This document shows positions 1 through 64,000 of a stretch of 64,000 nucleotides of DNA, piece by piece. The stretch spans positions 8,814 through 72,813 of the forward strand of contig QHRW01000112.1 of assembly GCA_003220265.1 (NCBI GenBank), given 5' to 3'. The position numbers and the translations under genes were made by a program. This DNA is from Candidatus Rokuibacteriota bacterium (GTDB taxonomy: Bacteria > Methylomirabilota > Methylomirabilia > Rokubacteriales > CSP1-6). The notes below the pieces were generated by a model. It did no database searches. It had not been told where the DNA came from and saw nothing but the letters and a program-made list of their open reading frames with translations. Position 1 is the stretch's first letter, and each line of letters begins with the position of its first letter.

Positions 1-37
1 CCGCCTCGGGCAGTGAGCGGCCGTCAACGACAACGCG

Positions 38-397
38 TCAGCTGCTCTTGGCCTTCAGGAGTTGCTCGGCGCACGCGTTCGCCAGGCCGGAGTTCGGCGT
101 CTTGTCGCCGACCGGCGTGGCCCAGCCGCCCGCCTCGACGAATTCCCGCTGCTTCCAGGAATCGATCGTCTGCAGCTCCTTCAGCTTGTTGGCGGCCTGC
201 GGCTGCTGCATGAACTTCGACACGCAGGACGGCGTGAGCGCGGTGACCACGGCCGAGTCGGCGCGCGTGGCGGCCGCCCGCTCCGCGGTGGCTCCGAGCA
301 CCCATCCCATCCATCCAAAACCGACGATCATCGTCGCCACCGAACCGAGCACTGCGCCCCACGCCGCCGGCTTGATCCACGGTGCTGTCAGCTGCAT
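38..397 (-). CDS. Hypothetical membrane-anchored protein (N-terminal TM helix, two Cys)
   Basis: 119-aa ORF with AGGAGG RBS, hydrophobic N-terminus (AAWGAVLGSVATMIVGFGWMGW) and natural composition. Confidence 0.8.
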   Translation of the reverse strand: MQLTAPWIKPAAWGAVLGSVATMIVGFGWMGWVLGATAERAAATRADSAVVTALTPSCVSKFMQQPQAANKLKELQTIDSWKQREFVEAGGWATPVGDKTPNSGLANACAEQLLKAKSS

Positions 398-449
398 ACG
401 GGAACCTCCTTGTTCCGGGGAAGGTCAGTCTCCCCCGGTGCCACGTCGA

Positions 450-644
450 TCAGCGGCGCGCGGGCCAGGCCGGACGCGGCCGATCGCGATCGGTGTTCTG
501 CTGAAGACGCTCGCTCCCGGCCGCCACGGCCTGCGCGATCGTCGCGAAGGTCGCCTGCGATTCCTCGACCGTTTCGCCGCTGTACCCCACGATGCGCCAT
601 CGCCATTCCACCCCGGCCCGCGTCGAGAAGGCCAGGACGTTCAT
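450..644 (-). CDS. Small YegP/DUF1508-like protein (64 aa)
   Basis: ATG at 644 with AAGGAG RBS, overlapping the desaturase stop; WRWRIV-x2-GE-x3-ES motif; paralogue of 1821-2048. Confidence 0.7.
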   Translation of the reverse strand: MNVLAFSTRAGVEWRWRIVGYSGETVEESQATFATIAQAVAAGSERLQQNTDRDRPRPAWPARR

Positions 645-1384
645 GGTGTGCTCCTTGGCGCCGGCGCCATCGGCGCCCCCTGGATGGTGACCAGACGCAC
701 CGCCGCCAGCAGCCAGATGACCGGCCACGAGGGATCGAACTCCGAGCGCCGCGCGCTGAACTTGGCCGAGCGCGGATGCGCGTGGTGGTTGTTGTGGAGG
801 CTCTCGCCGCCGGTGATCCAGGCCAGCACGCGCGAGTTGAACGCCGTGTTGTCGAAGTTCTTGCCGCCGCGCCGGTGACCGACGGCGTTGATGAGCGGGG
901 CCAGCACGAACACGTAGAGCACGGCATGGGTGAGGCCGGCGATGAGACCGGGCCAGAACCCGATGAGGGCGCACAGCATGCCGAGCCCGATGACGAGGCC
1001 GAGCACGCCGTGGGAGAAGATCGCGCGGTCCAGACGATCGGGCCGGACGTCGGGGGCGAACGTCTCCAGCGTCTGGGGGTTGCGCGCCTCGCGCGCGTAG
1101 TACACGACGTTGAAGAGCTGGACCTTCCAGAAGCCGAGCATGCGCGGACTGTGGGGGTCGCCTTCGCGATCGGTGAAGGTGTGGTGCTTGCGATGCACCG
1201 CCACCCACTCCTGCCGGGATTGGCCGGTCGTCAGCCACAGGACGACCCGGAACCCGAGCTCGGCCAGCGGGTGCACGTGCAGCGAGCGGTGGGCCAGGGC
1301 GCGGTGCAGGTAGATTGACGTCGCCAGGACCGCGACCTCGGTGAGCGCGATGGCGACCACGGGAACAACCCAGACAGGGTTCAT
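641..1384 (-). CDS. Fatty acid (acyl-CoA delta-9-type) desaturase
   Basis: Three His boxes (HRALAH, HRKHH, HNNHH), TM segments, GAAGGAG RBS before ATG 1384. Confidence 0.92.
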   Translation of the reverse strand: MNPVWVVPVVAIALTEVAVLATSIYLHRALAHRSLHVHPLAELGFRVVLWLTTGQSRQEWVAVHRKHHTFTDREGDPHSPRMLGFWKVQLFNVVYYAREARNPQTLETFAPDVRPDRLDRAIFSHGVLGLVIGLGMLCALIGFWPGLIAGLTHAVLYVFVLAPLINAVGHRRGGKNFDNTAFNSRVLAWITGGESLHNNHHAHPRSAKFSARRSEFDPSWPVIWLLAAVRLVTIQGAPMAPAPRSTP

Positions 1385-1397
1385 GCTGCGGACTCCT

Positions 1398-1691
1398 TCA
1401 TGGTGATCTCCGCCGCGGCGCCACCATCCGGCCCCGTCGGGCCTTGACGGTGACGGGCTGGCGTCGCGCCTCACTCCGGATGCGCCGGATCGTCTCGGCC
1501 TGCCGGCTGATGTTGGCGAAGAGCCCATTATCGCCCGGCCGCTTCAGCCCCTCTTCGATGAGCGCACGGAACACGATCTGCAGGCTCACCGGCAGCCGGA
1601 TGGACGTCGTCGCCCGGCCGGCCAGGCTGCGGGCGCGGTCGGCGAGATCTCTCGGCAGCACGATGAGCACGCGCGTCTCGTTCTCGAACAT
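1398..1691 (-). CDS. Putative ribbon-helix-helix-like DNA-binding protein
   Basis: TRVLIVLPRDLADRARSLA...SLQIVFRALIEEGL resembles a beta-alpha-alpha RHH pattern; basic tail; first gene of the operon. Confidence 0.55.
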   Translation of the reverse strand: MFENETRVLIVLPRDLADRARSLAGRATTSIRLPVSLQIVFRALIEEGLKRPGDNGLFANISRQAETIRRIRSEARRQPVTVKARRGRMVAPRRRSP

Positions 1692-1710
1692 GCAGGGCCG
1701 CCTCCGCGAC

Positions 1711-1745
1711 ACATTATATAACATATATGAAACATATAAATTACT
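1711..1745. promoter_or_regulatory. AT-rich divergent promoter/operator with ACAT(T)ATA repeats
   Basis: ACATTATA at 1711 and ACATATA at 1721 and 1732; perfect TATAAT on the minus strand at 1713-1718. Confidence 0.65.
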
Positions 1746-1820
1746 TCCTCACCGGCCCGGCGATTCTGGTACCGTAGACCACCCGGACGAGCGACCCTGT
1801 CCCGCCAAAAGGATGGAGAG

Positions 1821-2048
1821 ATGCAGGTCACCGCATTCAACACGCCGAAGGACCCCTCATGGCGGTGGCGCATCGTCAACTATGCGGGCGAGGTCATCGC
1901 CGAATCGCCCGACCGGTTCTCGTCGATCGCGGCCGCCCTCGCCGACGGAGCCAAGAAGCTCGTGGCCATGAACGTCGTCGACCACTCCCAGCCGGTCAAC
2001 TGGCGGCGCTGGACCTCTCACCTGCGAGGGCGCAGCTCCACGTCCTGA
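1821..2048 (+). CDS. Small YegP/DUF1508-like protein (75 aa)
   Basis: GGAGAG RBS; WRWRIVNYAGEVIAES motif; paralogue of 450-644. Confidence 0.75.
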   Translation: MQVTAFNTPKDPSWRWRIVNYAGEVIAESPDRFSSIAAALADGAKKLVAMNVVDHSQPVNWRRWTSHLRGRSSTS

Positions 2049-2067
2049 CGCGCCTACAATGTCCGGT

Positions 2068-2808
2068 ATGCCGGTCAGCGTCCGCTTCGTCGGCTCCGGG
2101 GATTCATTCGGCAGCGGCGGACGCTTCCAGACGTGCATCCTCGTGGACGGGCCGCGCTCGCGGGTGGCGCTCGACTTCGGAACCTCGTCGCTGATCGCGC
2201 TGGCCCAGCAGGGGATCGAGCCCAACTCGATCGACGCGGTGCTGCTCACGCACCTGCACGGCGATCACTGCGGCGGCGTGCCGTTCCTGCTCATCGACGC
2301 CATGCTGGCCGCCCGCCGCACGCGGCCGCTCATCGTCGCGGGGCCGCACGACCTCGAGCGCCGCATGGGCGAGATCCGCGAGGCGCTCTTTCCCGGCTCG
2401 CACGTGATGACGCCGAAGTTTCCGCTGCGGTGGCTCGAGCTCGAGCCGGGAACGCCGCGCGACATCCTCGACCTTGTCGTCACCGCGCAGCCGGCGCGGC
2501 ACACGGCGGAGACGAACCCCACCGCGCTGCGGGTGGAGCTCGACGGCAAGGTCGTCGCCTACACCGGCGACACCGAGTGGACCGACGACGTCGCGCTGGT
2601 GGCGCGCGGCGCCGACCTGCTGATCGCCGAGTGCTACTACTACGAGAAGCCGATCAAGTGGCACCTGAATTACCCGGCGATCGCCGCGCACCGCGCGGAC
2701 TTCGGCGCCCGGCGCGTCATTCTCACGCACATGAGCCGGGAGATGCTGGCCCACACGGGCGACGTCCCCGAGGAATGCGCGCACGACGGCCTGGTGGTGA
2801 CCCTCTAG
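2068..2808 (+). CDS. MBL-fold metallo-hydrolase (RNase Z/BN-like)
   Basis: THLHGDH motif, GSGDSF N-terminus, YTGDT, ILTH; TACAAT 7 nt before ATG 2068 (alternative start 2059). Confidence 0.9.
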   Translation: MPVSVRFVGSGDSFGSGGRFQTCILVDGPRSRVALDFGTSSLIALAQQGIEPNSIDAVLLTHLHGDHCGGVPFLLIDAMLAARRTRPLIVAGPHDLERRMGEIREALFPGSHVMTPKFPLRWLELEPGTPRDILDLVVTAQPARHTAETNPTALRVELDGKVVAYTGDTEWTDDVALVARGADLLIAECYYYEKPIKWHLNYPAIAAHRADFGARRVILTHMSREMLAHTGDVPEECAHDGLVVTL

Positions 2809-2847
2809 CCCGCATTGCCTGGCCGGCGGGTTGCACGACGGTGCAGC

Positions 2848-4455
2848 GTGAGCCCGCGCGCCCGGTCCGATCGACCCCGGCCGATGCTGCCCACGCGGCG
2901 GCCGGCCCCGCTCGACAGCGACGAATGGCTCTACGAACCCGCGTACGGCGGCGTTCGCGTCATCGTCGACGTGACGCCGGGCGCCGGGCCCGGCCACGTC
3001 CGCATCCGCGCGGCGGGCGGGCGTGACGTCACCGCCACGCATCTCGCCGTCGTCGAGGCCTTGGCCACGCTCACGCGCCGGCTGAAGGCGCCCGTGCGGC
3101 TGGATGGCGAGCTCGTCGGCGACGCCCTCGTCGCCTTCGACGTGCTCGCCGACGGCCCGCTCGACGTACGCCCGCTGCCGCTCGTGGCCCGGCGCGCGCG
3201 GCTGGAGCGCATCCTCACCAACGTCGTGTCGCCCGCGCTGCGGCTCAGCGAGACGTCGCCCGGCGACGGCCGCGCGCTGTACCGTCGCGCGGCGGAGCGC
3301 GGCGTGACTGCGATCCTCGCCAAGCGGGCGGACTCGCCATACCACGGCGGCCGGAGCGGCGACTGGCGCGTGATCGCGGTCACCCGCCGCCGGCGGCCCG
3401 CCGCCGCGCCGCGTGCGCGTCGCTCGAACGCCTCCTGGGCGCGCGCCACCCACGACGGCGCGCTGCCTCGAGATCCCGAGCGCCGGCGCATCGTCGAGGC
3501 GCTCGTCGAGATCGAGGCCCGCGGCGGCCACGGCGCGCTCGACCTGGGCGAGGGGCGCGTGCTCGACGTCACGCACCTGGCCCGCGTGTTCTGGCCCGCG
3601 GTGGGCGTCACCAAGGGCGAGCTCATGCGCTACTACACGCGCGTGGCGCCGTGGCTGCTGCCGGCGGTGGCCGATCGCCCGCTCGTGATGCAGCGCTTCC
3701 CGCAGGGCGTCGGGCGCCCGGCCTTCTTCCAGCAGCACGCGCCGCCGGCGGCGCCGCCGTGGGTGCGCGTGGAAACGCTGCCGAGCGATCGCGTGGTGCC
3801 GAGCCGGCTCGTCGGCGGCCCGCTCCCCACGCTGCTCTACATGGCGCAGATCGGCGTCATCGCCCAGGACCCGTGGTTCTCGCGGGTGGCGTCGCCCGAC
3901 ACGCCCGATCATGCCGTGCTCGATCTCGATCCGATGCCGGGCGTGCGCTTCGGGCGCGTCGTGGACGTGGCGCGCTGGATCGGCGAGGCGCTGGAGCGGC
4001 TCGGCGCGCCCAGCGTGATCAAGACCTCGGGCGCGACGGGCCTGCACGTCTACGTGCCGCTGGCGCCCGGCACCTCTTACACGAGCGCGCGGCTCTTCTG
4101 CCAGCTCGTGGCCACGCTCGTCAGCGCTCGCCATCCGGACGTGGCCACCAGCGAGCGCGCCGTCGATCGCCGGGGCCGCCGCGTGTACGTGGACTTCTTG
4201 CAAAACTCGCGCGGCAAGACGCTGGCCACGGTCTACAGCGCCCGTGCCAGCGCGTGGGCCGGCGTCTCCACGCCGCTCGCGTGGGACGAGGTGACGCCGG
4301 CGCTCGACGCGCGCGACTTCACGCTGCGCACGATCGACGCGCGGCTGGCCCGCATGGGCGACCTCTGGGCGCGCCTGCGCGCGGCGCGGCGATTCGACCT
4401 CGAAACGGTGGCACCGGGGTTGCTCGATGCCAGGCGTCTGAAGTCATCGGCGTGA
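2848..4455 (+). CDS. LigD-like fusion: degenerate ATP-dependent ligase domain + AEP primase-polymerase (PolDom)
   Basis: Ligase remnants WLYEPAYGG, LDGELV, AFDVL, AKRADSPY; PolDom motifs TKGEL, RFP, DLDP, KTSG-x2-GLHV, YVDFLQN; start uncertain. Confidence 0.85.
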   Translation: MSPRARSDRPRPMLPTRRPAPLDSDEWLYEPAYGGVRVIVDVTPGAGPGHVRIRAAGGRDVTATHLAVVEALATLTRRLKAPVRLDGELVGDALVAFDVLADGPLDVRPLPLVARRARLERILTNVVSPALRLSETSPGDGRALYRRAAERGVTAILAKRADSPYHGGRSGDWRVIAVTRRRRPAAAPRARRSNASWARATHDGALPRDPERRRIVEALVEIEARGGHGALDLGEGRVLDVTHLARVFWPAVGVTKGELMRYYTRVAPWLLPAVADRPLVMQRFPQGVGRPAFFQQHAPPAAPPWVRVETLPSDRVVPSRLVGGPLPTLLYMAQIGVIAQDPWFSRVASPDTPDHAVLDLDPMPGVRFGRVVDVARWIGEALERLGAPSVIKTSGATGLHVYVPLAPGTSYTSARLFCQLVATLVSARHPDVATSERAVDRRGRRVYVDFLQNSRGKTLATVYSARASAWAGVSTPLAWDEVTPALDARDFTLRTIDARLARMGDLWARLRAARRFDLETVAPGLLDARRLKSSA

Positions 4456-4468
4456 GGGACGCACCACC

Positions 4469-5620
4469 ATGAAGGCACTGGCGTACCAGGGACCAAAGCA
4501 TGTCGAGGTCGTCACCAAGCCCGATCCCCGGATCGAGCACCCCGGCGATGCGATCGTGCGCGTGACGCGCGCGGCGATCTGCGGCTCCGACCTCCACCTC
4601 TATCACGGCCTCGTGCCCGACACCCGCGTCGGCCACACGTTCGGCCACGAGGTCACCGGCGTGGTGCAGGAGGTCGGACGCGCGGTGACGACGCTGCGGC
4701 CCGGCGATCGCGTCGTCGTCCCGTTCAACATCTCGTGCGGGAGCTGCTTCTTCTGCGAGCGCGGGCTGACCGCGAGCTGCGATCGCACGAATCCCAACAG
4801 CCAGATCGTCGGCGGCGTGTACGGCTACTCGCACCTGACCGGCGGCTACGACGGCGGCCAGGCCGAGTACCTGCGCGTGCCGTTCGCCGACGCGGGGCCG
4901 TTCAAGATCCCCGACGACATGGACGACGACTCGGTCCTGTTCCTCAGCGACATCCTGCCCACGGGCTACCAGGCCGCCGAGATGGGCGAGATCAAGGCCA
5001 ACGAGATCGTCGCCGTCTTCGGCTGCGGCCCGGTCGGCCTCTTCGCCGCCAAGTCGGCGTGGCTGATGGGCGCCGGGCGCGTCATCGCGATCGACTCGGT
5101 GGACTACCGCCTGCAGTTCGCGCGGCGCTTCGCCCGGGTGGAGACCGTGGACTACACGCAGGTGGACGACGTCGTCGCGCACCTGCGCGAGATGACCGAC
5201 GGGCGTGGCCCCGACGTCTGCATCGACGCCGTCGGCCTCGAGGCGAGCGGCTCGCTCATGCACAAGGCGCTGGGCGTGACGATGCTGCAGGCCGGCGCCG
5301 CCAACGTGCTCCAGTGGGCGATCGGCGCCGTGCGCAAGGCCGGCAACGTCTCGATCATCGGCGTGTACGGCCCGCCGTGGAACCTGGTGCCGATCGGCGT
5401 GGCGATGAACAAGGGCCTCACGCTGCGCGGCGCGCAGTGCAGCGTCCGGCGCTACATGCCGCACCTGCTCGAGCACATCCGCGCGGGCCGCATCGACGCC
5501 AAGGCCGTCATCTCGCACCGGCTGCCGCTCGACGACGCGGCCAAGGGCTATCACATGTTCGCGAACAAGCAGGACGACTGCCTCAAGTGTGTCCTGCTGC
5601 CGAATGGAGGCGCCGCATGA
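4469..5620 (+). CDS. Zn-dependent alcohol/formaldehyde dehydrogenase family
   Basis: ICGSDLH, GHE, CxxCxxC-x7-C structural Zn site, GCGPVG NAD-binding motif. Confidence 0.93.
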   Translation: MKALAYQGPKHVEVVTKPDPRIEHPGDAIVRVTRAAICGSDLHLYHGLVPDTRVGHTFGHEVTGVVQEVGRAVTTLRPGDRVVVPFNISCGSCFFCERGLTASCDRTNPNSQIVGGVYGYSHLTGGYDGGQAEYLRVPFADAGPFKIPDDMDDDSVLFLSDILPTGYQAAEMGEIKANEIVAVFGCGPVGLFAAKSAWLMGAGRVIAIDSVDYRLQFARRFARVETVDYTQVDDVVAHLREMTDGRGPDVCIDAVGLEASGSLMHKALGVTMLQAGAANVLQWAIGAVRKAGNVSIIGVYGPPWNLVPIGVAMNKGLTLRGAQCSVRRYMPHLLEHIRAGRIDAKAVISHRLPLDDAAKGYHMFANKQDDCLKCVLLPNGGAA

Positions 5621-5997
5621 GTCCCGATCCCGCGAGCGGCATCGACCAGGATCCGGCCCGGCGGCCGGGCGTCCCGGCCGAGAAGCCACCCCACAGCCAG
5701 CCGCACGCACGCAACGTGGCGCAGGTGCGCCAGGACGGGCGCCCGACGGACGCCGGCCAGGCACGGACTCCGGTCTTCGGCACCGCCCAGCCGCCCCGCG
5801 GCCTCAGCGGACGGCTGCGCTCCGCGGCGTACGCGATTCCCGAGCACTATGCGCGCCACTGGCTGCTGCTGATCCTCGCCGACCGGGTGGACGTGCTGGA
5901 ACACCGCGTCCGCCGGCGGCCGGGGATGGCGGTGGCCGCGGGCGCCGGCGCCCTGCTGGGTGCGGTGGCCCTGGCCCGCGCGCTCGGTCGCCGTTAG
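5617..5997 (+). CDS. Hypothetical protein with C-terminal TM helix
   Basis: ATGA overlap, GGAGG RBS; TPVFGTAQPPRGLSG...HWLLLILADRVDVLE block. Confidence 0.75.
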   Translation: MSPDPASGIDQDPARRPGVPAEKPPHSQPHARNVAQVRQDGRPTDAGQARTPVFGTAQPPRGLSGRLRSAAYAIPEHYARHWLLLILADRVDVLEHRVRRRPGMAVAAGAGALLGAVALARALGRR

Positions 5998-6056
5998 CCG
6001 GTTCGAAACAAAGCCGATTCGAAACGGTTGACCGGGCGCGCGGCTTGGGCCAGTCT
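5996..6056 (+). promoter_or_regulatory. Direct repeat AGCCG(G/A)TTCGAAAC x2 followed by TTGACC-N17-CAGTCT putative promoter
   Basis: Repeats at 5996-6009 and 6012-6025; -35 at 6028; -10-like at 6051. Confidence 0.4.
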
Positions 6057-6063
6057 GGAGCCC

Positions 6064-6441
6064 GTGACGCGAGCCGCCGCTGCTGCCGCCGCCGTGCTGG
6101 CTACCCTTCTCGCCGTCGCCGCGGCATCCGCGCAGGCGGTCGATCCCCGTGTGGCGGAGGCGCTGCGCGTCGAGTGGGAGCGCGTCTCCGATCGACCCGG
6201 AATCGAGGGCTACGTCTACAACGACTCGGCCTACCGCATCGGGCTCGTGCGGCTGGCGATCCTCGGCCGCGACGATCCCGCGCAGGCGCCGACCACCACG
6301 CACGCCTGGGTCTACGGCAACGTCCCCGCGCGCGGCCGCTGGTACTTCCGCGTGCGCATGCCGGGCACGCGGGAAGTCGTCAACGTGTCGATCGAGTCCT
6401 TCGCCGTCATCGCGCGCGAGCCCACTGCCGAGACTCCGTGA
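6064..6441 (+). CDS. Small secreted beta-rich hypothetical protein
   Basis: Signal peptide ending ASA-QA; IEGYVYNDS...YGNVPARGRWYFRV. Confidence 0.7.
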   Translation: MTRAAAAAAAVLATLLAVAAASAQAVDPRVAEALRVEWERVSDRPGIEGYVYNDSAYRIGLVRLAILGRDDPAQAPTTTHAWVYGNVPARGRWYFRVRMPGTREVVNVSIESFAVIAREPTAETP

Positions 6442-8336
6442 CGCCGGCGCCGGCCGCCGCCGCCGAGCCCCTGCCGATCGAGGGCTTTCGCGGCACGCCC
6501 GAGGAGATCGAGCGCCAGTGGCTGGAGCAGGTCTATCGCGGGCGCGGCGACCGGATGCGCCAGCTCACGTGGCGCGCCGTGCTGATGGGCTCGGTGCTGG
6601 GCGGGCTGCTCGCGCTCACCAACCTCTACATCGGGCTCAAGGCCGGCTGGGGCTTCGGCGTCGCCATCACCGCCTGCATCCTCTCCTATGCGATCTGGAC
6701 CGCGCTGCACCGTCTCGGGCTGGCCCGCACGCCGATGACGATCCTCGAGAACAACTGCATGCAGTCGACCGCGAGCTCGGCCGGCTACTCGACGGGCGGC
6801 ACGCTCGTCTCGGCGTTCGCGGCCTGGATGCTGATCAACGGCGCCGCCATGCCGCTGGGCGAGATGCTGGCGTGGGTCTTCCTGCTCGCCGTCCTCGGCG
6901 TGACGATGGCCATTCCCATGAAGCGCCAGATGATCAACGTCGAGCAGCTGCGCTTCCCGAGCGGGATCGCGGCGGCCGAGACGCTGCGCGCGCTGCACGC
7001 CACGGGCGGCGCCGGCCTGCGCTCGGCGCGCGCGCTCGGCTGGGCCGGGCTCATCGCGCTCGTCACGAAGTTCTGGGCCGAGGGACTCACCCTCGTGAGC
7101 GGCGCGCTGGCGCCGCTGATGATCGGCACGTGGATCGCCGCCTTCAACCAGCGCGTGCTGGGGCCCGCCTGGACCGGGCGCACCGTGATGCTGTCGTGGG
7201 AGCCGATGTTCATCGCGGCGGGCGCCATCACGGGCCTGCGCGTGTGCGCCAGCATGCTGCTGGGCAGCATCACGTGCTGGATGGTCTTCGTGCCGTGGCT
7301 CCAGCATCGCGGCGTGATCCAGGGCAGCGGCTACGGCGCGCTGGTGCAGTGGACGCTGTGGGGCGGCGTGGCGTGCATGGTGAGCGGGAGCCTGCTCGCC
7401 TTCGCGCTGCAGTGGCGGACCGCGCTGCGCGCCGTGACGGACGTGACCGCGATGCTGCGCGGCCGCCGCCGGGACGACGATCCGGTGGCCGCGCTGGAGG
7501 CGCCCGCCGCGTGGTTCCTGGCCGGCCAGCTCGGCGCCTTCCTCGGGCTCGCGTGGCTCGGTCACCGCGCCTTCGCCATGCCCTACTGGCAGACCGCCCT
7601 CGCGGTCGTGCTCTCCTTCGCGCTCGCGCTGGTCGCCTGCCGTGTCACCGGCGAGACCGACACCACGCCCGTCGGCGCCATGGGCAAGATCACCCAGCTC
7701 ACGTTCGGCGCGGTCAGCCCCGGCCACGTCAACGTCAACCTGATGAGCGCCAACGTGACGGCCGCGGCCGCCGCCGGCAGCGCCGACCTGCTCACCGATC
7801 TCAAGAGCGGCTACCTGCTCGGCGCGCATCCGCGCAAGCAGTTCCTCGCCCAGTTCGCCGGCATCTTCGTGGGCACGCTGGTGAGCGTGCTGGCCTTCCG
7901 CCTGCTCGTCCCCACCGCCGCCATGCTGGGCTCCGACCAGTTCCCGGCGCCCGCGGCCCAGACGTGGCGCGCCGTGGCGCTGGCGCTGTCGCACGGCATC
8001 GGCGATCTCGGCGCGGTGAAGATCTGGTCGATCGCGGTCGGCGGCGCCGTCGGCGTGATCCTCACGCTGCTGCCGCGGCTGTTTCCCGCGCGCCAGCACC
8101 TGGTGCCCTCGGCCGCGGGCCTCGGCCTGGCGTGGACGTTCCACTGGTACTACGGCGTGCTGTTCTTCACGGGCGCCCTGCTCGGCTGGTGGCTGCAGCG
8201 CCGGCACCCCGCGTGGGCGGCGGAGTACACGTTTCCGGTGGCGTCGGGCTGGATCGCGGGCGAAAGTCTCATGGGCGTCGCGCTCGTGATGGCCGAGCAC
8301 GGGCCGGCCCTGCTGCGCACGCTGCTCGGCCGTTGA
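6438..8336 (+). CDS. OPT-family oligopeptide transporter
   Basis: LTWRAVLMG, NLYIGLKAG, ENNCMQS, LRFPSG, DLKSGYLLGA motifs; many TMs; GTGA overlap. Confidence 0.93.
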   Translation: MTPAPAAAAEPLPIEGFRGTPEEIERQWLEQVYRGRGDRMRQLTWRAVLMGSVLGGLLALTNLYIGLKAGWGFGVAITACILSYAIWTALHRLGLARTPMTILENNCMQSTASSAGYSTGGTLVSAFAAWMLINGAAMPLGEMLAWVFLLAVLGVTMAIPMKRQMINVEQLRFPSGIAAAETLRALHATGGAGLRSARALGWAGLIALVTKFWAEGLTLVSGALAPLMIGTWIAAFNQRVLGPAWTGRTVMLSWEPMFIAAGAITGLRVCASMLLGSITCWMVFVPWLQHRGVIQGSGYGALVQWTLWGGVACMVSGSLLAFALQWRTALRAVTDVTAMLRGRRRDDDPVAALEAPAAWFLAGQLGAFLGLAWLGHRAFAMPYWQTALAVVLSFALALVACRVTGETDTTPVGAMGKITQLTFGAVSPGHVNVNLMSANVTAAAAAGSADLLTDLKSGYLLGAHPRKQFLAQFAGIFVGTLVSVLAFRLLVPTAAMLGSDQFPAPAAQTWRAVALALSHGIGDLGAVKIWSIAVGGAVGVILTLLPRLFPARQHLVPSAAGLGLAWTFHWYYGVLFFTGALLGWWLQRRHPAWAAEYTFPVASGWIAGESLMGVALVMAEHGPALLRTLLGR

Positions 8337-8380
8337 CGGCTCGCGAGGGCGATTCCACTCACGGAGAGGGGAGAGGCGAG

Positions 8381-8773
8381 ATGGCGAAGCTCGAGAAGTA
8401 CGGCGCGCCCGGGGTGTACGACCCGCCCGGCTACAGCCAGGCCATCAAGGTCACGGATGCCCGGACGATCCTGTTCCTGGCCGGCCAGGTGGCCTACACG
8501 CGCGACGGCGGCGCCGCGCATCCGGGGGACTTCACCGCGCAGGCGCGCCAGGTCTTCGGCGCCGTCAAGGCGCTGGTCGAGGCCGGGGGCGGCACGCTGG
8601 CCAACGTCGTGAAGATCACGACGTACGTCACCGACGTCGGCAACCGGCCGGCGTTCCGGACCGTTCGGGACGAGTTCTTCGGCCCGCGGGGCCCGGCGTC
8701 CACGATGATCGAGGTCAGCAAGCTGGCGCATCCCGACTACCTGATCGAGGTGGAAGCGATCGCGATCGTGTGA
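8381..8773 (+). CDS. RidA/YjgF-family protein
   Basis: YSQAI, LAGQV, NVVKITTYV, PASTMIEV, LIEVEAIA. Confidence 0.93.
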   Translation: MAKLEKYGAPGVYDPPGYSQAIKVTDARTILFLAGQVAYTRDGGAAHPGDFTAQARQVFGAVKALVEAGGGTLANVVKITTYVTDVGNRPAFRTVRDEFFGPRGPASTMIEVSKLAHPDYLIEVEAIAIV

Positions 8774-8931
8774 GCGGCCGCGGGCCGGTGGGTAAAAGTT
8801 TTCCCACCGGCCCGCGTTCGTACCTTGTCGCTTCGCGACGAGATTGTTACCCTGCAGCGTGGCGCGGATGGTCCTCGGCGCGCCGCGAGCCCGCCGGCCG
8901 GGCCCGCAATCACCAGCGGAGATCCCCAGGC

Positions 8932-10809
8932 ATGAGGAAGCGCGCCGACGACAATGCCGCCGCTCGACTGGCGGCCCTCGTCGACTCGTCCGACGACGCC
9001 ATCGTCAGCAAGACGCTGGACGGCACCATCACGTCGTGGAACCGCTCGGCCGAGCGCATCTTCGGCTACGCCGCCGCCGAGGCCGTGGGCCAGTCGATCT
9101 TCATGATCATCCCGCCGGACCGGATGGAGGAAGAGCGCGAGGTGCTGGCCCGGCTGCGGGCGGGCGAGAGAGTCGAGCACTTCCAGACCGTCCGCCGGCA
9201 CAAGGACGGGACGCTCGTGAACGTCTCGGTCGCCGTGTCGCCGGTGAGGGACGCGCGCGGCCGCCTGATCGGCGCCTCCAAGATCGCCCGCGACATCGGC
9301 GAGCGGAAGCGGCTCGACGAGACGCTGGCCCTGCTGGGCGCCATCGTGGACTCCTCCGACGACGCGATCGTCAGCAAGACCCTGAACGGCATCATCACCT
9401 CGTGGAACCTGGCGGCCGAGCGGCTGTTCGGATTCACGGCCGCCGAAGCCGTCGGTCAGTCGATCCTCTTGATCATTCCTCATGACCGGCGCGCCGAAGA
9501 AGACATGGTGCTGGCGCGGGTGCGCGCCGGGGAGGCCGTGGACCATTTCGAGACCGTGCGCCGGCGCAAGGACGGCTCGCTGGTGGACATCTCGCTGACC
9601 GTGTCGCCGGTGAGGGACTCGCAGGGGCGCGTGATCGGCGCCTCCAAGATCGTGCGCGACGTCAGCGCGCGCAAGCGCCTGGAGCGTGAGCGGGCGGCGA
9701 TGTTCGAGGAGGCCCAGCAGGCCAACCGGGCCAAGGACGAATTCCTCGCGATGCTGGGCCACGAGCTGCGCAATCCGCTCGGGGCCATCAGCAGCGCGGT
9801 CCGGCTGCTCGGGCCTCCGGAAGCCACCAGCGAGCGCGCGACGCTGGCCCGCGACGTCATCGCGCGGCAGACCCGTCACCTGAGCCGCCTGGTAGACGAC
9901 CTGCTCGACGTGGCCCGCGTCATGACGGGCAAGGTGCTGCTCGAGCGGCAGCCGCTCGACCTCGGCGACGTGGTGACGCGTCACGTGACCAGCCTGCGCG
10001 CGACCGGCAAGATGCAGGAGCACGTCGTGAATCTGGAGACGACGCCCGTCTGGGTGGACGCCGACGTGATCCGCATCGAGCAGATCATCAGCAACCTCGT
10101 CTCCAACGCGCTCAAGTACACGCCGGCCGGCGGCACCATCACGATCCGCGTCAGCCGTGACAACGGGTTCGCCGTGCTCACCGTGGAGGACACTGGCGTC
10201 GGCATGCAGCCGCACCTGCTGTCGCGGATTTTCGACCTGTTCGTGCAGGGCGAGCGCCGGCTCGAGCGCACCCAGGGCGGCCTGGGCATCGGGCTCACGC
10301 TCGTGCGGCGGCTGGTCGAGCTGCACGGCGGCACCGTGGAAGCGTTCAGCGAGGGGCCCGATCTTGGAAGCCGATTCACCGTCCGCCTGCGCGCGAGCAC
10401 CGCGCCCCGGGCCATGGGCGATGCGCGCCGCCCGCCGGGATGGTCCGTCGCCTCGCGGCGCATCCTGGTCATCGAGGACAACGCCGACGCCCGGGCCATG
10501 CTGCGCCATCTGCTCGAGATCGCCGGGCACGAGGTCCACGAGGCCGCCGACGGCCGCCAGGGGCTCGAGATGGCGTTGTCGATCCAGCCCGACGTTGCGC
10601 TCATCGACCTCGGCCTGCCCGGCCTCGATGGCTACGAGATCGCGCGCCGGCTCCGCGCCGCCGACGAGCGGCGCAACATCCTGCTCGTCGCCGTCACCGG
10701 CTATGGCTCGCCCGAGGACCGCGAGCGCTCGCTCATGGCCGGCTTCGACGTCCACCTCGTGAAGCCCGTCGATCCCGACCTGCTCGCCGGTGTCCTGGCG
10801 CGCCGCTAG
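8932..10809 (+). CDS. Hybrid sensor kinase PAS-PAS-HisKA-HATPase-REC
   Basis: Two near-duplicate PAS domains (VDSSDDAIVSKTL), GHELRNPL, NALKY, DTGVG, GLGIGL, receiver IDLGLP and KP. Confidence 0.95.
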   Translation: MRKRADDNAAARLAALVDSSDDAIVSKTLDGTITSWNRSAERIFGYAAAEAVGQSIFMIIPPDRMEEEREVLARLRAGERVEHFQTVRRHKDGTLVNVSVAVSPVRDARGRLIGASKIARDIGERKRLDETLALLGAIVDSSDDAIVSKTLNGIITSWNLAAERLFGFTAAEAVGQSILLIIPHDRRAEEDMVLARVRAGEAVDHFETVRRRKDGSLVDISLTVSPVRDSQGRVIGASKIVRDVSARKRLERERAAMFEEAQQANRAKDEFLAMLGHELRNPLGAISSAVRLLGPPEATSERATLARDVIARQTRHLSRLVDDLLDVARVMTGKVLLERQPLDLGDVVTRHVTSLRATGKMQEHVVNLETTPVWVDADVIRIEQIISNLVSNALKYTPAGGTITIRVSRDNGFAVLTVEDTGVGMQPHLLSRIFDLFVQGERRLERTQGGLGIGLTLVRRLVELHGGTVEAFSEGPDLGSRFTVRLRASTAPRAMGDARRPPGWSVASRRILVIEDNADARAMLRHLLEIAGHEVHEAADGRQGLEMALSIQPDVALIDLGLPGLDGYEIARRLRAADERRNILLVAVTGYGSPEDRERSLMAGFDVHLVKPVDPDLLAGVLARR

Positions 10810-10810
10810 C

Positions 10811-11260
10811 TCAGCGCAGGCCGAACCCGCGCGCCATGAAGCTGGCGACGAAGACGATGACGACGACCAGCGCCAGCTCGACGTGATTGAGGTGAAAGAG
10901 GGCGCGGGCCGCTGAGGTATCGGGCGCGCCGCCGTTGCGGACGGCGCGCCGCCAGCGGATGAGCGTGACCATCGGCCACACTTCCAGCCCGACGACCAGC
11001 GCGAACAGCGCCAGCTTCAGCCAGAAGAGCCGCGAGGCCAGGTAGAACGCGCTGCCCTTCTCGAGCCCCCCGAACGCGCGCAGCAGCCCCGTGACCAGCC
11101 AGAGCCCGGCGGCCACGCCCCAGATGCTGTCGGCGGCGAACAGCCGCCGAAGCCCGTCGCGATCGAGCGGTCCCTTCAGGGCGCGGCCGCGCAGGAACAC
11201 GCTCGACAGCCCGAGCGCCAGCGCCAGGTAGTGAAAGGCCGCGACGATCGCCGCGATCAT
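10811..11260 (-). CDS. DUF2214-family membrane protein
   Basis: 4 TMs; HYLAL, GLEKG-x2-FY, MARGFG. Confidence 0.8.
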   Translation of the reverse strand: MIAAIVAAFHYLALALGLSSVFLRGRALKGPLDRDGLRRLFAADSIWGVAAGLWLVTGLLRAFGGLEKGSAFYLASRLFWLKLALFALVVGLEVWPMVTLIRWRRAVRNGGAPDTSAARALFHLNHVELALVVVIVFVASFMARGFGLR

Positions 11261-11278
11261 CGCGCGTAGTCTAGCGGA

Positions 11279-12499
11279 CTAGTGTCGCCAGCGGCGATCC
11301 TGCCCGCGCCGGCGCTCCGCGCGCATGGCCGCCAGCCGGTCCGCGAGCGGGATCTCCAGCCGCTCGGCCGGGCGCGCGGCATAGTCGAATCCCGGCAGCG
11401 TCACGCGCGGGATGCGTGTGCCGACGGCGCGCTCGATCGAGCGCAAGTCGCCTTCCTCGGCCGGCGACACCAGCGTCATGGCGTCCCCGACGGCCTCGGC
11501 GCGCGCCGTGCGGCCGACGCGGTGGATGTAGTCCTCCGCGGCCGGCGGCACGTCGAAGTTCACGACGTGGCTGAGACCGGTGACGTCGATGCCCCGCGCG
11601 GCGATGTCCGTCGCGACGAGGACGCGGCAGGTGCCGGCCTTGAAGGCGGCCAGCGCCTGCGTGCGCTGGGCCTGGCTCCGATTGCCGTGAATGCGGTCGG
11701 CCGGCACGCCCTGGCGGACGAGCCCCTCCGCCAGGCGGTTCGCGCGGTGCTTGGTGCGGGTGAACACCAGCGCGTTGCGCACCCCGGGCTGGCGCAGCAG
11801 CTCCACCAGCAGCGGCAGCTTCATCTCGGCCGCCACGGGGTAGGCGGCGTGGCTCACGCCGACCGCCGGCGCCGACGGGCGCTCGATGTCGAGCGTCACC
11901 GGCTGGCGCAGCAGCTCGCGCGCGAGGGCGGCGATCGCCGGCGGCATCGTCGCCGAGAACAGCAGATTCTGCCGCTGCGCGGGCAGGAGCTTCATGATCC
12001 GCCGGATGTCCGGCAGGAAGCCCATGTCGAGCATCCGGTCGGCCTCGTCGAGCACCAGCGTCTCGATCCGGTCCAGGCGCGCATACGGGCGCGAGAGGTG
12101 ATCGAGCAGGCGGCCCGGCGTGGCCACGAGCACGTCGGCCCCGCGGCGGAACGCCGTCTCCTGCGGGCCCATCGAGACGCCGCCGAAGATCGCGGCGCCG
12201 CCGATGCGCGTGAAGCGTGCGAGCGCGCGACGATGCTCGTCGATCTGGGCGGCCAGCTCGCGCGTCGGCGCCAGCACGAGCGCGCGCGTGACGCCGGTGG
12301 GCCGGCCCAGCAGCCGCTGGAGGATCGGCAGGATGAACGCGGCCGTCTTGCCGCTGCCGGTCATCGCGCAGGCCAGGACGTCGCGGCCGGCCAGCGCGGG
12401 CGGGATCGCATCCTTCTGGATCGGCGTGGGCAGCGTGTAGCCGAGCGCATCGACGGCGCGCAGCAGGTCGGGGTGAAGATCGAACGACGTGAACGACAT
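11279..12499 (-). CDS. DEAD-box RNA helicase (RhlE-like)
   Basis: PTPIQ, TGSGKT, PTRELA, TPGRL, DEAD, SAT, ARGID, HRVGRTAR. Confidence 0.96.
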   Translation of the reverse strand: MSFTSFDLHPDLLRAVDALGYTLPTPIQKDAIPPALAGRDVLACAMTGSGKTAAFILPILQRLLGRPTGVTRALVLAPTRELAAQIDEHRRALARFTRIGGAAIFGGVSMGPQETAFRRGADVLVATPGRLLDHLSRPYARLDRIETLVLDEADRMLDMGFLPDIRRIMKLLPAQRQNLLFSATMPPAIAALARELLRQPVTLDIERPSAPAVGVSHAAYPVAAEMKLPLLVELLRQPGVRNALVFTRTKHRANRLAEGLVRQGVPADRIHGNRSQAQRTQALAAFKAGTCRVLVATDIAARGIDVTGLSHVVNFDVPPAAEDYIHRVGRTARAEAVGDAMTLVSPAEEGDLRSIERAVGTRIPRVTLPGFDYAARPAERLEIPLADRLAAMRAERRRGQDRRWRH

Positions 12500-12681
12500 C
12501 AGTGAGAGTTCCTCGTGTGGGCGCACCTGGGCCCGTTCAGTCTTCCGCGAGATTGAGCACGCCCCACGAAGCGGAAGTGGCCGGGGAAACGCGGTCTGAG
12601 TTGAAGCCGAGGGCTCGCAGTGAACCGACGATCGAACCAGACGCCGCCCAGTATACACGCAGTGGTGAAATTCCAACTGAC

Positions 12682-12749
12682 TAACGACGAGGACGAGCTA
12701 ACGAGCGGGGCCGGGTAACGAGGAGGATCGGGTAACGAGGGGCGCCCCG
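12682..12749. repeat. Degenerate 17-bp tandem repeat, TAACGA core x4
   Basis: TAACGA at 12682, 12699, 12716 and 12733 (exact 17-bp period). Confidence 0.7.
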
Positions 12750-12810
12750 GCTCCGCCGGGGCGTCCCGAGCCTCCAAGGGGGGCTTGGGGGGCTCATCGA
12801 GGCCCCCCAT
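12733..12810. repeat. REP-like double-hairpin element, copy A
   Basis: CGCCCCGGC-TCC-GCCGGGGCG plus GGGGGGCTCATCGAGGCCCCCC; similar to copies at 20188, 30531, 47665, 58213 and 62472. Confidence 0.75.
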
Positions 12811-12814
12811 CTAA

Positions 12815-13246
12815 CTAGGGCCTGAGCCGGCCGAGCTCGAGCGTGCCGTGCCCCGTCACGATCTGGCCAGCCGGGTCCACGACGTCGCCGACCAGGCGGC
12901 CGGAGAGCAAGCGCAACGCGACGCGCCCGCCATCCCGCAGGTCGAAGACCAGGTCGTCACCGACGATGCGCCCCAGGCGCCGAACGGTCGTCTCGCGGCC
13001 CTTCTTGCCCGGCAGCGTGAAGTAGCCGAAGACCGTGTCGCGACGGATGCCGTCGGCGACCGAGACCTCGACCCGCCGCGGAGTGCCCGCGGCGTCGACG
13101 AGCGTGCCCTGCCACGCGCCCAGCGTGAGGTCGGCGCGCAGGGGGGCGGCGGCGATGGCGAACGCGGAGGGAGCGACGGTGGACGTCTCGCCGCTGGGAG
13201 AGCCCGTCACGGCAAAGAGGAGGAGGAGGACCGCCCTGTGGAGCAT
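12815..13246 (-). CDS. Secreted beta-barrel-like hypothetical protein
   Basis: N-terminal hydrophobic signal; GAWQGTL lipocalin-like first strand. Confidence 0.65.
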   Translation of the reverse strand: MLHRAVLLLLFAVTGSPSGETSTVAPSAFAIAAAPLRADLTLGAWQGTLVDAAGTPRRVEVSVADGIRRDTVFGYFTLPGKKGRETTVRRLGRIVGDDLVFDLRDGGRVALRLLSGRLVGDVVDPAGQIVTGHGTLELGRLRP

Positions 13247-13251
13247 GGCAC

Positions 13252-13650
13252 TTACCGCACTTTCGTGGCACCCCAGCGGGCACGGGCGGCGCGCCGGGCG
13301 ATCGCCGCACGCTCCGTGGGACTCAGTTTGGCTGCCCGGGCGCGGCCGCCCTTCAGGCCCCCGCGGCGGCCGAGCTCGACCGCGACGGGGTCCTTCATGG
13401 ACGGCACCCGGGGGCTCGTATCGGTGATCCAGGCGATGAGGCGCTTCACCGCCCACGGCGTCTCGGGCGCACCAGCACCGGCCGGAGGCACCGCCGGTTC
13501 GTCATTAGGAAGATTGTTTGCTCGCTGGTAGCACGGCAGGTGAAACCAGGCGCCGTAGAGGTAGACCGACAGGTCGGCCGCGGAGATCGCGCCGGCGCAG
13601 GCAAAACAGCGGTCGGCGGCGGTCTCGGGACTCTTGCGCGGCTGGCCCAT
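13252..13650 (-). CDS. Zn-finger (CxxC...HxxC) + basic GRRGGLKGG-motif protein
   Basis: CFAC-x18-HLPC; KDPVAVELGRRGGLKGGRARAAKLSPTERAAIARRAARARW. Confidence 0.65.
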   Translation of the reverse strand: MGQPRKSPETAADRCFACAGAISAADLSVYLYGAWFHLPCYQRANNLPNDEPAVPPAGAGAPETPWAVKRLIAWITDTSPRVPSMKDPVAVELGRRGGLKGGRARAAKLSPTERAAIARRAARARWGATKVR

Positions 13651-13720
13651 ACCCGACCGCTCAAGCAAGCGCCGTACCGGTACGCGTGGCGAGGCGAGAC
13701 GCTCTACTCGAGCTACCGTC

Positions 13721-14212
13721 TCAGGCCGCGCGCTCGCGGCGCTCCCGACGCTCCTGGCAGTCGCGGCAGACCGCCACCTCGGGCATCGCGGCCAGCCGGG
13801 CCGGCTCGATGGCGCGCCCACACTCCTCGCACGTCCCGTACTCGCCGTGGGCCAGGCGCTCCAGGCCCCGCGTCAGCCGGTTGATGCGCTCGGCGATACG
13901 CGCGCGGTGCATCAGGCTCATGTCCACGCGCTCGGTGGCCTGCGCGACGTCGCCCTCCTCGAACGGGCTCTCGCCGGTGCCACCCGGCTCCTCACGCTCG
14001 GCTGCGCGGGTCAGGCGCGCCAGCTCCTCCACGGCCGCGCGCCGCTCGGAGAGCAGGTGCTCGCGGGTCTGCTCCGGAGACGCGCGGCGGCCGCCGCGCT
14101 GCGTGCGGCGTCGTGGCGCGGATTCGGTAGCGTGCGAGTCGAGCTTGCCGCTGCCGGTGGCCGGGATGCGCTCCGCATCGGTGCGCTGCTGGTGTTCTGG
14201 TGTCTTCGCCAT
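13721..14212 (-). CDS. TraR/DksA C4-type zinc-finger protein
   Basis: Coiled coil with EEGDVA tip; YGTCEECG-x2-I-x3-RL...CRDC. Confidence 0.9.
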   Translation of the reverse strand: MAKTPEHQQRTDAERIPATGSGKLDSHATESAPRRRTQRGGRRASPEQTREHLLSERRAAVEELARLTRAAEREEPGGTGESPFEEGDVAQATERVDMSLMHRARIAERINRLTRGLERLAHGEYGTCEECGRAIEPARLAAMPEVAVCRDCQERRERRERAA

Positions 14213-14279
14213 GGTGACGAAGGATAGCGAGCGGCGTGCCAGGGACTCGCGCGCGGCACCGCTGAAACTACGACAACAC

Positions 14280-15314
14280 CTACGGCAGGAGCTTGAACAG
14301 GGGCTCGAGATTCTTGGGGTCGGGCCGCAGCGTCCCGATGCCGTGGCGCCGGTAGAGCTCGACCACGGCCTCGTTGATCGGCGTCGGAATGCCGACCTTC
14401 TTGCCTTCGGCCACGACGTAGCCGTTGAGGTAGTCGATCTCGGTGCGGCGCCCACGCATCACGTCCTGCAGCAGCGAGGGCCGGCCCCCCGCGCGCGACC
14501 TGGCGTCGCGGCTGATGTCGGCTTCCACTTCGGCGAGGCCCCGGCCCTCGACGGCGTCGAGGAAGCGCTGCGGGGCGATGGACCAGATCGGCTCCACCTC
14601 GAAGCCGCGCGCGCGACCGACACGGATCACCTCGGCGCCCAGGAACACGGCCAGCCGCCGCGGCCCCGGCTCCACGCGCAGCTCGGCCGTGCCAAGCCCG
14701 CTGAGGCCGGCGATGGGATTGGCCATGCAGTTGATCGCCAGCTTCGACCAGCGCTCACCGAAGAGATTCGTGGTCACGCTGGTCGGCGCCACCACGCTCA
14801 GCATCTCGGCCAGCGCGCGCGCTCGTGGCGTGTCGCGGCCGTCGAGCTCGCCGATCTTGAAGCCGGCGTGGCCGGCGTCCGTGCGCATGGCGTGGCCGGC
14901 CTCGTACATGCCGGCCGCGATGAGGATCACGCAGCCCAGCGTGCGCTCGCGGCCGGCCACGGCGGCGACGCGCTCGTCGTTGATGCCGTTCTGGAAATCC
15001 ACGACGACGCCGTCGGGGCGCGCGAGGTAGGCGAGGCCGAGCGCGGTGGCCCACTCGGTGTCGTAGGATTTCACGGCCACGAAGACGGCGTCGAACGGCT
15101 GCGTGAGGCGCTGCATCTCGTGCAGGTGGAGCGCCTTCACCGGGATCACGTGATCGCCGCAGGTGCCGGACAGGCGCAGGCCCTCGCGCTTGAGCCGCTC
15201 CACGTGCTCGGGCCACTGGTCCATCAGCGTCACGTCGTGGCCGCCCTTCGTGAGCAGCCCGCCCACGACGCAGCCGATCGCGCCGGCGCCCAGGATTCCG
15301 ATGCGCATCGCCAT
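14280..15314 (-). CDS. Ketopantoate reductase (PanE/ApbA) family
   Basis: GAGAIG, AVKSYDT, FQNG, WSKL-x2-N, SLLQD...TEIDYLNG. Confidence 0.92.
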   Translation of the reverse strand: MAMRIGILGAGAIGCVVGGLLTKGGHDVTLMDQWPEHVERLKREGLRLSGTCGDHVIPVKALHLHEMQRLTQPFDAVFVAVKSYDTEWATALGLAYLARPDGVVVDFQNGINDERVAAVAGRERTLGCVILIAAGMYEAGHAMRTDAGHAGFKIGELDGRDTPRARALAEMLSVVAPTSVTTNLFGERWSKLAINCMANPIAGLSGLGTAELRVEPGPRRLAVFLGAEVIRVGRARGFEVEPIWSIAPQRFLDAVEGRGLAEVEADISRDARSRAGGRPSLLQDVMRGRRTEIDYLNGYVVAEGKKVGIPTPINEAVVELYRRHGIGTLRPDPKNLEPLFKLLP

Positions 15315-15346
15315 GGTGCCGGCAGCCTACCGCGCGTCGCCGCGCA

Positions 15347-15376
15347 TTGACAACCCCCGCCGCGAGCCCCTAGAGT
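15347..15376 (+). promoter_or_regulatory. Sigma70-type promoter TTGACA-N18-TAGAGT
   Basis: Perfect -35; -10 box 9 nt before ATG 15386. Confidence 0.6.
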
Positions 15377-15385
15377 CGCCGCACA

Positions 15386-16285
15386 ATGATCGACTGGTCC
15401 GGCATCTACCACATCCTCGCCACGCCGTTCCTCGACGACGGCGCGCTCGACGTCGAGGGCCTGCCGCGTCTGGTCGACGCGGTGCTCGGCAGCGGCGTCG
15501 CGGGGATCACCATCCTCGGCATCGCGGGCGAGGCGCATCGCCTGAGCGACGAGGAGCGCCGCCGCGTGGTGGACGGGGTGGTGAAGGAAGCCCGCGGGCG
15601 CGTGCCGGTGGCGGTCGGCGTGTCGGCCTCCGGCACGCACCTGGCCTCGGGCTTCGCGGTGATGGCGCGCGAGCACGGCGCCGACGCCGTGATGGTGGCG
15701 CCGCCCGCGGGCGCGCGCAATCTCGACGCCGTGGCCGAGTACTACCAGGCCGTCGCCGCCGCCGGGCGCCTGCCCGTCGTGCTACAGGACGAGCCGGTGA
15801 CGACCCAGGTCGTGATGCCGCCTGCGTTCATCGCGCGGCTCATCGCCGAGGTGGACGCGGCACAGGCGGTGAAGCTCGAGGAGGCGCCCACGCCGCCCAA
15901 GATCACGCGGCTGCGCGCGCTGGGCGGGCGGCAGGTGCCGATCTTCGGCGGGCTCGGGGGCGTGTACTTCTTCGAGGAGCTCTCGCGCGGCGCGGTCGGC
16001 GCCATGACGGGATTTCCGTATCCCGAGGCGCTGCGCGCGATCCACGCGCATTTCGCCGCGGGCCGCCGCGCCGAGGCGCGCGCGCTCTTCTACCGCTGGC
16101 TGCCGCTGATCCGCTACGAGAGCCAGCCGGGCTCCGTGCCCGGCACGTCGATGGCCATCCGCAAGGAGATCCTGCGCCGCCGCGGCTGGCTCCGCTCGGC
16201 GCGGGTACGGCCGCCGGCCACGGCGCTGGACGCCGCCACGCTGGAGGAGCTGTCGGAGATCATCGCCGCAGTCGTCCCGGAGTGA
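15386..16285 (+). CDS. Dihydrodipicolinate synthase (class I aldolase) family protein
   Basis: ATPF, LG-x2-GE-x3-LS-x2-ER, Schiff-base Lys in AVKLE, RVRPP. Confidence 0.9.
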   Translation: MIDWSGIYHILATPFLDDGALDVEGLPRLVDAVLGSGVAGITILGIAGEAHRLSDEERRRVVDGVVKEARGRVPVAVGVSASGTHLASGFAVMAREHGADAVMVAPPAGARNLDAVAEYYQAVAAAGRLPVVLQDEPVTTQVVMPPAFIARLIAEVDAAQAVKLEEAPTPPKITRLRALGGRQVPIFGGLGGVYFFEELSRGAVGAMTGFPYPEALRAIHAHFAAGRRAEARALFYRWLPLIRYESQPGSVPGTSMAIRKEILRRRGWLRSARVRPPATALDAATLEELSEIIAAVVPE

Positions 16286-17892
16286 CCGGCGCCAGGCGGC
16301 TCGTCGGCGCGCTTGCCGCCGCCGGCGTCCGCCAGCTCTTCACGCTCTCCGGCAACCAGATCCTGTCCGTCTACGACGCGACGATTGGCCGCGACATCGA
16401 GCTGATCCACACGCGCCACGAGGCCGCCGCCGTCCACATGGCCGATGCCTGGGGCCGGCTCACCGAGCAGCCCGGCGTCGCGCTCGTCACCGCCGGGCCC
16501 GGGATGCTGAACGCGGTCTCCGCGCTCTACACCGCGCGCATGGCGGACTCGCCCGTCGTGCTGATGGCCGGCGCCAGCCCCCGCGGTCAGCGCGGGCGCG
16601 GCGCGTTTCAGGAGGTCGACCAGGTCGCGGTCGCGCGGCCCGTCGTGAAGGCGGGGTGGTCGATCGAGGATCCCGCGCGCGCAGGAGATGACGTCGCGCG
16701 CGCGCTGGCGCTGGCCGCAAGCGGCCGGCCGGGCCCGGTGTACCTCAGCCTGCCCGGCGACGTGCTCGAGGGCGCGGCGCCGGACGCCGACGGAGCATCA
16801 TCAACGGCGGGCGGGGAGCGCGTGCTGCCCGCACTCGGCGAGCGAGACGCGCTGGCCGTCGTCGCGCTGCTGGCCGAGGCCAAGCGCCCGCTGATCCTGA
16901 CGGGCCCGGCGATGGGCCGTGGTGCGCGATGGGCGGCGGTCGAGCGCCTGGCGAGCGCGGTCGGCGCGCCGGCGCTGCCGATCGAGAGCCCGCGCGGCGT
17001 CAACGACCCCTGGCTGCGCGGCGCCACGCGGCTGCTCGGCGAGGCCGACGTCGTGCTGCTCCTCGGCAAGCCGCTCGACTACTCGCTGCGCTTCGGCGAG
17101 GCATTTGCGCGCGGCGCGCGCGTGATCGCCCTCGACCTGGATGCCGTCGCCGACGCCAGGGGGATCACGCTGAGCCTCACCGGTGACCCGGCGCCGGCCG
17201 CCGAGCGCCTGGCGGCGGTGGCCGCCACCCGCGCGCGGCCGGTCACGGCGTGGCGCGACGAGGTCGAGGCCGCGCGGCGCGCGACCCCGCCGACGTGGGA
17301 AGCGCTGCGCCGCGCCGACGGCGCGCCGATCCACCCGTTGCGTGTGTGCGACGCGCTGGCGCCGCACGTCGCGGCGGGCGCGCTCCTGATCACCGACGGC
17401 GGCGAGTTTGGCCAGTGGGTGCAGGCCGGCCTCGCCCCGCGCGAGCGCATCATCAACGGGCTCAGCGGCTCCATCGGCAGCGCGCTGCCGATGGCCATCG
17501 GCGCCAAGCGGGCCCAGCCCGACCGGCCGGTGATCGCCGCGATGGGCGACGGCACGTTCGGCTTTCACGCCTTCGAGCTGGACACGGCGGTGCGCCACGG
17601 GCTGCCGATCGTCGTGGTGATCGGCAACGACGCCCGCTGGAATGCCGAGCACACGCTGCAGCTCCGCACCTACGGCGCCGAGCGCACGGTGGGCTGCGAG
17701 CTGCTGCCCTCGCGCTACGACCAGCTCGCCGCCGCGCTCGGCTGCCACGGCGAGCTCGTGCAGCGGCCCGATGAGCTGGCGCCGGCGCTCGCGCGCGCGC
17801 TGGGGGCGGGGCGCCCCGCCTGCGTGAACGTGCTCATCGACGGCCAGCCGGCGCCGACCTTCGGCGGCGGCGGCACGCGCGGGCAGGCGTGA
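16282..17892 (+). CDS. Thiamine-diphosphate-dependent enzyme (acetolactate synthase-like)
   Basis: RHE-x3-MAD, TAGPG, FQE, RPGPV, GDG...N ThDP motif; GTGA overlap. Confidence 0.92.
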   Translation: MTGARRLVGALAAAGVRQLFTLSGNQILSVYDATIGRDIELIHTRHEAAAVHMADAWGRLTEQPGVALVTAGPGMLNAVSALYTARMADSPVVLMAGASPRGQRGRGAFQEVDQVAVARPVVKAGWSIEDPARAGDDVARALALAASGRPGPVYLSLPGDVLEGAAPDADGASSTAGGERVLPALGERDALAVVALLAEAKRPLILTGPAMGRGARWAAVERLASAVGAPALPIESPRGVNDPWLRGATRLLGEADVVLLLGKPLDYSLRFGEAFARGARVIALDLDAVADARGITLSLTGDPAPAAERLAAVAATRARPVTAWRDEVEAARRATPPTWEALRRADGAPIHPLRVCDALAPHVAAGALLITDGGEFGQWVQAGLAPRERIINGLSGSIGSALPMAIGAKRAQPDRPVIAAMGDGTFGFHAFELDTAVRHGLPIVVVIGNDARWNAEHTLQLRTYGAERTVGCELLPSRYDQLAAALGCHGELVQRPDELAPALARALGAGRPACVNVLIDGQPAPTFGGGGTRGQA

Positions 17893-18354
17893 TCACGTCG
17901 ACGTTCGCGAAAGGAACGCTCGAGCTTTTTCAGAAAACCCGAATCGATACGAAAGTATCCCGAGGCCGATGAACATCAGAACGTTCCCGATGAAGGCGCC
18001 CCCTCGTTGTGCGGGGGTGCTCAGCTCGTACTTCGGCAGACCCTGGCCGGGAGGGGGCGAAGTCAGCTGGGCGTAGGCGACCACGAGGAACACGATCGAC
18101 AGTGCGGCAAGTCCCAGCATCCGGCTCTTCGGCCAGCGCTTCCAGATCGCCACCACCGTGACGACGAGAAAGCTCAGCAGTCCTGCCTTGATCACGAATT
18201 CGGCGAAGAACAGCATCACGTCAGCCGGCGCCTTCGCGGATCGCCACAGGCTCGTGAAGGCCGCCACCGTCCAGGCCAGGACAGCCGGAAAGAAGATCAC
18301 GCACGCCATCAAGAGCAGGGCCTGCACGAGCCAGACGGACAGCGGACGTTTCAT
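17893..18354 (-). CDS. Hypothetical 4-TM membrane protein (lower GC)
   Basis: 153-aa hydrophobic ORF; ATGA overlap with the upstream gene. Confidence 0.75.
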   Translation of the reverse strand: MKRPLSVWLVQALLLMACVIFFPAVLAWTVAAFTSLWRSAKAPADVMLFFAEFVIKAGLLSFLVVTVVAIWKRWPKSRMLGLAALSIVFLVVAYAQLTSPPPGQGLPKYELSTPAQRGGAFIGNVLMFIGLGILSYRFGFSEKARAFLSRTST

Positions 18355-18899
18355 GACGGGCTGATCGTATGATGCAGCTCACGCTCGAAGGACGCGCGGA
18401 TTTCGCTGCGGGGTGGTGGCGCCGGCCACATGGGCAGCCGGTCCGCCAGGCGATGCGTCAGGACGCGCGACCGGAAGTATTGCTCGTGGTCCCACTCGAC
18501 CTCGGCCATGGTGAGCAGGCAGTCCGCGAACTCGGGGCGACCGGCGCGCACGGCGAGGCGCGCGGCCGTTTCGTATTCCACGATGTTCCGGCGCTCGAGC
18601 CGGCCGGCGCCGTACATCGGCGCGAGCCAGCCGCCCACGCCGCAGAACAGCGCGAGCGTTCGCCCCACGGCACTGGCCCGTCGCTCGCGTGCCGGGGACG
18701 GCTCCATCCCGATCCGTGCGAGCATGCCGCCGACGAGATCGCGGTGGTGCCACTCCTCCTCCTCGATCTGACGGATCCGCGCGCGCTCGTCCGGATCCCT
18801 GACCGACTGCCAGTGGCCGCGGTACGCCAAGGCCGCGGCGAGCTCGCCCGAGTAAGCGAGCCGGAGAATGGCTGCGAGTGCCTCGAGCGCGTTCCCCAT
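18351..18899 (-). CDS. Ferritin-like di-iron protein (Coq7-like)
   Basis: E-x6-Y, EEWHH, E-x6-Y, EWDH di-iron pattern; GAGGAGG RBS. Confidence 0.8.
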   Translation of the reverse strand: MGNALEALAAILRLAYSGELAAALAYRGHWQSVRDPDERARIRQIEEEEWHHRDLVGGMLARIGMEPSPARERRASAVGRTLALFCGVGGWLAPMYGAGRLERRNIVEYETAARLAVRAGRPEFADCLLTMAEVEWDHEQYFRSRVLTHRLADRLPMWPAPPPRSEIRASFERELHHTISPS

Positions 18900-18964
18900 G
18901 CGCCCCTCCTCCCGGGGAGGTAGGCTAGCATTTCCGCAGCGCCAAACTCCATGGAGGGATCACG

Positions 18965-19318
18965 ATGACGATCTCCAGCCGCTTCCTCTTCTCGGCCGCG
19001 ATGGACGTGACGCCGGATCGCGAGAAGCTCTTCCACGAGGTCTACGACACCGAGCACATCCCGCTGATCCTGCAGGTGCCGGGCGTCGTGTCGGCCACGC
19101 GCTTCGCCGTCCAGCCCTTCAGCATGGTCCTCGGCGGCGAGCGCAAGACGATGGACCCCCAGGGCGCCCCGCGCTTCCACGCGCTCTACGAGCTGGAGAG
19201 CCCGGACGTGCTGCTGAGCGAGGCGTTCGCCAAGGCAGTCGACCAGGGGCGCTGGCCCGGGCAGGTGCGCCCGCACACGAGCAACCGCCGCCATCTCATG
19301 CTGAAGCGGCTGCCATAG
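18965..19318 (+). CDS. EthD/DUF4286-like dimeric alpha-beta barrel protein
   Basis: YDTEHIPLILQVPGV-x2-A-x-RF, ALYELES. Confidence 0.78.
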   Translation: MTISSRFLFSAAMDVTPDREKLFHEVYDTEHIPLILQVPGVVSATRFAVQPFSMVLGGERKTMDPQGAPRFHALYELESPDVLLSEAFAKAVDQGRWPGQVRPHTSNRRHLMLKRLP

Positions 19319-19391
19319 CGACGGGGGCCAGGGCGCGTATAATCCGCGGTGCCCCGGACCCGGCAGTGGCCGGGGGCGAGAGGAGCCCGCC

Positions 19392-20186
19392 GTGCGAGCG
19401 AACAAGCTGAGGGAGATCTGGAAGAGGGGCGAGGCGGTCGTCAATGGCTGGCTGTCGATTCCCAGCGCGTTCTCGGCCGAGGTGATGTCGCATCAGGGCT
19501 TCGACTCGCTGACCATCGACATGCAGCACGGCGTCGTGGATTACCAGGTTGCGGTGACCATGCTGCAGGCGATCTCCACGACCGGTGTCGTGCCCCTGGC
19601 TCGCGTGCCGTGGAACGATCCGGCCCGGATCATGAAAATCCTGGACGCGGGCGCCTACGGGATCATCTGTCCGATGATCAACACCCGGAAGGAAGCCCAG
19701 GCGCTGGTGGCCGCCGCCCGCTACTATCCAGCCGGGTATCGCTCGTGGGGCCCGGTGCGCGCCTCCATCTATGCCGGCACCGACTACTCGCCGGCCAAGG
19801 CCAACGACGAGATCGTCGTCATGCCGATGATCGAGACGGCCGAGGCCGTCAAAAACATCGACGACATCCTGAGCGTCCCGGGCATCGACGCCGTCTACGT
19901 GGGGCCCGCCGATCTCTCGATCACGCTCGGCTGCACGCCGAAGCTCGACCAGACGGAGCAGCCGGTGGTGGAGGCGCAGCAGGTCATCGCGGCGGCGTGC
20001 AAGCGCCACAACGTGGCGGCCGGCATCCACTGCGGGGTCTCGTCCTACGCGCTCAAGATGATCGCGGGCGGCTACCAGTTCGTCACGCTGGCCAGCGAGT
20101 CGCGCATGATGGCCGCACGGGCGGCCGACGAAGTCGCCGCGGTCCGCAAGAGCGGAGTCTCGGCAGGGAAGCTGCCGGCTTATTAA
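19392..20186 (+). CDS. HpcH/HpaI aldolase family
   Basis: IDMQHG, ARVP, LDAGA, MIET, VGPADLS; TATAAT at 19338. Confidence 0.93.
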   Translation: MRANKLREIWKRGEAVVNGWLSIPSAFSAEVMSHQGFDSLTIDMQHGVVDYQVAVTMLQAISTTGVVPLARVPWNDPARIMKILDAGAYGIICPMINTRKEAQALVAAARYYPAGYRSWGPVRASIYAGTDYSPAKANDEIVVMPMIETAEAVKNIDDILSVPGIDAVYVGPADLSITLGCTPKLDQTEQPVVEAQQVIAAACKRHNVAAGIHCGVSSYALKMIAGGYQFVTLASESRMMAARAADEVAAVRKSGVSAGKLPAY

Positions 20187-20867
20187 GTGGGGGGCCCCAA
20201 CACCCCCCCGCCGCTCGGCAGCGCCCCGGCGGAGCCGGGGCGCGCCTCGACACGGTTCGACACGGCGCTGCGGGCGCGGACGCGCGCGCACCTGAACGGG
20301 TTCGCCCACCGGGCCCACGCGCCGGCGGAGCGGCGGCCGGCCGCGGTGGCGATCGTGCTGGTGCCGGACGAAGACGGGCGCGCGTGCTTCCTGCTCACGC
20401 GACGCGCGGCCACGCTGCGCGCGCACGCGCGGCAGTGGGCGCTGCCGGGCGGGCGGCTCGAGCCGGGCGAGAGTCCCGAGGCCGCCGCGCTGCGCGAGCT
20501 GCGCGAGGAACTGGGCGTGGTCCTGGACGGCGACACGGTCCTGGGCCGGCTCGACGATTATCCGACGCGCTCGGGCTTCGTCATCACCCCGGTCGTCGTG
20601 TGGGGCGAGAGCGCGGCGGAGCCGACGCTCAACGCCGACGAGGTGGCGCGCGTCTACCGGGTGCCGCTCGACGATCTCGATCGGCCGGAAGTGCCGATCC
20701 TGGTCACGATCCCGGAGAGCGAGCGGCCCGTGATCCAGATGCCGCTGCTGGGCACGCTGATCCACGCGCCGACCGCCGCGGTGCTCTACCAGCTCCGCGA
20801 GGTCGTGATGCACGGCCGCGCGACGCGTGTGGATCACTTCGAGCAGCCGGTGTGGGCGTGGCGGTAG
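20187..20867 (+). CDS. Nudix CoA pyrophosphatase (NudL/PCD1-like)
   Basis: LLTRR...H-x2-QWALPGG and Nudix box GES-x5-LRELREELG; N-terminus made of repeat copy D; start uncertain. Confidence 0.88.
20188..20251. repeat. REP-like element copy D
   Basis: Contains the exact reverse complement of CGCCCCGGCTCCGCCGGGGCG; starts 1 nt after TAA. Confidence 0.7.
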
Positions 20868-20907
20868 TGCGAGCCGAAGCGCCGCCGCGGCGCTGAGGCG
20901 AGCCTGT

Positions 20908-21014
20908 AAACAAGATTGGGAAGCATTCACCGGTCACGCGGGCCGATGCCAGCAAACGAAGAATGGGAAGCATTCACCGGCCACGCTGACCGGTGCCTGA
21001 ACGCGAGAATGGGA
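20908..21014 (+). repeat. ~46-bp tandem repeat (about 2.3 copies) with hairpins
   Basis: TGGGAAGCATTCACCGG(T/C)CACGC twice; third partial AGAATGGGA. Confidence 0.75.
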
Positions 21015-21022
21015 GAACAGTG

Positions 21023-21811
21023 ATGGGAGCGCTCGAGGGCCAGGTCGCGATCGTGACGGGCGCGGGCACCGGCATCGGCGAGGTGACGGCGAGCATGCTC
21101 GCCGCCGAGGGCGCGCAGGTGGTGATCTGCGGCCGGCGTCAGGCCCCGCTCGACGGCGTGGTGAAGACGATCGAGAAGGGCGGCGGCAAATGCGCGGCGC
21201 GCGCGGTGGATCTGGAAGATCCCGACGCGGCGGCGGCGTTCGTCACGTGGACGCTGGAGCGCTTCGGCCGCGTGGACGTGCTGGTCAACAACGCCGGCCA
21301 CTCGAGCCACGCGCGCTCCATCCGCTGGGTGGGCCGCAAGGAGTGGGACAGCGTGATGGCCGTCAACGTCCACGCGGTCTACGTGCTGACGCAGGCCGTG
21401 CTCCCCGGCATGATCCAGCGCAAGCGCGGCACGATCGTGACGGTCGGCTCGCTGGCCGCTCTGAAGGCCGGGCTCATCGGCGGCGCCCCGTACGGCGCGG
21501 CCAAGGCGGCCGTGCGCAACCTCATGCAGCACATCCACAACACGCTGCGCAACGAGGGCATCCGCGCGACGATCATCATGCCGGCCGAGGTGGACACGCC
21601 CATCCTCGACAAGCGCCCGCTGCCGCCGGACGCCGCCGCCCGCGCGACGATGATGATGCCGGAGGACGTGGCGCGCGCCATCATGCTGTGCGTGACGCTG
21701 CCGCCACGCACGGTGGTCGAGGAGATGGTGATCAGTCCGACGATCCTGCGCGACCAGAGCAAGGACCTGGCGGTGGCCGCCAAGGCGGGCGCCCCGGAAG
21801 GAGCGGTATGA
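21023..21811 (+). CDS. SDR oxidoreductase
   Basis: TGAGTGIG, NNAG, YGAAK. Confidence 0.93.
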   Translation: MGALEGQVAIVTGAGTGIGEVTASMLAAEGAQVVICGRRQAPLDGVVKTIEKGGGKCAARAVDLEDPDAAAAFVTWTLERFGRVDVLVNNAGHSSHARSIRWVGRKEWDSVMAVNVHAVYVLTQAVLPGMIQRKRGTIVTVGSLAALKAGLIGGAPYGAAKAAVRNLMQHIHNTLRNEGIRATIIMPAEVDTPILDKRPLPPDAAARATMMMPEDVARAIMLCVTLPPRTVVEEMVISPTILRDQSKDLAVAAKAGAPEGAV

Positions 21812-22872
21812 GCATGGAGGCCTTCACGATCATCGACGGCGACAAGGCCGCGGCGGTCAACGCGCGCCGCGACGGCGATCACGTGTGGCTCGATCCGGCC
21901 GGCGTGAAGGACGCGCTCGGCTGGGAGATCCACGATGGGCTCCTCTGCAACGACAGCATGTGCATCCCGCTCGACAACGAGGCGAGCCTCGTGCGCGACG
22001 GTGCCATCGGCCTGGCCGGGCTGGCGGCGGCCATGGACCGCGCGCTCGCCGTCGATCTCGACGAGCGCGCGGCCTTCCTCGGCGGCTCGGCGCGCGAGCG
22101 CAGCCAGGCGCTCGCCGCGCAGCAGGCGCCGGACTTCGCGCTGCCGGATCTCGCGGGGCGCACGCACACCCTCGGCGAGCACCGCGGCAAGAAGGTCCTG
22201 CTCGTCGCCTGGGCCTCCTGGTGAGGCTGCCGTCTCGACCTGCCGGTCTGGCAGGAGCTGTACGAGGAGCTGAAGGGGCGCGGCTTCACCGTCATCACCG
22301 TCGCCCTCGACAAGAGCGCCGACGACGCGCGGCCGTGGATCGAGAAGGCCCAGCCCGCGCACCCCTCGCTCGTCGACACGCGGCACGTGCTGGCCGATCT
22401 CTACAACGTCGTCAACGTGCCGACCATCTTCTGGATCGACGAGCGCGGGCGCATCGTGCGCCCGAACGACGTGGCCTTCGGCACCGACACCTTCAAGCAC
22501 ATCACGGGGCTCGAGTCCGCGCGGCACCTGACGGCGCTGCGCGCGTGGGTGCGCGGTGAGACGCCCGCGCTCAGCGCGGAGGACGTGAAGCGCCACCAGC
22601 CGCTGCCGACGGCGGCCGATCAGCAGGCGCGGGCGGAGTTCGGGTTGGGCCAGTGGCTGTGGGCCCAGGGCCGCACGGCGGCCGCGGAGCGCCACTTCGT
22701 GCGCGGCGGTGAGCTGGCGCCGCACGACTTCACCATCCGGCGCGGCACCATGCCGATGCGCAACATCGATCCGATGGGCCCGCAGTTCCGCGAAATGCTG
22801 CAGGCCTGGGTCGGCGGCGGTCAGCCGTACTACCGCCCGCTGCCCGACACTGCCGCCAAACAGACGTCATAA
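21808..22872 (+). CDS. Selenoprotein, TlpA/ResA-like thioredoxin fold (WAxxUGC motif), 354 aa, Sec at codon 139
   Basis: The frame continues through TGA 22222-22224: APDFALPDL...KKVLLVAWASW-U-GCRLDLPVWQELY...NVPTIFWIDERG; SECIS-like hairpin downstream. Confidence 0.88.
22225..22258 (+). other. Bacterial SECIS-like stem-loop
   Basis: CCTGCC-GGTCT-GGCAGG at 22239-22255; loop G lies 21 nt after the UGA; GGUCU apex resembles the E. coli fdhF SECIS. Confidence 0.75.
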
Positions 22873-22887
22873 AGGAGGATCCGACCG

Positions 22888-23880
22888 ATGGGCATGCTCG
22901 ATGGCAAGACGGCGCTGGTGACCGGCGCCGGGCGTGGAATCGGGCGCGGCATCGCGCTGGCGCTGGCGGCGGCCGGCGCCAAGGTGGTGGTGAACGACCT
23001 CGGCGCCACGCTGGACGGCGAGGGCGGCGACCGCAGCCCGGCCGACGTGGTGGTGCGCGAGATCAAGGCGGCCGGCGGGACGGCGCAGGCCAACTACGGC
23101 AACGTCGCCGACTTCGCGCAGGGCACCGAGATGGTCGAGCAGGTGGCCAACGCGTGGGGGCGCGTGGACATCGTCGTCCACGTGGCGGGCATCCTGCGCG
23201 ACCGCATGGTGTTCAACATGAGCGAGGCCGAGTGGGACGCCGTCGTCGCCGTCCACCTCAAGGGCGCCTTCAACGTGACGCGCGCCGCGTCGACCCGCAT
23301 GCGCGAGCAGCGGACCGGCCGCATCATCGCCATGTCGTCGGTGTCGGCGCTCGGCGCGCCCGGCCAGCCGAACTACGCGGCGGCCAAGAACGGGATCATC
23401 GGCCTCACGTGGTCCACCGCCAACGCCATGGCCAAGTACGGCGTCACCGCCAACGCGATCATGCCCAGCGGCGCCACGCGGATGATCGACTCCACGCCGC
23501 GCGGCCGCGAGATGTTCGAGACCACGGGCAAGTGGCCCAGCGAGCAGGCGATCGGCACCGAGCGCGATCCCGACAACGTCGCGCCGCTCGTCGTCTACCT
23601 GGCCAGCGACGCGGCCGCCTCCGTCAACGGCCAGGTCTTCCACTCCTTCGGCTACGGCTACACGCTGCTCGCGCAGCCGCAGGCCATCCGCCGCCTCGAA
23701 GGCAATCGCCGGCTCACGCCCGAGGAGCTGGCGAGGCTGTGGGGCGACACGATGGGCAAGGATCCCAAGCCGGCGATCGGCACCGCCTTCGGCCGCACGC
23801 TCAACGAGCGGCCGGCGGGGGAGTGGAAGGACATCGAGGCCGGCATCCGCGCCTGGAAGTGGGGCTACGGCGAGCCGTGA
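22888..23880 (+). CDS. SDR oxidoreductase (MFE-2/hydroxyacyl-CoA dehydrogenase-like)
   Basis: TGAGRGIG, VVVNDLG, AGILRD, NYAAAK; AAAGGAGG RBS. Confidence 0.93.
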   Translation: MGMLDGKTALVTGAGRGIGRGIALALAAAGAKVVVNDLGATLDGEGGDRSPADVVVREIKAAGGTAQANYGNVADFAQGTEMVEQVANAWGRVDIVVHVAGILRDRMVFNMSEAEWDAVVAVHLKGAFNVTRAASTRMREQRTGRIIAMSSVSALGAPGQPNYAAAKNGIIGLTWSTANAMAKYGVTANAIMPSGATRMIDSTPRGREMFETTGKWPSEQAIGTERDPDNVAPLVVYLASDAAASVNGQVFHSFGYGYTLLAQPQAIRRLEGNRRLTPEELARLWGDTMGKDPKPAIGTAFGRTLNERPAGEWKDIEAGIRAWKWGYGEP

Positions 23881-24368
23881 AGGGTGTGCTCCTGGTCTGC
23901 CACGCCAACACCTGCCGGAGCGTGATGGCGCACGCGCTCCTCGAGCGCATGCTCGCGGAGCGCGGGCTCGACGGGCAGGTGGTCGTGCGCTCGGCCGGGG
24001 TCTCGCCCTACGCGCGCGACGGCATGTACGCCTCGCTGGACGCGCGCCTGGTCCTCAAGGAGCTCGGCATCGTGCTGGCCGAGGACACCATCACCTCCAC
24101 CGATCTCAAGAGCCACCGCGAGCTGCTGGCCGCGGCCGACGTGGTGGTGACGATGACCGCCGAGCAGAAGCGGCTGGTGGCCGCCCTCGCCGACGGCCAC
24201 ACGCGTCCGACGCTGACGCTGCGCGAGCTGGCCGGCGAGAGCGGCGACATCGGCGACCCGGTCGGCCAGGGCGAGGACACCTACCGGGCCTGCCGCGACG
24301 AGATCGCCCGGTGCCTCGACAAGGGCTTCACCGGCCTGCTCAATCGGATCTCCGCGAACACGCCGTAG
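23877..24368 (+). CDS. Low-molecular-weight protein phosphatase family
   Basis: VCHANTCRS (CX5R) P-loop, SAG, DIGDP. Confidence 0.9.
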   Translation: MKGVLLVCHANTCRSVMAHALLERMLAERGLDGQVVVRSAGVSPYARDGMYASLDARLVLKELGIVLAEDTITSTDLKSHRELLAAADVVVTMTAEQKRLVAALADGHTRPTLTLRELAGESGDIGDPVGQGEDTYRACRDEIARCLDKGFTGLLNRISANTP

Positions 24369-25228
24369 TGGTCCGACGGCCATAGCGGCTGGCCGTCGTC
24401 GCGCCGTCCGGGCGTGTTGAGGACGACCCGGCTCGACACCACGCTGGCCTCCACCTCGCGGCCCGGCAGCAGCAGGACGTAGTCGATGCGGCGCCGCACG
24501 GTGGGGTCGGGCGCCCGCACGTCCTGGCGCGCGGTGGCGCCCAGCGCGTCAGGATTGGCCTCGCGAAACAGATCGACGAAGCCGTGGCCGAGCAACTCGC
24601 GCAGCGCCGGCGCGCTCTCGCCGGTGTTGAGGTCCCCCAGCAGGAGGATGGGCAGCGGGCCCGGCTGCGCGCTCACCAGCTCGGCCACGCGCTCGGTCTG
24701 GCAGTCATCGCGCGACGTGTGGGTGGAGTACACGGTGAGCAGGCCGGCAGGCGTGGCCACGTCCGCCCGCAGGGCCACGCGCGGATCGAGGCGGCGCACG
24801 CAGTGCGGCAGCTCGTAGACCTGGCTGCTCACGATCGGAAAGCGGCTGAGGATGGCCGGGCCCTCCACGAAGCCGAGGGCCCCCATGACGAGGCGGCCGA
24901 GCAACCGCCACGGGAACACCCGCTCGGTGGCGCGCGCGTGCACGTGGACGAAGCCCAGCGCCTCGGCCAGCCGCGCCGCCACGTCGCCGCGCCAGCGGCT
25001 GACGGGCGATTCCTGCAGCGCGACGACGTCGGGCTCCAGGACCCGGAGCTGCGCGACCATGAGCTCCAGCCGGCGCTCGAGGTCGTCGTCGTCGCCGGTC
25101 AGCCCGGACCAGGGGCCGCCGTGGAGCAGGTTGAAGGTGACCACGCGCAGCGGGCGGTCGTCCGCCGCCGTGGCGGCGGGCGCCGTCACGAGGCAGGAGA
25201 CCAGCAGCAGACACGTGAGCCGGAGCAA
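24281..25228 (-). CDS. Secreted endonuclease/exonuclease/phosphatase (EEP) family
   Basis: TFN, LQE, STH, GDLN, RIDY, SDH motifs; signal peptide after TTG 25228. Confidence 0.88.
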   Translation of the reverse strand: MLRLTCLLLVSCLVTAPAATAADDRPLRVVTFNLLHGGPWSGLTGDDDDLERRLELMVAQLRVLEPDVVALQESPVSRWRGDVAARLAEALGFVHVHARATERVFPWRLLGRLVMGALGFVEGPAILSRFPIVSSQVYELPHCVRRLDPRVALRADVATPAGLLTVYSTHTSRDDCQTERVAELVSAQPGPLPILLLGDLNTGESAPALRELLGHGFVDLFREANPDALGATARQDVRAPDPTVRRRIDYVLLLPGREVEASVVSSRVVLNTPGRRDDGQPLWPSDHYGVFAEIRLSRPVKPLSRHRAISSRQAR

Positions 25229-25254
25229 GACACCGTCCGGCGCCGGGCCGAAGG

Positions 25255-25440
25255 CTACTTGACGGGGTAGCGGAACGGCGGCCAGCCGTCGCTCTTGAGC
25301 GGCGGCGGGCTGTAGGACGCTGTCCCCGGGGTCTTCGGCGCCGGCGCCGGCATCATCTTCGCGATGGGCCGTGCTGCGCTCGGCTTGGCGGTGGTCTTGG
25401 TCTTGGCTGCGGCTTTCGTCTTCGCTACGCGCTTTTTCAT
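25255..25440 (-). CDS. Small Lys/Ala/Pro-rich protein (61 aa)
   Basis: Histone-H1-like N-half and YSPPPLKSDGWPPFRYP C-half; TACCAT 8 nt before the ATG. Confidence 0.6.
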   Translation of the reverse strand: MKKRVAKTKAAAKTKTTAKPSAARPIAKMMPAPAPKTPGTASYSPPPLKSDGWPPFRYPVK

Positions 25441-25541
25441 GGCGGCGCATGGTACCGCAGCCTGCGCGGAGTGGTCAATCGGTCGCCCCGTTCCTTGACT
25501 CTCCTCCGGGCAGACGCCTACAGTGAGCGAGGGAGGACGTC

Positions 25542-26600
25542 ATGGGGTTTCTTGATTTCGTCAAGAAGCAGTTCATCGACATCATCCAGTGGACCGAGGA
25601 GGGCGACGAGGTCCTCGCCTGGCGCTTCCCGATGCGCGACATGGAGATCCAGCAGGGCGCGCAGCTCACCGTGCGCGACACGCAGGCGGCGCTGTTCGTG
25701 CACCAGGGCAAGACCGCCGATCTCTTCGGGCCCGGCCAGCACACGATCAAGACCCAGAACGTCCCGATCCTCACCGACCTCGCCAACTGGGACAAGATGT
25801 TCGAGTCGCCCTTCAAGAGCGACGTCTACTTCTTCTCGCTCCGCCTGCGCCTGAACCAGAAGTGGGGCACCTCCAATCCGATCACGATCCGCGACCGCGA
25901 GTTCGGCGCCGTGCGCCTGCGCGCGTTCGGCATCTACACCTTCCGCATCGCGGCGCCGCAGACCTTCTACCAGAAGGTCTCGGGCACCCGCGACACCTAC
26001 GCGCTGGGCGACCTCGAGGGCCAGCTGCGCAACACGATCGTGGCCGTGCTCACCGACCACTTTGCCGAGAGCCAGGTGCCGTTCCTCGACATGGCGGCCA
26101 ACCAGGTGGAGCTCGGCGCTGCCGTCGCCGACCGCCTGCGGCCGATGTTCGCCGACCTCGGCCTCGCGCTCGAAGGCTTCCAGGTCCAGAACGTCTCGCT
26201 CCCGGACGAGCTGCAGAAGCGGCTCGACGAGCGCATCGGCATGGGCGTCGTGGGCGACCTGGGGCGCTACACGCAGTTCCAGACGGCGCAGTCGATCCCG
26301 GTGGCCGCCGCCAACGAGGGCGGCGTCGCCGGCGCGGGCGCGGGCCTCGGCGCCGGCGTCGCGATGGGCCAGGCCATGACGCAGGCGATGGGCCAGGCCG
26401 CGCGCGCCGGCGACGCGTCGCCGGCCGCGGGCGCCGCCGCGGCGACGGGCGCGTGCCGCGCCTGCGCCAAGCCCGTGCCGGCCGGCTCACGCTTCTGTCC
26501 CGCGTGCGGCGCCGCCCAGGCCGCAACCTGCCCCCGCTGCAACGCGCGCCTGGACAAGCCCAGCAAGTTCTGCCCGGAGTGCGGAGCGCCGCAGGCCTGA
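25542..26600 (+). CDS. SPFH (band-7, YdjI-like) protein with C-terminal double zinc ribbon
   Basis: FIDIIQW, LTVR-x2-Q, SPFKSDVYF, KWGT, RD-x-EFG-x-VRLRAFG; four CxxC pairs. Confidence 0.92.
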   Translation: MGFLDFVKKQFIDIIQWTEEGDEVLAWRFPMRDMEIQQGAQLTVRDTQAALFVHQGKTADLFGPGQHTIKTQNVPILTDLANWDKMFESPFKSDVYFFSLRLRLNQKWGTSNPITIRDREFGAVRLRAFGIYTFRIAAPQTFYQKVSGTRDTYALGDLEGQLRNTIVAVLTDHFAESQVPFLDMAANQVELGAAVADRLRPMFADLGLALEGFQVQNVSLPDELQKRLDERIGMGVVGDLGRYTQFQTAQSIPVAAANEGGVAGAGAGLGAGVAMGQAMTQAMGQAARAGDASPAAGAAAATGACRACAKPVPAGSRFCPACGAAQAATCPRCNARLDKPSKFCPECGAPQA

Positions 26601-27229
26601 ACACCCACGCCTGCCCGTCCTGCGGGGCGCCCGTCACCTTCACCTCCGCGCAGTCGCTGCTCGCCGTCTGCGGTTATTGCCGCGCGTCGCTCATCCGCCG
26701 TGACCTCGACGTCTCCCAGATCGGCGTCATGGGCGCGCTCATCGAGGACGCCAGTCCGCTCCAGCTCCGCGCCGAGGGCGTGTGGCGCGCCACGCACTTC
26801 GCCGTGGCCGGGCGGCTGCAGGTGCGGTGGGAGCAGGGCGGCTGGAACGAGTGGTACTGCGTCTTCGACGACGGGCGCGCCGGCTGGCTCGGCGAGGCGG
26901 CCGGCGAGTACGCCGTGTCGTTCGAGACGACCGTGCCGGAGGCCCTGCCGCCGTGGAACACGCTGCGGCCCGGCGTGGCGGTCGTCCTGGCCGGGGTCGG
27001 CTACGAGGTGACCGACGCGCGCGAGGCCGAGATCGTGGGGGGCGAGGGCGAGCTGCCGTTTCGCGTCGTGTCGGGGACGACGACGCGCAGTGCCGACCTC
27101 CGCAACGCCACCGCCCGCTTCGCGACGCTCGACTACACCGAGGACACGCCGCGCGTCTACCTGGGCGAGGTCGTGGATTTTCCGGAGCTGAAGCTGCACG
27201 GCCTGCGCGAGTTCGAGGGCTGGCGCTGA
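26597..27229 (+). CDS. DUF4178-domain protein with N-terminal zinc ribbon (probable CTG start)
   Basis: CPSCG...CGYC, SPLQL, WNEWY, GWLGE, GEGELPF, LDY; no ATG/GTG/TTG ahead of the Zn ribbon. Confidence 0.82.
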   Translation: MNTHACPSCGAPVTFTSAQSLLAVCGYCRASLIRRDLDVSQIGVMGALIEDASPLQLRAEGVWRATHFAVAGRLQVRWEQGGWNEWYCVFDDGRAGWLGEAAGEYAVSFETTVPEALPPWNTLRPGVAVVLAGVGYEVTDAREAEIVGGEGELPFRVVSGTTTRSADLRNATARFATLDYTEDTPRVYLGEVVDFPELKLHGLREFEGWR

Positions 27230-28485
27230 CGCCGCCGCCCGCCGCCGGCACGCTCACGTGCCGCGGCTGCGGCGGCACGCTGGAGATCCGCGCGCCCGGC
27301 CGCTCGGTCAGCGTCGCCTGCGGCAGCTGCGGCGCTCTCCTCGACGCGACGGACCCCGACTACCGGCTCATCGCGCAATACACGGCCAGGAAGGTGACGC
27401 CGCGGATTCCGCTCGGCACCCGCGGCCGCTTCGGCGCCGAGACGTACGAGGCGATCGGCTATCTCGTGCGCAAGACCGTGGGCGAGAGCGACACGTGGTT
27501 CGAGTACCTGCTGCACAATCCCACGCTCGGCCAGCGCTGGCTCGTGGAGTACCACGGCCACTGGGTGATGACGCGCACGGCCTCGGGCGTTCCGGAGACG
27601 TCGCGGCGCGACGCGACCTACCAGGGTGTGCGCTATCGCCATTTCGAGAAAGCCAACGCCGAGGTGGTGGCCGTCGTCGGCGAGTTCCCGTGGACGCCGC
27701 GCGTCGGCGAGCGCGCGATGGTGGACGACTTCGTGGCGCCGCCGCGGATGCTGTCGCGCGAGGCCACGGGCCACGAGACCACGTGGTCCACGGGCGAGTA
27801 CATCGACGGCGCGACGGTGTGGAAGGCCTTCGGTCTTGCCGGCGCGCCGCCCGCCCGCATCGGCGTGGGCGCCGCGCAGCCCTCGCCGTACGCGGCGCAG
27901 GGCCGCGCGATGTTCCTGCTGGCCGTCTCGTTCGTGGCCGCCGCCGTCCTCGTCCACCTGCTGTTCGCGATCTTTTCCCAGCAGCGGCTGGTCACCGACA
28001 TCACCGGTGAGTACCGGCCGAACGTCCCCGAGGCGGCGACGGTCGTCAGCGAGCCCTTCGACCTGCGCGGCCGCACGTCGAACGTCATGGTGGAGATCTC
28101 CACCAACGTCGCGAACTCGTGGGCGTACTTCCATCTTTCGCTGGTCAACGAGTCCACCGGGGTGGCCAAGAGCTTCGGGCGCGAGGTGGGCTTCTACTCC
28201 GGCCGCGACAGCGACGGCGCGTGGAGCGAGGGCGCCAACTGGGACCGCGCCTACCTGCCCTCGGTGCTGTCGGGCGGCTACGTCCTCGTCGTGGAGCCCG
28301 AGGGGCCGCATCCCGTCGCCTGGCGCGCGCGCCTCACGCGCGACGTGCCGCGGCCACTGTGGGTGTGGCTGGCGATCGGCGCCATGCTGGTGCCGCCGGT
28401 GCTCTTCCTGTGGCGCCGCGCCGCCTTCGAGGCCCGGCGCTGGAGCCAGAGCGACCACGCGCCCGCGAGCCGCGACGACGATTAA
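27226..28485 (+). CDS. DUF4178-domain membrane protein with zinc ribbon (probable CTG start)
   Basis: CRGCG...CGSCG, IPLG-x2-G, WFEYLL, GEFPW, two TMs, E-x2-RW. Confidence 0.82.
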   Translation: MTPPPAAGTLTCRGCGGTLEIRAPGRSVSVACGSCGALLDATDPDYRLIAQYTARKVTPRIPLGTRGRFGAETYEAIGYLVRKTVGESDTWFEYLLHNPTLGQRWLVEYHGHWVMTRTASGVPETSRRDATYQGVRYRHFEKANAEVVAVVGEFPWTPRVGERAMVDDFVAPPRMLSREATGHETTWSTGEYIDGATVWKAFGLAGAPPARIGVGAAQPSPYAAQGRAMFLLAVSFVAAAVLVHLLFAIFSQQRLVTDITGEYRPNVPEAATVVSEPFDLRGRTSNVMVEISTNVANSWAYFHLSLVNESTGVAKSFGREVGFYSGRDSDGAWSEGANWDRAYLPSVLSGGYVLVVEPEGPHPVAWRARLTRDVPRPLWVWLAIGAMLVPPVLFLWRRAAFEARRWSQSDHAPASRDDD

Positions 28486-28625
28486 AGGAGGGGAAGGGGG
28501 AACCCTTCCAGGGTGCCCCTACGAAAAGGAGGGGAGGGGGGAACCCTTCTAGGGTGCCCCTACGAAAAGGAGGGGAAGGGGGAACCCTTCCAGGGTGCCC
28601 CTTCCAAAAGGAGGGGAAGGGGGAA
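28484..28625 (+). repeat. 41-bp tandem repeat (about 3.5 copies), hairpin- and SD-containing
   Basis: Units at 28484, 28525, 28566 and partial 28607: AAAGGAGGGGAAGGGGGAACCCTTCCAGGGTGCCCCTACGA. Confidence 0.92.
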
Positions 28626-28798
28626 TGGTCAGGGCGTACGTGGTCTTCGGCGGCCTCGTGCTGGCGGCGCTCACCTGGACGCACTACACGGGGTGGGGGC
28701 CGAGCGACGTGACGGAGGAGAAGGTCAAATCGGTCCGCGACAACCCGGGGTCGTACCGGTCGGCCTATGGGGGGCGGTCCTACACGGGAGCGAAATGA
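28625..28798 (+). CDS. Small membrane protein (57 aa)
   Basis: One TM helix followed by SVRDNPGSYRSAY; SD provided by the repeat. Confidence 0.75.
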   Translation: MVRAYVVFGGLVLAALTWTHYTGWGPSDVTEEKVKSVRDNPGSYRSAYGGRSYTGAK

Positions 28799-28799
28799 C

Positions 28800-29018
28800 A
28801 TGACGATTCCCGAGATCCACTGGGCTCCGATGGTCGCCGCGCTGGTGTACGCCACGCTCGGACTCGTGATCTTCGGCGTGGCGTTCGTCGTCGTCGATCG
28901 CTTCACGCCGTACCAGCTCTGGAAGGAGATCATCGACGAGAAGAACTCGGCGCTGGCCATCGTCGTCGGGGCGCTGGCCATCGGCATCTCGATCATCGTC
29001 TCCTCGGCGATCCGCTGA
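28800..29018 (+). CDS. DUF350-family membrane protein
   Basis: DRFTPYQLWKEI-x3-KNSALAIV...IIVSSAI. Confidence 0.88.
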   Translation: MTIPEIHWAPMVAALVYATLGLVIFGVAFVVVDRFTPYQLWKEIIDEKNSALAIVVGALAIGISIIVSSAIR

Positions 29019-29033
29019 CGGGGCGCCGTCCCC

Positions 29034-30527
29034 ATGTCCGCCGCGATCTACGTCACCGTCGTCGTCGTCGCCACCGCCGGCCTGGTCTACGAGCTGGTGG
29101 CCGCGGCGGCCGCCTCCTACCTCCTCGGCGACTCGATCACGCAGTTCTCCACGGTCATCGGCGCCTACCTGTTCGCGATGGGCATCGGCTCCTTCCTGTC
29201 GCGCTACGTCCGCCGCGGCGTGGCCGCGCGGTTCGTGGAGGTGGAGATCACCGTCGGGCTGGTGGGCGGCTGGGCGGCGACGCTGCTGTTCCTGGCCTTC
29301 GGGCAGACGCCGCACTTCCGCGTCGTCCTCTACGGCGTCGTCGGCGTGGTCGGCGTGCTGGTCGGGCTGGAAATCCCGCTGCTGCTGCGGCTGCTGCGCG
29401 GACGGCTCGTCTTCAGCGAGCTGGTGGCCCAGGTGCTGTCGCTGGACTACGCGGGCGCGCTCGTCGCCTCGCTGCTGTTCCCGCTGTTGCTGGTGCCGCG
29501 CCTGGGATTGATCCGCACCTCGCTCCTGATCGGGCTGGCCAACGCCGCCGTGGGGCTGTGGTCGACGTGGATCTTCCGTCACGAGCTGGGGCGCACGGCG
29601 TTCCTGCGCGGCCTCGGCGTGGCCGGCGTGCTCGTGCTGACGGCGGGCACGGTGGCGGCCGAGCGCATCACCACGTGGGCGGAAGAGCGGCTTTACGCCG
29701 ACGAGATCGTCTTCACGCGCACCTCGGCCTACCAGCGCATCGTCCTCACGCGCTGGGCCGACGACGTGCGGCTCTTCCTCAACGGCCACCTGCAGTTCTC
29801 CTCGCGCGACGAGTACCGCTATCACGAGGCGCTCGTGCATCCCGCGCTCGCCGCTCACCCGGCGCCCCGCCGCGTGCTGATCCTCGGCGGCGGCGACGGC
29901 CTCGCCGCGCGCGAGATCCTGCGCTACCCGGCGGTGGAGTCGGTCACGCTGGTGGACCTCGATCCCGAGATGACGCGGCTGTTCGGCGACAACCCGCTGC
30001 TGCGCGAGCTCAACGGCGGCGCGCTCACCGACCGCCGCCTGCGCGTCGTGAACGCCGACGCCTTCATCTGGCTGAGCGCCACCCAGGAGACCTTCGACGT
30101 GGCGATCGTGGATTTTCCCGACCCGCACAACTTCTCGCTCGGCAAGCTCTACTCGCGCTCGTTCTACCGGCTGCTGCGCGCGCGGCTGGCCGCCGACGGG
30201 CTCGCGGCGGTGCAGGCGACCTCGCCCATGTTCGCGCGCCGCTCGTTCTGGTGCATCGCCGAGACCGTGCGCAGCGCGGGGCTGGACGCGCGGCCCTACC
30301 ACGTCTACGTCCCCTCGTTCGGCGAGTGGGGCTTCGTGCTGGCGGCGGCCTCAGGCTGGACGGCCCCGCGCGCGTACCCGTCGGGCCTGCGCTTCCTCAC
30401 GGTGGAGGGGACGCCGGCGCTCTTCGCCTTCCCGCCCGACATGGCCGCGGTTCCCGTCGAGATCAACCGCCTCGACAACCAGATCCTCGTTCACTACTAC
30501 GGCGCCGAGTGGAGTCGCGTTTATTGA
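29034..30527 (+). CDS. speE: Membrane-bound polyamine aminopropyltransferase (spermidine synthase, long form)
   Basis: 7-TM N-domain (GLVYEL, QFS-x2-IG, GLEIPL); YQRI, DEYRYHEALVHP, LGGGDG, VDLD, DFPDP. Confidence 0.92.
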   Translation: MSAAIYVTVVVVATAGLVYELVAAAAASYLLGDSITQFSTVIGAYLFAMGIGSFLSRYVRRGVAARFVEVEITVGLVGGWAATLLFLAFGQTPHFRVVLYGVVGVVGVLVGLEIPLLLRLLRGRLVFSELVAQVLSLDYAGALVASLLFPLLLVPRLGLIRTSLLIGLANAAVGLWSTWIFRHELGRTAFLRGLGVAGVLVLTAGTVAAERITTWAEERLYADEIVFTRTSAYQRIVLTRWADDVRLFLNGHLQFSSRDEYRYHEALVHPALAAHPAPRRVLILGGGDGLAAREILRYPAVESVTLVDLDPEMTRLFGDNPLLRELNGGALTDRRLRVVNADAFIWLSATQETFDVAIVDFPDPHNFSLGKLYSRSFYRLLRARLAADGLAAVQATSPMFARRSFWCIAETVRSAGLDARPYHVYVPSFGEWGFVLAAASGWTAPRAYPSGLRFLTVEGTPALFAFPPDMAAVPVEINRLDNQILVHYYGAEWSRVY

Positions 30528-30530
30528 AGC

Positions 30531-30603
30531 TGGGGGCCCCGATATGGCCCCCAGACCCCCAGCGCTCGGGCCGGCCCGGCAAAGCCGGGGCGGCCCTCGT
30601 CAA
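30531..30603. repeat. REP-like element copy C
   Basis: GGGGGCCCCGATATGGCCCCC plus CCCGGC-AAA-GCCGGG; 3 nt after TGA. Confidence 0.72.
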
Positions 30604-30695
30604 GCCCCGTGTTGACACGCCGCCACCTCCTCGCCGGGGCGGCCCTCGTCAAGCCGTGTTGACACGCCGCCAGCTGCTCGCCGGGGCGGCGCTCG
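30584..30695 (+). repeat. 47-49-bp tandem duplication of the oxidoreductase gene start
   Basis: GCCGGGGCGGCCCTCGTCAAGCC(CC)GTGTTGACACGCCGCCA at 30584 and 30633. Confidence 0.8.
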
Positions 30696-32263
30696 CGGTG
30701 GCGGCGGGTGGGTGCCGGCCGAGCGCGGCGGCGCCGATCGAGGGGGCGATCGTGGGCGCCGGCCATGGTCTGGGCCATCGCTTGCGCGACGGCGGGGCGT
30801 GGCCGCCGCCGGCGCGGACCGAGCGCGTCGCGGTGGTGATCGTCGGCGGCGGCGTGGCCGGCCTCGGCGCGGCCTGGCACCTCGCGCGCTCCGGGGTCAA
30901 AGACCTCGCCGTGCTCGAGCTGGAAGACACGCCGGGCGGCAATGCGCGCGCCGGCGCGTCCGCCGTCACCGGCTATCCGTGGGGCGCGCACTATCTGCCG
31001 CTGCCGGGTCCGACGGCGACAGACGTGCGCACGCTGCTGCGGGAGCTCGGCGTCATCGAAGGCGTGGCACGCGATGGGCGGCCGCGCTACGACGAGCGTC
31101 ACCTCTGTCACGCGCCGCAGGAGCGGCTCTTCGCTCACGGCCGCTGGCACGACGGGCTGTTTCCCGCCATCGGCGCCACGGCGGACGATCGCGCGCAGCT
31201 CGAGCGCTTCCGGCTCGAGATGGACGGCTTCCGGCGCTGGCGTGACGGCGCCGGCCGGCGCGCGTTCGCCATCCCGCGCGCCGCCGGCGCGCCGGGCGCC
31301 TTCGCCGAGCTGGATCGTCTGTCGATGGCCGACTTCCTCGCCCGGCGCGGCTACACCTCGGCGCGGGTGCGCTGGTGGATCGACTACGGCTGCCGCGACG
31401 ACTTCGGCACCGATCTCGCCGGCACCTCCGCGTGGGCGGCCGTCCACTACCACGCCGCGCGCGACCCCGATCCGGAGTACGGCGACGTCGTCCTCACGTG
31501 GCCCGAGGGCAACGGCTGGCTCACGCAGCGTCTGGCCGAGCCGGTCGCGGATCGCGTTCGCGTGGGCCATCTCGTCGTCAACGTCGAGCCCGCCGGCGAT
31601 CGCGTCGCGGTCGATGCGTGGGACGCCCGTGCCGCGCGCGGCGTGCGCCTGCTGGCGCGCGAGGTCGTGCTGGCCTGCCCTGTCCTCGTCGCCGCGCGCC
31701 TCTACCGTCCGTGGCGCGAGCGGCCGCCGGCGTTCGCCGCGGCCTTCCGCTATGCGCCGTGGCTCGTGGCCAATCTCCACGTCGATCGCCGCCCGGCGGG
31801 CGCGGGCGGCGCCGCGCCCGCGTGGGACAACGTGATCTACGAGGGCGCCGGCCTGGGCTACGTCGACGCCATGCACCAGTCGCTGCGCAGCCACGACGGC
31901 CCGACCGTCCTCACGTACTACCGGCCGTACGCCGGCCCCGACCCCGCGGCGGCGCGGCGCGCGCTGCTGGACGCCTCGTGGTCGGCCCTGCGCGACGAGG
32001 TGCTGCGCGACCTCGCGCGTCCGCATCCCGATCTCGCACGCGAGGTGCGCCGGCTCGACGTGATGCGTTACGGCCACGCCATGGTGCGGCCGGAGCCGGG
32101 CCTGTCCACCGGCGGCGCCCTCGCCGCGGCCGGCGCCGCGCTCGCGGGACCGGTGCACCTGGCCCACGCCGACCTGTCCGGATTCTCCTTGTTCGAAGAG
32201 GCGTTCGACTGGGGTACGCGCGTGGCGGCGCGTGTGCGCGCACGTCTGCCACGATTCTCTTGA
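30656..32263 (+). CDS. Tat-exported FAD-dependent (amine-oxidase-like) oxidoreductase
   Basis: TRRQLL twin-arginine signal with a lipobox-like Cys; GGGVAG, YPWGAHYLP, CRDDFG, TWPEGNG, AWDNVIY, SLFEEA. Confidence 0.88.
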   Translation: MLTRRQLLAGAALAVAAGGCRPSAAAPIEGAIVGAGHGLGHRLRDGGAWPPPARTERVAVVIVGGGVAGLGAAWHLARSGVKDLAVLELEDTPGGNARAGASAVTGYPWGAHYLPLPGPTATDVRTLLRELGVIEGVARDGRPRYDERHLCHAPQERLFAHGRWHDGLFPAIGATADDRAQLERFRLEMDGFRRWRDGAGRRAFAIPRAAGAPGAFAELDRLSMADFLARRGYTSARVRWWIDYGCRDDFGTDLAGTSAWAAVHYHAARDPDPEYGDVVLTWPEGNGWLTQRLAEPVADRVRVGHLVVNVEPAGDRVAVDAWDARAARGVRLLAREVVLACPVLVAARLYRPWRERPPAFAAAFRYAPWLVANLHVDRRPAGAGGAAPAWDNVIYEGAGLGYVDAMHQSLRSHDGPTVLTYYRPYAGPDPAAARRALLDASWSALRDEVLRDLARPHPDLAREVRRLDVMRYGHAMVRPEPGLSTGGALAAAGAALAGPVHLAHADLSGFSLFEEAFDWGTRVAARVRARLPRFS

Positions 32264-32296
32264 CCTCCCGCCCGGCCGCGCCCTAGGGTCGATTCA

Positions 32297-33103
32297 ATGC
32301 CGGATTCGTACGAAAACGTTCCCCATGGAGAGCCGAAGCCCGACGTGCCGCGCTGGGATCCCGCGGCCAACGTCCCCCGCTGGCAGCCGCCCGTCCAGGA
32401 AGCGTCGGTCGTCATCTCCGACGACGATGCCGCCACACGCCGCGCGCCGATCGCGCGCGTGTCGCCGCTCTCGCAGCCGTTCGACTTCTGGCGCGTCCAC
32501 CCGTGGCTGGTCGTGTGGCTGTGCGTGTTCCTGGCGCCCGTGGCCGTGGTGCTGTTGCGCCTCGCCGACGAGTGGGGCTTCGAGGGGCTGGTGGCGCCGC
32601 TGCAGTGGGCGCTCCTCGCGTTCTTCGCCGTCGCGCTGCTGCGCGGCGTCCTCTTCAGCGCGCCGCGCTCGGCGATGCGCCTCGGCGTCGGCGTGGCGGC
32701 GGCGCTCGGTGTGGGCGCCGTCCTGCTGTGGCCGATGACACAGATCAGCCTGGGCCGGGTGATCTGCCCGTCCCGCGCGGGCAGCGACCGCGGCGTGCAG
32801 GCGGCGGCGGTCGCGCTCCAGGCATGGCAGCGGGGCGAGACCGGAAGCCGCGCGTGGCGTGGCGGCGAGCCGGACGCGGGGTGGCTCGAGACCGCGCGCA
32901 GGATCCGCCTGCTCGAGTACCAGCTCGTCGAGACCGGCTGCTTCGACCGCGTGGCGCCGATCGACGCGCACCGCACGTGGCACGACTTCCGGGTGACGAT
33001 CCGGGAGGGAGAGCGCGCGCCGCTGTCGAAGCTCGTCGTGGTGCACACCGTGACCGAGAGCGGCAGCTGGAAGATCACCGGCGTCGAAGGACCGCTGCCG
33101 TGA
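32297..33103 (+). CDS. Hypothetical membrane protein (3 TM + NTF2-like C-domain)
   Basis: Hydrophobic segments; ...WKITGVE end; TTGACC-N18-TAGGGT promoter 7 nt upstream. Confidence 0.75.
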   Translation: MPDSYENVPHGEPKPDVPRWDPAANVPRWQPPVQEASVVISDDDAATRRAPIARVSPLSQPFDFWRVHPWLVVWLCVFLAPVAVVLLRLADEWGFEGLVAPLQWALLAFFAVALLRGVLFSAPRSAMRLGVGVAAALGVGAVLLWPMTQISLGRVICPSRAGSDRGVQAAAVALQAWQRGETGSRAWRGGEPDAGWLETARRIRLLEYQLVETGCFDRVAPIDAHRTWHDFRVTIREGERAPLSKLVVVHTVTESGSWKITGVEGPLP

Positions 33104-34239
33104 GCGACTTCAGCGACATCGAACAGTTCGGGCGCGAGCATGGCGACTGCGGCGGCATCACGCCGACCGCGGTATCGCAGGACGACGGCGGCTTCGTCTT
33201 GACGCTGACGTGCGCGTGCGGCGCCTTCCTGGATCGCTGGATCACGGCGGAGGACGCGAATCAGCCGCTGCCGCTCCCCGAAGAGCTGATCGTGCCGGCC
33301 GCGGCCCCGGCGGCGCCCGCGCCCGCTGCGCCGCCGGCGTCCCGCGCGGCGCCGCGGCGGACGGTGACGCCCAGCGCGGATTACGACGCCGTGCTTCGCG
33401 CGGCCGTCGAGGCCGAGGAGGCGGCTCCACCCGCGCGGCCCGCCCCGCCGCCGCCCCCCGCGCCCAAACGCGCCCCGTCCCCCACGGCGCCCACGCCGGC
33501 GCCGAGCAGCGACCTCGCGACACTGGTGCGTGAGCTCCGGGCGAAGCCGCCCGGATCGGACGCGACACGGGCGCGCAGCGGACCGGCCAGGCTGAACCTC
33601 GATGCGACGATCGACACCGCGCTCAGCGAGCAGGATGCGCGCGCCAAAGGTGAGGTCAAGGGGCGCCGCGACTATCGCATCCTCTGGCTGGTGCTCGTCG
33701 TGCTCGTCACGGTCGGCGCCTCCACCGGGATCTACGTGATGACCGGCCCGGACACGCCGCCGGTGCCGCCGGCCGCCTCAGTGCCCCCACCGCGCCCGCC
33801 CGAGCAGCAGCGGCGCGCCGAGTTCGACGAGGTGATGAAGTCACTGCGACAGTTGCAGCGCGTCAGCTCGCTCGGCACGGACCCGGCGGTGTATTCGAGT
33901 CGGGTGATCTTCGCGAAGGTCGATGTGGAGCGCTTCATGGCCGAGACACCGCCCGGACCCAGCCGGAGCGGCGTGCGGGAGGTGCTCGACGTCCACGTCC
34001 TGGCTGCCGCCGCCTTGAAGGCGCGCGAGCTCCGGCAGAAGGACGTGTGGGAGGGGCTCGGTCGCGACACGGCCATCGACCTCTGCCCGGCGGTCAGGAG
34101 CGCCGTGGACTCCGCGGAGACGCTGGCGAACGCCTCGCGCGCGCAGGCGCGCGGCGTCGCGGTCGCCGCCGCGATCCCGCTGCTCTGGGAGTGCGCGGCC
34201 GAGAAGATCGCCGCGCTCGAGGCGGCCCCGGGCCAGTAG
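33100..34239 (+). CDS. Hypothetical bitopic protein: putative Zn-binding N-domain, Pro-rich linker, TM, helical C-domain
   Basis: GTGA overlap; HGDC...CAC; ILWLVLVVLVTVG TM. Confidence 0.7.
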   Translation: MSDFSDIEQFGREHGDCGGITPTAVSQDDGGFVLTLTCACGAFLDRWITAEDANQPLPLPEELIVPAAAPAAPAPAAPPASRAAPRRTVTPSADYDAVLRAAVEAEEAAPPARPAPPPPPAPKRAPSPTAPTPAPSSDLATLVRELRAKPPGSDATRARSGPARLNLDATIDTALSEQDARAKGEVKGRRDYRILWLVLVVLVTVGASTGIYVMTGPDTPPVPPAASVPPPRPPEQQRRAEFDEVMKSLRQLQRVSSLGTDPAVYSSRVIFAKVDVERFMAETPPGPSRSGVREVLDVHVLAAAALKARELRQKDVWEGLGRDTAIDLCPAVRSAVDSAETLANASRAQARGVAVAAAIPLLWECAAEKIAALEAAPGQ

Positions 34240-34723
34240 CGCGTCCGGCCAGCCGCGCGAGCGGCGCGCCCGTCAGCCGCGTCAGCACCCACTCCTTGCG
34301 AAAGCCGGCGCCGAGCGCGCGATAGAACTTCATCGCCGGCCGGTTCCAGTCGAGCACCGCCCACTCCATCCGTCCGCAGCGGCGGCGCATGGCGATGCGC
34401 GCCAGCGCCCGCAGCAGCGCGACTCCGGCGCCCCGCCCGCGCTCGCTGGGCAGCACGAAGAGATCCTCGAGATAGAGCGTGGGGCGCGCCAGGAACGTGG
34501 AGTAGGTGAAGAAGTAGAGCGCGAAGCCCACCGGCCGCCGCGCGCGGCGGCAGATGAGCGTCTCGAAATAGCGCGGGCGGCCGAAGCCGTCGCGGCGGAT
34601 GCCGGCCGCCGTCGCCACGCACTCGTGCAGGAGGCGCTCGTAGTCGGCGAGCCCGCGGATGAGCGCGAGGATGGTGGGGACGTCGCGCCGGGTGCCTCGG
34701 CGGATCGTGAGGGCAGCGGCCAC
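34094..34723 (-). CDS. GNAT acetyltransferase, diamine/SSAT-like
   Basis: LADYE, VGFALYFFTYST, LYLEDLFV-x4-RGRG-x-G, VLDWN-x-PA-x2-FY; 3' end overlaps the convergent gene. Confidence 0.9.
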   Translation of the reverse strand: MAAALTIRRGTRRDVPTILALIRGLADYERLLHECVATAAGIRRDGFGRPRYFETLICRRARRPVGFALYFFTYSTFLARPTLYLEDLFVLPSERGRGAGVALLRALARIAMRRRCGRMEWAVLDWNRPAMKFYRALGAGFRKEWVLTRLTGAPLARLAGRATGPGPPRARRSSRPRTPRAAGSRRRPRRRAPARARRSPASPRSPRRS

Positions 34724-34733
34724 GCGGCGGGCG

Positions 34734-36062
34734 TCAGGCGGCCGCGACGGCCAGCAACATCTCGGTGTACGCGCGCGCCCCCAGGCGCACGTTCTCCACG
34801 GAGATGCGCTCGTCGTTGCCGTGGATGCGCCGGTATTCCCCCTCGTCGAGCACGAAGGGGCTCCAGCCGTAGCCCTGCAGGCCGAGGCTGCGGAACACCC
34901 AGTTGTCCGTGAAGCCGGTGAGGATACCGGGCGCGATGACGGCCCCCGGCATGCGGACGCGCAGCGAGTCGGCCAGCGCCTTGTACAGCTCGGTGTCGGG
35001 CGGCGAGAGGTTGGGGACCTTCGGCGTGCGCACGGTGGTGACCTCGATGCGCTCGTCGGCGATGACGCTCCGCACCCACGCCAGGATCTCGCCGGGATCG
35101 TCGCCCGCCAGCATGCGGCAGTCGATCTCGGCCACCGCCTCGGGCGGGATCACGTTGATCTTCTCGCTGGCCTTGAGGATGTTCACGGCGAAGGTCGTGC
35201 GCACCAGCGCGGCGTGCTGGCGGTTGGCCAGGAAGCGCGCGCGGAACGACGGCTCTCGCAGCGACGCCTCCACGTCCTCGTAGCCGGCCGCGTCCGCCTC
35301 CGGCAGCACGCGGGCGAGCTGGCGGAAGTACTCGGCGATCTCCGGCAGCACGCGCGGCGGCCGCTCGGCCGCGAGCAGCCGGCCGAGCGCGCGCACGAGC
35401 CGGTGCGGCGCCGTGTCCGGCCACGGCTGCGAGCCGTGCCCGGGCTCGCCGCGCGCGGTGAGCTTGAGGGGCAGGCCGGTCTTCTCCGAGATGATGATGA
35501 TGCCGAGCGGCGCGCGATAGCCGGCGTCGTGGTCGATCCCGGCCAGCTCGGACAGCGCGTACTCGGCGCCGTTGAGCCATGACCGCCGCTGCTCGGCCAC
35601 GAAGCGCGCGCCGAAGGCGCTGCCGGCCTCCTCGTCGGCGGTGGCCAGCAGGATCAGGTCGCGCTTGAGCGGGATGCGCGCGCGCTTGATGGCCAGCAGC
35701 GCGGCGAGCTGGGCGACGCCGGTGGACTTCATGTCCAGCGCGCCGCGGCCCCAGAGATAGCCGTCCTTGACGACGCCGCCGAAGGGATCGACGGTCCAGT
35801 AGCGCCGGTCGGCGTACACGACGTCGATGTGATGGTGGAGCACGATGCCGCCCAGCGAGCCGTCGCCCACGACCCGCGCGACGAGATTGGCGCGGCCCGG
35901 CGCCGACTCCGCGATCTCGGTCGCGATGCCGTCGCGCGCGAGCACCTCGGCCAGGAAGCGCGCCCCCGCGATCTCGTTGCCGGGCGGGTTCGTCGTGTCG
36001 ATCGCCAGGTACCGGCGCAGCAGCGCGACGTTCTCGTCACCGAGGGCAGCCCAGTCGATCAT
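34734..36062 (-). CDS. M20/M25/M40 metallo-hydrolase
   Basis: TNPPGNE, HIDVV, GRGALDMK, DEE, GHGS, IHG-x-DE. Confidence 0.93.
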   Translation of the reverse strand: MIDWAALGDENVALLRRYLAIDTTNPPGNEIAGARFLAEVLARDGIATEIAESAPGRANLVARVVGDGSLGGIVLHHHIDVVYADRRYWTVDPFGGVVKDGYLWGRGALDMKSTGVAQLAALLAIKRARIPLKRDLILLATADEEAGSAFGARFVAEQRRSWLNGAEYALSELAGIDHDAGYRAPLGIIIISEKTGLPLKLTARGEPGHGSQPWPDTAPHRLVRALGRLLAAERPPRVLPEIAEYFRQLARVLPEADAAGYEDVEASLREPSFRARFLANRQHAALVRTTFAVNILKASEKINVIPPEAVAEIDCRMLAGDDPGEILAWVRSVIADERIEVTTVRTPKVPNLSPPDTELYKALADSLRVRMPGAVIAPGILTGFTDNWVFRSLGLQGYGWSPFVLDEGEYRRIHGNDERISVENVRLGARAYTEMLLAVAAA

Positions 36063-36081
36063 CGTGCTCTCCTGCGGGCGG

Positions 36082-36807
36082 CTAGCTCGTGGGCGGGGAC
36101 GGCCGGCCGACGTGCACGTGCGCGCCGGTGGCCACGCCGGGCTGGGCGGCGCGGAACGCGAGGAACGGGATCGAGCGCGTGCGCAGGAACTCCATGAGCG
36201 CACGGCCCTCGGCGCTGTCGGGGTGCACCGCGACGTCGAGCGCCTCGTGGTGATCGAAGCCGAGGCGGTCGTGCACCGGCGTCTGCCCGCGCGCACTGAC
36301 CGGCAGCGGGCGATGGAAGCGCTCGACGAAGAAGCGCTCGAGCGCGGGGAGCTGGGCCAGCGACCACGCCGCGCGGCCGTCGTGCCGGATGAGCGTGGCG
36401 CCCGCGCGCACCTCGCCCGGCGCCGTGGGCGGCAGGGCCGCCAGCTCGCGGGCCGCCTCGGCCTCCGTCGCGACCATCTCCGCCTCGCGCATGGAGGTGC
36501 GCGTGCGCTCGGCGTCGTCGCGCGCGGCCGTCAGGGCGCGCTCGGCGCTCTCGACCTCGGCGGGCGCCACCAGTCCCTCGGCGACGAGCGCCTGCTGGCG
36601 CTCGAGCGCGCGCTCGGCGCGGGTCACCGCGGCTTCGCGCAGCGGCAGCAGCGCGTCCAGGCTCTCGCGATAACGGCGCGCGGCCTCGGCCTGCGCGGCG
36701 CGCGCCGCCTCCAGCTCGCGCGGGGCGCCGGGCGCCGGCGGCGACGCCGTCGCGGCGCCGGCGGCCAGCGTGGCGACGAGGCCGAGCGCGGCCAGCACGC
36801 GGCTCAT
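36082..36807 (-). CDS. Secreted coiled-coil protein with His-rich C-terminal (peptidase M15-like?) domain
   Basis: Signal peptide, long Ala/Glu/Arg helix, DHHEALDV...GAHVHVG. Confidence 0.65.
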   Translation of the reverse strand: MSRVLAALGLVATLAAGAATASPPAPGAPRELEAARAAQAEAARRYRESLDALLPLREAAVTRAERALERQQALVAEGLVAPAEVESAERALTAARDDAERTRTSMREAEMVATEAEAARELAALPPTAPGEVRAGATLIRHDGRAAWSLAQLPALERFFVERFHRPLPVSARGQTPVHDRLGFDHHEALDVAVHPDSAEGRALMEFLRTRSIPFLAFRAAQPGVATGAHVHVGRPSPPTS

Positions 36808-37679
36808 GCCGGTTCGACGCGGAGCGTGGCGGTCATCACGTGGCGCGCGCCGGCGGCCAGCGTCACCGCGTCGTCGGCCGCGTTGGCGGTCTCGACGCAG
36901 AGCATCCGCCGCCAGTCCTCGGGCTCGAGGTCCGAGATCTCGGCGGCCTTGGCCGACCACGGGTTCCACACGACCGTGCTGGCCGACCCCGTCTTGTCCA
37001 CGGCCAGCCGCCGGCGCAGCGCGGGATCGTGCACCACGCAGCGCGCCTGGGTGCCAAGGAACACGCGGTCCGTTTCACCCGTCAGCCGCAGCGGCTCGGC
37101 GGAGGCGCGCTTGCGCGTCATCGCCTCGACCTTGTCGATGAAGGCCGTGTTCTCGAGCCCCGTCACCGACGCCGTGCGGACGTCGCCGACGGCGAGATAG
37201 GTGTGCAGCGCCGCCTCGAAGGTGAACGGCGCGCCACCCGTGTTGACGACTTCCAGCGACATCGCGAGCGCGTCGCCCACGCTCACCCGGTAGCGCGCGC
37301 GGAAGGCGTGCGGCCACAGCGCGCGCGTCGAGGCGTCGTCGTCCAGCCCGAGCTCGACGGCGACGGTGCCGTCGGGGACGGGCTCGGCGCCGAGCAGCCG
37401 CCAGGCGCGCGCGCGGGCGAAGCCGTGCATCGGCTTGGTGCGGTCGGTGGCGTGCGGGCCGAACCACGGGAAAATCAGCGGCACGCCGCCGCGGATGGCC
37501 TTGCCCGGGGCGAAGGCGGCGCGCGACGAGAGGAACAGCACCGGCGCGGCGGCCGCGCGCGGCTGCCAGTGCGTGACGTGCGCCCCTTGCAGGTAGATCT
37601 CGGCGTCGGCGCGCGGGCCGGCGACGCGTGCGCGCTCGAGTCCGCCCGCCCCCTTGTCGACCGCGACCGGCTCCGTCAT
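36804..37679 (-). CDS. D-hexose-6-phosphate mutarotase (YeaD-like)
   Basis: QGAHV, AIRGGVP-x2-FPWF, HGFAR, ALHTY, VVWNPW, LCVE. Confidence 0.93.
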   Translation of the reverse strand: MTEPVAVDKGAGGLERARVAGPRADAEIYLQGAHVTHWQPRAAAAPVLFLSSRAAFAPGKAIRGGVPLIFPWFGPHATDRTKPMHGFARARAWRLLGAEPVPDGTVAVELGLDDDASTRALWPHAFRARYRVSVGDALAMSLEVVNTGGAPFTFEAALHTYLAVGDVRTASVTGLENTAFIDKVEAMTRKRASAEPLRLTGETDRVFLGTQARCVVHDPALRRRLAVDKTGSASTVVWNPWSAKAAEISDLEPEDWRRMLCVETANAADDAVTLAAGARHVMTATLRVEPA

Positions 37680-37741
37680 CGAGCGCCCTCCCGCCGGCAT
37701 TCCTTGACCTGCCGGCTCCAGGGCCCTCAGAGTACCCCAGG

Positions 37742-39052
37742 ATGGACGCGCCGGATCGTCCGCTGCTCTTGCCCGACTCCGTCGTGTTCACCTGCCAGCG
37801 CTCGGGCGCGTGCTGCCGCAGCGACTGGCTGATCGGCGTGGACGAGGGCGCCCACGCGCGCCTGCGCGACGTCGACTGGAGCGTGCACGACCCCGCGCTG
37901 CCGAAGGCCGGCGCCTTCGTGCCGCTGCCGTTTCCACTCCCCAGCGGCGAGCGCGTCACCTTCGCGCGGCGCGCCGACGGCGGCTGCGTCTTTCTCACCG
38001 CGGATACGAGCTGTGGCATCCACCGCCATCGCGGGGCGACCGCCAAGCCGCAGGTGTGCCGGGAGTTTCCCTACCACTTCGTGGAGACGCCGGACGGCGT
38101 GGCCGTCGGCGTGTCGTTCGCGTGCACCGCGGTGCGCGCGCACCAGGGGGCGAGCCTCGCCGCGCAGGCGGACGAGGTGCGCGCGGTGCTGGCCGGCAGC
38201 GCGCGCGTCGAGCGACTGCCCGACGCGCTCACGCTGTTCGGCAGCCTCGACCTCGACTGGGCGGAGTACCGGCCCCTCGAGGCGGCGCTGCTCGAGCTGC
38301 TCGCCGGCCGGCGCGCGCCGCTGCCGGTGGCGCTGCTGGCCGGCAGCGCGCTGCTCAGCCTCTGCATCGGGCTCACCCAGCTCGAGCGGGCGGCCCGGCG
38401 CGAGGGGCGGACGCCGAACGCCACGCTGGCCGGCGGCCTCGCCGAGCTGCGCGCGGACGGCTACCGCAAGCTGCTCGACATCGCCGCCGGCGCGCGATAC
38501 CCGCGCCGCCCGGCGCTGACCTACCTGGCGCCGCTCTACACGTGGCTCGAGATGTCGCGCCGGCCTCGCGCCCGCCTGCCGCTGCTGCTCTCGCTCTACC
38601 GCAACTACTTCCGCTTCCGGCGCGCGCGCGGCCGCCTGGCCGACGCCATCGGTGGCGGTCAGCCCTTCGAGCTGGCCCAGGCGCTGGCGGTGCGCTTCGA
38701 CGTCGGGGCGCCCGGCGTGGAGGATTTCTTGCGCGAGTACTGGAGCCACGTGGTGTTTCGCAAGACGCTCACGCCCATGCACGGGATCTTCCGCGGCTAC
38801 CAGACGCTGCTCGCGCTCTACTCGTTCACGAAGCTCGCCGCCCGCCTGCACGCCCTGCGGGCCGGCCGGCCCGCCGTCGCACTGGCCGACGTCCACGCGG
38901 CCGTGCGGCTCGTCGAGCGCGCCTTCGTGCTACACGCCCGTTACACCGACCTTTTCCGCCTCACGCCCATGGTCACCGTCATGCTCGACCGCCTCTACCA
39001 GCAGCCCAGTTTCGTGCGCACGGCCACCCTGGAGCCACCCCGCGTTTCTTGA
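37742..39052 (+). CDS. YkgJ/FliB-like cysteine-cluster (Fe-S) protein
   Basis: CQRSGACC, CVFL-x5-CGIH-x7-KP-x2-CREFP, a further C; long helical C-domain. Confidence 0.8.
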   Translation: MDAPDRPLLLPDSVVFTCQRSGACCRSDWLIGVDEGAHARLRDVDWSVHDPALPKAGAFVPLPFPLPSGERVTFARRADGGCVFLTADTSCGIHRHRGATAKPQVCREFPYHFVETPDGVAVGVSFACTAVRAHQGASLAAQADEVRAVLAGSARVERLPDALTLFGSLDLDWAEYRPLEAALLELLAGRRAPLPVALLAGSALLSLCIGLTQLERAARREGRTPNATLAGGLAELRADGYRKLLDIAAGARYPRRPALTYLAPLYTWLEMSRRPRARLPLLLSLYRNYFRFRRARGRLADAIGGGQPFELAQALAVRFDVGAPGVEDFLREYWSHVVFRKTLTPMHGIFRGYQTLLALYSFTKLAARLHALRAGRPAVALADVHAAVRLVERAFVLHARYTDLFRLTPMVTVMLDRLYQQPSFVRTATLEPPRVS

Positions 39053-39177
39053 CTTGAAGCGAGCCGAACGCATAGGCTCGTTGAAAGCTCCGCAACAGCG
39101 GGAAAACCGCGCTTCGACGGCCGGATTGACCGGCGCGCAGACCGAGGGGGGACGCCCCTCCGACTCAAGGGGAAGGG

Positions 39178-40257
39178 ATGGCGAAGCTCGACGCGTTTTT
39201 CAAGCTGATGTTCGACACGGGGGCCTCCGACCTCCACATCGTGTCGGGGCAGCCGCCGATCCTGCGCGTGCACGGCGACATGGAGCGCGTGAAGTACGAC
39301 CCGCTCGACGACGAGAACCTTCGCCAGATGCTCTACGAGATCGCGCCCGAGCAGAAGATCAAGACCTTCGAGGAGACGGGCGACGTCGACTTCGGCTACG
39401 AGATTCCCAACGTCGCCCGCTTCCGCGCCAACTACTTCATGCAGAAGTACGGCTGCGGCGCGGTGTTCCGCCAGATCCCGACCAAGATCATCACCGCCGA
39501 CGAGCTCGGCCTGCCGCCGATCCTCAAGAAGTCGGCGATGCTGCACAAGGGCCTGGTGCTGGTCACGGGGCCGACGGGATCGGGCAAGTCCACCACGCTG
39601 GCCGCCATGATCGACCACGCCAACAAGCACCGCAAGGACCACATCATCACCATCGAGGACCCGATCGAGTTCGTGCACACGGCCCAGGGCTGTCTCATCA
39701 ACCACCGCGAGGTGGGCATGCACACGCGCTCGTTCTCCTCGGCGCTGCGCGGCGCCCTCCGCGAGGACCCCGACATCATCCTGGTCGGTGAAATGCGCGA
39801 CCTCGAGACGATCCGCCTGGCCCTGGAGGCGGCCAACACCGGCCACCTCGTGTTCGCCACGCTGCACACCACCAGCGCCGCCAAGACCATCGACCGCATC
39901 ATCGAGGTGTTCCCGGCCGAGGAGCAGGCCCAGGTGCGCAACGGCCTGTCGACCGGCCTCAAGGTGGTGGTCGCGCAGAACCTCTTCAAGCGCGTGGACA
40001 AGAAGGGCCGCTGCGCGGCGCTGGAGATCCTGGTCTGCACCGCGGCCATCGGCAACCTCATTCGCGAGGGCAAGACCGTCCAGATCCCCTCGGCGATCCA
40101 GACCGGCAAGCAGTACGGCATGCAGACGCTCGACGACGCGATCATGGGCGTCCTCCAGAAGGGCTGGATCAGCGCGGAGGAGGCCTACGACAAGTGCATC
40201 GACAAGCAGAAGTTCCGGCCGCTCCTGAAGACGCCACCCGACGAGCTGAACCAGTAG
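39178..40257 (+). CDS. pilT: Type IV pilus retraction ATPase PilT
   Basis: ASDLH, GPTGSGKST, TIEDPIE, LREDPD-x4-GEMRD, TGHLV-x2-TLHT, AIGNLIRE, GMQT. Confidence 0.95.
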   Translation: MAKLDAFFKLMFDTGASDLHIVSGQPPILRVHGDMERVKYDPLDDENLRQMLYEIAPEQKIKTFEETGDVDFGYEIPNVARFRANYFMQKYGCGAVFRQIPTKIITADELGLPPILKKSAMLHKGLVLVTGPTGSGKSTTLAAMIDHANKHRKDHIITIEDPIEFVHTAQGCLINHREVGMHTRSFSSALRGALREDPDIILVGEMRDLETIRLALEAANTGHLVFATLHTTSAAKTIDRIIEVFPAEEQAQVRNGLSTGLKVVVAQNLFKRVDKKGRCAALEILVCTAAIGNLIREGKTVQIPSAIQTGKQYGMQTLDDAIMGVLQKGWISAEEAYDKCIDKQKFRPLLKTPPDELNQ

Positions 40258-40270
40258 GGAGGCCGAGAGC

Positions 40271-41455
40271 ATGCGCAAACCCGAGATCGACGACCTGCTG
40301 GGCGCGATGCTGGATTCGCACGACAACGTCTCCGACCTCAACCTCACCGTCGATCGCCCGCTGCAGGTGGAGGCGGCCGGTGAGCTGGTGGCGGTGCCGG
40401 TCGATCCGCCCATCGAGACCCTGACGCCGTTCCAGACCGAGATCTTCGCGCTCAACCTGATGAACGGCGACCGGCGCCTCACCGAGCACCTCATCAAGTC
40501 CGGCTCGTGCGACACCGCGTACTACCTGCCGGGCAAGGCGCGCTTCCGCGTCAACATCTTCACCCAGCGCGGCAACTACTCGATGGTGCTCCGGAAGCTG
40601 GAGACCAACATCCCCACCGTCGAGAGCCTCAAGCTGCCGGAGGCCTTCAAGAAGATGCCGGGGGAGAAGAACGGGCTCATCCTGCTCACCGGCGCCACCG
40701 GCTCCGGCAAGACGACGTCGCTGGCCGCGCTGCTCAACGAGATCAACGCCACCAAGGCGGTGCACATCGTCACGCTCGAGGACCCGGTGGAGTACGTGCA
40801 CCCGAACGTGAAGGCGACGTTCAACCAGCGCGAGCTGGGCCTGGACTACGACAACTTCGCCAACGGGCTCCGGGCCGCGCTGCGCCAGGCGCCCAAGATC
40901 ATCCTGGTCGGTGAGATGCGCGACCGGGAGACGGCCGAGCTGGCGCTCAAGGCCTCGGAGACGGGTCACCTCGTGCTCTCCACGCTGCACACGGTGAACG
41001 CCGGCCAGGCCATCAACCGCATCGTCGGCATGTTCGACCAGGACGAGGAGAAGCAGACGCGCCAGCGGCTGGCCGACACGATCCGCTGGGTGGTGGGCCA
41101 GCGCCTGGTGCCGAAGATCGGCGGCGGCCGCTGGGCCGTGCACGACATCCTGTCCAACACGATCCGCTCCAACGAGCTGATCCTGATGGGCGAGCAGGAA
41201 GGCAAGACGTACTACGACATCCAGGAGGTCGGCGAGCCGTTCGGGATGATGACCTTCGACCAGTCGCTGCTGAAGTCCTACCAGGAGGGCCTCATCACCG
41301 AGGAGACCGCGGTGGCCTACTCGACGCGCAAGGCCATCGTGCAGCGGGGCATCGACACGATGAAGCAGCAGCGCGGCGAGAAGACCAGCGACGTCTCGGG
41401 CCTCCGGCTGGACGCCGAGTACAACCGCTCGGTCTTCGGCGCGAGGAAGAAGTGA
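40271..41455 (+). CDS. PilT/PilU-family ATPase
   Basis: GATGSGKT, EDPVE, LRQAP, GEMRD, TGHLVLSTLHT, GMMTFDQ. Confidence 0.93.
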   Translation: MRKPEIDDLLGAMLDSHDNVSDLNLTVDRPLQVEAAGELVAVPVDPPIETLTPFQTEIFALNLMNGDRRLTEHLIKSGSCDTAYYLPGKARFRVNIFTQRGNYSMVLRKLETNIPTVESLKLPEAFKKMPGEKNGLILLTGATGSGKTTSLAALLNEINATKAVHIVTLEDPVEYVHPNVKATFNQRELGLDYDNFANGLRAALRQAPKIILVGEMRDRETAELALKASETGHLVLSTLHTVNAGQAINRIVGMFDQDEEKQTRQRLADTIRWVVGQRLVPKIGGGRWAVHDILSNTIRSNELILMGEQEGKTYYDIQEVGEPFGMMTFDQSLLKSYQEGLITEETAVAYSTRKAIVQRGIDTMKQQRGEKTSDVSGLRLDAEYNRSVFGARKK

Positions 41456-41919
41456 GCGCCGAGAGCCAGGCCGGCGAGAGCCAGTACGAGGCGCGGCTGG
41501 CGCTGGTGTGCGAGGACGCGTCCGAGCGGCAGGCCGTCATCAGGGCGGCGCTCGAGCAGATCGGCTTCGCCATGCTCGCCCCCAAGAACACCGAGGACGC
41601 CGTCGAGCGGATCCGGCGCGACAGCTACGAGATCGTGATCGTGGACGAGCAGTACCAGGGCTCGAGCCCGTTCGACAACCCGGTGCTCGCCATCATCCGC
41701 AACATGCCGATGTCGCAGCGGCGCTGGATGTTCGTCACGCTGCTCGGCCGCCAGTTCAAGACGTTCGACAACGCGATGGCGTTCGCCCGCAGCATGAACG
41801 TCGTGGTGAACCTCAACGACCTGCCGCACCTGCCCGCCATCCTGAAGAAGGGCATCACCGACCACGTGGAGTTCTACCGCACGTTCCGCCAGGTCCTCGC
41901 CGACGTCGGCAAGCGCTGA
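41452..41919 (+). CDS. Degenerate receiver-like protein coupled to the PilT/PilU gene
   Basis: GTGA overlap; ALVCED...YEIVIVDE REC-like pattern without a canonical KP. Confidence 0.65.
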   Translation: MSAESQAGESQYEARLALVCEDASERQAVIRAALEQIGFAMLAPKNTEDAVERIRRDSYEIVIVDEQYQGSSPFDNPVLAIIRNMPMSQRRWMFVTLLGRQFKTFDNAMAFARSMNVVVNLNDLPHLPAILKKGITDHVEFYRTFRQVLADVGKR

Positions 41920-41939
41920 TCGCCCGCGCCGCCGCGGCG

Positions 41940-43925
41940 CTAGCCGCGTTTGCCGAAGAACTTGCCGGGGGAGATGGAGCCGGGCGGCTTGCGGCGGAGG
42001 GTGACGGCCAGCTCGTAGCTGCGCTCGCTGCTGGGGTCGGCGTTGTAGATGCCGATCCACAGCATGCCGAACTCCTTGCCGAAGCCGGGTAGCGTCGTTC
42101 CGCCCGCGCGGTGCTTCCGCGGCGCGAGCGGCTCGGCCCTGCCGGTCACCGGCAGCGTGACGAGCCACGCGTGATCGGTGGCGGCGTCGTTCTCCTTCAG
42201 CTTGACCTCCACGTCGGGCGGATCGGCCAGCGTGGCGCCGCCCAGCGTGACCGTGAAGAAGCGTGAGGTCAGCGGGCCGCTGGTGACGGTGAAGAGGTGC
42301 GGCCCGGTCCGCTCCTTCCAGTTGGTCATCGTGTGCGTCTGCTCCTGGGTGCTGCCCAGCTTCTCGCCGCGGGTGACGATACTCGTCTCACTGTCGCTCT
42401 CGATCAGCCGGCCCTGCACCCACGGACCGGGCTCCGGCAGCGCGTTGACGACGACGTCCTTCACGAAGTCGGGATACGTCTTGTACAGGCGACCCTCGGC
42501 CACGATGTAGAGGTACAGCTCCTGGCCCATCTGGTACGACTGTTCCTTCCCGGCCGTCGTGAACTGTGGGTTGAGCCGGGTGAGCGCATCGCGGACGAAG
42601 TTCGCTTCCTGCTTCTCGATGTGGGCCAGCAGCAGCGCGTAACCCTCGGCGACCTTGCCGCTCTGCGTGTCGGCGCTCTTCTGCAGCGGCACCGAGAGCA
42701 GATACGGGAAGCGCTTGACGTAGTCGCGCGAGGCGTCCGCGAACGTGACGCCACGGCTGCCCATGGCCTTCCAGCCCTCGCGGGCGGCGATCCACCACGG
42801 TGCCGCTTCGTGGGCCAGCCGCTCGAGCAGCGCCTCGCGCTCGCGCTGCTTCTCGGGCGTCTCGACGGAGATCTTGTCGCTGGAGAGGCGGATCTCGACG
42901 ACAGCGGAGGTTTCGGCCGGCGCGGCGCCGCCGCTCGCCGCCGGCGTGCCGGCCACGCGTCGGCCGGCGCCGTCGGCGGGGATGAACGGCGCCCCGATGG
43001 CCGGCATCACGCCCGAGTTGGCCACCGGCGCCGCGGGCGGCTCGGCCTGGACCGCATCGGCGTACGTTCGCGCGCCGCCGCTCGGCGCCCCGACGGGCGG
43101 TCGCGCGGGCGGCGGCGACGGTGGCGCGGGCGGCGCGTACGCCGAGGGTGAGTACGTCGCATACGCATCCTCCGCCGGTCCTCGCGCACGGGACGGCGGC
43201 TCGGGCACCCGCGCGGGGGGGCGCTCGGACATCCGCTCGGGCAAGAGCTCGGGGACCCGTTCGGGCGCCGGGGCCACGAGCTCGCCCTCCCGGCCGAGCT
43301 TGCCGCGCAACGCGGCCAGCGCGAGCGGGCGCCCGAATGTCGCGGCGATCGTGTCCTGCAGCCGGGCGCAGTGGTCGTCGTCGAGCGTGTTCCAGCCCTC
43401 GATCAGCGCGAGCAGCTCGGTGAATGGGCGCAGCTTGTCGGGAATCGTCGCGGCCTCGCGCTCGGGATCGGCCGGCGGCGTGCCCGTCAGCACGCCCCGC
43501 AGCGCGCGCGCGCGGGCCTGGCACTCCGCGAGCGGGGCGAAGCTCCGCTCTTCGCGGTGCGTCAGCAACATCACGCGGTCGAGCAGGACGAGCGCGCCCT
43601 CGCACGACTTCTCCCACTCGGCAACCTTGGAGCGCCGGTGCTCGGCGACCCCGATCGCGGCCAGCACGGGCTCGAGGTCGCGCAGGCTGCCGAGCCGTTC
43701 GACGTCGAGCACGAGCGAGAGCGCGCCCGCATGCTGGAGCACGGCGTTGCGCAGATCGGTGAAGGCCTCGCGCGCCGCGGTCAGATCGTCGAGGAGGTCG
43801 GGGGAGGGCGGCAGCTTGGCGACGAGGGCGGAGGCGGCGCCGGCGGCTCGTGAGCCCAGGGCGGCGAAGTCGGCGCGAAGGGCGGTGAGCCTCCGGCCGA
43901 GGTCGTCATGGCTCTGCTTCACCAT
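41940..43925 (-). CDS. Large hypothetical protein (helical N-domain, Pro-rich linker, beta-rich C-domain)
   Basis: 661-aa ORF with natural composition; no recognisable motif. Confidence 0.75.
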   Translation of the reverse strand: MVKQSHDDLGRRLTALRADFAALGSRAAGAASALVAKLPPSPDLLDDLTAAREAFTDLRNAVLQHAGALSLVLDVERLGSLRDLEPVLAAIGVAEHRRSKVAEWEKSCEGALVLLDRVMLLTHREERSFAPLAECQARARALRGVLTGTPPADPEREAATIPDKLRPFTELLALIEGWNTLDDDHCARLQDTIAATFGRPLALAALRGKLGREGELVAPAPERVPELLPERMSERPPARVPEPPSRARGPAEDAYATYSPSAYAPPAPPSPPPARPPVGAPSGGARTYADAVQAEPPAAPVANSGVMPAIGAPFIPADGAGRRVAGTPAASGGAAPAETSAVVEIRLSSDKISVETPEKQREREALLERLAHEAAPWWIAAREGWKAMGSRGVTFADASRDYVKRFPYLLSVPLQKSADTQSGKVAEGYALLLAHIEKQEANFVRDALTRLNPQFTTAGKEQSYQMGQELYLYIVAEGRLYKTYPDFVKDVVVNALPEPGPWVQGRLIESDSETSIVTRGEKLGSTQEQTHTMTNWKERTGPHLFTVTSGPLTSRFFTVTLGGATLADPPDVEVKLKENDAATDHAWLVTLPVTGRAEPLAPRKHRAGGTTLPGFGKEFGMLWIGIYNADPSSERSYELAVTLRRKPPGSISPGKFFGKRG

Positions 43926-44166
43926 CCGGTGGTTCGCGCTTTGTGCACGACATCCTAGTATGCCATCCCCGCTCGGGCATCCGGTCAGACCCCACCCCCC
44001 TGACCCGGTCAGGATCCGGGCAATCTGTCCATGGGCCGCCGGCCGTAGATATCGAGAACTTCTGCTGGATCAGATATTTGACCGGCCGGGCGGGTTTGGT
44101 ACCCGGCTTGCCTAGCGTTCCCCTCAGCCCAACCTCGGGCGGACCCGCAACCGGAGGAGATAGCCA

Positions 44167-44766
44167 ATGAGCCGCGCCCTGCGCCCCCTCGTTCTCGTGG
44201 CCCTGTTGGTGGTGCCCTTCGGCCTGACCTCCTCGCGCGACGCCGCCGCCGGCACGCCCACCGACCAGCTCCGCGACCGCATCGACCGGGTCGTCGGCAT
44301 CCTCGACGACGGCGACCTCAAGGCCAACCCGGCGGCGCGGCGGGCCGCGTTGCGGGGCGTGACGGGCGAGATCTTCGACTTCACCGAGATCACGCGGCGC
44401 GCGCTCGGGCGCCACTGGCAGACGGCCTCGGCGGGGCAGCGCGACGAGCTGGTGCGGCTGCTCTCAGCGCTCATGGAGCGCTCGTACATGGGCCGCATCG
44501 AGCAGTACAGCGGCGAGCGCATCGCCTTCGTCAGCGAGGTCGTGGACGGCGATCTCGCCACCGTGCGCACGCACTTCCTCACCAGGGGCGGCACGCCGAT
44601 CCCGGTGGACTATCGTCTCGCCCGCGCCGGTGACCGCTGGCTCGCGTACGACGTGACCATCGAGGGCGTGAGCCTGGTGGCGAACTTCCGCGCGCAGTTC
44701 AACAAGATCATCCAGACCTCCTCGACGCAGGGGCTCGTGGAGCGCTTGCGGGCGCGGCAGGAGTGA
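44167..44766 (+). CDS. MlaC/Ttg2D-family periplasmic lipid-binding protein
   Basis: FDF-x6-LG-x-HW, PVDYRL, YDV-x-IEGVSLV-x-NFRAQF; signal peptide. Confidence 0.9.
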   Translation: MSRALRPLVLVALLVVPFGLTSSRDAAAGTPTDQLRDRIDRVVGILDDGDLKANPAARRAALRGVTGEIFDFTEITRRALGRHWQTASAGQRDELVRLLSALMERSYMGRIEQYSGERIAFVSEVVDGDLATVRTHFLTRGGTPIPVDYRLARAGDRWLAYDVTIEGVSLVANFRAQFNKIIQTSSTQGLVERLRARQE

Positions 44767-44808
44767 GTGATAGACTCTCCAGACCTTTCGACCCAGGAGG
44801 AACGAGCA

Positions 44809-45459
44809 ATGGGCTCGGCGGCACGGTGGTGGCTCGTGGCGGCGATGGTGGTGGCGACGTTCGTGGGCAGCGGAGCAGCGTGGGCCGGCGCGCCGACCGA
44901 TCAACTGCGCGGACGGATCGACCGTGTGCTCAAGGTGCTGGAGGGCGAGCTGAAACAGGAGGGGCGATCCGAGGAGCGGCGCGTCGCCATCCGCAAGATC
45001 GCCGACGAGACGTTCGACTTCCGCGAGATCTCGCAGCGCTCGCTGGCCCGCCACTGGCAGAGCCGCACGCCCGGCGAGCGTGACGAGTTCGTGCAGCTCT
45101 TCAGCGGTGTGCTCGAGCGCGCCTATATCGGCCAGATCGAGCAGTACAGCGGCAGCGAGAAGGTGCAGTACGTGGGCGAGACGCTCGACAGGCACCAGGC
45201 CGTCGTGCGGACGCGGATCGCGACCAAGGCGGGCACCGAGGTCCCGGTGGACTACCGGCTGCATCGCGTCGGCGAGCAGTGGCTCGTCTACGACGTGGCC
45301 ATCGAGGGCATCAGCCTGGTCTCGAACTACCGCGCCCAGTTCGACCGGATCATCCGCAGCTCCTCCTACAAGCAGCTCGCCGACAAGCTCAAGGCGAAGA
45401 AGGACGAGGCCCGCGAGGCCGACGGCGCCGTCGTGAAGCGCGCGTCGACGCAAAAATAG
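44809..45459 (+). CDS. MlaC/Ttg2D-family protein (tandem paralogue)
   Basis: Same motifs (VDYRL, YDVAIEGISLVSNYRAQF). Confidence 0.9.
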   Translation: MGSAARWWLVAAMVVATFVGSGAAWAGAPTDQLRGRIDRVLKVLEGELKQEGRSEERRVAIRKIADETFDFREISQRSLARHWQSRTPGERDEFVQLFSGVLERAYIGQIEQYSGSEKVQYVGETLDRHQAVVRTRIATKAGTEVPVDYRLHRVGEQWLVYDVAIEGISLVSNYRAQFDRIIRSSSYKQLADKLKAKKDEAREADGAVVKRASTQK

Positions 45460-45464
45460 CGGCG

Positions 45465-46403
45465 GTGAGCGCGGCGGCGCGCGAGACGTACCGGCGCATC
45501 GCCGCCAACCTCGCCACGGTCATGCGCGGCCAGGAGCTGGCCATCCGCCGGCTCCTGGCCGCCTTCGCCAGCGGCGGCCACGTGCTGCTGGAAGACTATC
45601 CGGGCACCGGCAAGACGACGCTGGCCAAGGCGCTGGCGCGCTCGATCGGCGCCGCCTTCAAGCGCGTGCAGTTCACGCCCGACCTGCTGCCCTCCGACAT
45701 CCTGGGCGTCTCCGTGTTCGACCCCGCGGCCCAGACGTTCCGCTTCCACGAGGGGCCGATCTTCACGCACATCCTGCTGGCCGACGAGATCAACCGGGCC
45801 TCGCCCCGCACGCAGTCGGCGCTGCTGGAGGCCATGGCCGAGAGCCAGGTGTCGGTGGACGGCGCCAGCACCCGCTTGCCCGAGCTGTTCTTCGTCATCG
45901 CGACCCAGAATCCGGTGGAGTTCCGCGGGACCTATCCGCTGCCCGAGGCCCAGATGGACCGCTTCGCGCTGCAGTTCGGGCTCGGGTACGTCGAGGCCGC
46001 CGACGAGGTGGCCATCCTCGCCGCGCAGGCCGAGCGCCACCCGCTCGACGCGCTCGCCGCCTGCGTGTCGCTGGACGAGGTGCTGGCGCTGCGCAAGAGC
46101 GTGCGGGCCGTGCGGGTGAGCGACGAGGTGAAGCGCTACGCCGTCGATCTCGTGCGGCGCACGCGCACGGCGCCCGGCGTGCAGCTCGGCGCCAGCCCCC
46201 GCGCGTCGCTGGCCCTGATCGGCGCCGCGCAGGCGCTGGCCCTCTTCGACGGCCAGGCCTTCGTGGCGCCCGAGCACGTGCAGGAGCTGGCGGTGCCGGT
46301 CATCGCGCATCGCCTCGCGCTCGATCCCCAGGCGCGCTTCGCCGGCGCCACCACCTCGGCCACCGTCGAGGAGATCGTCAAGTCCGTGCCCGTTCCGGCC
46401 TGA
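45465..46403 (+). CDS. MoxR-family AAA+ ATPase
   Basis: GHVLLE-x2-PGTGKT, QFTPDLLPSD, LADEINR, ATQNP-x-E, YPLPEAQMDRF. Confidence 0.95.
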   Translation: MSAAARETYRRIAANLATVMRGQELAIRRLLAAFASGGHVLLEDYPGTGKTTLAKALARSIGAAFKRVQFTPDLLPSDILGVSVFDPAAQTFRFHEGPIFTHILLADEINRASPRTQSALLEAMAESQVSVDGASTRLPELFFVIATQNPVEFRGTYPLPEAQMDRFALQFGLGYVEAADEVAILAAQAERHPLDALAACVSLDEVLALRKSVRAVRVSDEVKRYAVDLVRRTRTAPGVQLGASPRASLALIGAAQALALFDGQAFVAPEHVQELAVPVIAHRLALDPQARFAGATTSATVEEIVKSVPVPA

Positions 46404-46408
46404 CGCCG

Positions 46409-47815
46409 TTGCGGCGGTTCTGGTATCGCAACTTCCGCGCGGTGTCGGGGCTGCAGTACCGGCTCGGGCGGCGACTGACGCCGGCCGGGCAGCTCGTGGC
46501 CGCCGGCATGGTGGCGGCGGTCATCGTCGGCATCAACATGCGGCTGACGGTGTCGTACCAGGCCCTGACCTTCTTCGCCGCGTTGCTGGCCGTGGCCGCC
46601 GCCCTCTCGCTGCGCCCGCCGCCGCGACTGGACCTGCGCCGCCGCCTGCCGCGCTTCGTGACGGCCGGCGAGCCCGCCAGCTATCTGGTGACCGTTCGCA
46701 ATCCCGGCACGCGCGTCGCGCGCGACCTGGCGCTGGTGGAAGAGTTTCCCGACCCGCGCCCCTCGTTCGAGGAGTTCAGCATCACGCCCGAGCCCGACGA
46801 GGCGCGCCGCAATCGCTTCGATCGCGCGCTCAAGTACTTTCGCTGGACGTGGCTGATCACCCAGCGTCGCCGGGTGACGGTCGCCGAGCAGCCGTTGCCG
46901 GCGCTCGCGCCCGGCGGCCAGGCCGAGGTCCGGCTGACGCTGACACCCCTGCGCCGCGGGCGCGTGACGTTCACGGCCACGTCGGTGGCGCGCCGCGACC
47001 CGCTGGGTCTCGTGCGCGCGCTCCGGCGGCAGCGGGCGCTCGACACGCTGCTCGTCCTTCCCAGGCGCTATCCGCTGCCGGCCATCGCGCTGCCCGGCGC
47101 GCGCCGCCATCAACCCGGCGGCGTCTCCCTCGCGTCCTCGGTGGGCGACTCCGAGGAGTTCGTGGCGCTGCGCGACTACCGGCCGGGTGACCCGCTCAAG
47201 CGCATCCACTGGCGCTCGTGGGCGCGCACGGGCCGACCGGTCGTGCGCGAGCACCACGACGAGTTCTTCGTCCGCCACGGCCTCGTGCTCGACACGTTCG
47301 TGGACGCGCCGACGCCGGCGTTCGAGGAGGCGGTGTCGGTGGCCGCCTCGTTCGCCTGCACCATCGGCACGCAGGAGTCGCTGCTCGACCTCCTCTTCGT
47401 CGGCGCCGAGGCGTACTGCGTGACGGCCGGCCGCGGCGTCGGCCACGTGGATCGCCTGCTGGAGATCCTGGCCGCCGTGCGGCCGTGCCGCGAGGGCGGC
47501 TTCGCCACCCTCACGCGGCTGGTGCTGCAGCGCGAGAGCGTGCTGAGCGGGGCGATCTGCGTGCTGGTCGCCTGGGACGAGGCCCGCCGCGACCTCGTCG
47601 CCCGCGTGCGCGCCCTCGGCGTGCCGACGCTAGCGCTGGTTGTCACGGACCGGGATCCAGAGGGTGACGAGGGCCGCCCCGAAGGGCGCCACGGCTCCGC
47701 CGGGGCGCCCCGAGCCGCCGGGGGGGTATGGGGGGCCATGTCGGGGCCCCCCATTTTGGATAACGTCCATCACCTGCGCGTTGGCCACATCGCCGAGGGA
47801 TTGGCGGCGCTCTGA
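46409..47815 (+). CDS. DUF58 (vWA-like) protein
   Basis: EF-x2-LRDY-x-PGD-x4-IHW, FEEAVSVAAS; start TTG 46409 or CTG 46400; contains repeat copy B in frame. Confidence 0.9.
   Translation: MRRFWYRNFRAVSGLQYRLGRRLTPAGQLVAAGMVAAVIVGINMRLTVSYQALTFFAALLAVAAALSLRPPPRLDLRRRLPRFVTAGEPASYLVTVRNPGTRVARDLALVEEFPDPRPSFEEFSITPEPDEARRNRFDRALKYFRWTWLITQRRRVTVAEQPLPALAPGGQAEVRLTLTPLRRGRVTFTATSVARRDPLGLVRALRRQRALDTLLVLPRRYPLPAIALPGARRHQPGGVSLASSVGDSEEFVALRDYRPGDPLKRIHWRSWARTGRPVVREHHDEFFVRHGLVLDTFVDAPTPAFEEAVSVAASFACTIGTQESLLDLLFVGAEAYCVTAGRGVGHVDRLLEILAAVRPCREGGFATLTRLVLQRESVLSGAICVLVAWDEARRDLVARVRALGVPTLALVVTDRDPEGDEGRPEGRHGSAGAPRAAGGVWGAMSGPPILDNVHHLRVGHIAEGLAAL
47665..47753. repeat. REP-like element copy B (inside the DUF58 CDS)
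   Basis: CGGCTCCGCCGGGGCG plus GGGGGGCCATGTCGGGGCCCCCC. Confidence 0.78.
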
Positions 47816-49803
47816 TGCCCCCGCTCGTCGTGGGCGCCGTGCTCGTGTTCTGGGGGTGGCAGACCGGCGTGCCCGTCGTCGGCGTGGCGATGGCGGCGGC
47901 GCTGGAAGCGCGCACGCTCATCGCCTCGCGCTGGGAGCTCACGCGCAGCGACTTCAACCGCGCCTCCGACCTCAGCGCGGTGCTGCTCGTGCTGATGGGG
48001 ATCTACCAGGCGATCGCCAACGACTCGTCGCGCGCGGTGACGGGCATCATCCAGTGGCTGCCGCTCATCGTCTTCCCCTTGATCGCGACCCAGCTCTACA
48101 GCGCGGCCGGCCGCGTCGAGGTGGCGGTCTTCTTCTGGTCGCAGCGCACGCGGCCGGGCCCCACGCCGGCCGTGGACCTGGCGCCGGCGTACTTCGGCCT
48201 CTGCCTGCTCGCGGCCAGCACCGCCAACGCGCGGACCACCTTCTACGCCGGCCTGGTGTGCCTGTCCGCCGTCGCCCTCTGGCGCGTGCGCGGGCGGCGC
48301 GGCGTGCTCGCCTGGGGCGCGGCGCTGGTGGTGGCGATCGCGCTGGGCTGGGTCGGCCACGTCTGGCTGGCGGCCGGTCAGCGCGAGCTCGAGCGCCGCG
48401 CGCAGGCCTTCTTCCTCAACTGGATTCGTCGGGGGGACCTCGATCCCTATCGCAGCACGACCGCGCTGGGCGACCTCGGGGAGCTCAAGCTCTACGACAC
48501 CATCGTGATGCGGATCGAGCCCGGCGCCGACACGCGCATGCCGATGCGGCTTCGCCAGGCGAGCTACAACGTCTACCACGGCCCGGCGTGGCTTGCCGTC
48601 GACGCGCCGTTCCGGCGCGTCCAGCCCGAAGCCGACGGGGCCACGTGGCTGCTGCGGCGCGACAGCGATCCTGCCGGGCGCGTGACGATCGCCGCGTACC
48701 TCGCGCGCGGCCGCGGCCTGCTCGCGCTGCCCGGCGGCGCCACGCGGCTGGACGAGCTGATGGTCGTCGGCCTCTCGCAGAATCGCCTGCGCGGCGTGCG
48801 CGTCGAGGAAGGTCTCGGCCTCGTCACGTACACGGCACACTTCCCGCCCGGCGGCAGCGACGAGAGCCCGCCGAACGACGCCGACCTTCGGATCCCCGTG
48901 CTCGACGCCGGCCTGCTCGATGACGTGGTCCGCGGCCTCGGGCTGCGCGGCCGGGCGCCGGCGGACATCGTGAGCGCCGTGCACGCGCATTTTCGGGGGC
49001 CGTTCAGGTACTCGCGCTACCTCCCCGGCGCGCGTCCCGGCCGCAGCGCGCTGGAGGATTTCCTGCTGACGCGCCGAACCGGGCACTGCGAGTACTTCGC
49101 CACCGCCACGGTGCTCCTCCTGCGCGCCGCGGGCGTGCCGGCCCGCTACACGGTGGGCTACGCGGCCCACGAGTGGAGCAGCGTCGAGCGGCGGTGGATC
49201 GTGCGCGCGCGCGACGCGCACGCGTGGGCCGTCGCGTGGGTCGATGGCGCGTGGACCGAGGTCGACACCACGCCGCCCGACTGGATCGACGCGGAGGCCG
49301 GCGCGGAGTCGATGTGGCGGTGGCTCGGCGACGTGTGGGAGTGGGCCAAGTTCGGGGTCGCGCGCTGGCGCTGGAGCGAGCGCGAGGATCGGCTGACCGG
49401 GAGCCTCGGCTGGCTGCTGATCCCGCTGAGCGCGATCCTCGTGTGGCGGCTGTGGGCGCGCCGCCGCATCGGCCGCGCGCGGGCCGCGGCGCCGGCGGCG
49501 GTGGGCGTGCCCGGCCGCGGCGACGATTCCGAGTTCTATGCCGTCGAGCGCCGCCTCAGCGAGCTGGGCTTTGCGCGCCCGCCGGCGGACCCGCTGCCCC
49601 GCTGGCTCGACGCCGTGCGCGAGGCGCCGCGGCCGGACGTGGCGACGGCGGCGCTGCCATCCCTGCTGGCGCTGCACTATCGCTACCGGTTCGATCCCGA
49701 CGGGCTGACGGACGCGGAGCGAGGGCGGCTGCGCGCCGAAGCCGAGCGATGGCTCGCGGCCCACGCGTCAGTGCCAGCTTCGCCGCCCGCGGGAGCGCCT
49801 TGA
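47815..49803 (+). CDS. Membrane transglutaminase-like protein (TgpA-like)
   Basis: Multi-TM N-domain; catalytic triad GHCEYFA, AHAW, DTTP. Confidence 0.92.
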   Translation: MPPLVVGAVLVFWGWQTGVPVVGVAMAAALEARTLIASRWELTRSDFNRASDLSAVLLVLMGIYQAIANDSSRAVTGIIQWLPLIVFPLIATQLYSAAGRVEVAVFFWSQRTRPGPTPAVDLAPAYFGLCLLAASTANARTTFYAGLVCLSAVALWRVRGRRGVLAWGAALVVAIALGWVGHVWLAAGQRELERRAQAFFLNWIRRGDLDPYRSTTALGDLGELKLYDTIVMRIEPGADTRMPMRLRQASYNVYHGPAWLAVDAPFRRVQPEADGATWLLRRDSDPAGRVTIAAYLARGRGLLALPGGATRLDELMVVGLSQNRLRGVRVEEGLGLVTYTAHFPPGGSDESPPNDADLRIPVLDAGLLDDVVRGLGLRGRAPADIVSAVHAHFRGPFRYSRYLPGARPGRSALEDFLLTRRTGHCEYFATATVLLLRAAGVPARYTVGYAAHEWSSVERRWIVRARDAHAWAVAWVDGAWTEVDTTPPDWIDAEAGAESMWRWLGDVWEWAKFGVARWRWSEREDRLTGSLGWLLIPLSAILVWRLWARRRIGRARAAAPAAVGVPGRGDDSEFYAVERRLSELGFARPPADPLPRWLDAVREAPRPDVATAALPSLLALHYRYRFDPDGLTDAERGRLRAEAERWLAAHASVPASPPAGAP

Positions 49804-50014
49804 TCGCGGCCTCGCGCCGGCTCGCCTGCGCGCGGTCGCGGCACGCCTCGATCCAGGCCAGCCGCACGGGGCGACGGGCGCGGGTATACTTCGACGCCGA
49901 GCCGGCGTTGTGCGCGTCCAGCCGTCGCGCGAGCGACGTGGTGATGCCCGCGTAGAGGGAGCCGTCGGCGCAGGCCAGGAGGTAGCAGAACCATCGCGCC
50001 GAGTCGATCCGCAT
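49556..50014 (-). CDS. GIY-YIG nuclease (YhbQ/UPF0213-like)
   Basis: WFCYLL-x-C-x-DGSLYAGIT-x4-RR-x3-HN-x-G-x2-SKYTR-x-RRP...RE-x2-IK. Confidence 0.88.
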   Translation of the reverse strand: MRIDSARWFCYLLACADGSLYAGITTSLARRLDAHNAGSASKYTRARRPVRLAWIEACRDRAQASRREAAIKALPRAAKLALTRGPRAIARLRRAAALAPRPSARRDRTGSDSAAPAGMAAPPSPRPAAAPRARRRASGAAGPPAGAQSPAR

Positions 50015-50023
50015 CCGTCGCCG

Positions 50024-50874
50024 ATGCTAGCACCCTCGCCGCCGCCGACCTCGAAGCGCGGCGCGCGAGCCGCTTCCGCCACCGGCCCGGCCTCCGGGTC
50101 CGCAGCGCGCGCGCGGCCCTGGATTTCGTGGAGTCCGTCGGCGTGTGCTCCACGTTCTATTGCTTCCCCGAGGGCGTGGCCTGCCTGTGGGAGGCCGTGG
50201 TCGGCCGCGCGCGGCCGCGCTGGCCGAGGCGCTCCCACCACGACGACGGCGTGGGACTGACGTGGCGTCTCAAGGACGACCTGCCGGCGGCGCGCCGCGT
50301 GTACTACGGCAAGCTGCTGCGCGGACGGCCCGTGCTGGTCGCGCTCGATCTGTTCCCCGCCTTCTACGCGCTCGCGCGCGGCCGCCAGCGCGCGCGGGAC
50401 TACACGACCGAATACGAGGCCGGCCGCCTGTCGCTCACCGCCAAGCGGCTGATGGACTCGCTCGTGCGCGAGCATCCGCAGTACACGCGCGAGCTCCGCG
50501 CCAACACGTTCCTGCTCGACCCCGGCCGCACGCGCGAGTTCGAGCGGGCGATGGCCGAGCTGCAGCAAGGCCTCTGGGTGGTGAAGACGGAAGAGCGCTA
50601 CGAGCCGACGTTCTCCTATCGCTGGGATCTCGTCGAGGCGTGGCTCCCCGAGCACGTCGCCGAGGGGCGGCGACTCACGCGCGCGGCCGCGCTGGACCGG
50701 CTGCTCGAGCGCTACGTGGCCGGGGCCACGTACGCGAGCCCGCGGCGCCTCGCGCGCCTGCTGGGCGTGCCGGACGCGGAGATCGCCGCCGCGGTGGCGC
50801 GCCTGACGCGGGCCCGCAAGCTGTTGCACACGACCGTTCCGGGCTGGCCCGGCACCTGGCTCGTGTCGCGCTGA
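50024..50874 (+). CDS. AlkZ/YcaQ-like winged-helix DNA-repair protein; 5' end apparently frameshifted
   Basis: ALDFVESVG, WRLKDDLP, VYYGKL, ELQ-x2-L pattern; the coding-like frame extends upstream of GTG 50128 while ATG 50024 is in another frame. Confidence 0.6.
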
Positions 50875-50922
50875 GGTACAGGTCCGGGTCTGCAGGGCAC
50901 GGCCGTTGCACCACATCGCGGC

Positions 50923-52068
50923 ATGTGGACCGCCGTCCGGCTGGTCGTGGTCGCGGCGTGGATGGCGGGGATCCTGGCCGGCTGCTCCGAGAAGACGCCG
51001 CCGGCGCCCACCGCGGTGCCGGTGGTCGTCGCGACGGCGGTCACGAAGCCGATGCCGGTGCGCGTGCAAGCGGTGGGCAACATCCTCGCCGCCGAGTCGG
51101 TCACCGTTCGCTCGCAGGTGACCGGCCAGCTCTCGGCGGTGCATTTCACCGAGGGGCAGGACGTCAAGCGCGGCCAGCTCCTGTTCACCATCGATCCGCG
51201 CCCGTTCGAGACGCAGCTCCAGCAGGCGCAGGCCGAGCTGACGCGCGTGCTGGCCGCGGCGGAGTTCGCGCGGCGTGAGGCCGCGCGCTACCAGGAGCTC
51301 TTCAACCGCGGGCTCGTCGCCCGCTCGCAGTACGAGCAGGTGGCGAGCAACGCCGCGTCCGCCGAGGCCATGGCCCGCGCGGCGCGGGCCGCCGTGGACA
51401 ACACGCGCCTGCAGCTCTCCTACACGGCGGTGCGGGCGCCGCTCGACGGCCGCAGCGGCCGCGTGCTCGTCGATCGCGGCAACCTCGTGCAGGCCAACGC
51501 CACGGACCTCCTGGTCATCAACCAGCTGCGCCCGATCGAGGCCAGCTTCGCCGTGCCCTCCGACTACCTCAACGAGATCCGCCGCCGGGCGGAACAGAAT
51601 GAGCTGGAGGTCACCGCCACGCCGGCCGGCGATTCCACTCCGGCCGCCGGCCGCCTGACCTTCGTCGACAACCGCGTCGATCCCCAGACGGGCACCATCC
51701 AGCTCAAGGCCACGTTCGCGAACGAGGACGCGCGGCTGTGGCCCGGGCAGTTCGTCACCGTCGTCGTCACGCTCGGCATCGAGCCGAACGCGCTCGTGGT
51801 GCCGTCGGCGGCGGTCCAGGCAGGCCAGCAGGGCACCTACGTGTTCGTCGTCAAGCCGGACGGCACCGCGGACTTGCGGCCGGTGGCCGTGGCGCGGCAG
51901 GTCGCCGACGAGACGGTGCTGGCCAAGGGACTGAATCCGGGCGAGACCGTCGTGACCGACGGGCAGCTGCGCCTGGCGCCCGGCTTGCGCGTGGAGGTCC
52001 AGAGCCAGCCGCAGCCGTCGGCATCGCCGGCCATGCCGTCGCCTGCGACGCCGGCCGGAAAGCCGTGA
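50923..52068 (+). CDS. RND efflux periplasmic adaptor (MdtA-like lipoprotein)
   Basis: LAGC lipobox, EGQ-x-VK-x-GQLL, APLDGR, DNRVD-x2-TGT, LWPGQFV. Confidence 0.94.
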   Translation: MWTAVRLVVVAAWMAGILAGCSEKTPPAPTAVPVVVATAVTKPMPVRVQAVGNILAAESVTVRSQVTGQLSAVHFTEGQDVKRGQLLFTIDPRPFETQLQQAQAELTRVLAAAEFARREAARYQELFNRGLVARSQYEQVASNAASAEAMARAARAAVDNTRLQLSYTAVRAPLDGRSGRVLVDRGNLVQANATDLLVINQLRPIEASFAVPSDYLNEIRRRAEQNELEVTATPAGDSTPAAGRLTFVDNRVDPQTGTIQLKATFANEDARLWPGQFVTVVVTLGIEPNALVVPSAAVQAGQQGTYVFVVKPDGTADLRPVAVARQVADETVLAKGLNPGETVVTDGQLRLAPGLRVEVQSQPQPSASPAMPSPATPAGKP

Positions 52069-55000
52069 GCTTCACCGCGCTGTTCATCCGGCGCGCGGTC
52101 ATGACCACGCTGATCATGGCCGGCGTCCTGTTCTTCGGCCTGCTGGGCTACCGCGAGCTCCCGGTGAGCGACCTGCCCACCGTCGATTTCCCGGCCATCA
52201 CCGTGACCGCGGCGCTGCCCGGGGCCAGCCCGGCGACGATGGCCGCCTCGGTGGCGACGCCCCTCGAGCGGGCGTTCTCGTCGGTCGCCGGCATCGACAC
52301 GATGACGTCGACCAGCACCGAGGGTCGCACGCAGATCTCCATCCTGTTCGCGCTCGACCGGGACATCGACGCCGCCGCCTCCGACGTGCAGGCGGCGATC
52401 GCCCAGGCCCAGCGCGACCTGCCTCCCGAGATGCCGACGCCGCCCTCGTTCCGCAAGGTGAACCCGGCCGACCAGCCGGTGATCTACATCGCGCTCAGCT
52501 CGGTGACGCTCCCGCTGTCGAAGGTGAACGAGTACGGCGACACGTTGATGGCCCAGCGCCTCTCGACGGTGTCGGGCGTCGCCGAGGTCCAGATCTACGG
52601 CGCCCAGAAGTACGCCGTCCGGATCCAGCTCGACCCGCGCCGCCTCGCCGCGCTCGGCCTGGGCGTCGACGACGTGGAGACGGCTGTCCGCGACGCCAAT
52701 CCGAACCTGCCCACCGGCACGCTCGAGGGCCGGCGTCAGGCGTTCACGATCGAGGCGACCGGCCAGCTCCACGAGGCAGCCGCCTTCCGCCAGGTGGTGG
52801 TGGCCTATCGCAACGGCTCGCCCGTGCGCCTGTCGGATCTCGGCCGCGTCGTGGACGGCGTCCAGGACGACCGCGTGGCGAGCTGGTACAACGGCACGCG
52901 CGCGGTGGTGCTGGCGATCAAGCGGCAGCCGGGCACCAACACCGTCCAGGTGGTGGACGGCATCAAGCGCGTGCTGCCGCAGCTCCGCTCGCAGATCCCC
53001 ACCGCCGTCGCCGTGGACGTGCTCTACGACCGTTCGGAGGCCATCCGCGAGTCGGTCCGCGACGTGCAGCTCACGCTGGTGCTGGCCATCGCCCTCGTGG
53101 TGCTGGTGATCTTCGTCTTCCTGCGCAACCTCTCGGCCACGATCATGCCGGCGGTGGCGGTGCCGCTGTCGATCGTCGGCACCTTCGGCGTCATGCGGAC
53201 GCTCGGCTACAGCCTCGACAACCTCTCGCTGATGGCGTTGACGCTGTCGGTCGGCTTCGTCGTGGACGATGCCATCGTCGTGCTCGAGAACATCGTGCGC
53301 CACGAGGAGCAGGGCATGAGCCGGATGGAGGCGGCCCTGGCCGGCTCCCGGCAGATCGCCTTCACCGTGGTGTCGATCACGCTGTCGCTGGTGGCGGTCT
53401 TCATCCCCGTGCTGTTCATGGGCGGGATCCTCGGCCGCCTGCTGCGCGAGTTCGCGGTGACGATCGCGGTGGCGATCCTGATCTCGGGCGCGGTCTCGCT
53501 GACGCTGACGCCCATGCTGGCGAGCCGCTTCCTGAAGGCCGGCGCCGAGCGCCGCGGGCGGATCTTCCAGGCGAGCGAGCGCGCGTTCGAGGCGATGCTC
53601 GGCGCCTACCGGCGCACGCTCGACTGGAGCCTGCGGCGGCGCGGCCTCGTGCTGATCGTGTTCGCGTTGAGCCTGGCCGCCACCGCCGGCCTGCTCGTGC
53701 TGATCCCCAAGGGCTTCATCCCCAGCGAGGACACCGGCCGCATCGTCGCCTTCACCGAGGGGCCGCAAGACACCTCGTTCGAGGCGATGGTGGAGCGCCA
53801 GCAGCAGGCGGCGGCGGTCGTCGCGGCCAACCCGGCCGTGGAGGCCGTCATGTCCACCGCCGGTGCCGGCGGTCCGGGCGGCAGCCGCAACAGCGGATTG
53901 CTGTTCGTGCGGCTCAAGCCACGCGGGGAACGGAAACGCGCCGACCAGGTGGTGGCCGAGCTCCGGCCCGCGCTGGCGCGCGTGCCCGGCATCCGCGTCT
54001 ATCCGCAGGTGCCGGCCTCGATCTCGATCGGCGGCTCGCTGTCGAGCGGCCTCTACCAGTACACGCTGCGCAGCGCCGACCCGGCCACGCTCTACGCCTG
54101 GGCGCCCCGGGTGGAGGAGCGGCTGCGCCGGGTCCCGGGACTGACCGACGTGAAGACCAGCCTGCAGGTGGCCAGCCCGCAGATCAGCGTGCAGATCGAT
54201 CGCGAGCGCGCGGCCGCCGAGGGCGTCACCGCGCGGCAGATCGAGACGGCTCTCTACAGCGCGTACGGCTCGCGGCAGGTCTCCACCATCTACACGCCGA
54301 CCAACACGTACTGGGTGATCATGGAGATCCTGCCGGAGCTGGAGCCCGATGCGTCCGTCCTGCCGCTCGTGCACGTCACCGCCGGGCCCGGCAAGCTCGT
54401 CCCGCTCGGGGCCGTCGCGCGGCTCGAGCGCGGGGTGGGTCCGCTCTCGGTGGACCACGTGGGGCAGCTTCCCGCGGTGACGTTCTCGTTCAACCTGGCC
54501 TCCGGAGTGGCGCTGAGCGACGCCGTCCAGCGCATCCATGCGGCCGAGCGCGAGGTGGGGCTGCCGGCCAGCATCGTGACGAGCTTCCTCGGCGCCGCCC
54601 AGCAGTTCCAGCAGTCGGTGCAGGGGATGGCGATCCTGCTGCTGGTGGCGGTGGCCGTGATCTATCTCGTGCTCGGCATTCTCTACGAAAGCTTCGTGCA
54701 CCCCCTGACGATCCTCTCGGGTCTGCCGGCGGCCGCCGTCGGCGCCCTGCTCACGCTGCTGGTCTTCGGCCGCGAGCTCGACATCTATGGCGTGGTGGGC
54801 ATGATCTTGTTGATCGGGATCGTCAAGAAGAACGCGATCATGCAGATCGACTTCGCGCTGGAGGCGCAGCGCGAGGGCCGCGATCCCGCCGCGGCGATCC
54901 GCGAGGGCGCGCTGGTGCGGTTCCGGCCGATCATGATGACGACGCTGGCCGCCATCGCCGGGGCGGTACCGATCGCGCTCGGCCTCGGCGCCGGCGGGCG

Positions 55001-55181
55001 TGCGCGCCAGCCCCTGGGCCTGGCGGTGGTGGGCGGCCTGCTGCTCTCGCAGCTCGTCACGCTGTACCTGACGCCAGTGCTTTTCCTCGCGTTCGGCGGG
55101 CTGAGCGCCCGGGTGATGCGGTTGCGCGCACGCCTGGCGTGGCGCCGACGTCCGGCGACGCGGCCGGCCGCCGGCGCGTAG
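52065..55181 (+). CDS. RND efflux permease (MdtB/C-like)
   Basis: LPVSDLP-x-VDFP, GFVVDDAIVV-x-EN, GIVKKNAIM, RFRPIMMTT. Confidence 0.95.
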   Translation: MSFTALFIRRAVMTTLIMAGVLFFGLLGYRELPVSDLPTVDFPAITVTAALPGASPATMAASVATPLERAFSSVAGIDTMTSTSTEGRTQISILFALDRDIDAAASDVQAAIAQAQRDLPPEMPTPPSFRKVNPADQPVIYIALSSVTLPLSKVNEYGDTLMAQRLSTVSGVAEVQIYGAQKYAVRIQLDPRRLAALGLGVDDVETAVRDANPNLPTGTLEGRRQAFTIEATGQLHEAAAFRQVVVAYRNGSPVRLSDLGRVVDGVQDDRVASWYNGTRAVVLAIKRQPGTNTVQVVDGIKRVLPQLRSQIPTAVAVDVLYDRSEAIRESVRDVQLTLVLAIALVVLVIFVFLRNLSATIMPAVAVPLSIVGTFGVMRTLGYSLDNLSLMALTLSVGFVVDDAIVVLENIVRHEEQGMSRMEAALAGSRQIAFTVVSITLSLVAVFIPVLFMGGILGRLLREFAVTIAVAILISGAVSLTLTPMLASRFLKAGAERRGRIFQASERAFEAMLGAYRRTLDWSLRRRGLVLIVFALSLAATAGLLVLIPKGFIPSEDTGRIVAFTEGPQDTSFEAMVERQQQAAAVVAANPAVEAVMSTAGAGGPGGSRNSGLLFVRLKPRGERKRADQVVAELRPALARVPGIRVYPQVPASISIGGSLSSGLYQYTLRSADPATLYAWAPRVEERLRRVPGLTDVKTSLQVASPQISVQIDRERAAAEGVTARQIETALYSAYGSRQVSTIYTPTNTYWVIMEILPELEPDASVLPLVHVTAGPGKLVPLGAVARLERGVGPLSVDHVGQLPAVTFSFNLASGVALSDAVQRIHAAEREVGLPASIVTSFLGAAQQFQQSVQGMAILLLVAVAVIYLVLGILYESFVHPLTILSGLPAAAVGALLTLLVFGRELDIYGVVGMILLIGIVKKNAIMQIDFALEAQREGRDPAAAIREGALVRFRPIMMTTLAAIAGAVPIALGLGAGGRARQPLGLAVVGGLLLSQLVTLYLTPVLFLAFGGLSARVMRLRARLAWRRRPATRPAAGA

Positions 55182-55236
55182 TTCTACCTTTTACAAGGCG
55201 GTATCCGCTGGCACGCGTTTCGCTCCGTCAGGACCC

Positions 55237-55638
55237 ATGAAGAAGCGCAAGACGCCCAAGGAGCGCCTGCCCGAGAACCCGCAAGAGATCGCCGAGCGTT
55301 CCGCCGCCCGCGGCGTGCCGGAGGAAGAGCTGCAGGGCCCACCGGCCAGGGAGACGGTCATCGTCCACAGCAACGTCGAGCGAGAGGTCGAGGAGGAGCG
55401 CCGGCAGTACACGCAGTCGAGCCCGCGGCTGACCGCCGGCGATCCCGACGCGGACTGGCGGCGTGCCGACAGCGTCGGCGACGAAGCGCCTGGCGGCACG
55501 GTGATGACACCGGACCAGAGCGTGGTCGACGAGATCGGCGACGCGCTGGGAGTGCCGCGGGCGCCGGACGAAGAGTTCCGCCCGTCCAGCGAGATCCTCG
55601 ATGGTCGTGACCGGTATCGCGCAGAAGAGGAGGAGTGA
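55237..55638 (+). CDS. Acidic DUF6335-like protein
   Basis: LTAGD-x-DADW-x2-A-x2-VGDEAPGG-x3-TPDQ-x-VVDEIG-x-ALG. Confidence 0.75.
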   Translation: MKKRKTPKERLPENPQEIAERSAARGVPEEELQGPPARETVIVHSNVEREVEEERRQYTQSSPRLTAGDPDADWRRADSVGDEAPGGTVMTPDQSVVDEIGDALGVPRAPDEEFRPSSEILDGRDRYRAEEEE

Positions 55639-56573
55639 AGGGCATGAGAGCGATGACGTTCGTGAGTGGTGCCGCCGTCGGCGCCGGCCTGATGTACCTG
55701 CTGGATCCCGACCGCGGTGAGGACCGTCGCTCCGAGCTGCGCGACACGCTCACGGAGCTGAGCGAGAGCGAGCTGATCGAGCGGGCCGTGGCGCGGGCGC
55801 GCAATCTGGAGCCGCTGGCGGCGGTGCGCGGCCTCGACGTGAACGCCATGCTCGAGCGCCCGTCACGGATGCTGGAGCGGTCGTCGCGGGCGCTGGAGCG
55901 CTCGGGGATGCTGGAGCGCCCGTCGAGCTGGTGGTCGAGCTGGCGCCGGTCCGCGGAGCCCTCGATCCAGCGTGGCCGCGCCCTGGTGGGCCTGCCAAAA
56001 CGCCGGCGCTCGTCGTTCGACGCCGGGGACTGGGCGCTGGTCGGTGGGCTGCTCGGCGCCACGATCGTCGGCCTCTACCTGGGCCGGCGCGCGATGGCCC
56101 GCCGCGACGAGATCGAGGTCGTGCGCTCGGTCACGATCGAGGCACCCGTCGAGCGCCTCTACGAGTTCTGGAACGACTTCGAGAACTTCCCGCGCTTCAT
56201 GTCCCACGTGCGCGAGGTCCGGCGCCTGGGGCCGGATCGCACGCGCTGGGTCGTGGCCGGCCCGGCCGGCGCGCCGGTGGAGTGGGAAGCCGTGGTCACG
56301 CAGCGCGTGCCCAACGAGTCCATCAGCTGGCGCACGGTCGAGGGCTCGGTGATCGAGCACGGCGGCACCGTCCGCTTCCGTCCGGCCGGCCCCAACGCCA
56401 GCCGCGTGGAGGTACGCATGAGGTACCGCCCCGTCGGCGGCAAGGTCGGCCAGACCGTGGCCTCTCTGCTCGGCGCCGATCCCGAGCGCGTCATCGACGA
56501 GGATCTTGCGCGCCTGGCCGCCCAGTTTCGCGGCCAGCGACCGGCGGTGGGCGAGACGGGGACGCGGCGCTGA
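55635..56573 (+). CDS. SRPBCC (polyketide-cyclase-like) protein with YtxH-like N-terminus
   Basis: GAGLMYLLDP-x2-G; W-x-DFENFPRFMSHV, ISW, EDL-x-R. Confidence 0.88.
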   Translation: MKGMRAMTFVSGAAVGAGLMYLLDPDRGEDRRSELRDTLTELSESELIERAVARARNLEPLAAVRGLDVNAMLERPSRMLERSSRALERSGMLERPSSWWSSWRRSAEPSIQRGRALVGLPKRRRSSFDAGDWALVGGLLGATIVGLYLGRRAMARRDEIEVVRSVTIEAPVERLYEFWNDFENFPRFMSHVREVRRLGPDRTRWVVAGPAGAPVEWEAVVTQRVPNESISWRTVEGSVIEHGGTVRFRPAGPNASRVEVRMRYRPVGGKVGQTVASLLGADPERVIDEDLARLAAQFRGQRPAVGETGTRR

Positions 56574-57340
56574 TCGGCTCCGTCGTCCGGGTGGCAGCGG
56601 TCGGCGACCTGCACTGCGGGAAGGACTCGCAGGGCGCGTTGCAGCCGCTGTTCGCCCGGGTGGCGGACGCCGCCGACGTTCTCGTGCTGTGCGGCGACCT
56701 CACGGACTACGGCCTGCCCGAGGAGGCGAAGGTCCTGGTCCGTGAGCTCGCCGGCACGGTGAAGGTGCCAGTGCTGGGCGTCTTCGGCAACCACGACTAC
56801 GAGTCGGGCCACGCCGACGAGGTGAAGACGATTCTCGGCGATGCCGGCGTGCGCATCCTCGACGGCGACTTCGTCGAGATCGGCGGCGTGGGCTTCGCCG
56901 GCGTCAAGGGGTTCGCGGGCGGCTTCGGCGACCGCGCGCTCCAGTCGTGGGGCGAGCCGGTGCTCAAGCGCTTCGTGCGCGAGGCGGTGGAGGAAGCGCT
57001 GAAGCTGGAGGCGGCGCTGGCGCGTATCCAGGCGCCGCGGCGGCTGGCGGTGCTGCACTACTCGCCGGTGCGCTCCACCGTGGATCAGGAGCCGTGCGAG
57101 GTGGTGCCGTTCCTCGGCTCGAGCCGCCTGGAAGAGCCGATCAACCGCTACGGCGCAGTGGCCGCGGTGCACGGCCACGCGCATCACGGCGTGGCGGAAG
57201 GCCGGACCAGTACGGGCATCCCGGTCTACAACGTGGCGCTGCCGCTCCTGCGCGCCGCATACGGCGATCGCCCGCCGTTCCGGCTGCTCGAAATTCCCAT
57301 ACCCCAGGAGGCCGCCGTGCCGGCGGCATCGACCCAATGA
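56570..57340 (+). CDS. Calcineurin-like metallophosphoesterase
   Basis: GDLH, GDLTD, GNHD, LHY, HGHAH; start CTG 56570 or GTG 56591. Confidence 0.9.
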   Translation: MIGSVVRVAAVGDLHCGKDSQGALQPLFARVADAADVLVLCGDLTDYGLPEEAKVLVRELAGTVKVPVLGVFGNHDYESGHADEVKTILGDAGVRILDGDFVEIGGVGFAGVKGFAGGFGDRALQSWGEPVLKRFVREAVEEALKLEAALARIQAPRRLAVLHYSPVRSTVDQEPCEVVPFLGSSRLEEPINRYGAVAAVHGHAHHGVAEGRTSTGIPVYNVALPLLRAAYGDRPPFRLLEIPIPQEAAVPAASTQ

Positions 57341-58206
57341 GCGTCGCCGAGACCGCCCTTGATCCCGTGTCCCGCGCCTTCTACCGCCGCGTCATGCACG
57401 ACCTGGAGTCGCACGGGATCCCGTTCCTGGTCGGCGGCGCCTATGCCTTCGAGCGCTACACGGCGATCGGGCGCCACACCAAGGACTTCGACATCTTCAT
57501 CCACCCGCGCGACGTCGAGCGCGCGCTGGCGGTGCTGGCGGCCGAGGGCTGCGCGACGGACGTGACGTTTCCCCACTGGCTGGCCAAGGCCACCTGCGGC
57601 GACGACGTCGTCGATCTGATCTTCAGCTCGGGCAACGGCGTGGCGCTGGTCGACGACGACTGGTTCCGTCACGGCGTGGCCGAGACCGTGCTGGACGTGC
57701 CGGTGAAGCTCATCCCGGCCGAGGAGATGATCTGGTCCAAGTCGTTCGTGATGGAGCGCGAGCGCTACGACGGGGCCGACGTGGCCCACGTGCTGCGCGC
57801 GTGCGCCGACACGCTCGACTGGCCGCGCCTGCTCACGCGCTTCGGGCCGCACTGGCGCGTGCTCTTCCACCACCTGGTCGTCTTCGGCTTCATCTACCCG
57901 TGCGAGCGCGCCCGCATCCCGGCGGCCGTCATGCGCGAGCTGATGGGCCGGCTCGAGGCCGAGCTGACGCGCTCGGCCAGCGACCGCGCCTGCCACGGCA
58001 CGCTGATCTCGCGCGCGCAATACCTCACCGACCTCGAGCGCTGGGGCTACAGCGATCCGCGCCTGGCCCCGCGCGGCAACATGACCGCCGAGGAGCGGGC
58101 GCGCTGGACGGCCGGCATCGCCAAGGACGGCCCGGGCGCCGTCGAGCACCTCGTGGAGGCGGCGCAGGAGGAAGCCGGCACGCCCGGTCAGGCGCGAGCC
58201 GCGTGA
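57337..58206 (+). CDS. Pol-beta-superfamily nucleotidyltransferase
   Basis: LVGGAYA-x8-TKDFD, VDLIF; ATGA overlap. Confidence 0.85.
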   Translation: MSVAETALDPVSRAFYRRVMHDLESHGIPFLVGGAYAFERYTAIGRHTKDFDIFIHPRDVERALAVLAAEGCATDVTFPHWLAKATCGDDVVDLIFSSGNGVALVDDDWFRHGVAETVLDVPVKLIPAEEMIWSKSFVMERERYDGADVAHVLRACADTLDWPRLLTRFGPHWRVLFHHLVVFGFIYPCERARIPAAVMRELMGRLEAELTRSASDRACHGTLISRAQYLTDLERWGYSDPRLAPRGNMTAEERARWTAGIAKDGPGAVEHLVEAAQEEAGTPGQARAA

Positions 58207-58212
58207 CCGAGA

Positions 58213-58278
58213 AGCGGCTCGGGCTCCCCGAGCCGCTGCGAGCGGGTAGGGGTGTGGGGGCCATGTCGGGGCCCCCAC
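58213..58278. repeat. REP-like element copy E
   Basis: GCGGCTCGGG-CTC-CCCGAGCCGC plus GTGGGGGCCATGTCGGGGCCCCCAC between convergent genes. Confidence 0.72.
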
Positions 58279-58283
58279 TAGAA

Positions 58284-59474
58284 TCAGCGCGACAGATCGA
58301 AGCGGCCGCGCGGGGCGTTGAGCGACGCCCACAGGTCGCCGAGCTTGGCCACGCGGGCGGGGACGTTGTCCATCCGGAAGTCGTCGAGGGCGAAGCCGCG
58401 CGTGACCTCGTCCCACGTGACCGGTGTCGACACGGTCGCGCGCGGCCGCGGGCGCACGGAGTAGACCGACGCCAGCGTGCGCCCCCAGGCGTTCTGGTTG
58501 TAGTCGACCAGCACGCGGCCGGCCGGCCGCGCCTCCTTGCGGTACACCGCCGTCAGGAGCTTCGGATGGCGGCGGGCCAGGTCGAGCGAGATGGTCTTGC
58601 TCACCGTCCACACGTCTTTTTGCGTCGGCCCCCGCACGATCGGCACGTACACGTGGAGGCCACGCGAGCCGGTGGTCTTCACGAACGTCGGCATCGAGAG
58701 ACCCGTCAACGTCTCGTTGACGACGAGCGCGGCTTCCCTGAGGGCGTCGAACGGCACGTCGCCGACGGGATCGAGGTCGAAGTGCAGGTAGTCGGGGCGG
58801 TCCACGTCGTCGCAGCGGGCGTACCACTGGTTGAGATCGATGCAGCCCAGGTTGATCACCCACAGCAGCGCGGCCACGTCGTCGATCACGGGGAAGTCGA
58901 TGACGTTGCCGGAGGCGTGCTCGATGGCGCACGTCTCGATCCACTCCGGGCGCGGCTGGGGGGCGCGCTTCATGAAGAAGAAGTCGCCGGCGGCGCCGTT
59001 GGGATAGCGCTTCATGACCATCGCCCGGTCGCGGATGTGCGGCAGCAGCGCGTCGGCCACATCGACGTAGTACTGCAGCAGGTCGCGCTTGGTGGCGCCG
59101 ATCTCCGGGAAGAAGACCTTGTCGAGGTTGGTCAGCCGGACCTTGCGATCGCCGACCACGACCTCGACGTCGCCGCGTACCTTCGGGATCTCGATCTTCC
59201 CGGGGCGCGCGGCTGCCGGGCCGGCCGCGCGCGTACGCGCCGCCGGGTGATGATCGCGCGTCGCGCGCGGTTTACCGCCCGCCGCTGGCACTCGCGTCGC
59301 CCGCGATCGGCTGTCCGCCGCTGTCGCCGGCGGCTTGCGTCCTGCGGTTGCCGGCCGCGTCGCACGGGGCGTGCTGGTCGCGGCTGCGGCCCGCGTCGCG
59401 CGCGGCGTGCTGGCGGCTGCGGCCCGCGTCGCGCGCGGCGTGCTGGCGGCTGCCGCCCGTTTCGCGCGCGGCAT
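58284..59474 (-). CDS. Stand-alone LigD polymerase (AEP) with basic repeat N-tail
   Basis: LTNLDKVF, TK-x-DL-x2-YY, RYP-x-G, FDLDP, KTTGSRGLH, DYNQN. Confidence 0.92.
   Translation of the reverse strand: MPRAKRAAAASTPRATRAAAASTPRATRAAAATSTPRATRPATAGRKPPATAADSRSRATRVPAAGGKPRATRDHHPAARTRAAGPAAARPGKIEIPKVRGDVEVVVGDRKVRLTNLDKVFFPEIGATKRDLLQYYVDVADALLPHIRDRAMVMKRYPNGAAGDFFFMKRAPQPRPEWIETCAIEHASGNVIDFPVIDDVAALLWVINLGCIDLNQWYARCDDVDRPDYLHFDLDPVGDVPFDALREAALVVNETLTGLSMPTFVKTTGSRGLHVYVPIVRGPTQKDVWTVSKTISLDLARRHPKLLTAVYRKEARPAGRVLVDYNQNAWGRTLASVYSVRPRPRATVSTPVTWDEVTRGFALDDFRMDNVPARVAKLGDLWASLNAPRGRFDLSR
59355..59460 (-). repeat. 33-36-bp coding repeat (AAAASTPRATR x3)
   Basis: Visible in both DNA and translation. 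Confidence 0.8.
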
Positions 59475-60070
59475 CAGCGCACCGGCGCCAGACGCGGCGG
59501 CCGCGGGCCGTGGCGCACGGCGCCCGCCAGGGGCACGTAGGCCAGCTCCTGCCGCTCGCGCACGCAGCGCAGGAGCAGCCCGCCGCGGCTCATGTCGCCC
59601 CGGCCCACGAACTCCGCGGGAAACGTCAGGCGCTCGCCGAACACACCCAGCAGGACGTCGACGTACTTGTCGGAGGCGATCGAGCCGAGCAGCGTGACGG
59701 CGCCCTCGGGGCCCACCCACTCGGCCACGGTCTTCGCGGAGGCCAGCAGCGGCCGGCGGTAGCGCGGGTTGCCGGCCTTGATGTCCACGCGCGCGGCCAG
59801 GCGCAGCGTCTCCAGCGTCACGCGATCGTCGGCGGGCCGCAGCCCTGCGTTGGTCGTGATCACCAGCGGCAGGCCGAACGTGTTCGCGTACGCGAGCTTG
59901 CCGCGGAAGTAGAGTCCCGAGAGGAACGAGAAGACCTCGCCCAGCGTCGCGCCCTCTTCGCCGCGCAGGCGGCGCGCGAGATCGAAGTTGGCGCGCGGCG
60001 AGAAGAGGAGCTGGGCGCGCTCGCCCCCGCAGTGCGCGGGAGAGAGAAGGAAGACGCGAGGGAGGCCCAT
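59474..60070 (-). CDS. Hypothetical protein coupled to the LigD polymerase
   Basis: FLLSPA, FSFLSGLYFRGK, LLGSIA-x2-KY, GRGDMSRGG; TGATG coupling. Confidence 0.8.
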   Translation of the reverse strand: MGLPRVFLLSPAHCGGERAQLLFSPRANFDLARRLRGEEGATLGEVFSFLSGLYFRGKLAYANTFGLPLVITTNAGLRPADDRVTLETLRLAARVDIKAGNPRYRRPLLASAKTVAEWVGPEGAVTLLGSIASDKYVDVLLGVFGERLTFPAEFVGRGDMSRGGLLLRCVRERQELAYVPLAGAVRHGPRPPRLAPVR

Positions 60071-60112
60071 CAGCGCGACGACGACCGGTTCAGGCGGCCC
60101 CGACCGCCGCGC

Positions 60113-60268
60113 TCACGGATCGCTGCAGTCGGCATACGTCCCGCAGTTGTCGCACACGATCTTGCACTTGCGCTCGTGCATCGGCTCTCCGCACCGCGGG
60201 CACGTCCGTGCACCGTCACGCGCTCCGGCCGATCGGCTGGGGGCCAGCGCCCCGTCCTGGGTCGTCAT
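60113..60268 (-). CDS. Small Cys-rich zinc-ribbon microprotein (51 aa)
   Basis: CPRC-x8-CK-x2-CDNCG-x3-DCSD. Confidence 0.7.
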   Translation of the reverse strand: MTTQDGALAPSRSAGARDGARTCPRCGEPMHERKCKIVCDNCGTYADCSDP

Positions 60269-60350
60269 GCGCCCACAGTGAACCCAGATCCCGTCGCTCG
60301 TCAATTTCGAATGCGTCCGGGCCGTCCGGGTTCAGCCGTACACTAGGCGA

Positions 60351-60848
60351 GTGGACAACGAGTGGTCGGATCCCGAGTTCCTGGGCGCGGTCTTCGCAAA
60401 GACGGAGATCGTGCGCAAGCCGCTGACCGGGATCATCACGGGCTATCACGTGCTGCCCTACATCCTGGTGGCGCCGGAGCACGAGCGGCCGAGTCACGCC
60501 GTCGAGGTGCGAGGCCGCATCAAGGTGTCGCCGCGGCTGGTGCTGGCCGCCGGCGGCGACGGGCCCACGTACGGCGAGCTGTTCGGCGAGCGCGAGCTGA
60601 TGGACCGGCGGCTGGTGGCTCGCGTGTTCAGCTTCCGCTATGCCTCGAAGGTGATGCTGGAGTCCGAGGATCTGGCGATCCGGCGTCACGAGCACGATGC
60701 CACCCGGCATCTCGAACGGGTGCTCGACGAGCTGGCGCGGCGGGAGGTCATCGACACCGGCGTCATCGTGTCGCCGGACGCGCGCTTCTACCCGGTATCC
60801 CTCGACCGCTTCATCCGCGAAATCCTCGAGCAGGAATTTCGAGCGTAG
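60351..60848 (+). CDS. Hypothetical protein
   Basis: 165-aa ORF with natural composition; TACACT 6 nt before GTG. Confidence 0.75.
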   Translation: MDNEWSDPEFLGAVFAKTEIVRKPLTGIITGYHVLPYILVAPEHERPSHAVEVRGRIKVSPRLVLAAGGDGPTYGELFGERELMDRRLVARVFSFRYASKVMLESEDLAIRRHEHDATRHLERVLDELARREVIDTGVIVSPDARFYPVSLDRFIREILEQEFRA

Positions 60849-61197
60849 CCAGCAGGTCGGTCAGCGCCGAGGGATCGACCGGCTTCACCAGCAGGGAGTT
60901 GAAGCCGGCCTCCGTGGCCCGCTTCCGGTCCTCCGGCTGACCGTAGCCGGTGAGCGCGATGAGCAGCGGTCGCGGGCCGCCGCCGGCGCGAATGCGGCGG
61001 GCCACCTCGTAGCCGTCGATGCCGGGCAGCCCGATGTCGATCAGCGCGATGTCGGGATCCTTGCCACGGGCGATCTCCAGGGCCTCGAGACCCTCGCCGG
61101 CCGTCTCCACCCGGTGCCCGTCCAGCTCGAGCAGCATGCGCAGCGCGTCACGGGCGTCGGCGTTGTCCTCGACGATCAGGATGAATCGGCCCTGCAT
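60811..61197 (-). CDS. Single-domain response regulator receiver
   Basis: IVEDN, IDIGLP, LTG, KP; AAGGAG RBS. Confidence 0.9.
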   Translation of the reverse strand: MQGRFILIVEDNADARDALRMLLELDGHRVETAGEGLEALEIARGKDPDIALIDIGLPGIDGYEVARRIRAGGGPRPLLIALTGYGQPEDRKRATEAGFNSLLVKPVDPSALTDLLATLEIPARGFRG

Positions 61198-61341
61198 GAA
61201 GGCTCCTTGGAGGGGGCTGCTGAATTCACGATACCATCCCTGACAAGCGCGCACACCGGGGGCGGCCGTCGCCTTGACACGTCGAAGCGGCGGGTGCTAC
61301 CTAGTCGGCGCGCTTACCGACCGCAGGGAGGAAAATCCCGC

Positions 61342-62468
61342 ATGACGCTCAAAGGCACGATCGCGCTCACGCTCGTTGCGGCCCTCGCGGGCGGCAGCCT
61401 GCCGGCCGCCGCCCAGGGACCGATCCGCATCGGCGCTTCGCTGTCGCTCACCGGCACCTACGCGAAGCTCGGCAAGAACCAGCACGAGGGCTACCAGCTC
61501 TGCATCAAGGAGCTCAACGCCAAGGGCGGCCTGCTCGGCCGCAAGCTCGACCTCGTCATGTACGACGACCAGTCGCTGCCGCCCACCGCCGTGCGCCTCT
61601 ACGAGAAGCTCATCACCGAGGACAAGGTGGACGCGGTGATGGGGCCGTACTCCTCGCCGGTCTCCGAGGCCGCCGCCAACGTCACCGAGAAGTACAAGAA
61701 GGTGATGGTGGCGCCGCTGGCCGCCACCACGTCGATCTTCAAGAAGGGCCGCAAGTACATGTTCATGGTCATCTCGCCGGCCGAGGGCTACCTGGAAGGC
61801 CTGGTGGACATGGCGGCCAAGCGCGGGCTCAAGACCGTCGCCGTCGTCAACGAGGACACGCTGTTCTCCAAGGCCGCGGCCTCGGGCGCGGTCGAGCTGG
61901 CCAAGAAGAAGGGCCTGCAGGTGGTCTTCACCGAGGCCTACCCGAAGGGCAACACGGACTTCTCGGCGCTGCTGACCAAGCTCAGGGCGGCCAACCCCGA
62001 CGTCGTCGCCGCCGCCACCTACTTCGACGACGCCGTCGCGCTCACGCGCCAGATGAAGGAGCTGAACGTCAACCCGAAGATGTACGGGGTGACGGTCGGC
62101 GGCGACCTGCCGGAGTTCTACGACACGCTCAAGCAGAACGCCGAGTACATCTACGGCGCCACCCAGTGGGAGCACACGCTGCCCTACCCCGGCAACCAGG
62201 AGTTCTTCGACACCTACAAGAAGGAGTTCGCCCACGAGCCCTCCTACCACTCGGCCGCCGGCTATGCCGGCTGCCTGATCTACGCCGAGGGCGTGCGGCG
62301 GGCCGGCTCGCTCGACGCCGACAAGGTCCGCGAGGCGCTGCTGAAGCTGGAGCTCAAGACGGCGTTGTCACCTTCCAGTGGCAGGGCGAGAAGAAGGTCA
62401 CCGTGTGGCCCGACGACCTCGCCCAGGGCAAGGCGCGCTTCCCGACGCCGGCCTGGAACGCACGATAG
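61342..62468 (+). pseudogene. Branched-chain amino-acid ABC substrate-binding protein with a frameshifting deletion near 62366
   Basis: LivJ/K-like sequence to ...LELKTA; the C-terminus VTFQWQGEKKVTVWP...FPTP-x-W lies in another frame (stop 62468). Confidence 0.75.
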
Positions 62469-62471
62469 AAC

Positions 62472-62551
62472 TCGGAGGGGGCCTCGACGGCCCCCTCCGA
62501 TGCCTCCCCCGGACCAAACGGCAGGATTGCGCCGGCAAAGCCGGCGCTCGA
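62472..62551. repeat. REP-like element copy F (diverged)
   Basis: TCGGAGGGGGCC-TCGAC-GGCCCCCTCCGA plus GCGCCGGC-AAA-GCCGGCGC; 3 nt after TAG. Confidence 0.65.
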
Positions 62552-62582
62552 AAATCCCGGCCATGAGCGAGACGACGGAGCC

Positions 62583-63461
62583 ATGAGCGTGGTGGTGACG
62601 CCGGAGATGATCGGGCAGGTGGTCATCTCCGGCATCTTGTCCGGGGCGCTCTATGCGATGGTCGCGCTCGGCCTCGCCTTGATCTTCGGCGTGATGCGCG
62701 TGATCAACATCGCGCACGGGCCGCTGCTGATGCTGGGCGCCTACGTCACCTTCTTTCTCTACAGCCGCACGGGCATGAACCCGTTCCTCACGGTGCCGCT
62801 GGCGATGGCGGCGCTCTTCGTGGTGGGCGTGCTGCTGCAGCGCACGCTGGTCTTCCGCGTGGTCGATGCGCCCGAGCTCTCGTCGCTGCTGCTGACGTTC
62901 GGGATCTCGATCGCCCTGGTCAACGTCGCCCAGAACCTCTTCACGTCGGACCTGCGCGCGGTGGAGTACATCACGGGCTCGTGGAGCGTGGGCGGAGTCG
63001 CGCTGTCCAAGCCGCGCTTCATCGCGTTCGTGTTCGCGCTGGCGGTGACGGGCGCCGCGTTCCTCTTCCTCAAGACGACCCGGCTCGGCAAGGCCATCCG
63101 CGCCACCTCGCAGAGCCGTGAGGTGGCGCTGGTGTGCGGCATCGACGTCGGGCGCATCCACATGCTCACGTTCGGGCTGGCCAGCGCGCTGGCCGCCGGC
63201 GGCGGCGCGCTGCTGGCGGTGATCGTGGCGATCCAGCCGGAGATGGGCGGCGTGTGGACGTTCAAGTCGTTCCTGGTGATCGTGCTGGGCGGCGCCGGCA
63301 ACTATCCCGGCGCGCTCCTCGGCGGGCTCCTGCTCGGTCTCGTCGAGCAGCTCGCCTCGCTCTTCCTCACCACGCAGCTCTCCGAGGTCGTGGCCTACGT
63401 GCTGCTCGTGCTGGTCTTGCTCGTCCGGCCGACCGGCCTGCTGGGCGGCCGCCAGACGTGA
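62583..63461 (+). CDS. Branched-chain amino-acid ABC permease (LivH-like)
   Basis: ALGLALIFG-x4-IN-x-AHG, T-x-LG-x-AIRA, LGG-x-G, RPTGL. Confidence 0.94.
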   Translation: MSVVVTPEMIGQVVISGILSGALYAMVALGLALIFGVMRVINIAHGPLLMLGAYVTFFLYSRTGMNPFLTVPLAMAALFVVGVLLQRTLVFRVVDAPELSSLLLTFGISIALVNVAQNLFTSDLRAVEYITGSWSVGGVALSKPRFIAFVFALAVTGAAFLFLKTTRLGKAIRATSQSREVALVCGIDVGRIHMLTFGLASALAAGGGALLAVIVAIQPEMGGVWTFKSFLVIVLGGAGNYPGALLGGLLLGLVEQLASLFLTTQLSEVVAYVLLVLVLLVRPTGLLGGRQT

Positions 63462-64000
63462 GGCTCTCGCCCGCGGTCGTGCTGCCGGCGCTCGCCGTCG
63501 TGCTGGCCGCCCTCGTCCTCTATCCGTTCGTCGGCACCGGCTACGGCGTGCGCGCGATGCTGCAGATCTTCATGTGGATCGCCCTGGCCGGCTCGTGGAA
63601 CCTGATCTCGGGGCTGACGGGCTACGTGTCGTTCGGCCACGTGGCCTTCTTCGGGGCGGGCGCCTACACGGGCGCGATCCTGGTGGCCAGCGCCGGTTGG
63701 TCGTGGCCGGTCGCCGCGCTGGCCGGCGGGATCGCGGCGGCGCTGCTGGCGCTGTTCATCGGCTATCCGTGCCTGCGGCTCAAGGGGCCGTACTTCGCGA
63801 TCGCCATGCTGGGGCTCAACGAAGTGCTGCGCGCGCTCGTGTCGTACTTCGAGGGGCTGACCGGCGGCGGCAACGGCCTGTCGCTGCCGACGCTCGACGC
63901 CACGCGCGCGATCTATTACGTCATGGGTGTGCTGGCCGTGGCGGTGACGGCGATGACGTACGCGATCATCACGTCGCGCTTCGGGCTGCGCCTGATGACG
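63458..64000 (+). CDS. Branched-chain amino-acid ABC permease (LivM-like), truncated by the window end
   Basis: SWNL-x2-G-x-TGYVSFGH-x-AFFG-x-GAY, LRLKGPYFAIA, TGG-x-NG. Confidence 0.92.
   Translation, partial: MRLSPAVVLPALAVVLAALVLYPFVGTGYGVRAMLQIFMWIALAGSWNLISGLTGYVSFGHVAFFGAGAYTGAILVASAGWSWPVAALAGGIAAALLALFIGYPCLRLKGPYFAIAMLGLNEVLRALVSYFEGLTGGGNGLSLPTLDATRAIYYVMGVLAVAVTAMTYAIITSRFGLRLMT

Follow-up and report, generated by a model that had tools for sequence, protein, structure and literature searches.

Locus organization

The window, the whole 64,000-nucleotide stretch of Candidatus Rokuibacteriota DNA that was analyzed, carries a predicted selenoprotein gene between two SDR genes on the same strand (Table 1). 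The ATGA coupling to the upstream SDR gene, described in an earlier reading made from the letters alone (the sequence-only reading), is real, and the second SDR gene begins 16 nt past the TAA stop, with AAGGAGG ahead of its start. The upstream SDR gene directly adjoins the orthologues in Rokubacteria loci, with ~81–90% identity within the genus, and the downstream SDR matched NCBIfam PRK07791 at 262.7 bits, under the cut-off. Genes around homologues were called using a codon-position GC filter, which is crude; the recurrent neighbors were SDR (48 loci), alpha/beta hydrolase (18 loci), and P450 (9 loci), with SDR neighbors recurring in two phyla. No promoters or terminators were found between 20800 and 24400, which fits an operon and is no evidence for one.

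Table 1. Features of the predicted selenoprotein gene and its neighbors, in window coordinates
Feature	Coordinates	Strand	Details
Upstream SDR gene	20993..21811	+	Pfam adh_short 176 bits; TGA stop overlaps ATG 21808 (ATGA)
Predicted selenoprotein gene, complete	21808..22872	+	354 codons, Sec codon included; TAA stop at 22870-22872
N-terminal alpha/beta domain	21808..22107	+	Residues 1-100; invariant G38, W39, C47 (21946-21948), C52 (21961-21963); pLDDT 91.8
Thioredoxin-fold domain, TlpA/ResA/DsbE type	22099..22569	+	Residues ~98-254; cis-Pro loop N203-V-P-T206; Pfam AhpC-TSA 70.1 bits
UGA codon, predicted to be decoded as selenocysteine (U139)	22222..22224	+	TGA in 102/110 distinct homologous copies
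C141, putative resolving Cys of U-G-C	22228..22230	+	Invariant in 42 sequences; pairs with second Cys of CxxC
Candidate SECIS hairpin	22239..22255	+	5' arm 22239-22244, loop GGUCU 22245-22249, 3' arm 22250-22255; within codons D144-E150
C-terminal helical domain	22570..22869	+	Residues ~255-354; conserved H-D-F-T-I-R-R-G-x-M-P-x-R stretch
Downstream SDR gene, 330 aa	22888..23880	+	Pfam adh_short_C2 147 bits; synteny

Reading frame and conservation of codon 139

Translation of the 354-residue frame gave a single internal stop, the TGA at codon 139, and GC at third codon positions in the same frame was 0.96 on its 5' side and 0.95 on its 3' side; what had been listed as two open reading frame fragments is a single frame split only by this codon. 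Translation may begin at ATG 21808 or at ATG 21814, since these lie 4 and 10 nt, respectively, past the end of a GGAAGGAG box. No variant was listed at the TGA in two DNA read runs, and the TGC or TGG calls allowed for in the sequence-only reading were not seen. DNA read contigs reaching the TGA extend less than 31 letters past it and were therefore not counted as bridging; metatranscriptome contigs at the locus were short and mostly 90–95% alike, and therefore derived from relatives, with DNA carry-over possible.

Comparison of codon 139 across 110 distinct copies of the gene, drawn from several phyla, a check that had been proposed for this position, gave either TGA (102 copies) or a Cys codon (TGC/TGT, 8 copies) in every case. 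The sequence S-W-U-G-C-R was present in all 20 loci from relatives, S-W-C-G-C-R was present in 13 full-length database homologues, and the Cys forms make up three clades that nest within the Sec forms. A single scan across species-representative genomes confirmed 579 candidate stretches, and the UGC family occurs widely among lineages of soil and groundwater. Split annotation, as had been predicted for this gene, was found in public databases, which hold more than 100 clusters of ~200-residue C-terminal fragments; among 107 fragments returned, the 15 commonest N-termini (38 fragments) begin shortly past the TGA.

Candidate SECIS hairpin

The hairpin downstream of the UGA (CCUGCC/GGUCU/GGCAGG) has a 6-bp stem, a 5-nt loop, and a folding energy of -11.1 kcal/mol, with 8 of 200 shuffles folding as well. 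Spacing from UGA to loop is 20 nt, so the first loop base is the 21st, consistent with the 21 nt given earlier. These values were compared with the Zhang & Gladyshev consensus for bacterial SECIS elements, as given in section 5 of PMC13188914 (loop 3–9 nt, stem 4–16 bp, G in the first two loop positions, UGA distance 16–37 nt, MFE <= -7.5 kcal/mol), and lie within it on every count, bearing out the bacterial SECIS geometry that had been claimed. Similar hairpins, with GGUC or AGUUG as the loop, occur in other selenoprotein genes of this genome, and an in-genome paralog has the same SECIS hairpin. The element is like bacterial SECIS elements generally, of which E. coli fdhF, with an apical loop that also reads GGUC, is the prototype, in being a coding-region stem-loop just 3' of the UGA, with G at the first two places of the loop and G/U next, but differs in being very short, lacking an extended lower helix shared by the whole family, and in overlapping the conserved D-L-P-V-W-Q peptide, so that RNA and protein constrain each other.

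An RNAalifold consensus from 93 sequences showed a near-invariant stem, with two one-sided G-U changes and no compensatory double changes; because the stem scarcely varies, codon choice was tested instead. Sec forms appear to maintain the hairpin by synonymous codon choice, whereas in Cys forms it appears to decay. At least five contiguous stem pairs were retained in all 102 Sec forms, in which Leu145 is encoded by CTG in 101 and TTG in 1 (background 39.5% CTG, 46.7% CTC) and Gln149 by CAG in 102 of 102 (background 79%); the eight Cys forms include two with CTC and two with CAA, and four have fewer than five contiguous pairs. The D-L-P-x-W-Q peptide, itself conserved, already dictates three of the six pairs, which leaves three free positions, among related sequences, as the source of the RNA evidence. 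Residue 147 is Val in 98 and Gly in 4 Sec forms, and the loop G-U/G is therefore kept; in 13 Cys-form proteins the same residue is Ala (7), Val (3), Ser (2), or Gly (1). An Rfam scan of 22100–22400 at E <= 10 returned no SECIS family and a single chance lncRNA match. A second small helix around the UGA was given no weight, being built from the conserved W-U-G-C-R codons.

Selenocysteine machinery

A complete set of selA, selB, selC, and selD, for which a search had been proposed, was found, and the case of a genome without Sec machinery does not apply. The same genome encodes selA (587 bits), selB (380 bits), a tRNA-Sec (66.6 bits; anticodon TCA by ARAGORN), and a selD (344.8 bits) that has its own in-frame TGA and is Sec-containing. 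All matches to the machinery exceed their cut-offs, and one contig, C45, carries selA, selB, and tRNA-Sec together.

Domain architecture and predicted structure

The AF2 model of the whole protein had a pLDDT of 94.1 and a pTM of 0.91, with a confident domain arrangement. The thioredoxin domain (~98–250) matched 3gl3_A (Z 18.4), 2f9s_A (Z 17.2), and 1jfu_A (Z 14.8) in VIA, and a Foldseek match to ResA/TlpA/DsbE-type structures had an E value of 1e-11. In the active-site sequence V-A-W-A-S-W-U-G-C-R, the W-A-x-x-U-G-C motif is present with U as the in-frame TGA. A phmmer alignment with solved DsbE/ResA chains paired U139 with the first Cys of W-C-G-P-C and C141 with the second, with a single gap facing the Pro of C-G-P-C, so that the site is U-G-C with the Pro missing; this agrees with the earlier placement of the TGA at the attacking Cys of the TlpA motif. 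The cis-Pro loop N-V-P-T is invariant in 42 aligned sequences, as are C47, C52, U139, and C141 across several phyla.

The extra N-terminal domain with a C-x4-C pair, noted from the letters, was corroborated by this invariance of C47 and C52, which the model places on adjacent strands of a hairpin (E45–47 and E52–54). No clear solved-structure counterpart was found for the domain by Foldseek (best E 0.24) or by VIA, in which the best match was 5h3k_A (Z 6.1, rmsd 4.3 over 91 residues) and others had Z <= 4.6; these matches are weak, and therefore no fold is named. In the ESM Atlas, the first 100 codons, translated with table 11, had matches only in clusters lacking annotation and in short AhpC-TSA fragments, probably truncated members of this same family. 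The TPR-like C-terminus proposed in the sequence-only reading held in that the region is predicted to be helical, but Pfam TPR matches were sub-threshold only (TPR_12 17.8 bits versus 30.1). No signal peptide or membrane anchor was detected, as had been stated, the highest 19-residue Kyte-Doolittle mean being 1.37, and the N-terminus belongs to a confidently folded domain in the model. The protein is accordingly described here as a predicted cytoplasmic, three-domain relative of ResA/TlpA.

Compared with ResA, TlpA, and DsbE(CcmG) (PDB 2f9s, 3gl3, and 1jfu), the protein shares the thioredoxin fold with TlpA-type additions (Z 14.8–18.4), the W-A-S/T-W lead-in, and the cis-Pro loop. It differs from these extracytoplasmic proteins in having U-G-C, one residue shorter than C-x-x-C, in having two extra domains, and in the missing signal peptide or membrane anchor; the ResA model score was 76.6 bits versus a cut-off of 170. 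An acidic residue, D144, three positions past the second Cys, is a further likeness to ResA, which has Glu80 at this position. A ResA E80Q variant structure was among the structural matches.

Family assignment

By a wide margin, the best NCBIfam match was NF041054, 'ResA-like WAxxUGC motif-containing protein' (WAxxUGC_long), at 247.3 bits, under the cut-off of 300, and the alignment was good only over model positions 9–205, although protein and model are both 354 long. The protein resembles this family in the motif with Sec first and in its three-domain architecture, and differs in its divergent C-terminal third. A paralog on contig C16, 44% identical over residues 28–312 by BLASTP, scored 300.7 bits over the full length of the model, and five other clade members scored 250–270 bits (Myxococcota, Binatia, Chloroflexota, Actinomycetota, and Cys forms). 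On these scores the gene is assigned to a subfamily below the NF041054 cut-off, within the catalogued UGC-containing TlpA/Prx-like family.

Two papers list this family, as 'Prx-like (UGC-containing)', the name used in the GOS paper, and as 'UGC-containing TlpA disulfide reductase', and together with the existing NF041054 model they support the earlier statement that WAxxUGC selenoproteins are known and functionally uncharacterized. We infer from the motif, the Pfam assignment, and a cross-reference in the review, rather than from sequence comparison, that the GOS family and the NF041054 family are the same; the supplements of PMC2398784 and PMC5029168 may hold sequences of the UGC family. Literature searches by the WAxxUGC motif name gave no match, and those for Rokubacteria selenoproteins only an unrelated paper. 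A preprint on MauE, a membrane protein whose site reads CGC, offers a CXC-motif analogy only. The UGC family has stood in published catalogues since 2008.

Proposed function and alternatives

Taken together, the locus very probably represents one functional selenoprotein gene of the catalogued family, with Sec inserted at codon 139 by means of the SECIS hairpin. That the TGA is instead a true stop, whether because the locus is a pseudogene or holds two separate genes, or because the codon was missequenced or has been reassigned globally, is highly improbable. Gene callers do treat it as a stop, and the fragments in the databases follow from that practice, but the same codon is TGA in copies from independent assemblies in several phyla, the protein is conserved on both sides of it, and the two DNA runs gave no variant there. 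Also counting against a true stop, the first in-frame start past the TGA is a GTG at 22387, which lies within the fold and 55 codons further on. TGA also ends six of the eight neighboring genes, the overlapping SDR gene among them, and the codon is therefore not reassigned.

For the selenoprotein, SelB with Sec-tRNA(Sec) would recognize the hairpin, which starts 15 nt past the UGA and has a loop of the form N-G-U/G-N-U, and would insert selenocysteine to give a 354-residue cytoplasmic protein. The U139 selenolate would then attack a disulfide, or possibly a hydroperoxide, the adduct would be resolved by C141 to form an intramolecular selenenylsulfide, and either thioredoxin or the cysteine pair of the N-domain would reduce this bond again. 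The catalytic mechanism, electron donor, and substrate are extrapolated from family knowledge, and our best guess for the function is a putative selenenylsulfide-forming disulfide reductase.

Peroxidase chemistry, modeled on atypical 2-Cys peroxiredoxins and GPx-type enzymes, is a somewhat unlikely alternative, in which U139 would reduce a hydroperoxide to leave a selenenic acid and C141 would condense with it to the selenenylsulfide; the substrate might be a lipid hydroperoxide, suggested because SDR genes adjoin. GPx active sites read A-S-x-U-G, which A-S-W-U-G resembles, and the best Pfam match is PF00578 (AhpC-TSA, 70.1 bits against a gathering score of 26), with a weak GSHPx match (21.9 bits) below the cut-off; PF00578 also covers TlpA-like proteins, however, and is therefore undecisive between Prx and TlpA. 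The predicted cytoplasmic location, the oxidoreductases and hydrolases among the recurrent neighbors, and the 'Prx-like' label of the GOS paper are likewise in keeping with a peroxidase. Against it, ResA, DsbE, and TlpA, and not Prx, lead both the structural and the NCBIfam matches. The N-V-P-T cis-Pro loop, of a kind typical of thiol-disulfide oxidoreductases, stands where peroxiredoxins carry a catalytic Arg, and the PxxxTxxC/U peroxiredoxin motif quoted in the review is missing, L-L-V-A-W-A-S-W preceding U139. It is quite unlikely that C47, C52, U139, and C141 form one site, used for metal or metalloid binding or for a two-step redox relay within the protein, which would then be a carrier or sensor instead of a classical oxidoreductase. 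The invariance of all four residues, the confident arrangement of the domains, the position of C47 and C52 on neighboring hairpin strands, and an N-domain without a clear solved-structure counterpart all speak for such a site, but no metal-binding family appeared among the Pfam and NCBIfam matches, and thioredoxin-fold U/CxxC proteins usually carry out thiol-disulfide exchange.

Implications

The practical value of the finding is an annotation fix, since callers cut the gene at the UGA and the resulting truncated fragments are public in more than 100 clusters, and the family is a reasonable target for the first enzymology of a U-G-C (CXC-type) thioredoxin fold. The RNA signal also shapes the protein, in that residue 147 is held to Val/Gly while Sec is used; in lineages that switched to Cys, this residue drifts to Ala/Ser and the stem is lost. 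More speculatively, and distinctly unlikely in our estimate, the C-x4-C pair and U-G-C may together make up a four-chalcogen center, as a relay or a metal/metalloid site, serving the co-transcribed SDR enzymes with a lipid-like or hydroperoxide substrate; if true, the family would be more than a simple disulfide reductase, and soil bacteria would share a widespread, new selenium-dependent pathway of the cytoplasm.

Reading frame and selenocysteine machinery

The UGC gene was translated through a single in-frame TGA, which breaks an otherwise open frame between ATG 21808 and the TAA stop as the sequence-only reading had described, and the product contains V-A-W-A-S-W-U-G-C-R-L-D-L-P-V-W-Q, with U139 encoded by the TGA. 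Third-position GC was 0.96 before the TGA and 0.95 after it, so the coding signal continues past this codon. The gap from the end of a Shine-Dalgarno-like GGAAGGAG is 4 nt to ATG 21808 and 10 nt to ATG 21814, which leaves either ATG as the start. Since 6 of 8 genes around the UGC gene terminate in TGA, the codon is an ordinary stop there and is not reassigned. No alternative letter at the TGA was listed in four sequencing runs, and parts of the window were present in soil and rhizosphere metagenomes from 14 studies.

Features of the window and of its genome, G000 (C numbers, contigs; L numbers, loci; SDR, short-chain dehydrogenase)
Feature	Location	Strand	Description
UGC gene	window 21808-22872	+	354 residues, TAA 22870-22872
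UGA codon read as Sec (U139)	window 22222-22224	+	
Hairpin	window 22239-22255	+	CCUGCC/GGUCU/GGCAGG; isolated fold -11.1 kcal/mol
Upstream SDR gene	window 20993-21811		TGA stop overlaps ATG 21808 as ATGA
Downstream SDR gene	window 22888-23880		short-chain dehydrogenase
544-codon ORF upstream of SDR gene	window 19296-20930	-	
SPFH/Band-7 protein fused to C-terminal zinc-ribbon motifs	window 25542-26600	+	Band_7_1 247.8 bits, DZR and Zn_Ribbon matches
selD (L001)	C87:57985-58938		TGA in A-C-A-G-U-A-S-K, then 8-bp hairpin
Paralog (L024)	C16:52546-53556	-	TGA at same codon, same hairpin, loop CGUGU
Thioredoxin-like, W-A-T-W-U-P-D-C (L026)	C57:109680-110036		in-frame TGA, hairpin downstream
Thioredoxin-like, W-A-S-W-U-P-Y-C (L030)	C66:14059-14409		in-frame TGA, hairpin downstream
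Thioredoxin-like, Y-W-U-P-F-C (L031)	C71:37097-37411		in-frame TGA, hairpin downstream

The sequence-only reading had proposed looking for selA, selB, selC and selD, and all were found in the assembly (6.0 Mb, 200 contigs, ~92% complete): selA (587 bits) and the adjoining selB (380 bits) on contig C45, a tRNA-Sec (66.6 bits, anticodon TCA by ARAGORN) 1.3 kb from selA, and selD (345 bits), whose own in-frame TGA and hairpin indicate that selenophosphate synthetase is likewise a selenoprotein. Three thioredoxin-like UxxC genes provided an internal control, with hairpins at similar UGA distances and AGUUG or GGUC loops. Further TGA-containing thioredoxin-like matches were seen in addition to these three; such abundance is in keeping with the 63 selenoprotein genes that, according to PMC13188914, are predicted for a Methylomirabilota MAG, and from its sequence G000 looks like a selenoprotein-rich genome.

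Conservation of the TGA and of the hairpin

A six-frame search of G000 and 60 relatives (the tally counts two unpublished genomes, G036 and G022, that entered no other part of the analysis) gave a match in 61/61 genomes, with TGA in every full-length match, and S-W-U-G-C-R-x-D-L-P-V-W-Q was present in 20/20 inspected loci from relatives. A scan in which each species was represented by a single genome confirmed 579 candidate stretches; the 80 top-ranking loci came from records labelled Rokubacteria/Methylomirabilota, Chloroflexota, Binatia, Actinomycetota, Thermodesulfobacteriota, Myxococcota and other 'delta' records, among others. Pooling yielded 111 gene copies (110 distinct), with TGA at codon 139 in 102 (Sec forms) and TGC or TGT in 8 (Cys forms), a sample biased both by one of two search patterns, which demanded Cys codons, and by ranking of the top 80 loci on similarity to a Sec-form query. 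Among database proteins, 13 were full-length with S-W-C-G-C-R (339-351 residues, ~52-56% identical) and the remaining 107 listed matches were ~200-residue fragments, the 15 commonest N-termini of which (38 fragments) fall just downstream of the TGA; standard annotation thus splits the gene, as had been anticipated.

Folded alone, the hairpin had a z of -2.4, its energy being equalled in 8/200 shuffles. Its 5-nt loop, 6-bp stem, UGA-to-loop spacing of 20 nt and energy of -11.1 kcal/mol all lie within the bacterial SECIS model quoted in PMC13188914 (loop 3-9 nt, stem 4-16 bp, UGA distance 16-37 nt, energy <= -7.5 kcal/mol), in line with the geometry first claimed for it; no Rfam model matched. 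The stem is coded by D144-L-P-V-W-Q-E150, and since the conserved peptide dictates 3 of its 6 pairs (CC of Pro pairing with GG of Trp, and U of Leu with A of Gln), the hairpin test was confined to three free positions. In the 102 Sec forms, which are related by descent so that counts overstate independence, Leu145 was CTG in 101 and TTG, which preserves a G-U pair, in 1 (background Leu codons in the same frames: CTG 39.5%, CTC 46.7% of 4,220), Gln149 was CAG in all 102 (79% background), Asp144 was GAC in 98, and at least 5 contiguous stem pairs were always kept. The 8 Cys forms had CTC at Leu145 in 2, CAA at Gln149 in 2 and GAT at Asp144 in 5; in 4 the stem fell short of 5 contiguous pairs. 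RNAalifold recorded 0 compensatory double changes and 2 one-sided G-U changes.

Every Sec form had the loop consensus N-G-(U/G)-N-U (GGUCU 68, CGUGU 26, CGGGU 3, GGUGU 2, AGUCU 2, AGGUU 1), which confines residue 147 of Sec-using proteins to Val (98) or Gly (4). In two partly overlapping sets of Cys forms, residue 147 was Ala 7, Ser 2, Val 3 and Gly 1 (13 proteins) and Ala 3, Ser 1 and Val 4 (8 with DNA). Comparison across homologues shows Sec insertion at U139, evidently directed by the 17-nt hairpin, and the original selenoprotein interpretation, together with the Cys/Sec alternation to be looked for at codon 139, proved correct.

Probable Sec-to-Cys replacement

In a quick maximum-likelihood tree (109 rows, one truncated copy omitted, Sec/Cys column masked), the 8 Cys forms made three clades nested within Sec forms, a distribution that takes a minimum of 3 changes and that 0/500 label shuffles matched. 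The two larger Cys clades had mostly altered loops or broken stems, L093 retaining six pairs. The remaining Cys form, L080, branches singly beside a Sec form. This locus, from a record labelled Deltaproteobacteria, has TGC at the U139 codon and an intact hairpin with a GGUCU loop; it looks like a recent replacement with the signal still undecayed. With the Sec-containing paralog taken as the outside branch (the root was not inferred by the method), the pattern suggests that Cys has repeatedly taken the place of Sec and that the SECIS then decayed.

Fold, active site and proposed role

Pfam matched AhpC-TSA (70.1 bits, residues 105-217) and Redoxin (53.1 bits), with GSHPx and TPR below threshold. 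The AlphaFold2 model (42-sequence alignment, pLDDT 94.1, pTM 0.91) superposes at residues ~98-254 on DsbE, ResA, TlpA and CcmG chains (VIA Z 18.4 for 3gl3_A, 17.2 for 2f9s_A, 14.8 for 1jfu_A; Foldseek E ~1e-11). The thioredoxin fold is thus shared with ResA, TlpA and DsbE, but U-G-C replaces C-x-x-C: in an alignment to DsbE C-G-P-C, U139 matches the first Cys, C141 matches the second, and a single gap stands opposite Pro, making U-G-C a shortened CXC-type site. The UGA had indeed been placed at the attacking Cys of the TlpA motif, as UxC for CxxC. Invariant or nearly so were the N203-V-P-T206 cis-Pro loop, R142, D144, W148, R218-P219 and a C-terminal H-D-F-T-I-R-R-G-x-M-P-x-R stretch. The extra N-domain with C-x4-C also stood: the first 100 residues modelled alone gave a confident pLDDT of 91.8, with G38, W39, C47 and C52 invariant and no clear counterpart among solved structures (best Foldseek E 0.24; best VIA Z 6.1, 5h3k_A). 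Hydrophobicity over 19-residue windows (maximum 1.37) indicated neither a membrane helix nor, as already noted, a signal peptide.

By analogy, the selenolate of U139, at the N-terminus of helix 1, would be the attacking residue, and C141, two residues beyond, would resolve the intermediate to give an 11-membered selenenylsulfide ring, for which the reductant could be thioredoxin or the N-domain Cys pair. The cis-Pro loop and D144, likened to the acidic residue of ResA, favour thiol-disulfide exchange, the substrate being a peptide or protein, and we put the chances of a disulfide or selenenylsulfide reductase/isomerase at about even. These features speak against peroxide reduction, since the protein lacks both the peroxiredoxin motif and the Arg, and a peroxidase is rather unlikely. 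A joint four-residue centre of C47/C52 and U139/C141 would draw on the invariance of the two N-domain cysteines and their predicted position on adjacent strands of a beta-hairpin, and seems improbable.

Genomic neighbourhood

The ATGA coupling to an SDR gene was confirmed, an SDR gene also lies downstream, and this SDR - UGC gene - SDR order is kept in Rokubacteria orthologues (within-genus identity ~81-90% upstream, ~81-92% downstream). RNA-library contig X20 (21686-21899, 1 mismatch) spans the SDR/UGC junction and lends weak support to transcription. Neighbours were surveyed with crude gene calls (codon-position GC filter, then all-against-all clustering), and a same-strand SDR gene lay within 250 nt in 38/99 loci; by lineage label, one was adjacent in Rokubacteria 21/29, Chloroflexota 11/16, Myxococcota/delta 2/23, Binatia 1/8 and Actinomycetota 0/7. 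The Chloroflexota loci, mostly Tepidiformaceae, have two tandem Sec copies ~1.1 kb apart and then a same-strand SDR gene (L075, L081, L083, L085, L087, L088, L092, L101, L102, L105, L107); the duplication is an old one, its copies falling in separate tree clades. Alpha/beta hydrolases also recur as neighbours (18 loci), as does cytochrome P450 (9), but such families abound in these genomes and the link is suggestive at most. The 544-codon ORF, conserved in 21 related Rokubacteria loci (tblastn, E down to 1e-98) with no Pfam match at 1e-5 or NCBIfam match at 1e-10, is by its sequence a lineage-specific protein without an assigned family. The SPFH/Band-7 gene is unconnected with the UGC gene.

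Family placement

The best NCBIfam match was NF041054, 'ResA-like WAxxUGC motif-containing protein' (247.3 bits, cut-off 300; ResA model 76.6 bits, cut-off 170). The paralog, 44% identical over residues 28-312 and with no adjoining SDR gene, scored 300.7 bits over the full model, just above cut-off. Together with five clade members (drawn from Myxococcota, Actinomycetota, Chloroflexota and Binatia Sec forms plus two Cys forms), the UGC protein scored 247-270 bits, only the first ~205 model positions aligning well; NCBI's equivalog rule leaves such sub-cut-off sequences unnamed. The clade is taken as a sister subfamily of NF041054 members with the same architecture and a divergent C-terminal third. 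The GOS selenoproteome paper (PMC2398784) lists 'Prx-like (UGC-containing)' (pfam00578, motif UGC, 46 Sec sequences), which with NF041054 agrees with the initial view that such proteins are known and functionally uncharacterised; the UGC motif goes unmentioned in the main text of Peng et al. 2016, and the string 'WAxxUGC' was not found in the literature searched.

The UGC gene adds a new member, as yet unannotated, to a known but biochemically unstudied selenoprotein family. Modest additions to the record are the subfamily split from NF041054, the invariant C-x4-C in an N-domain without a clear solved-structure match, the SECIS imprint on residue 147 with decay after Sec-to-Cys replacement, and the recurrent SDR neighbour.
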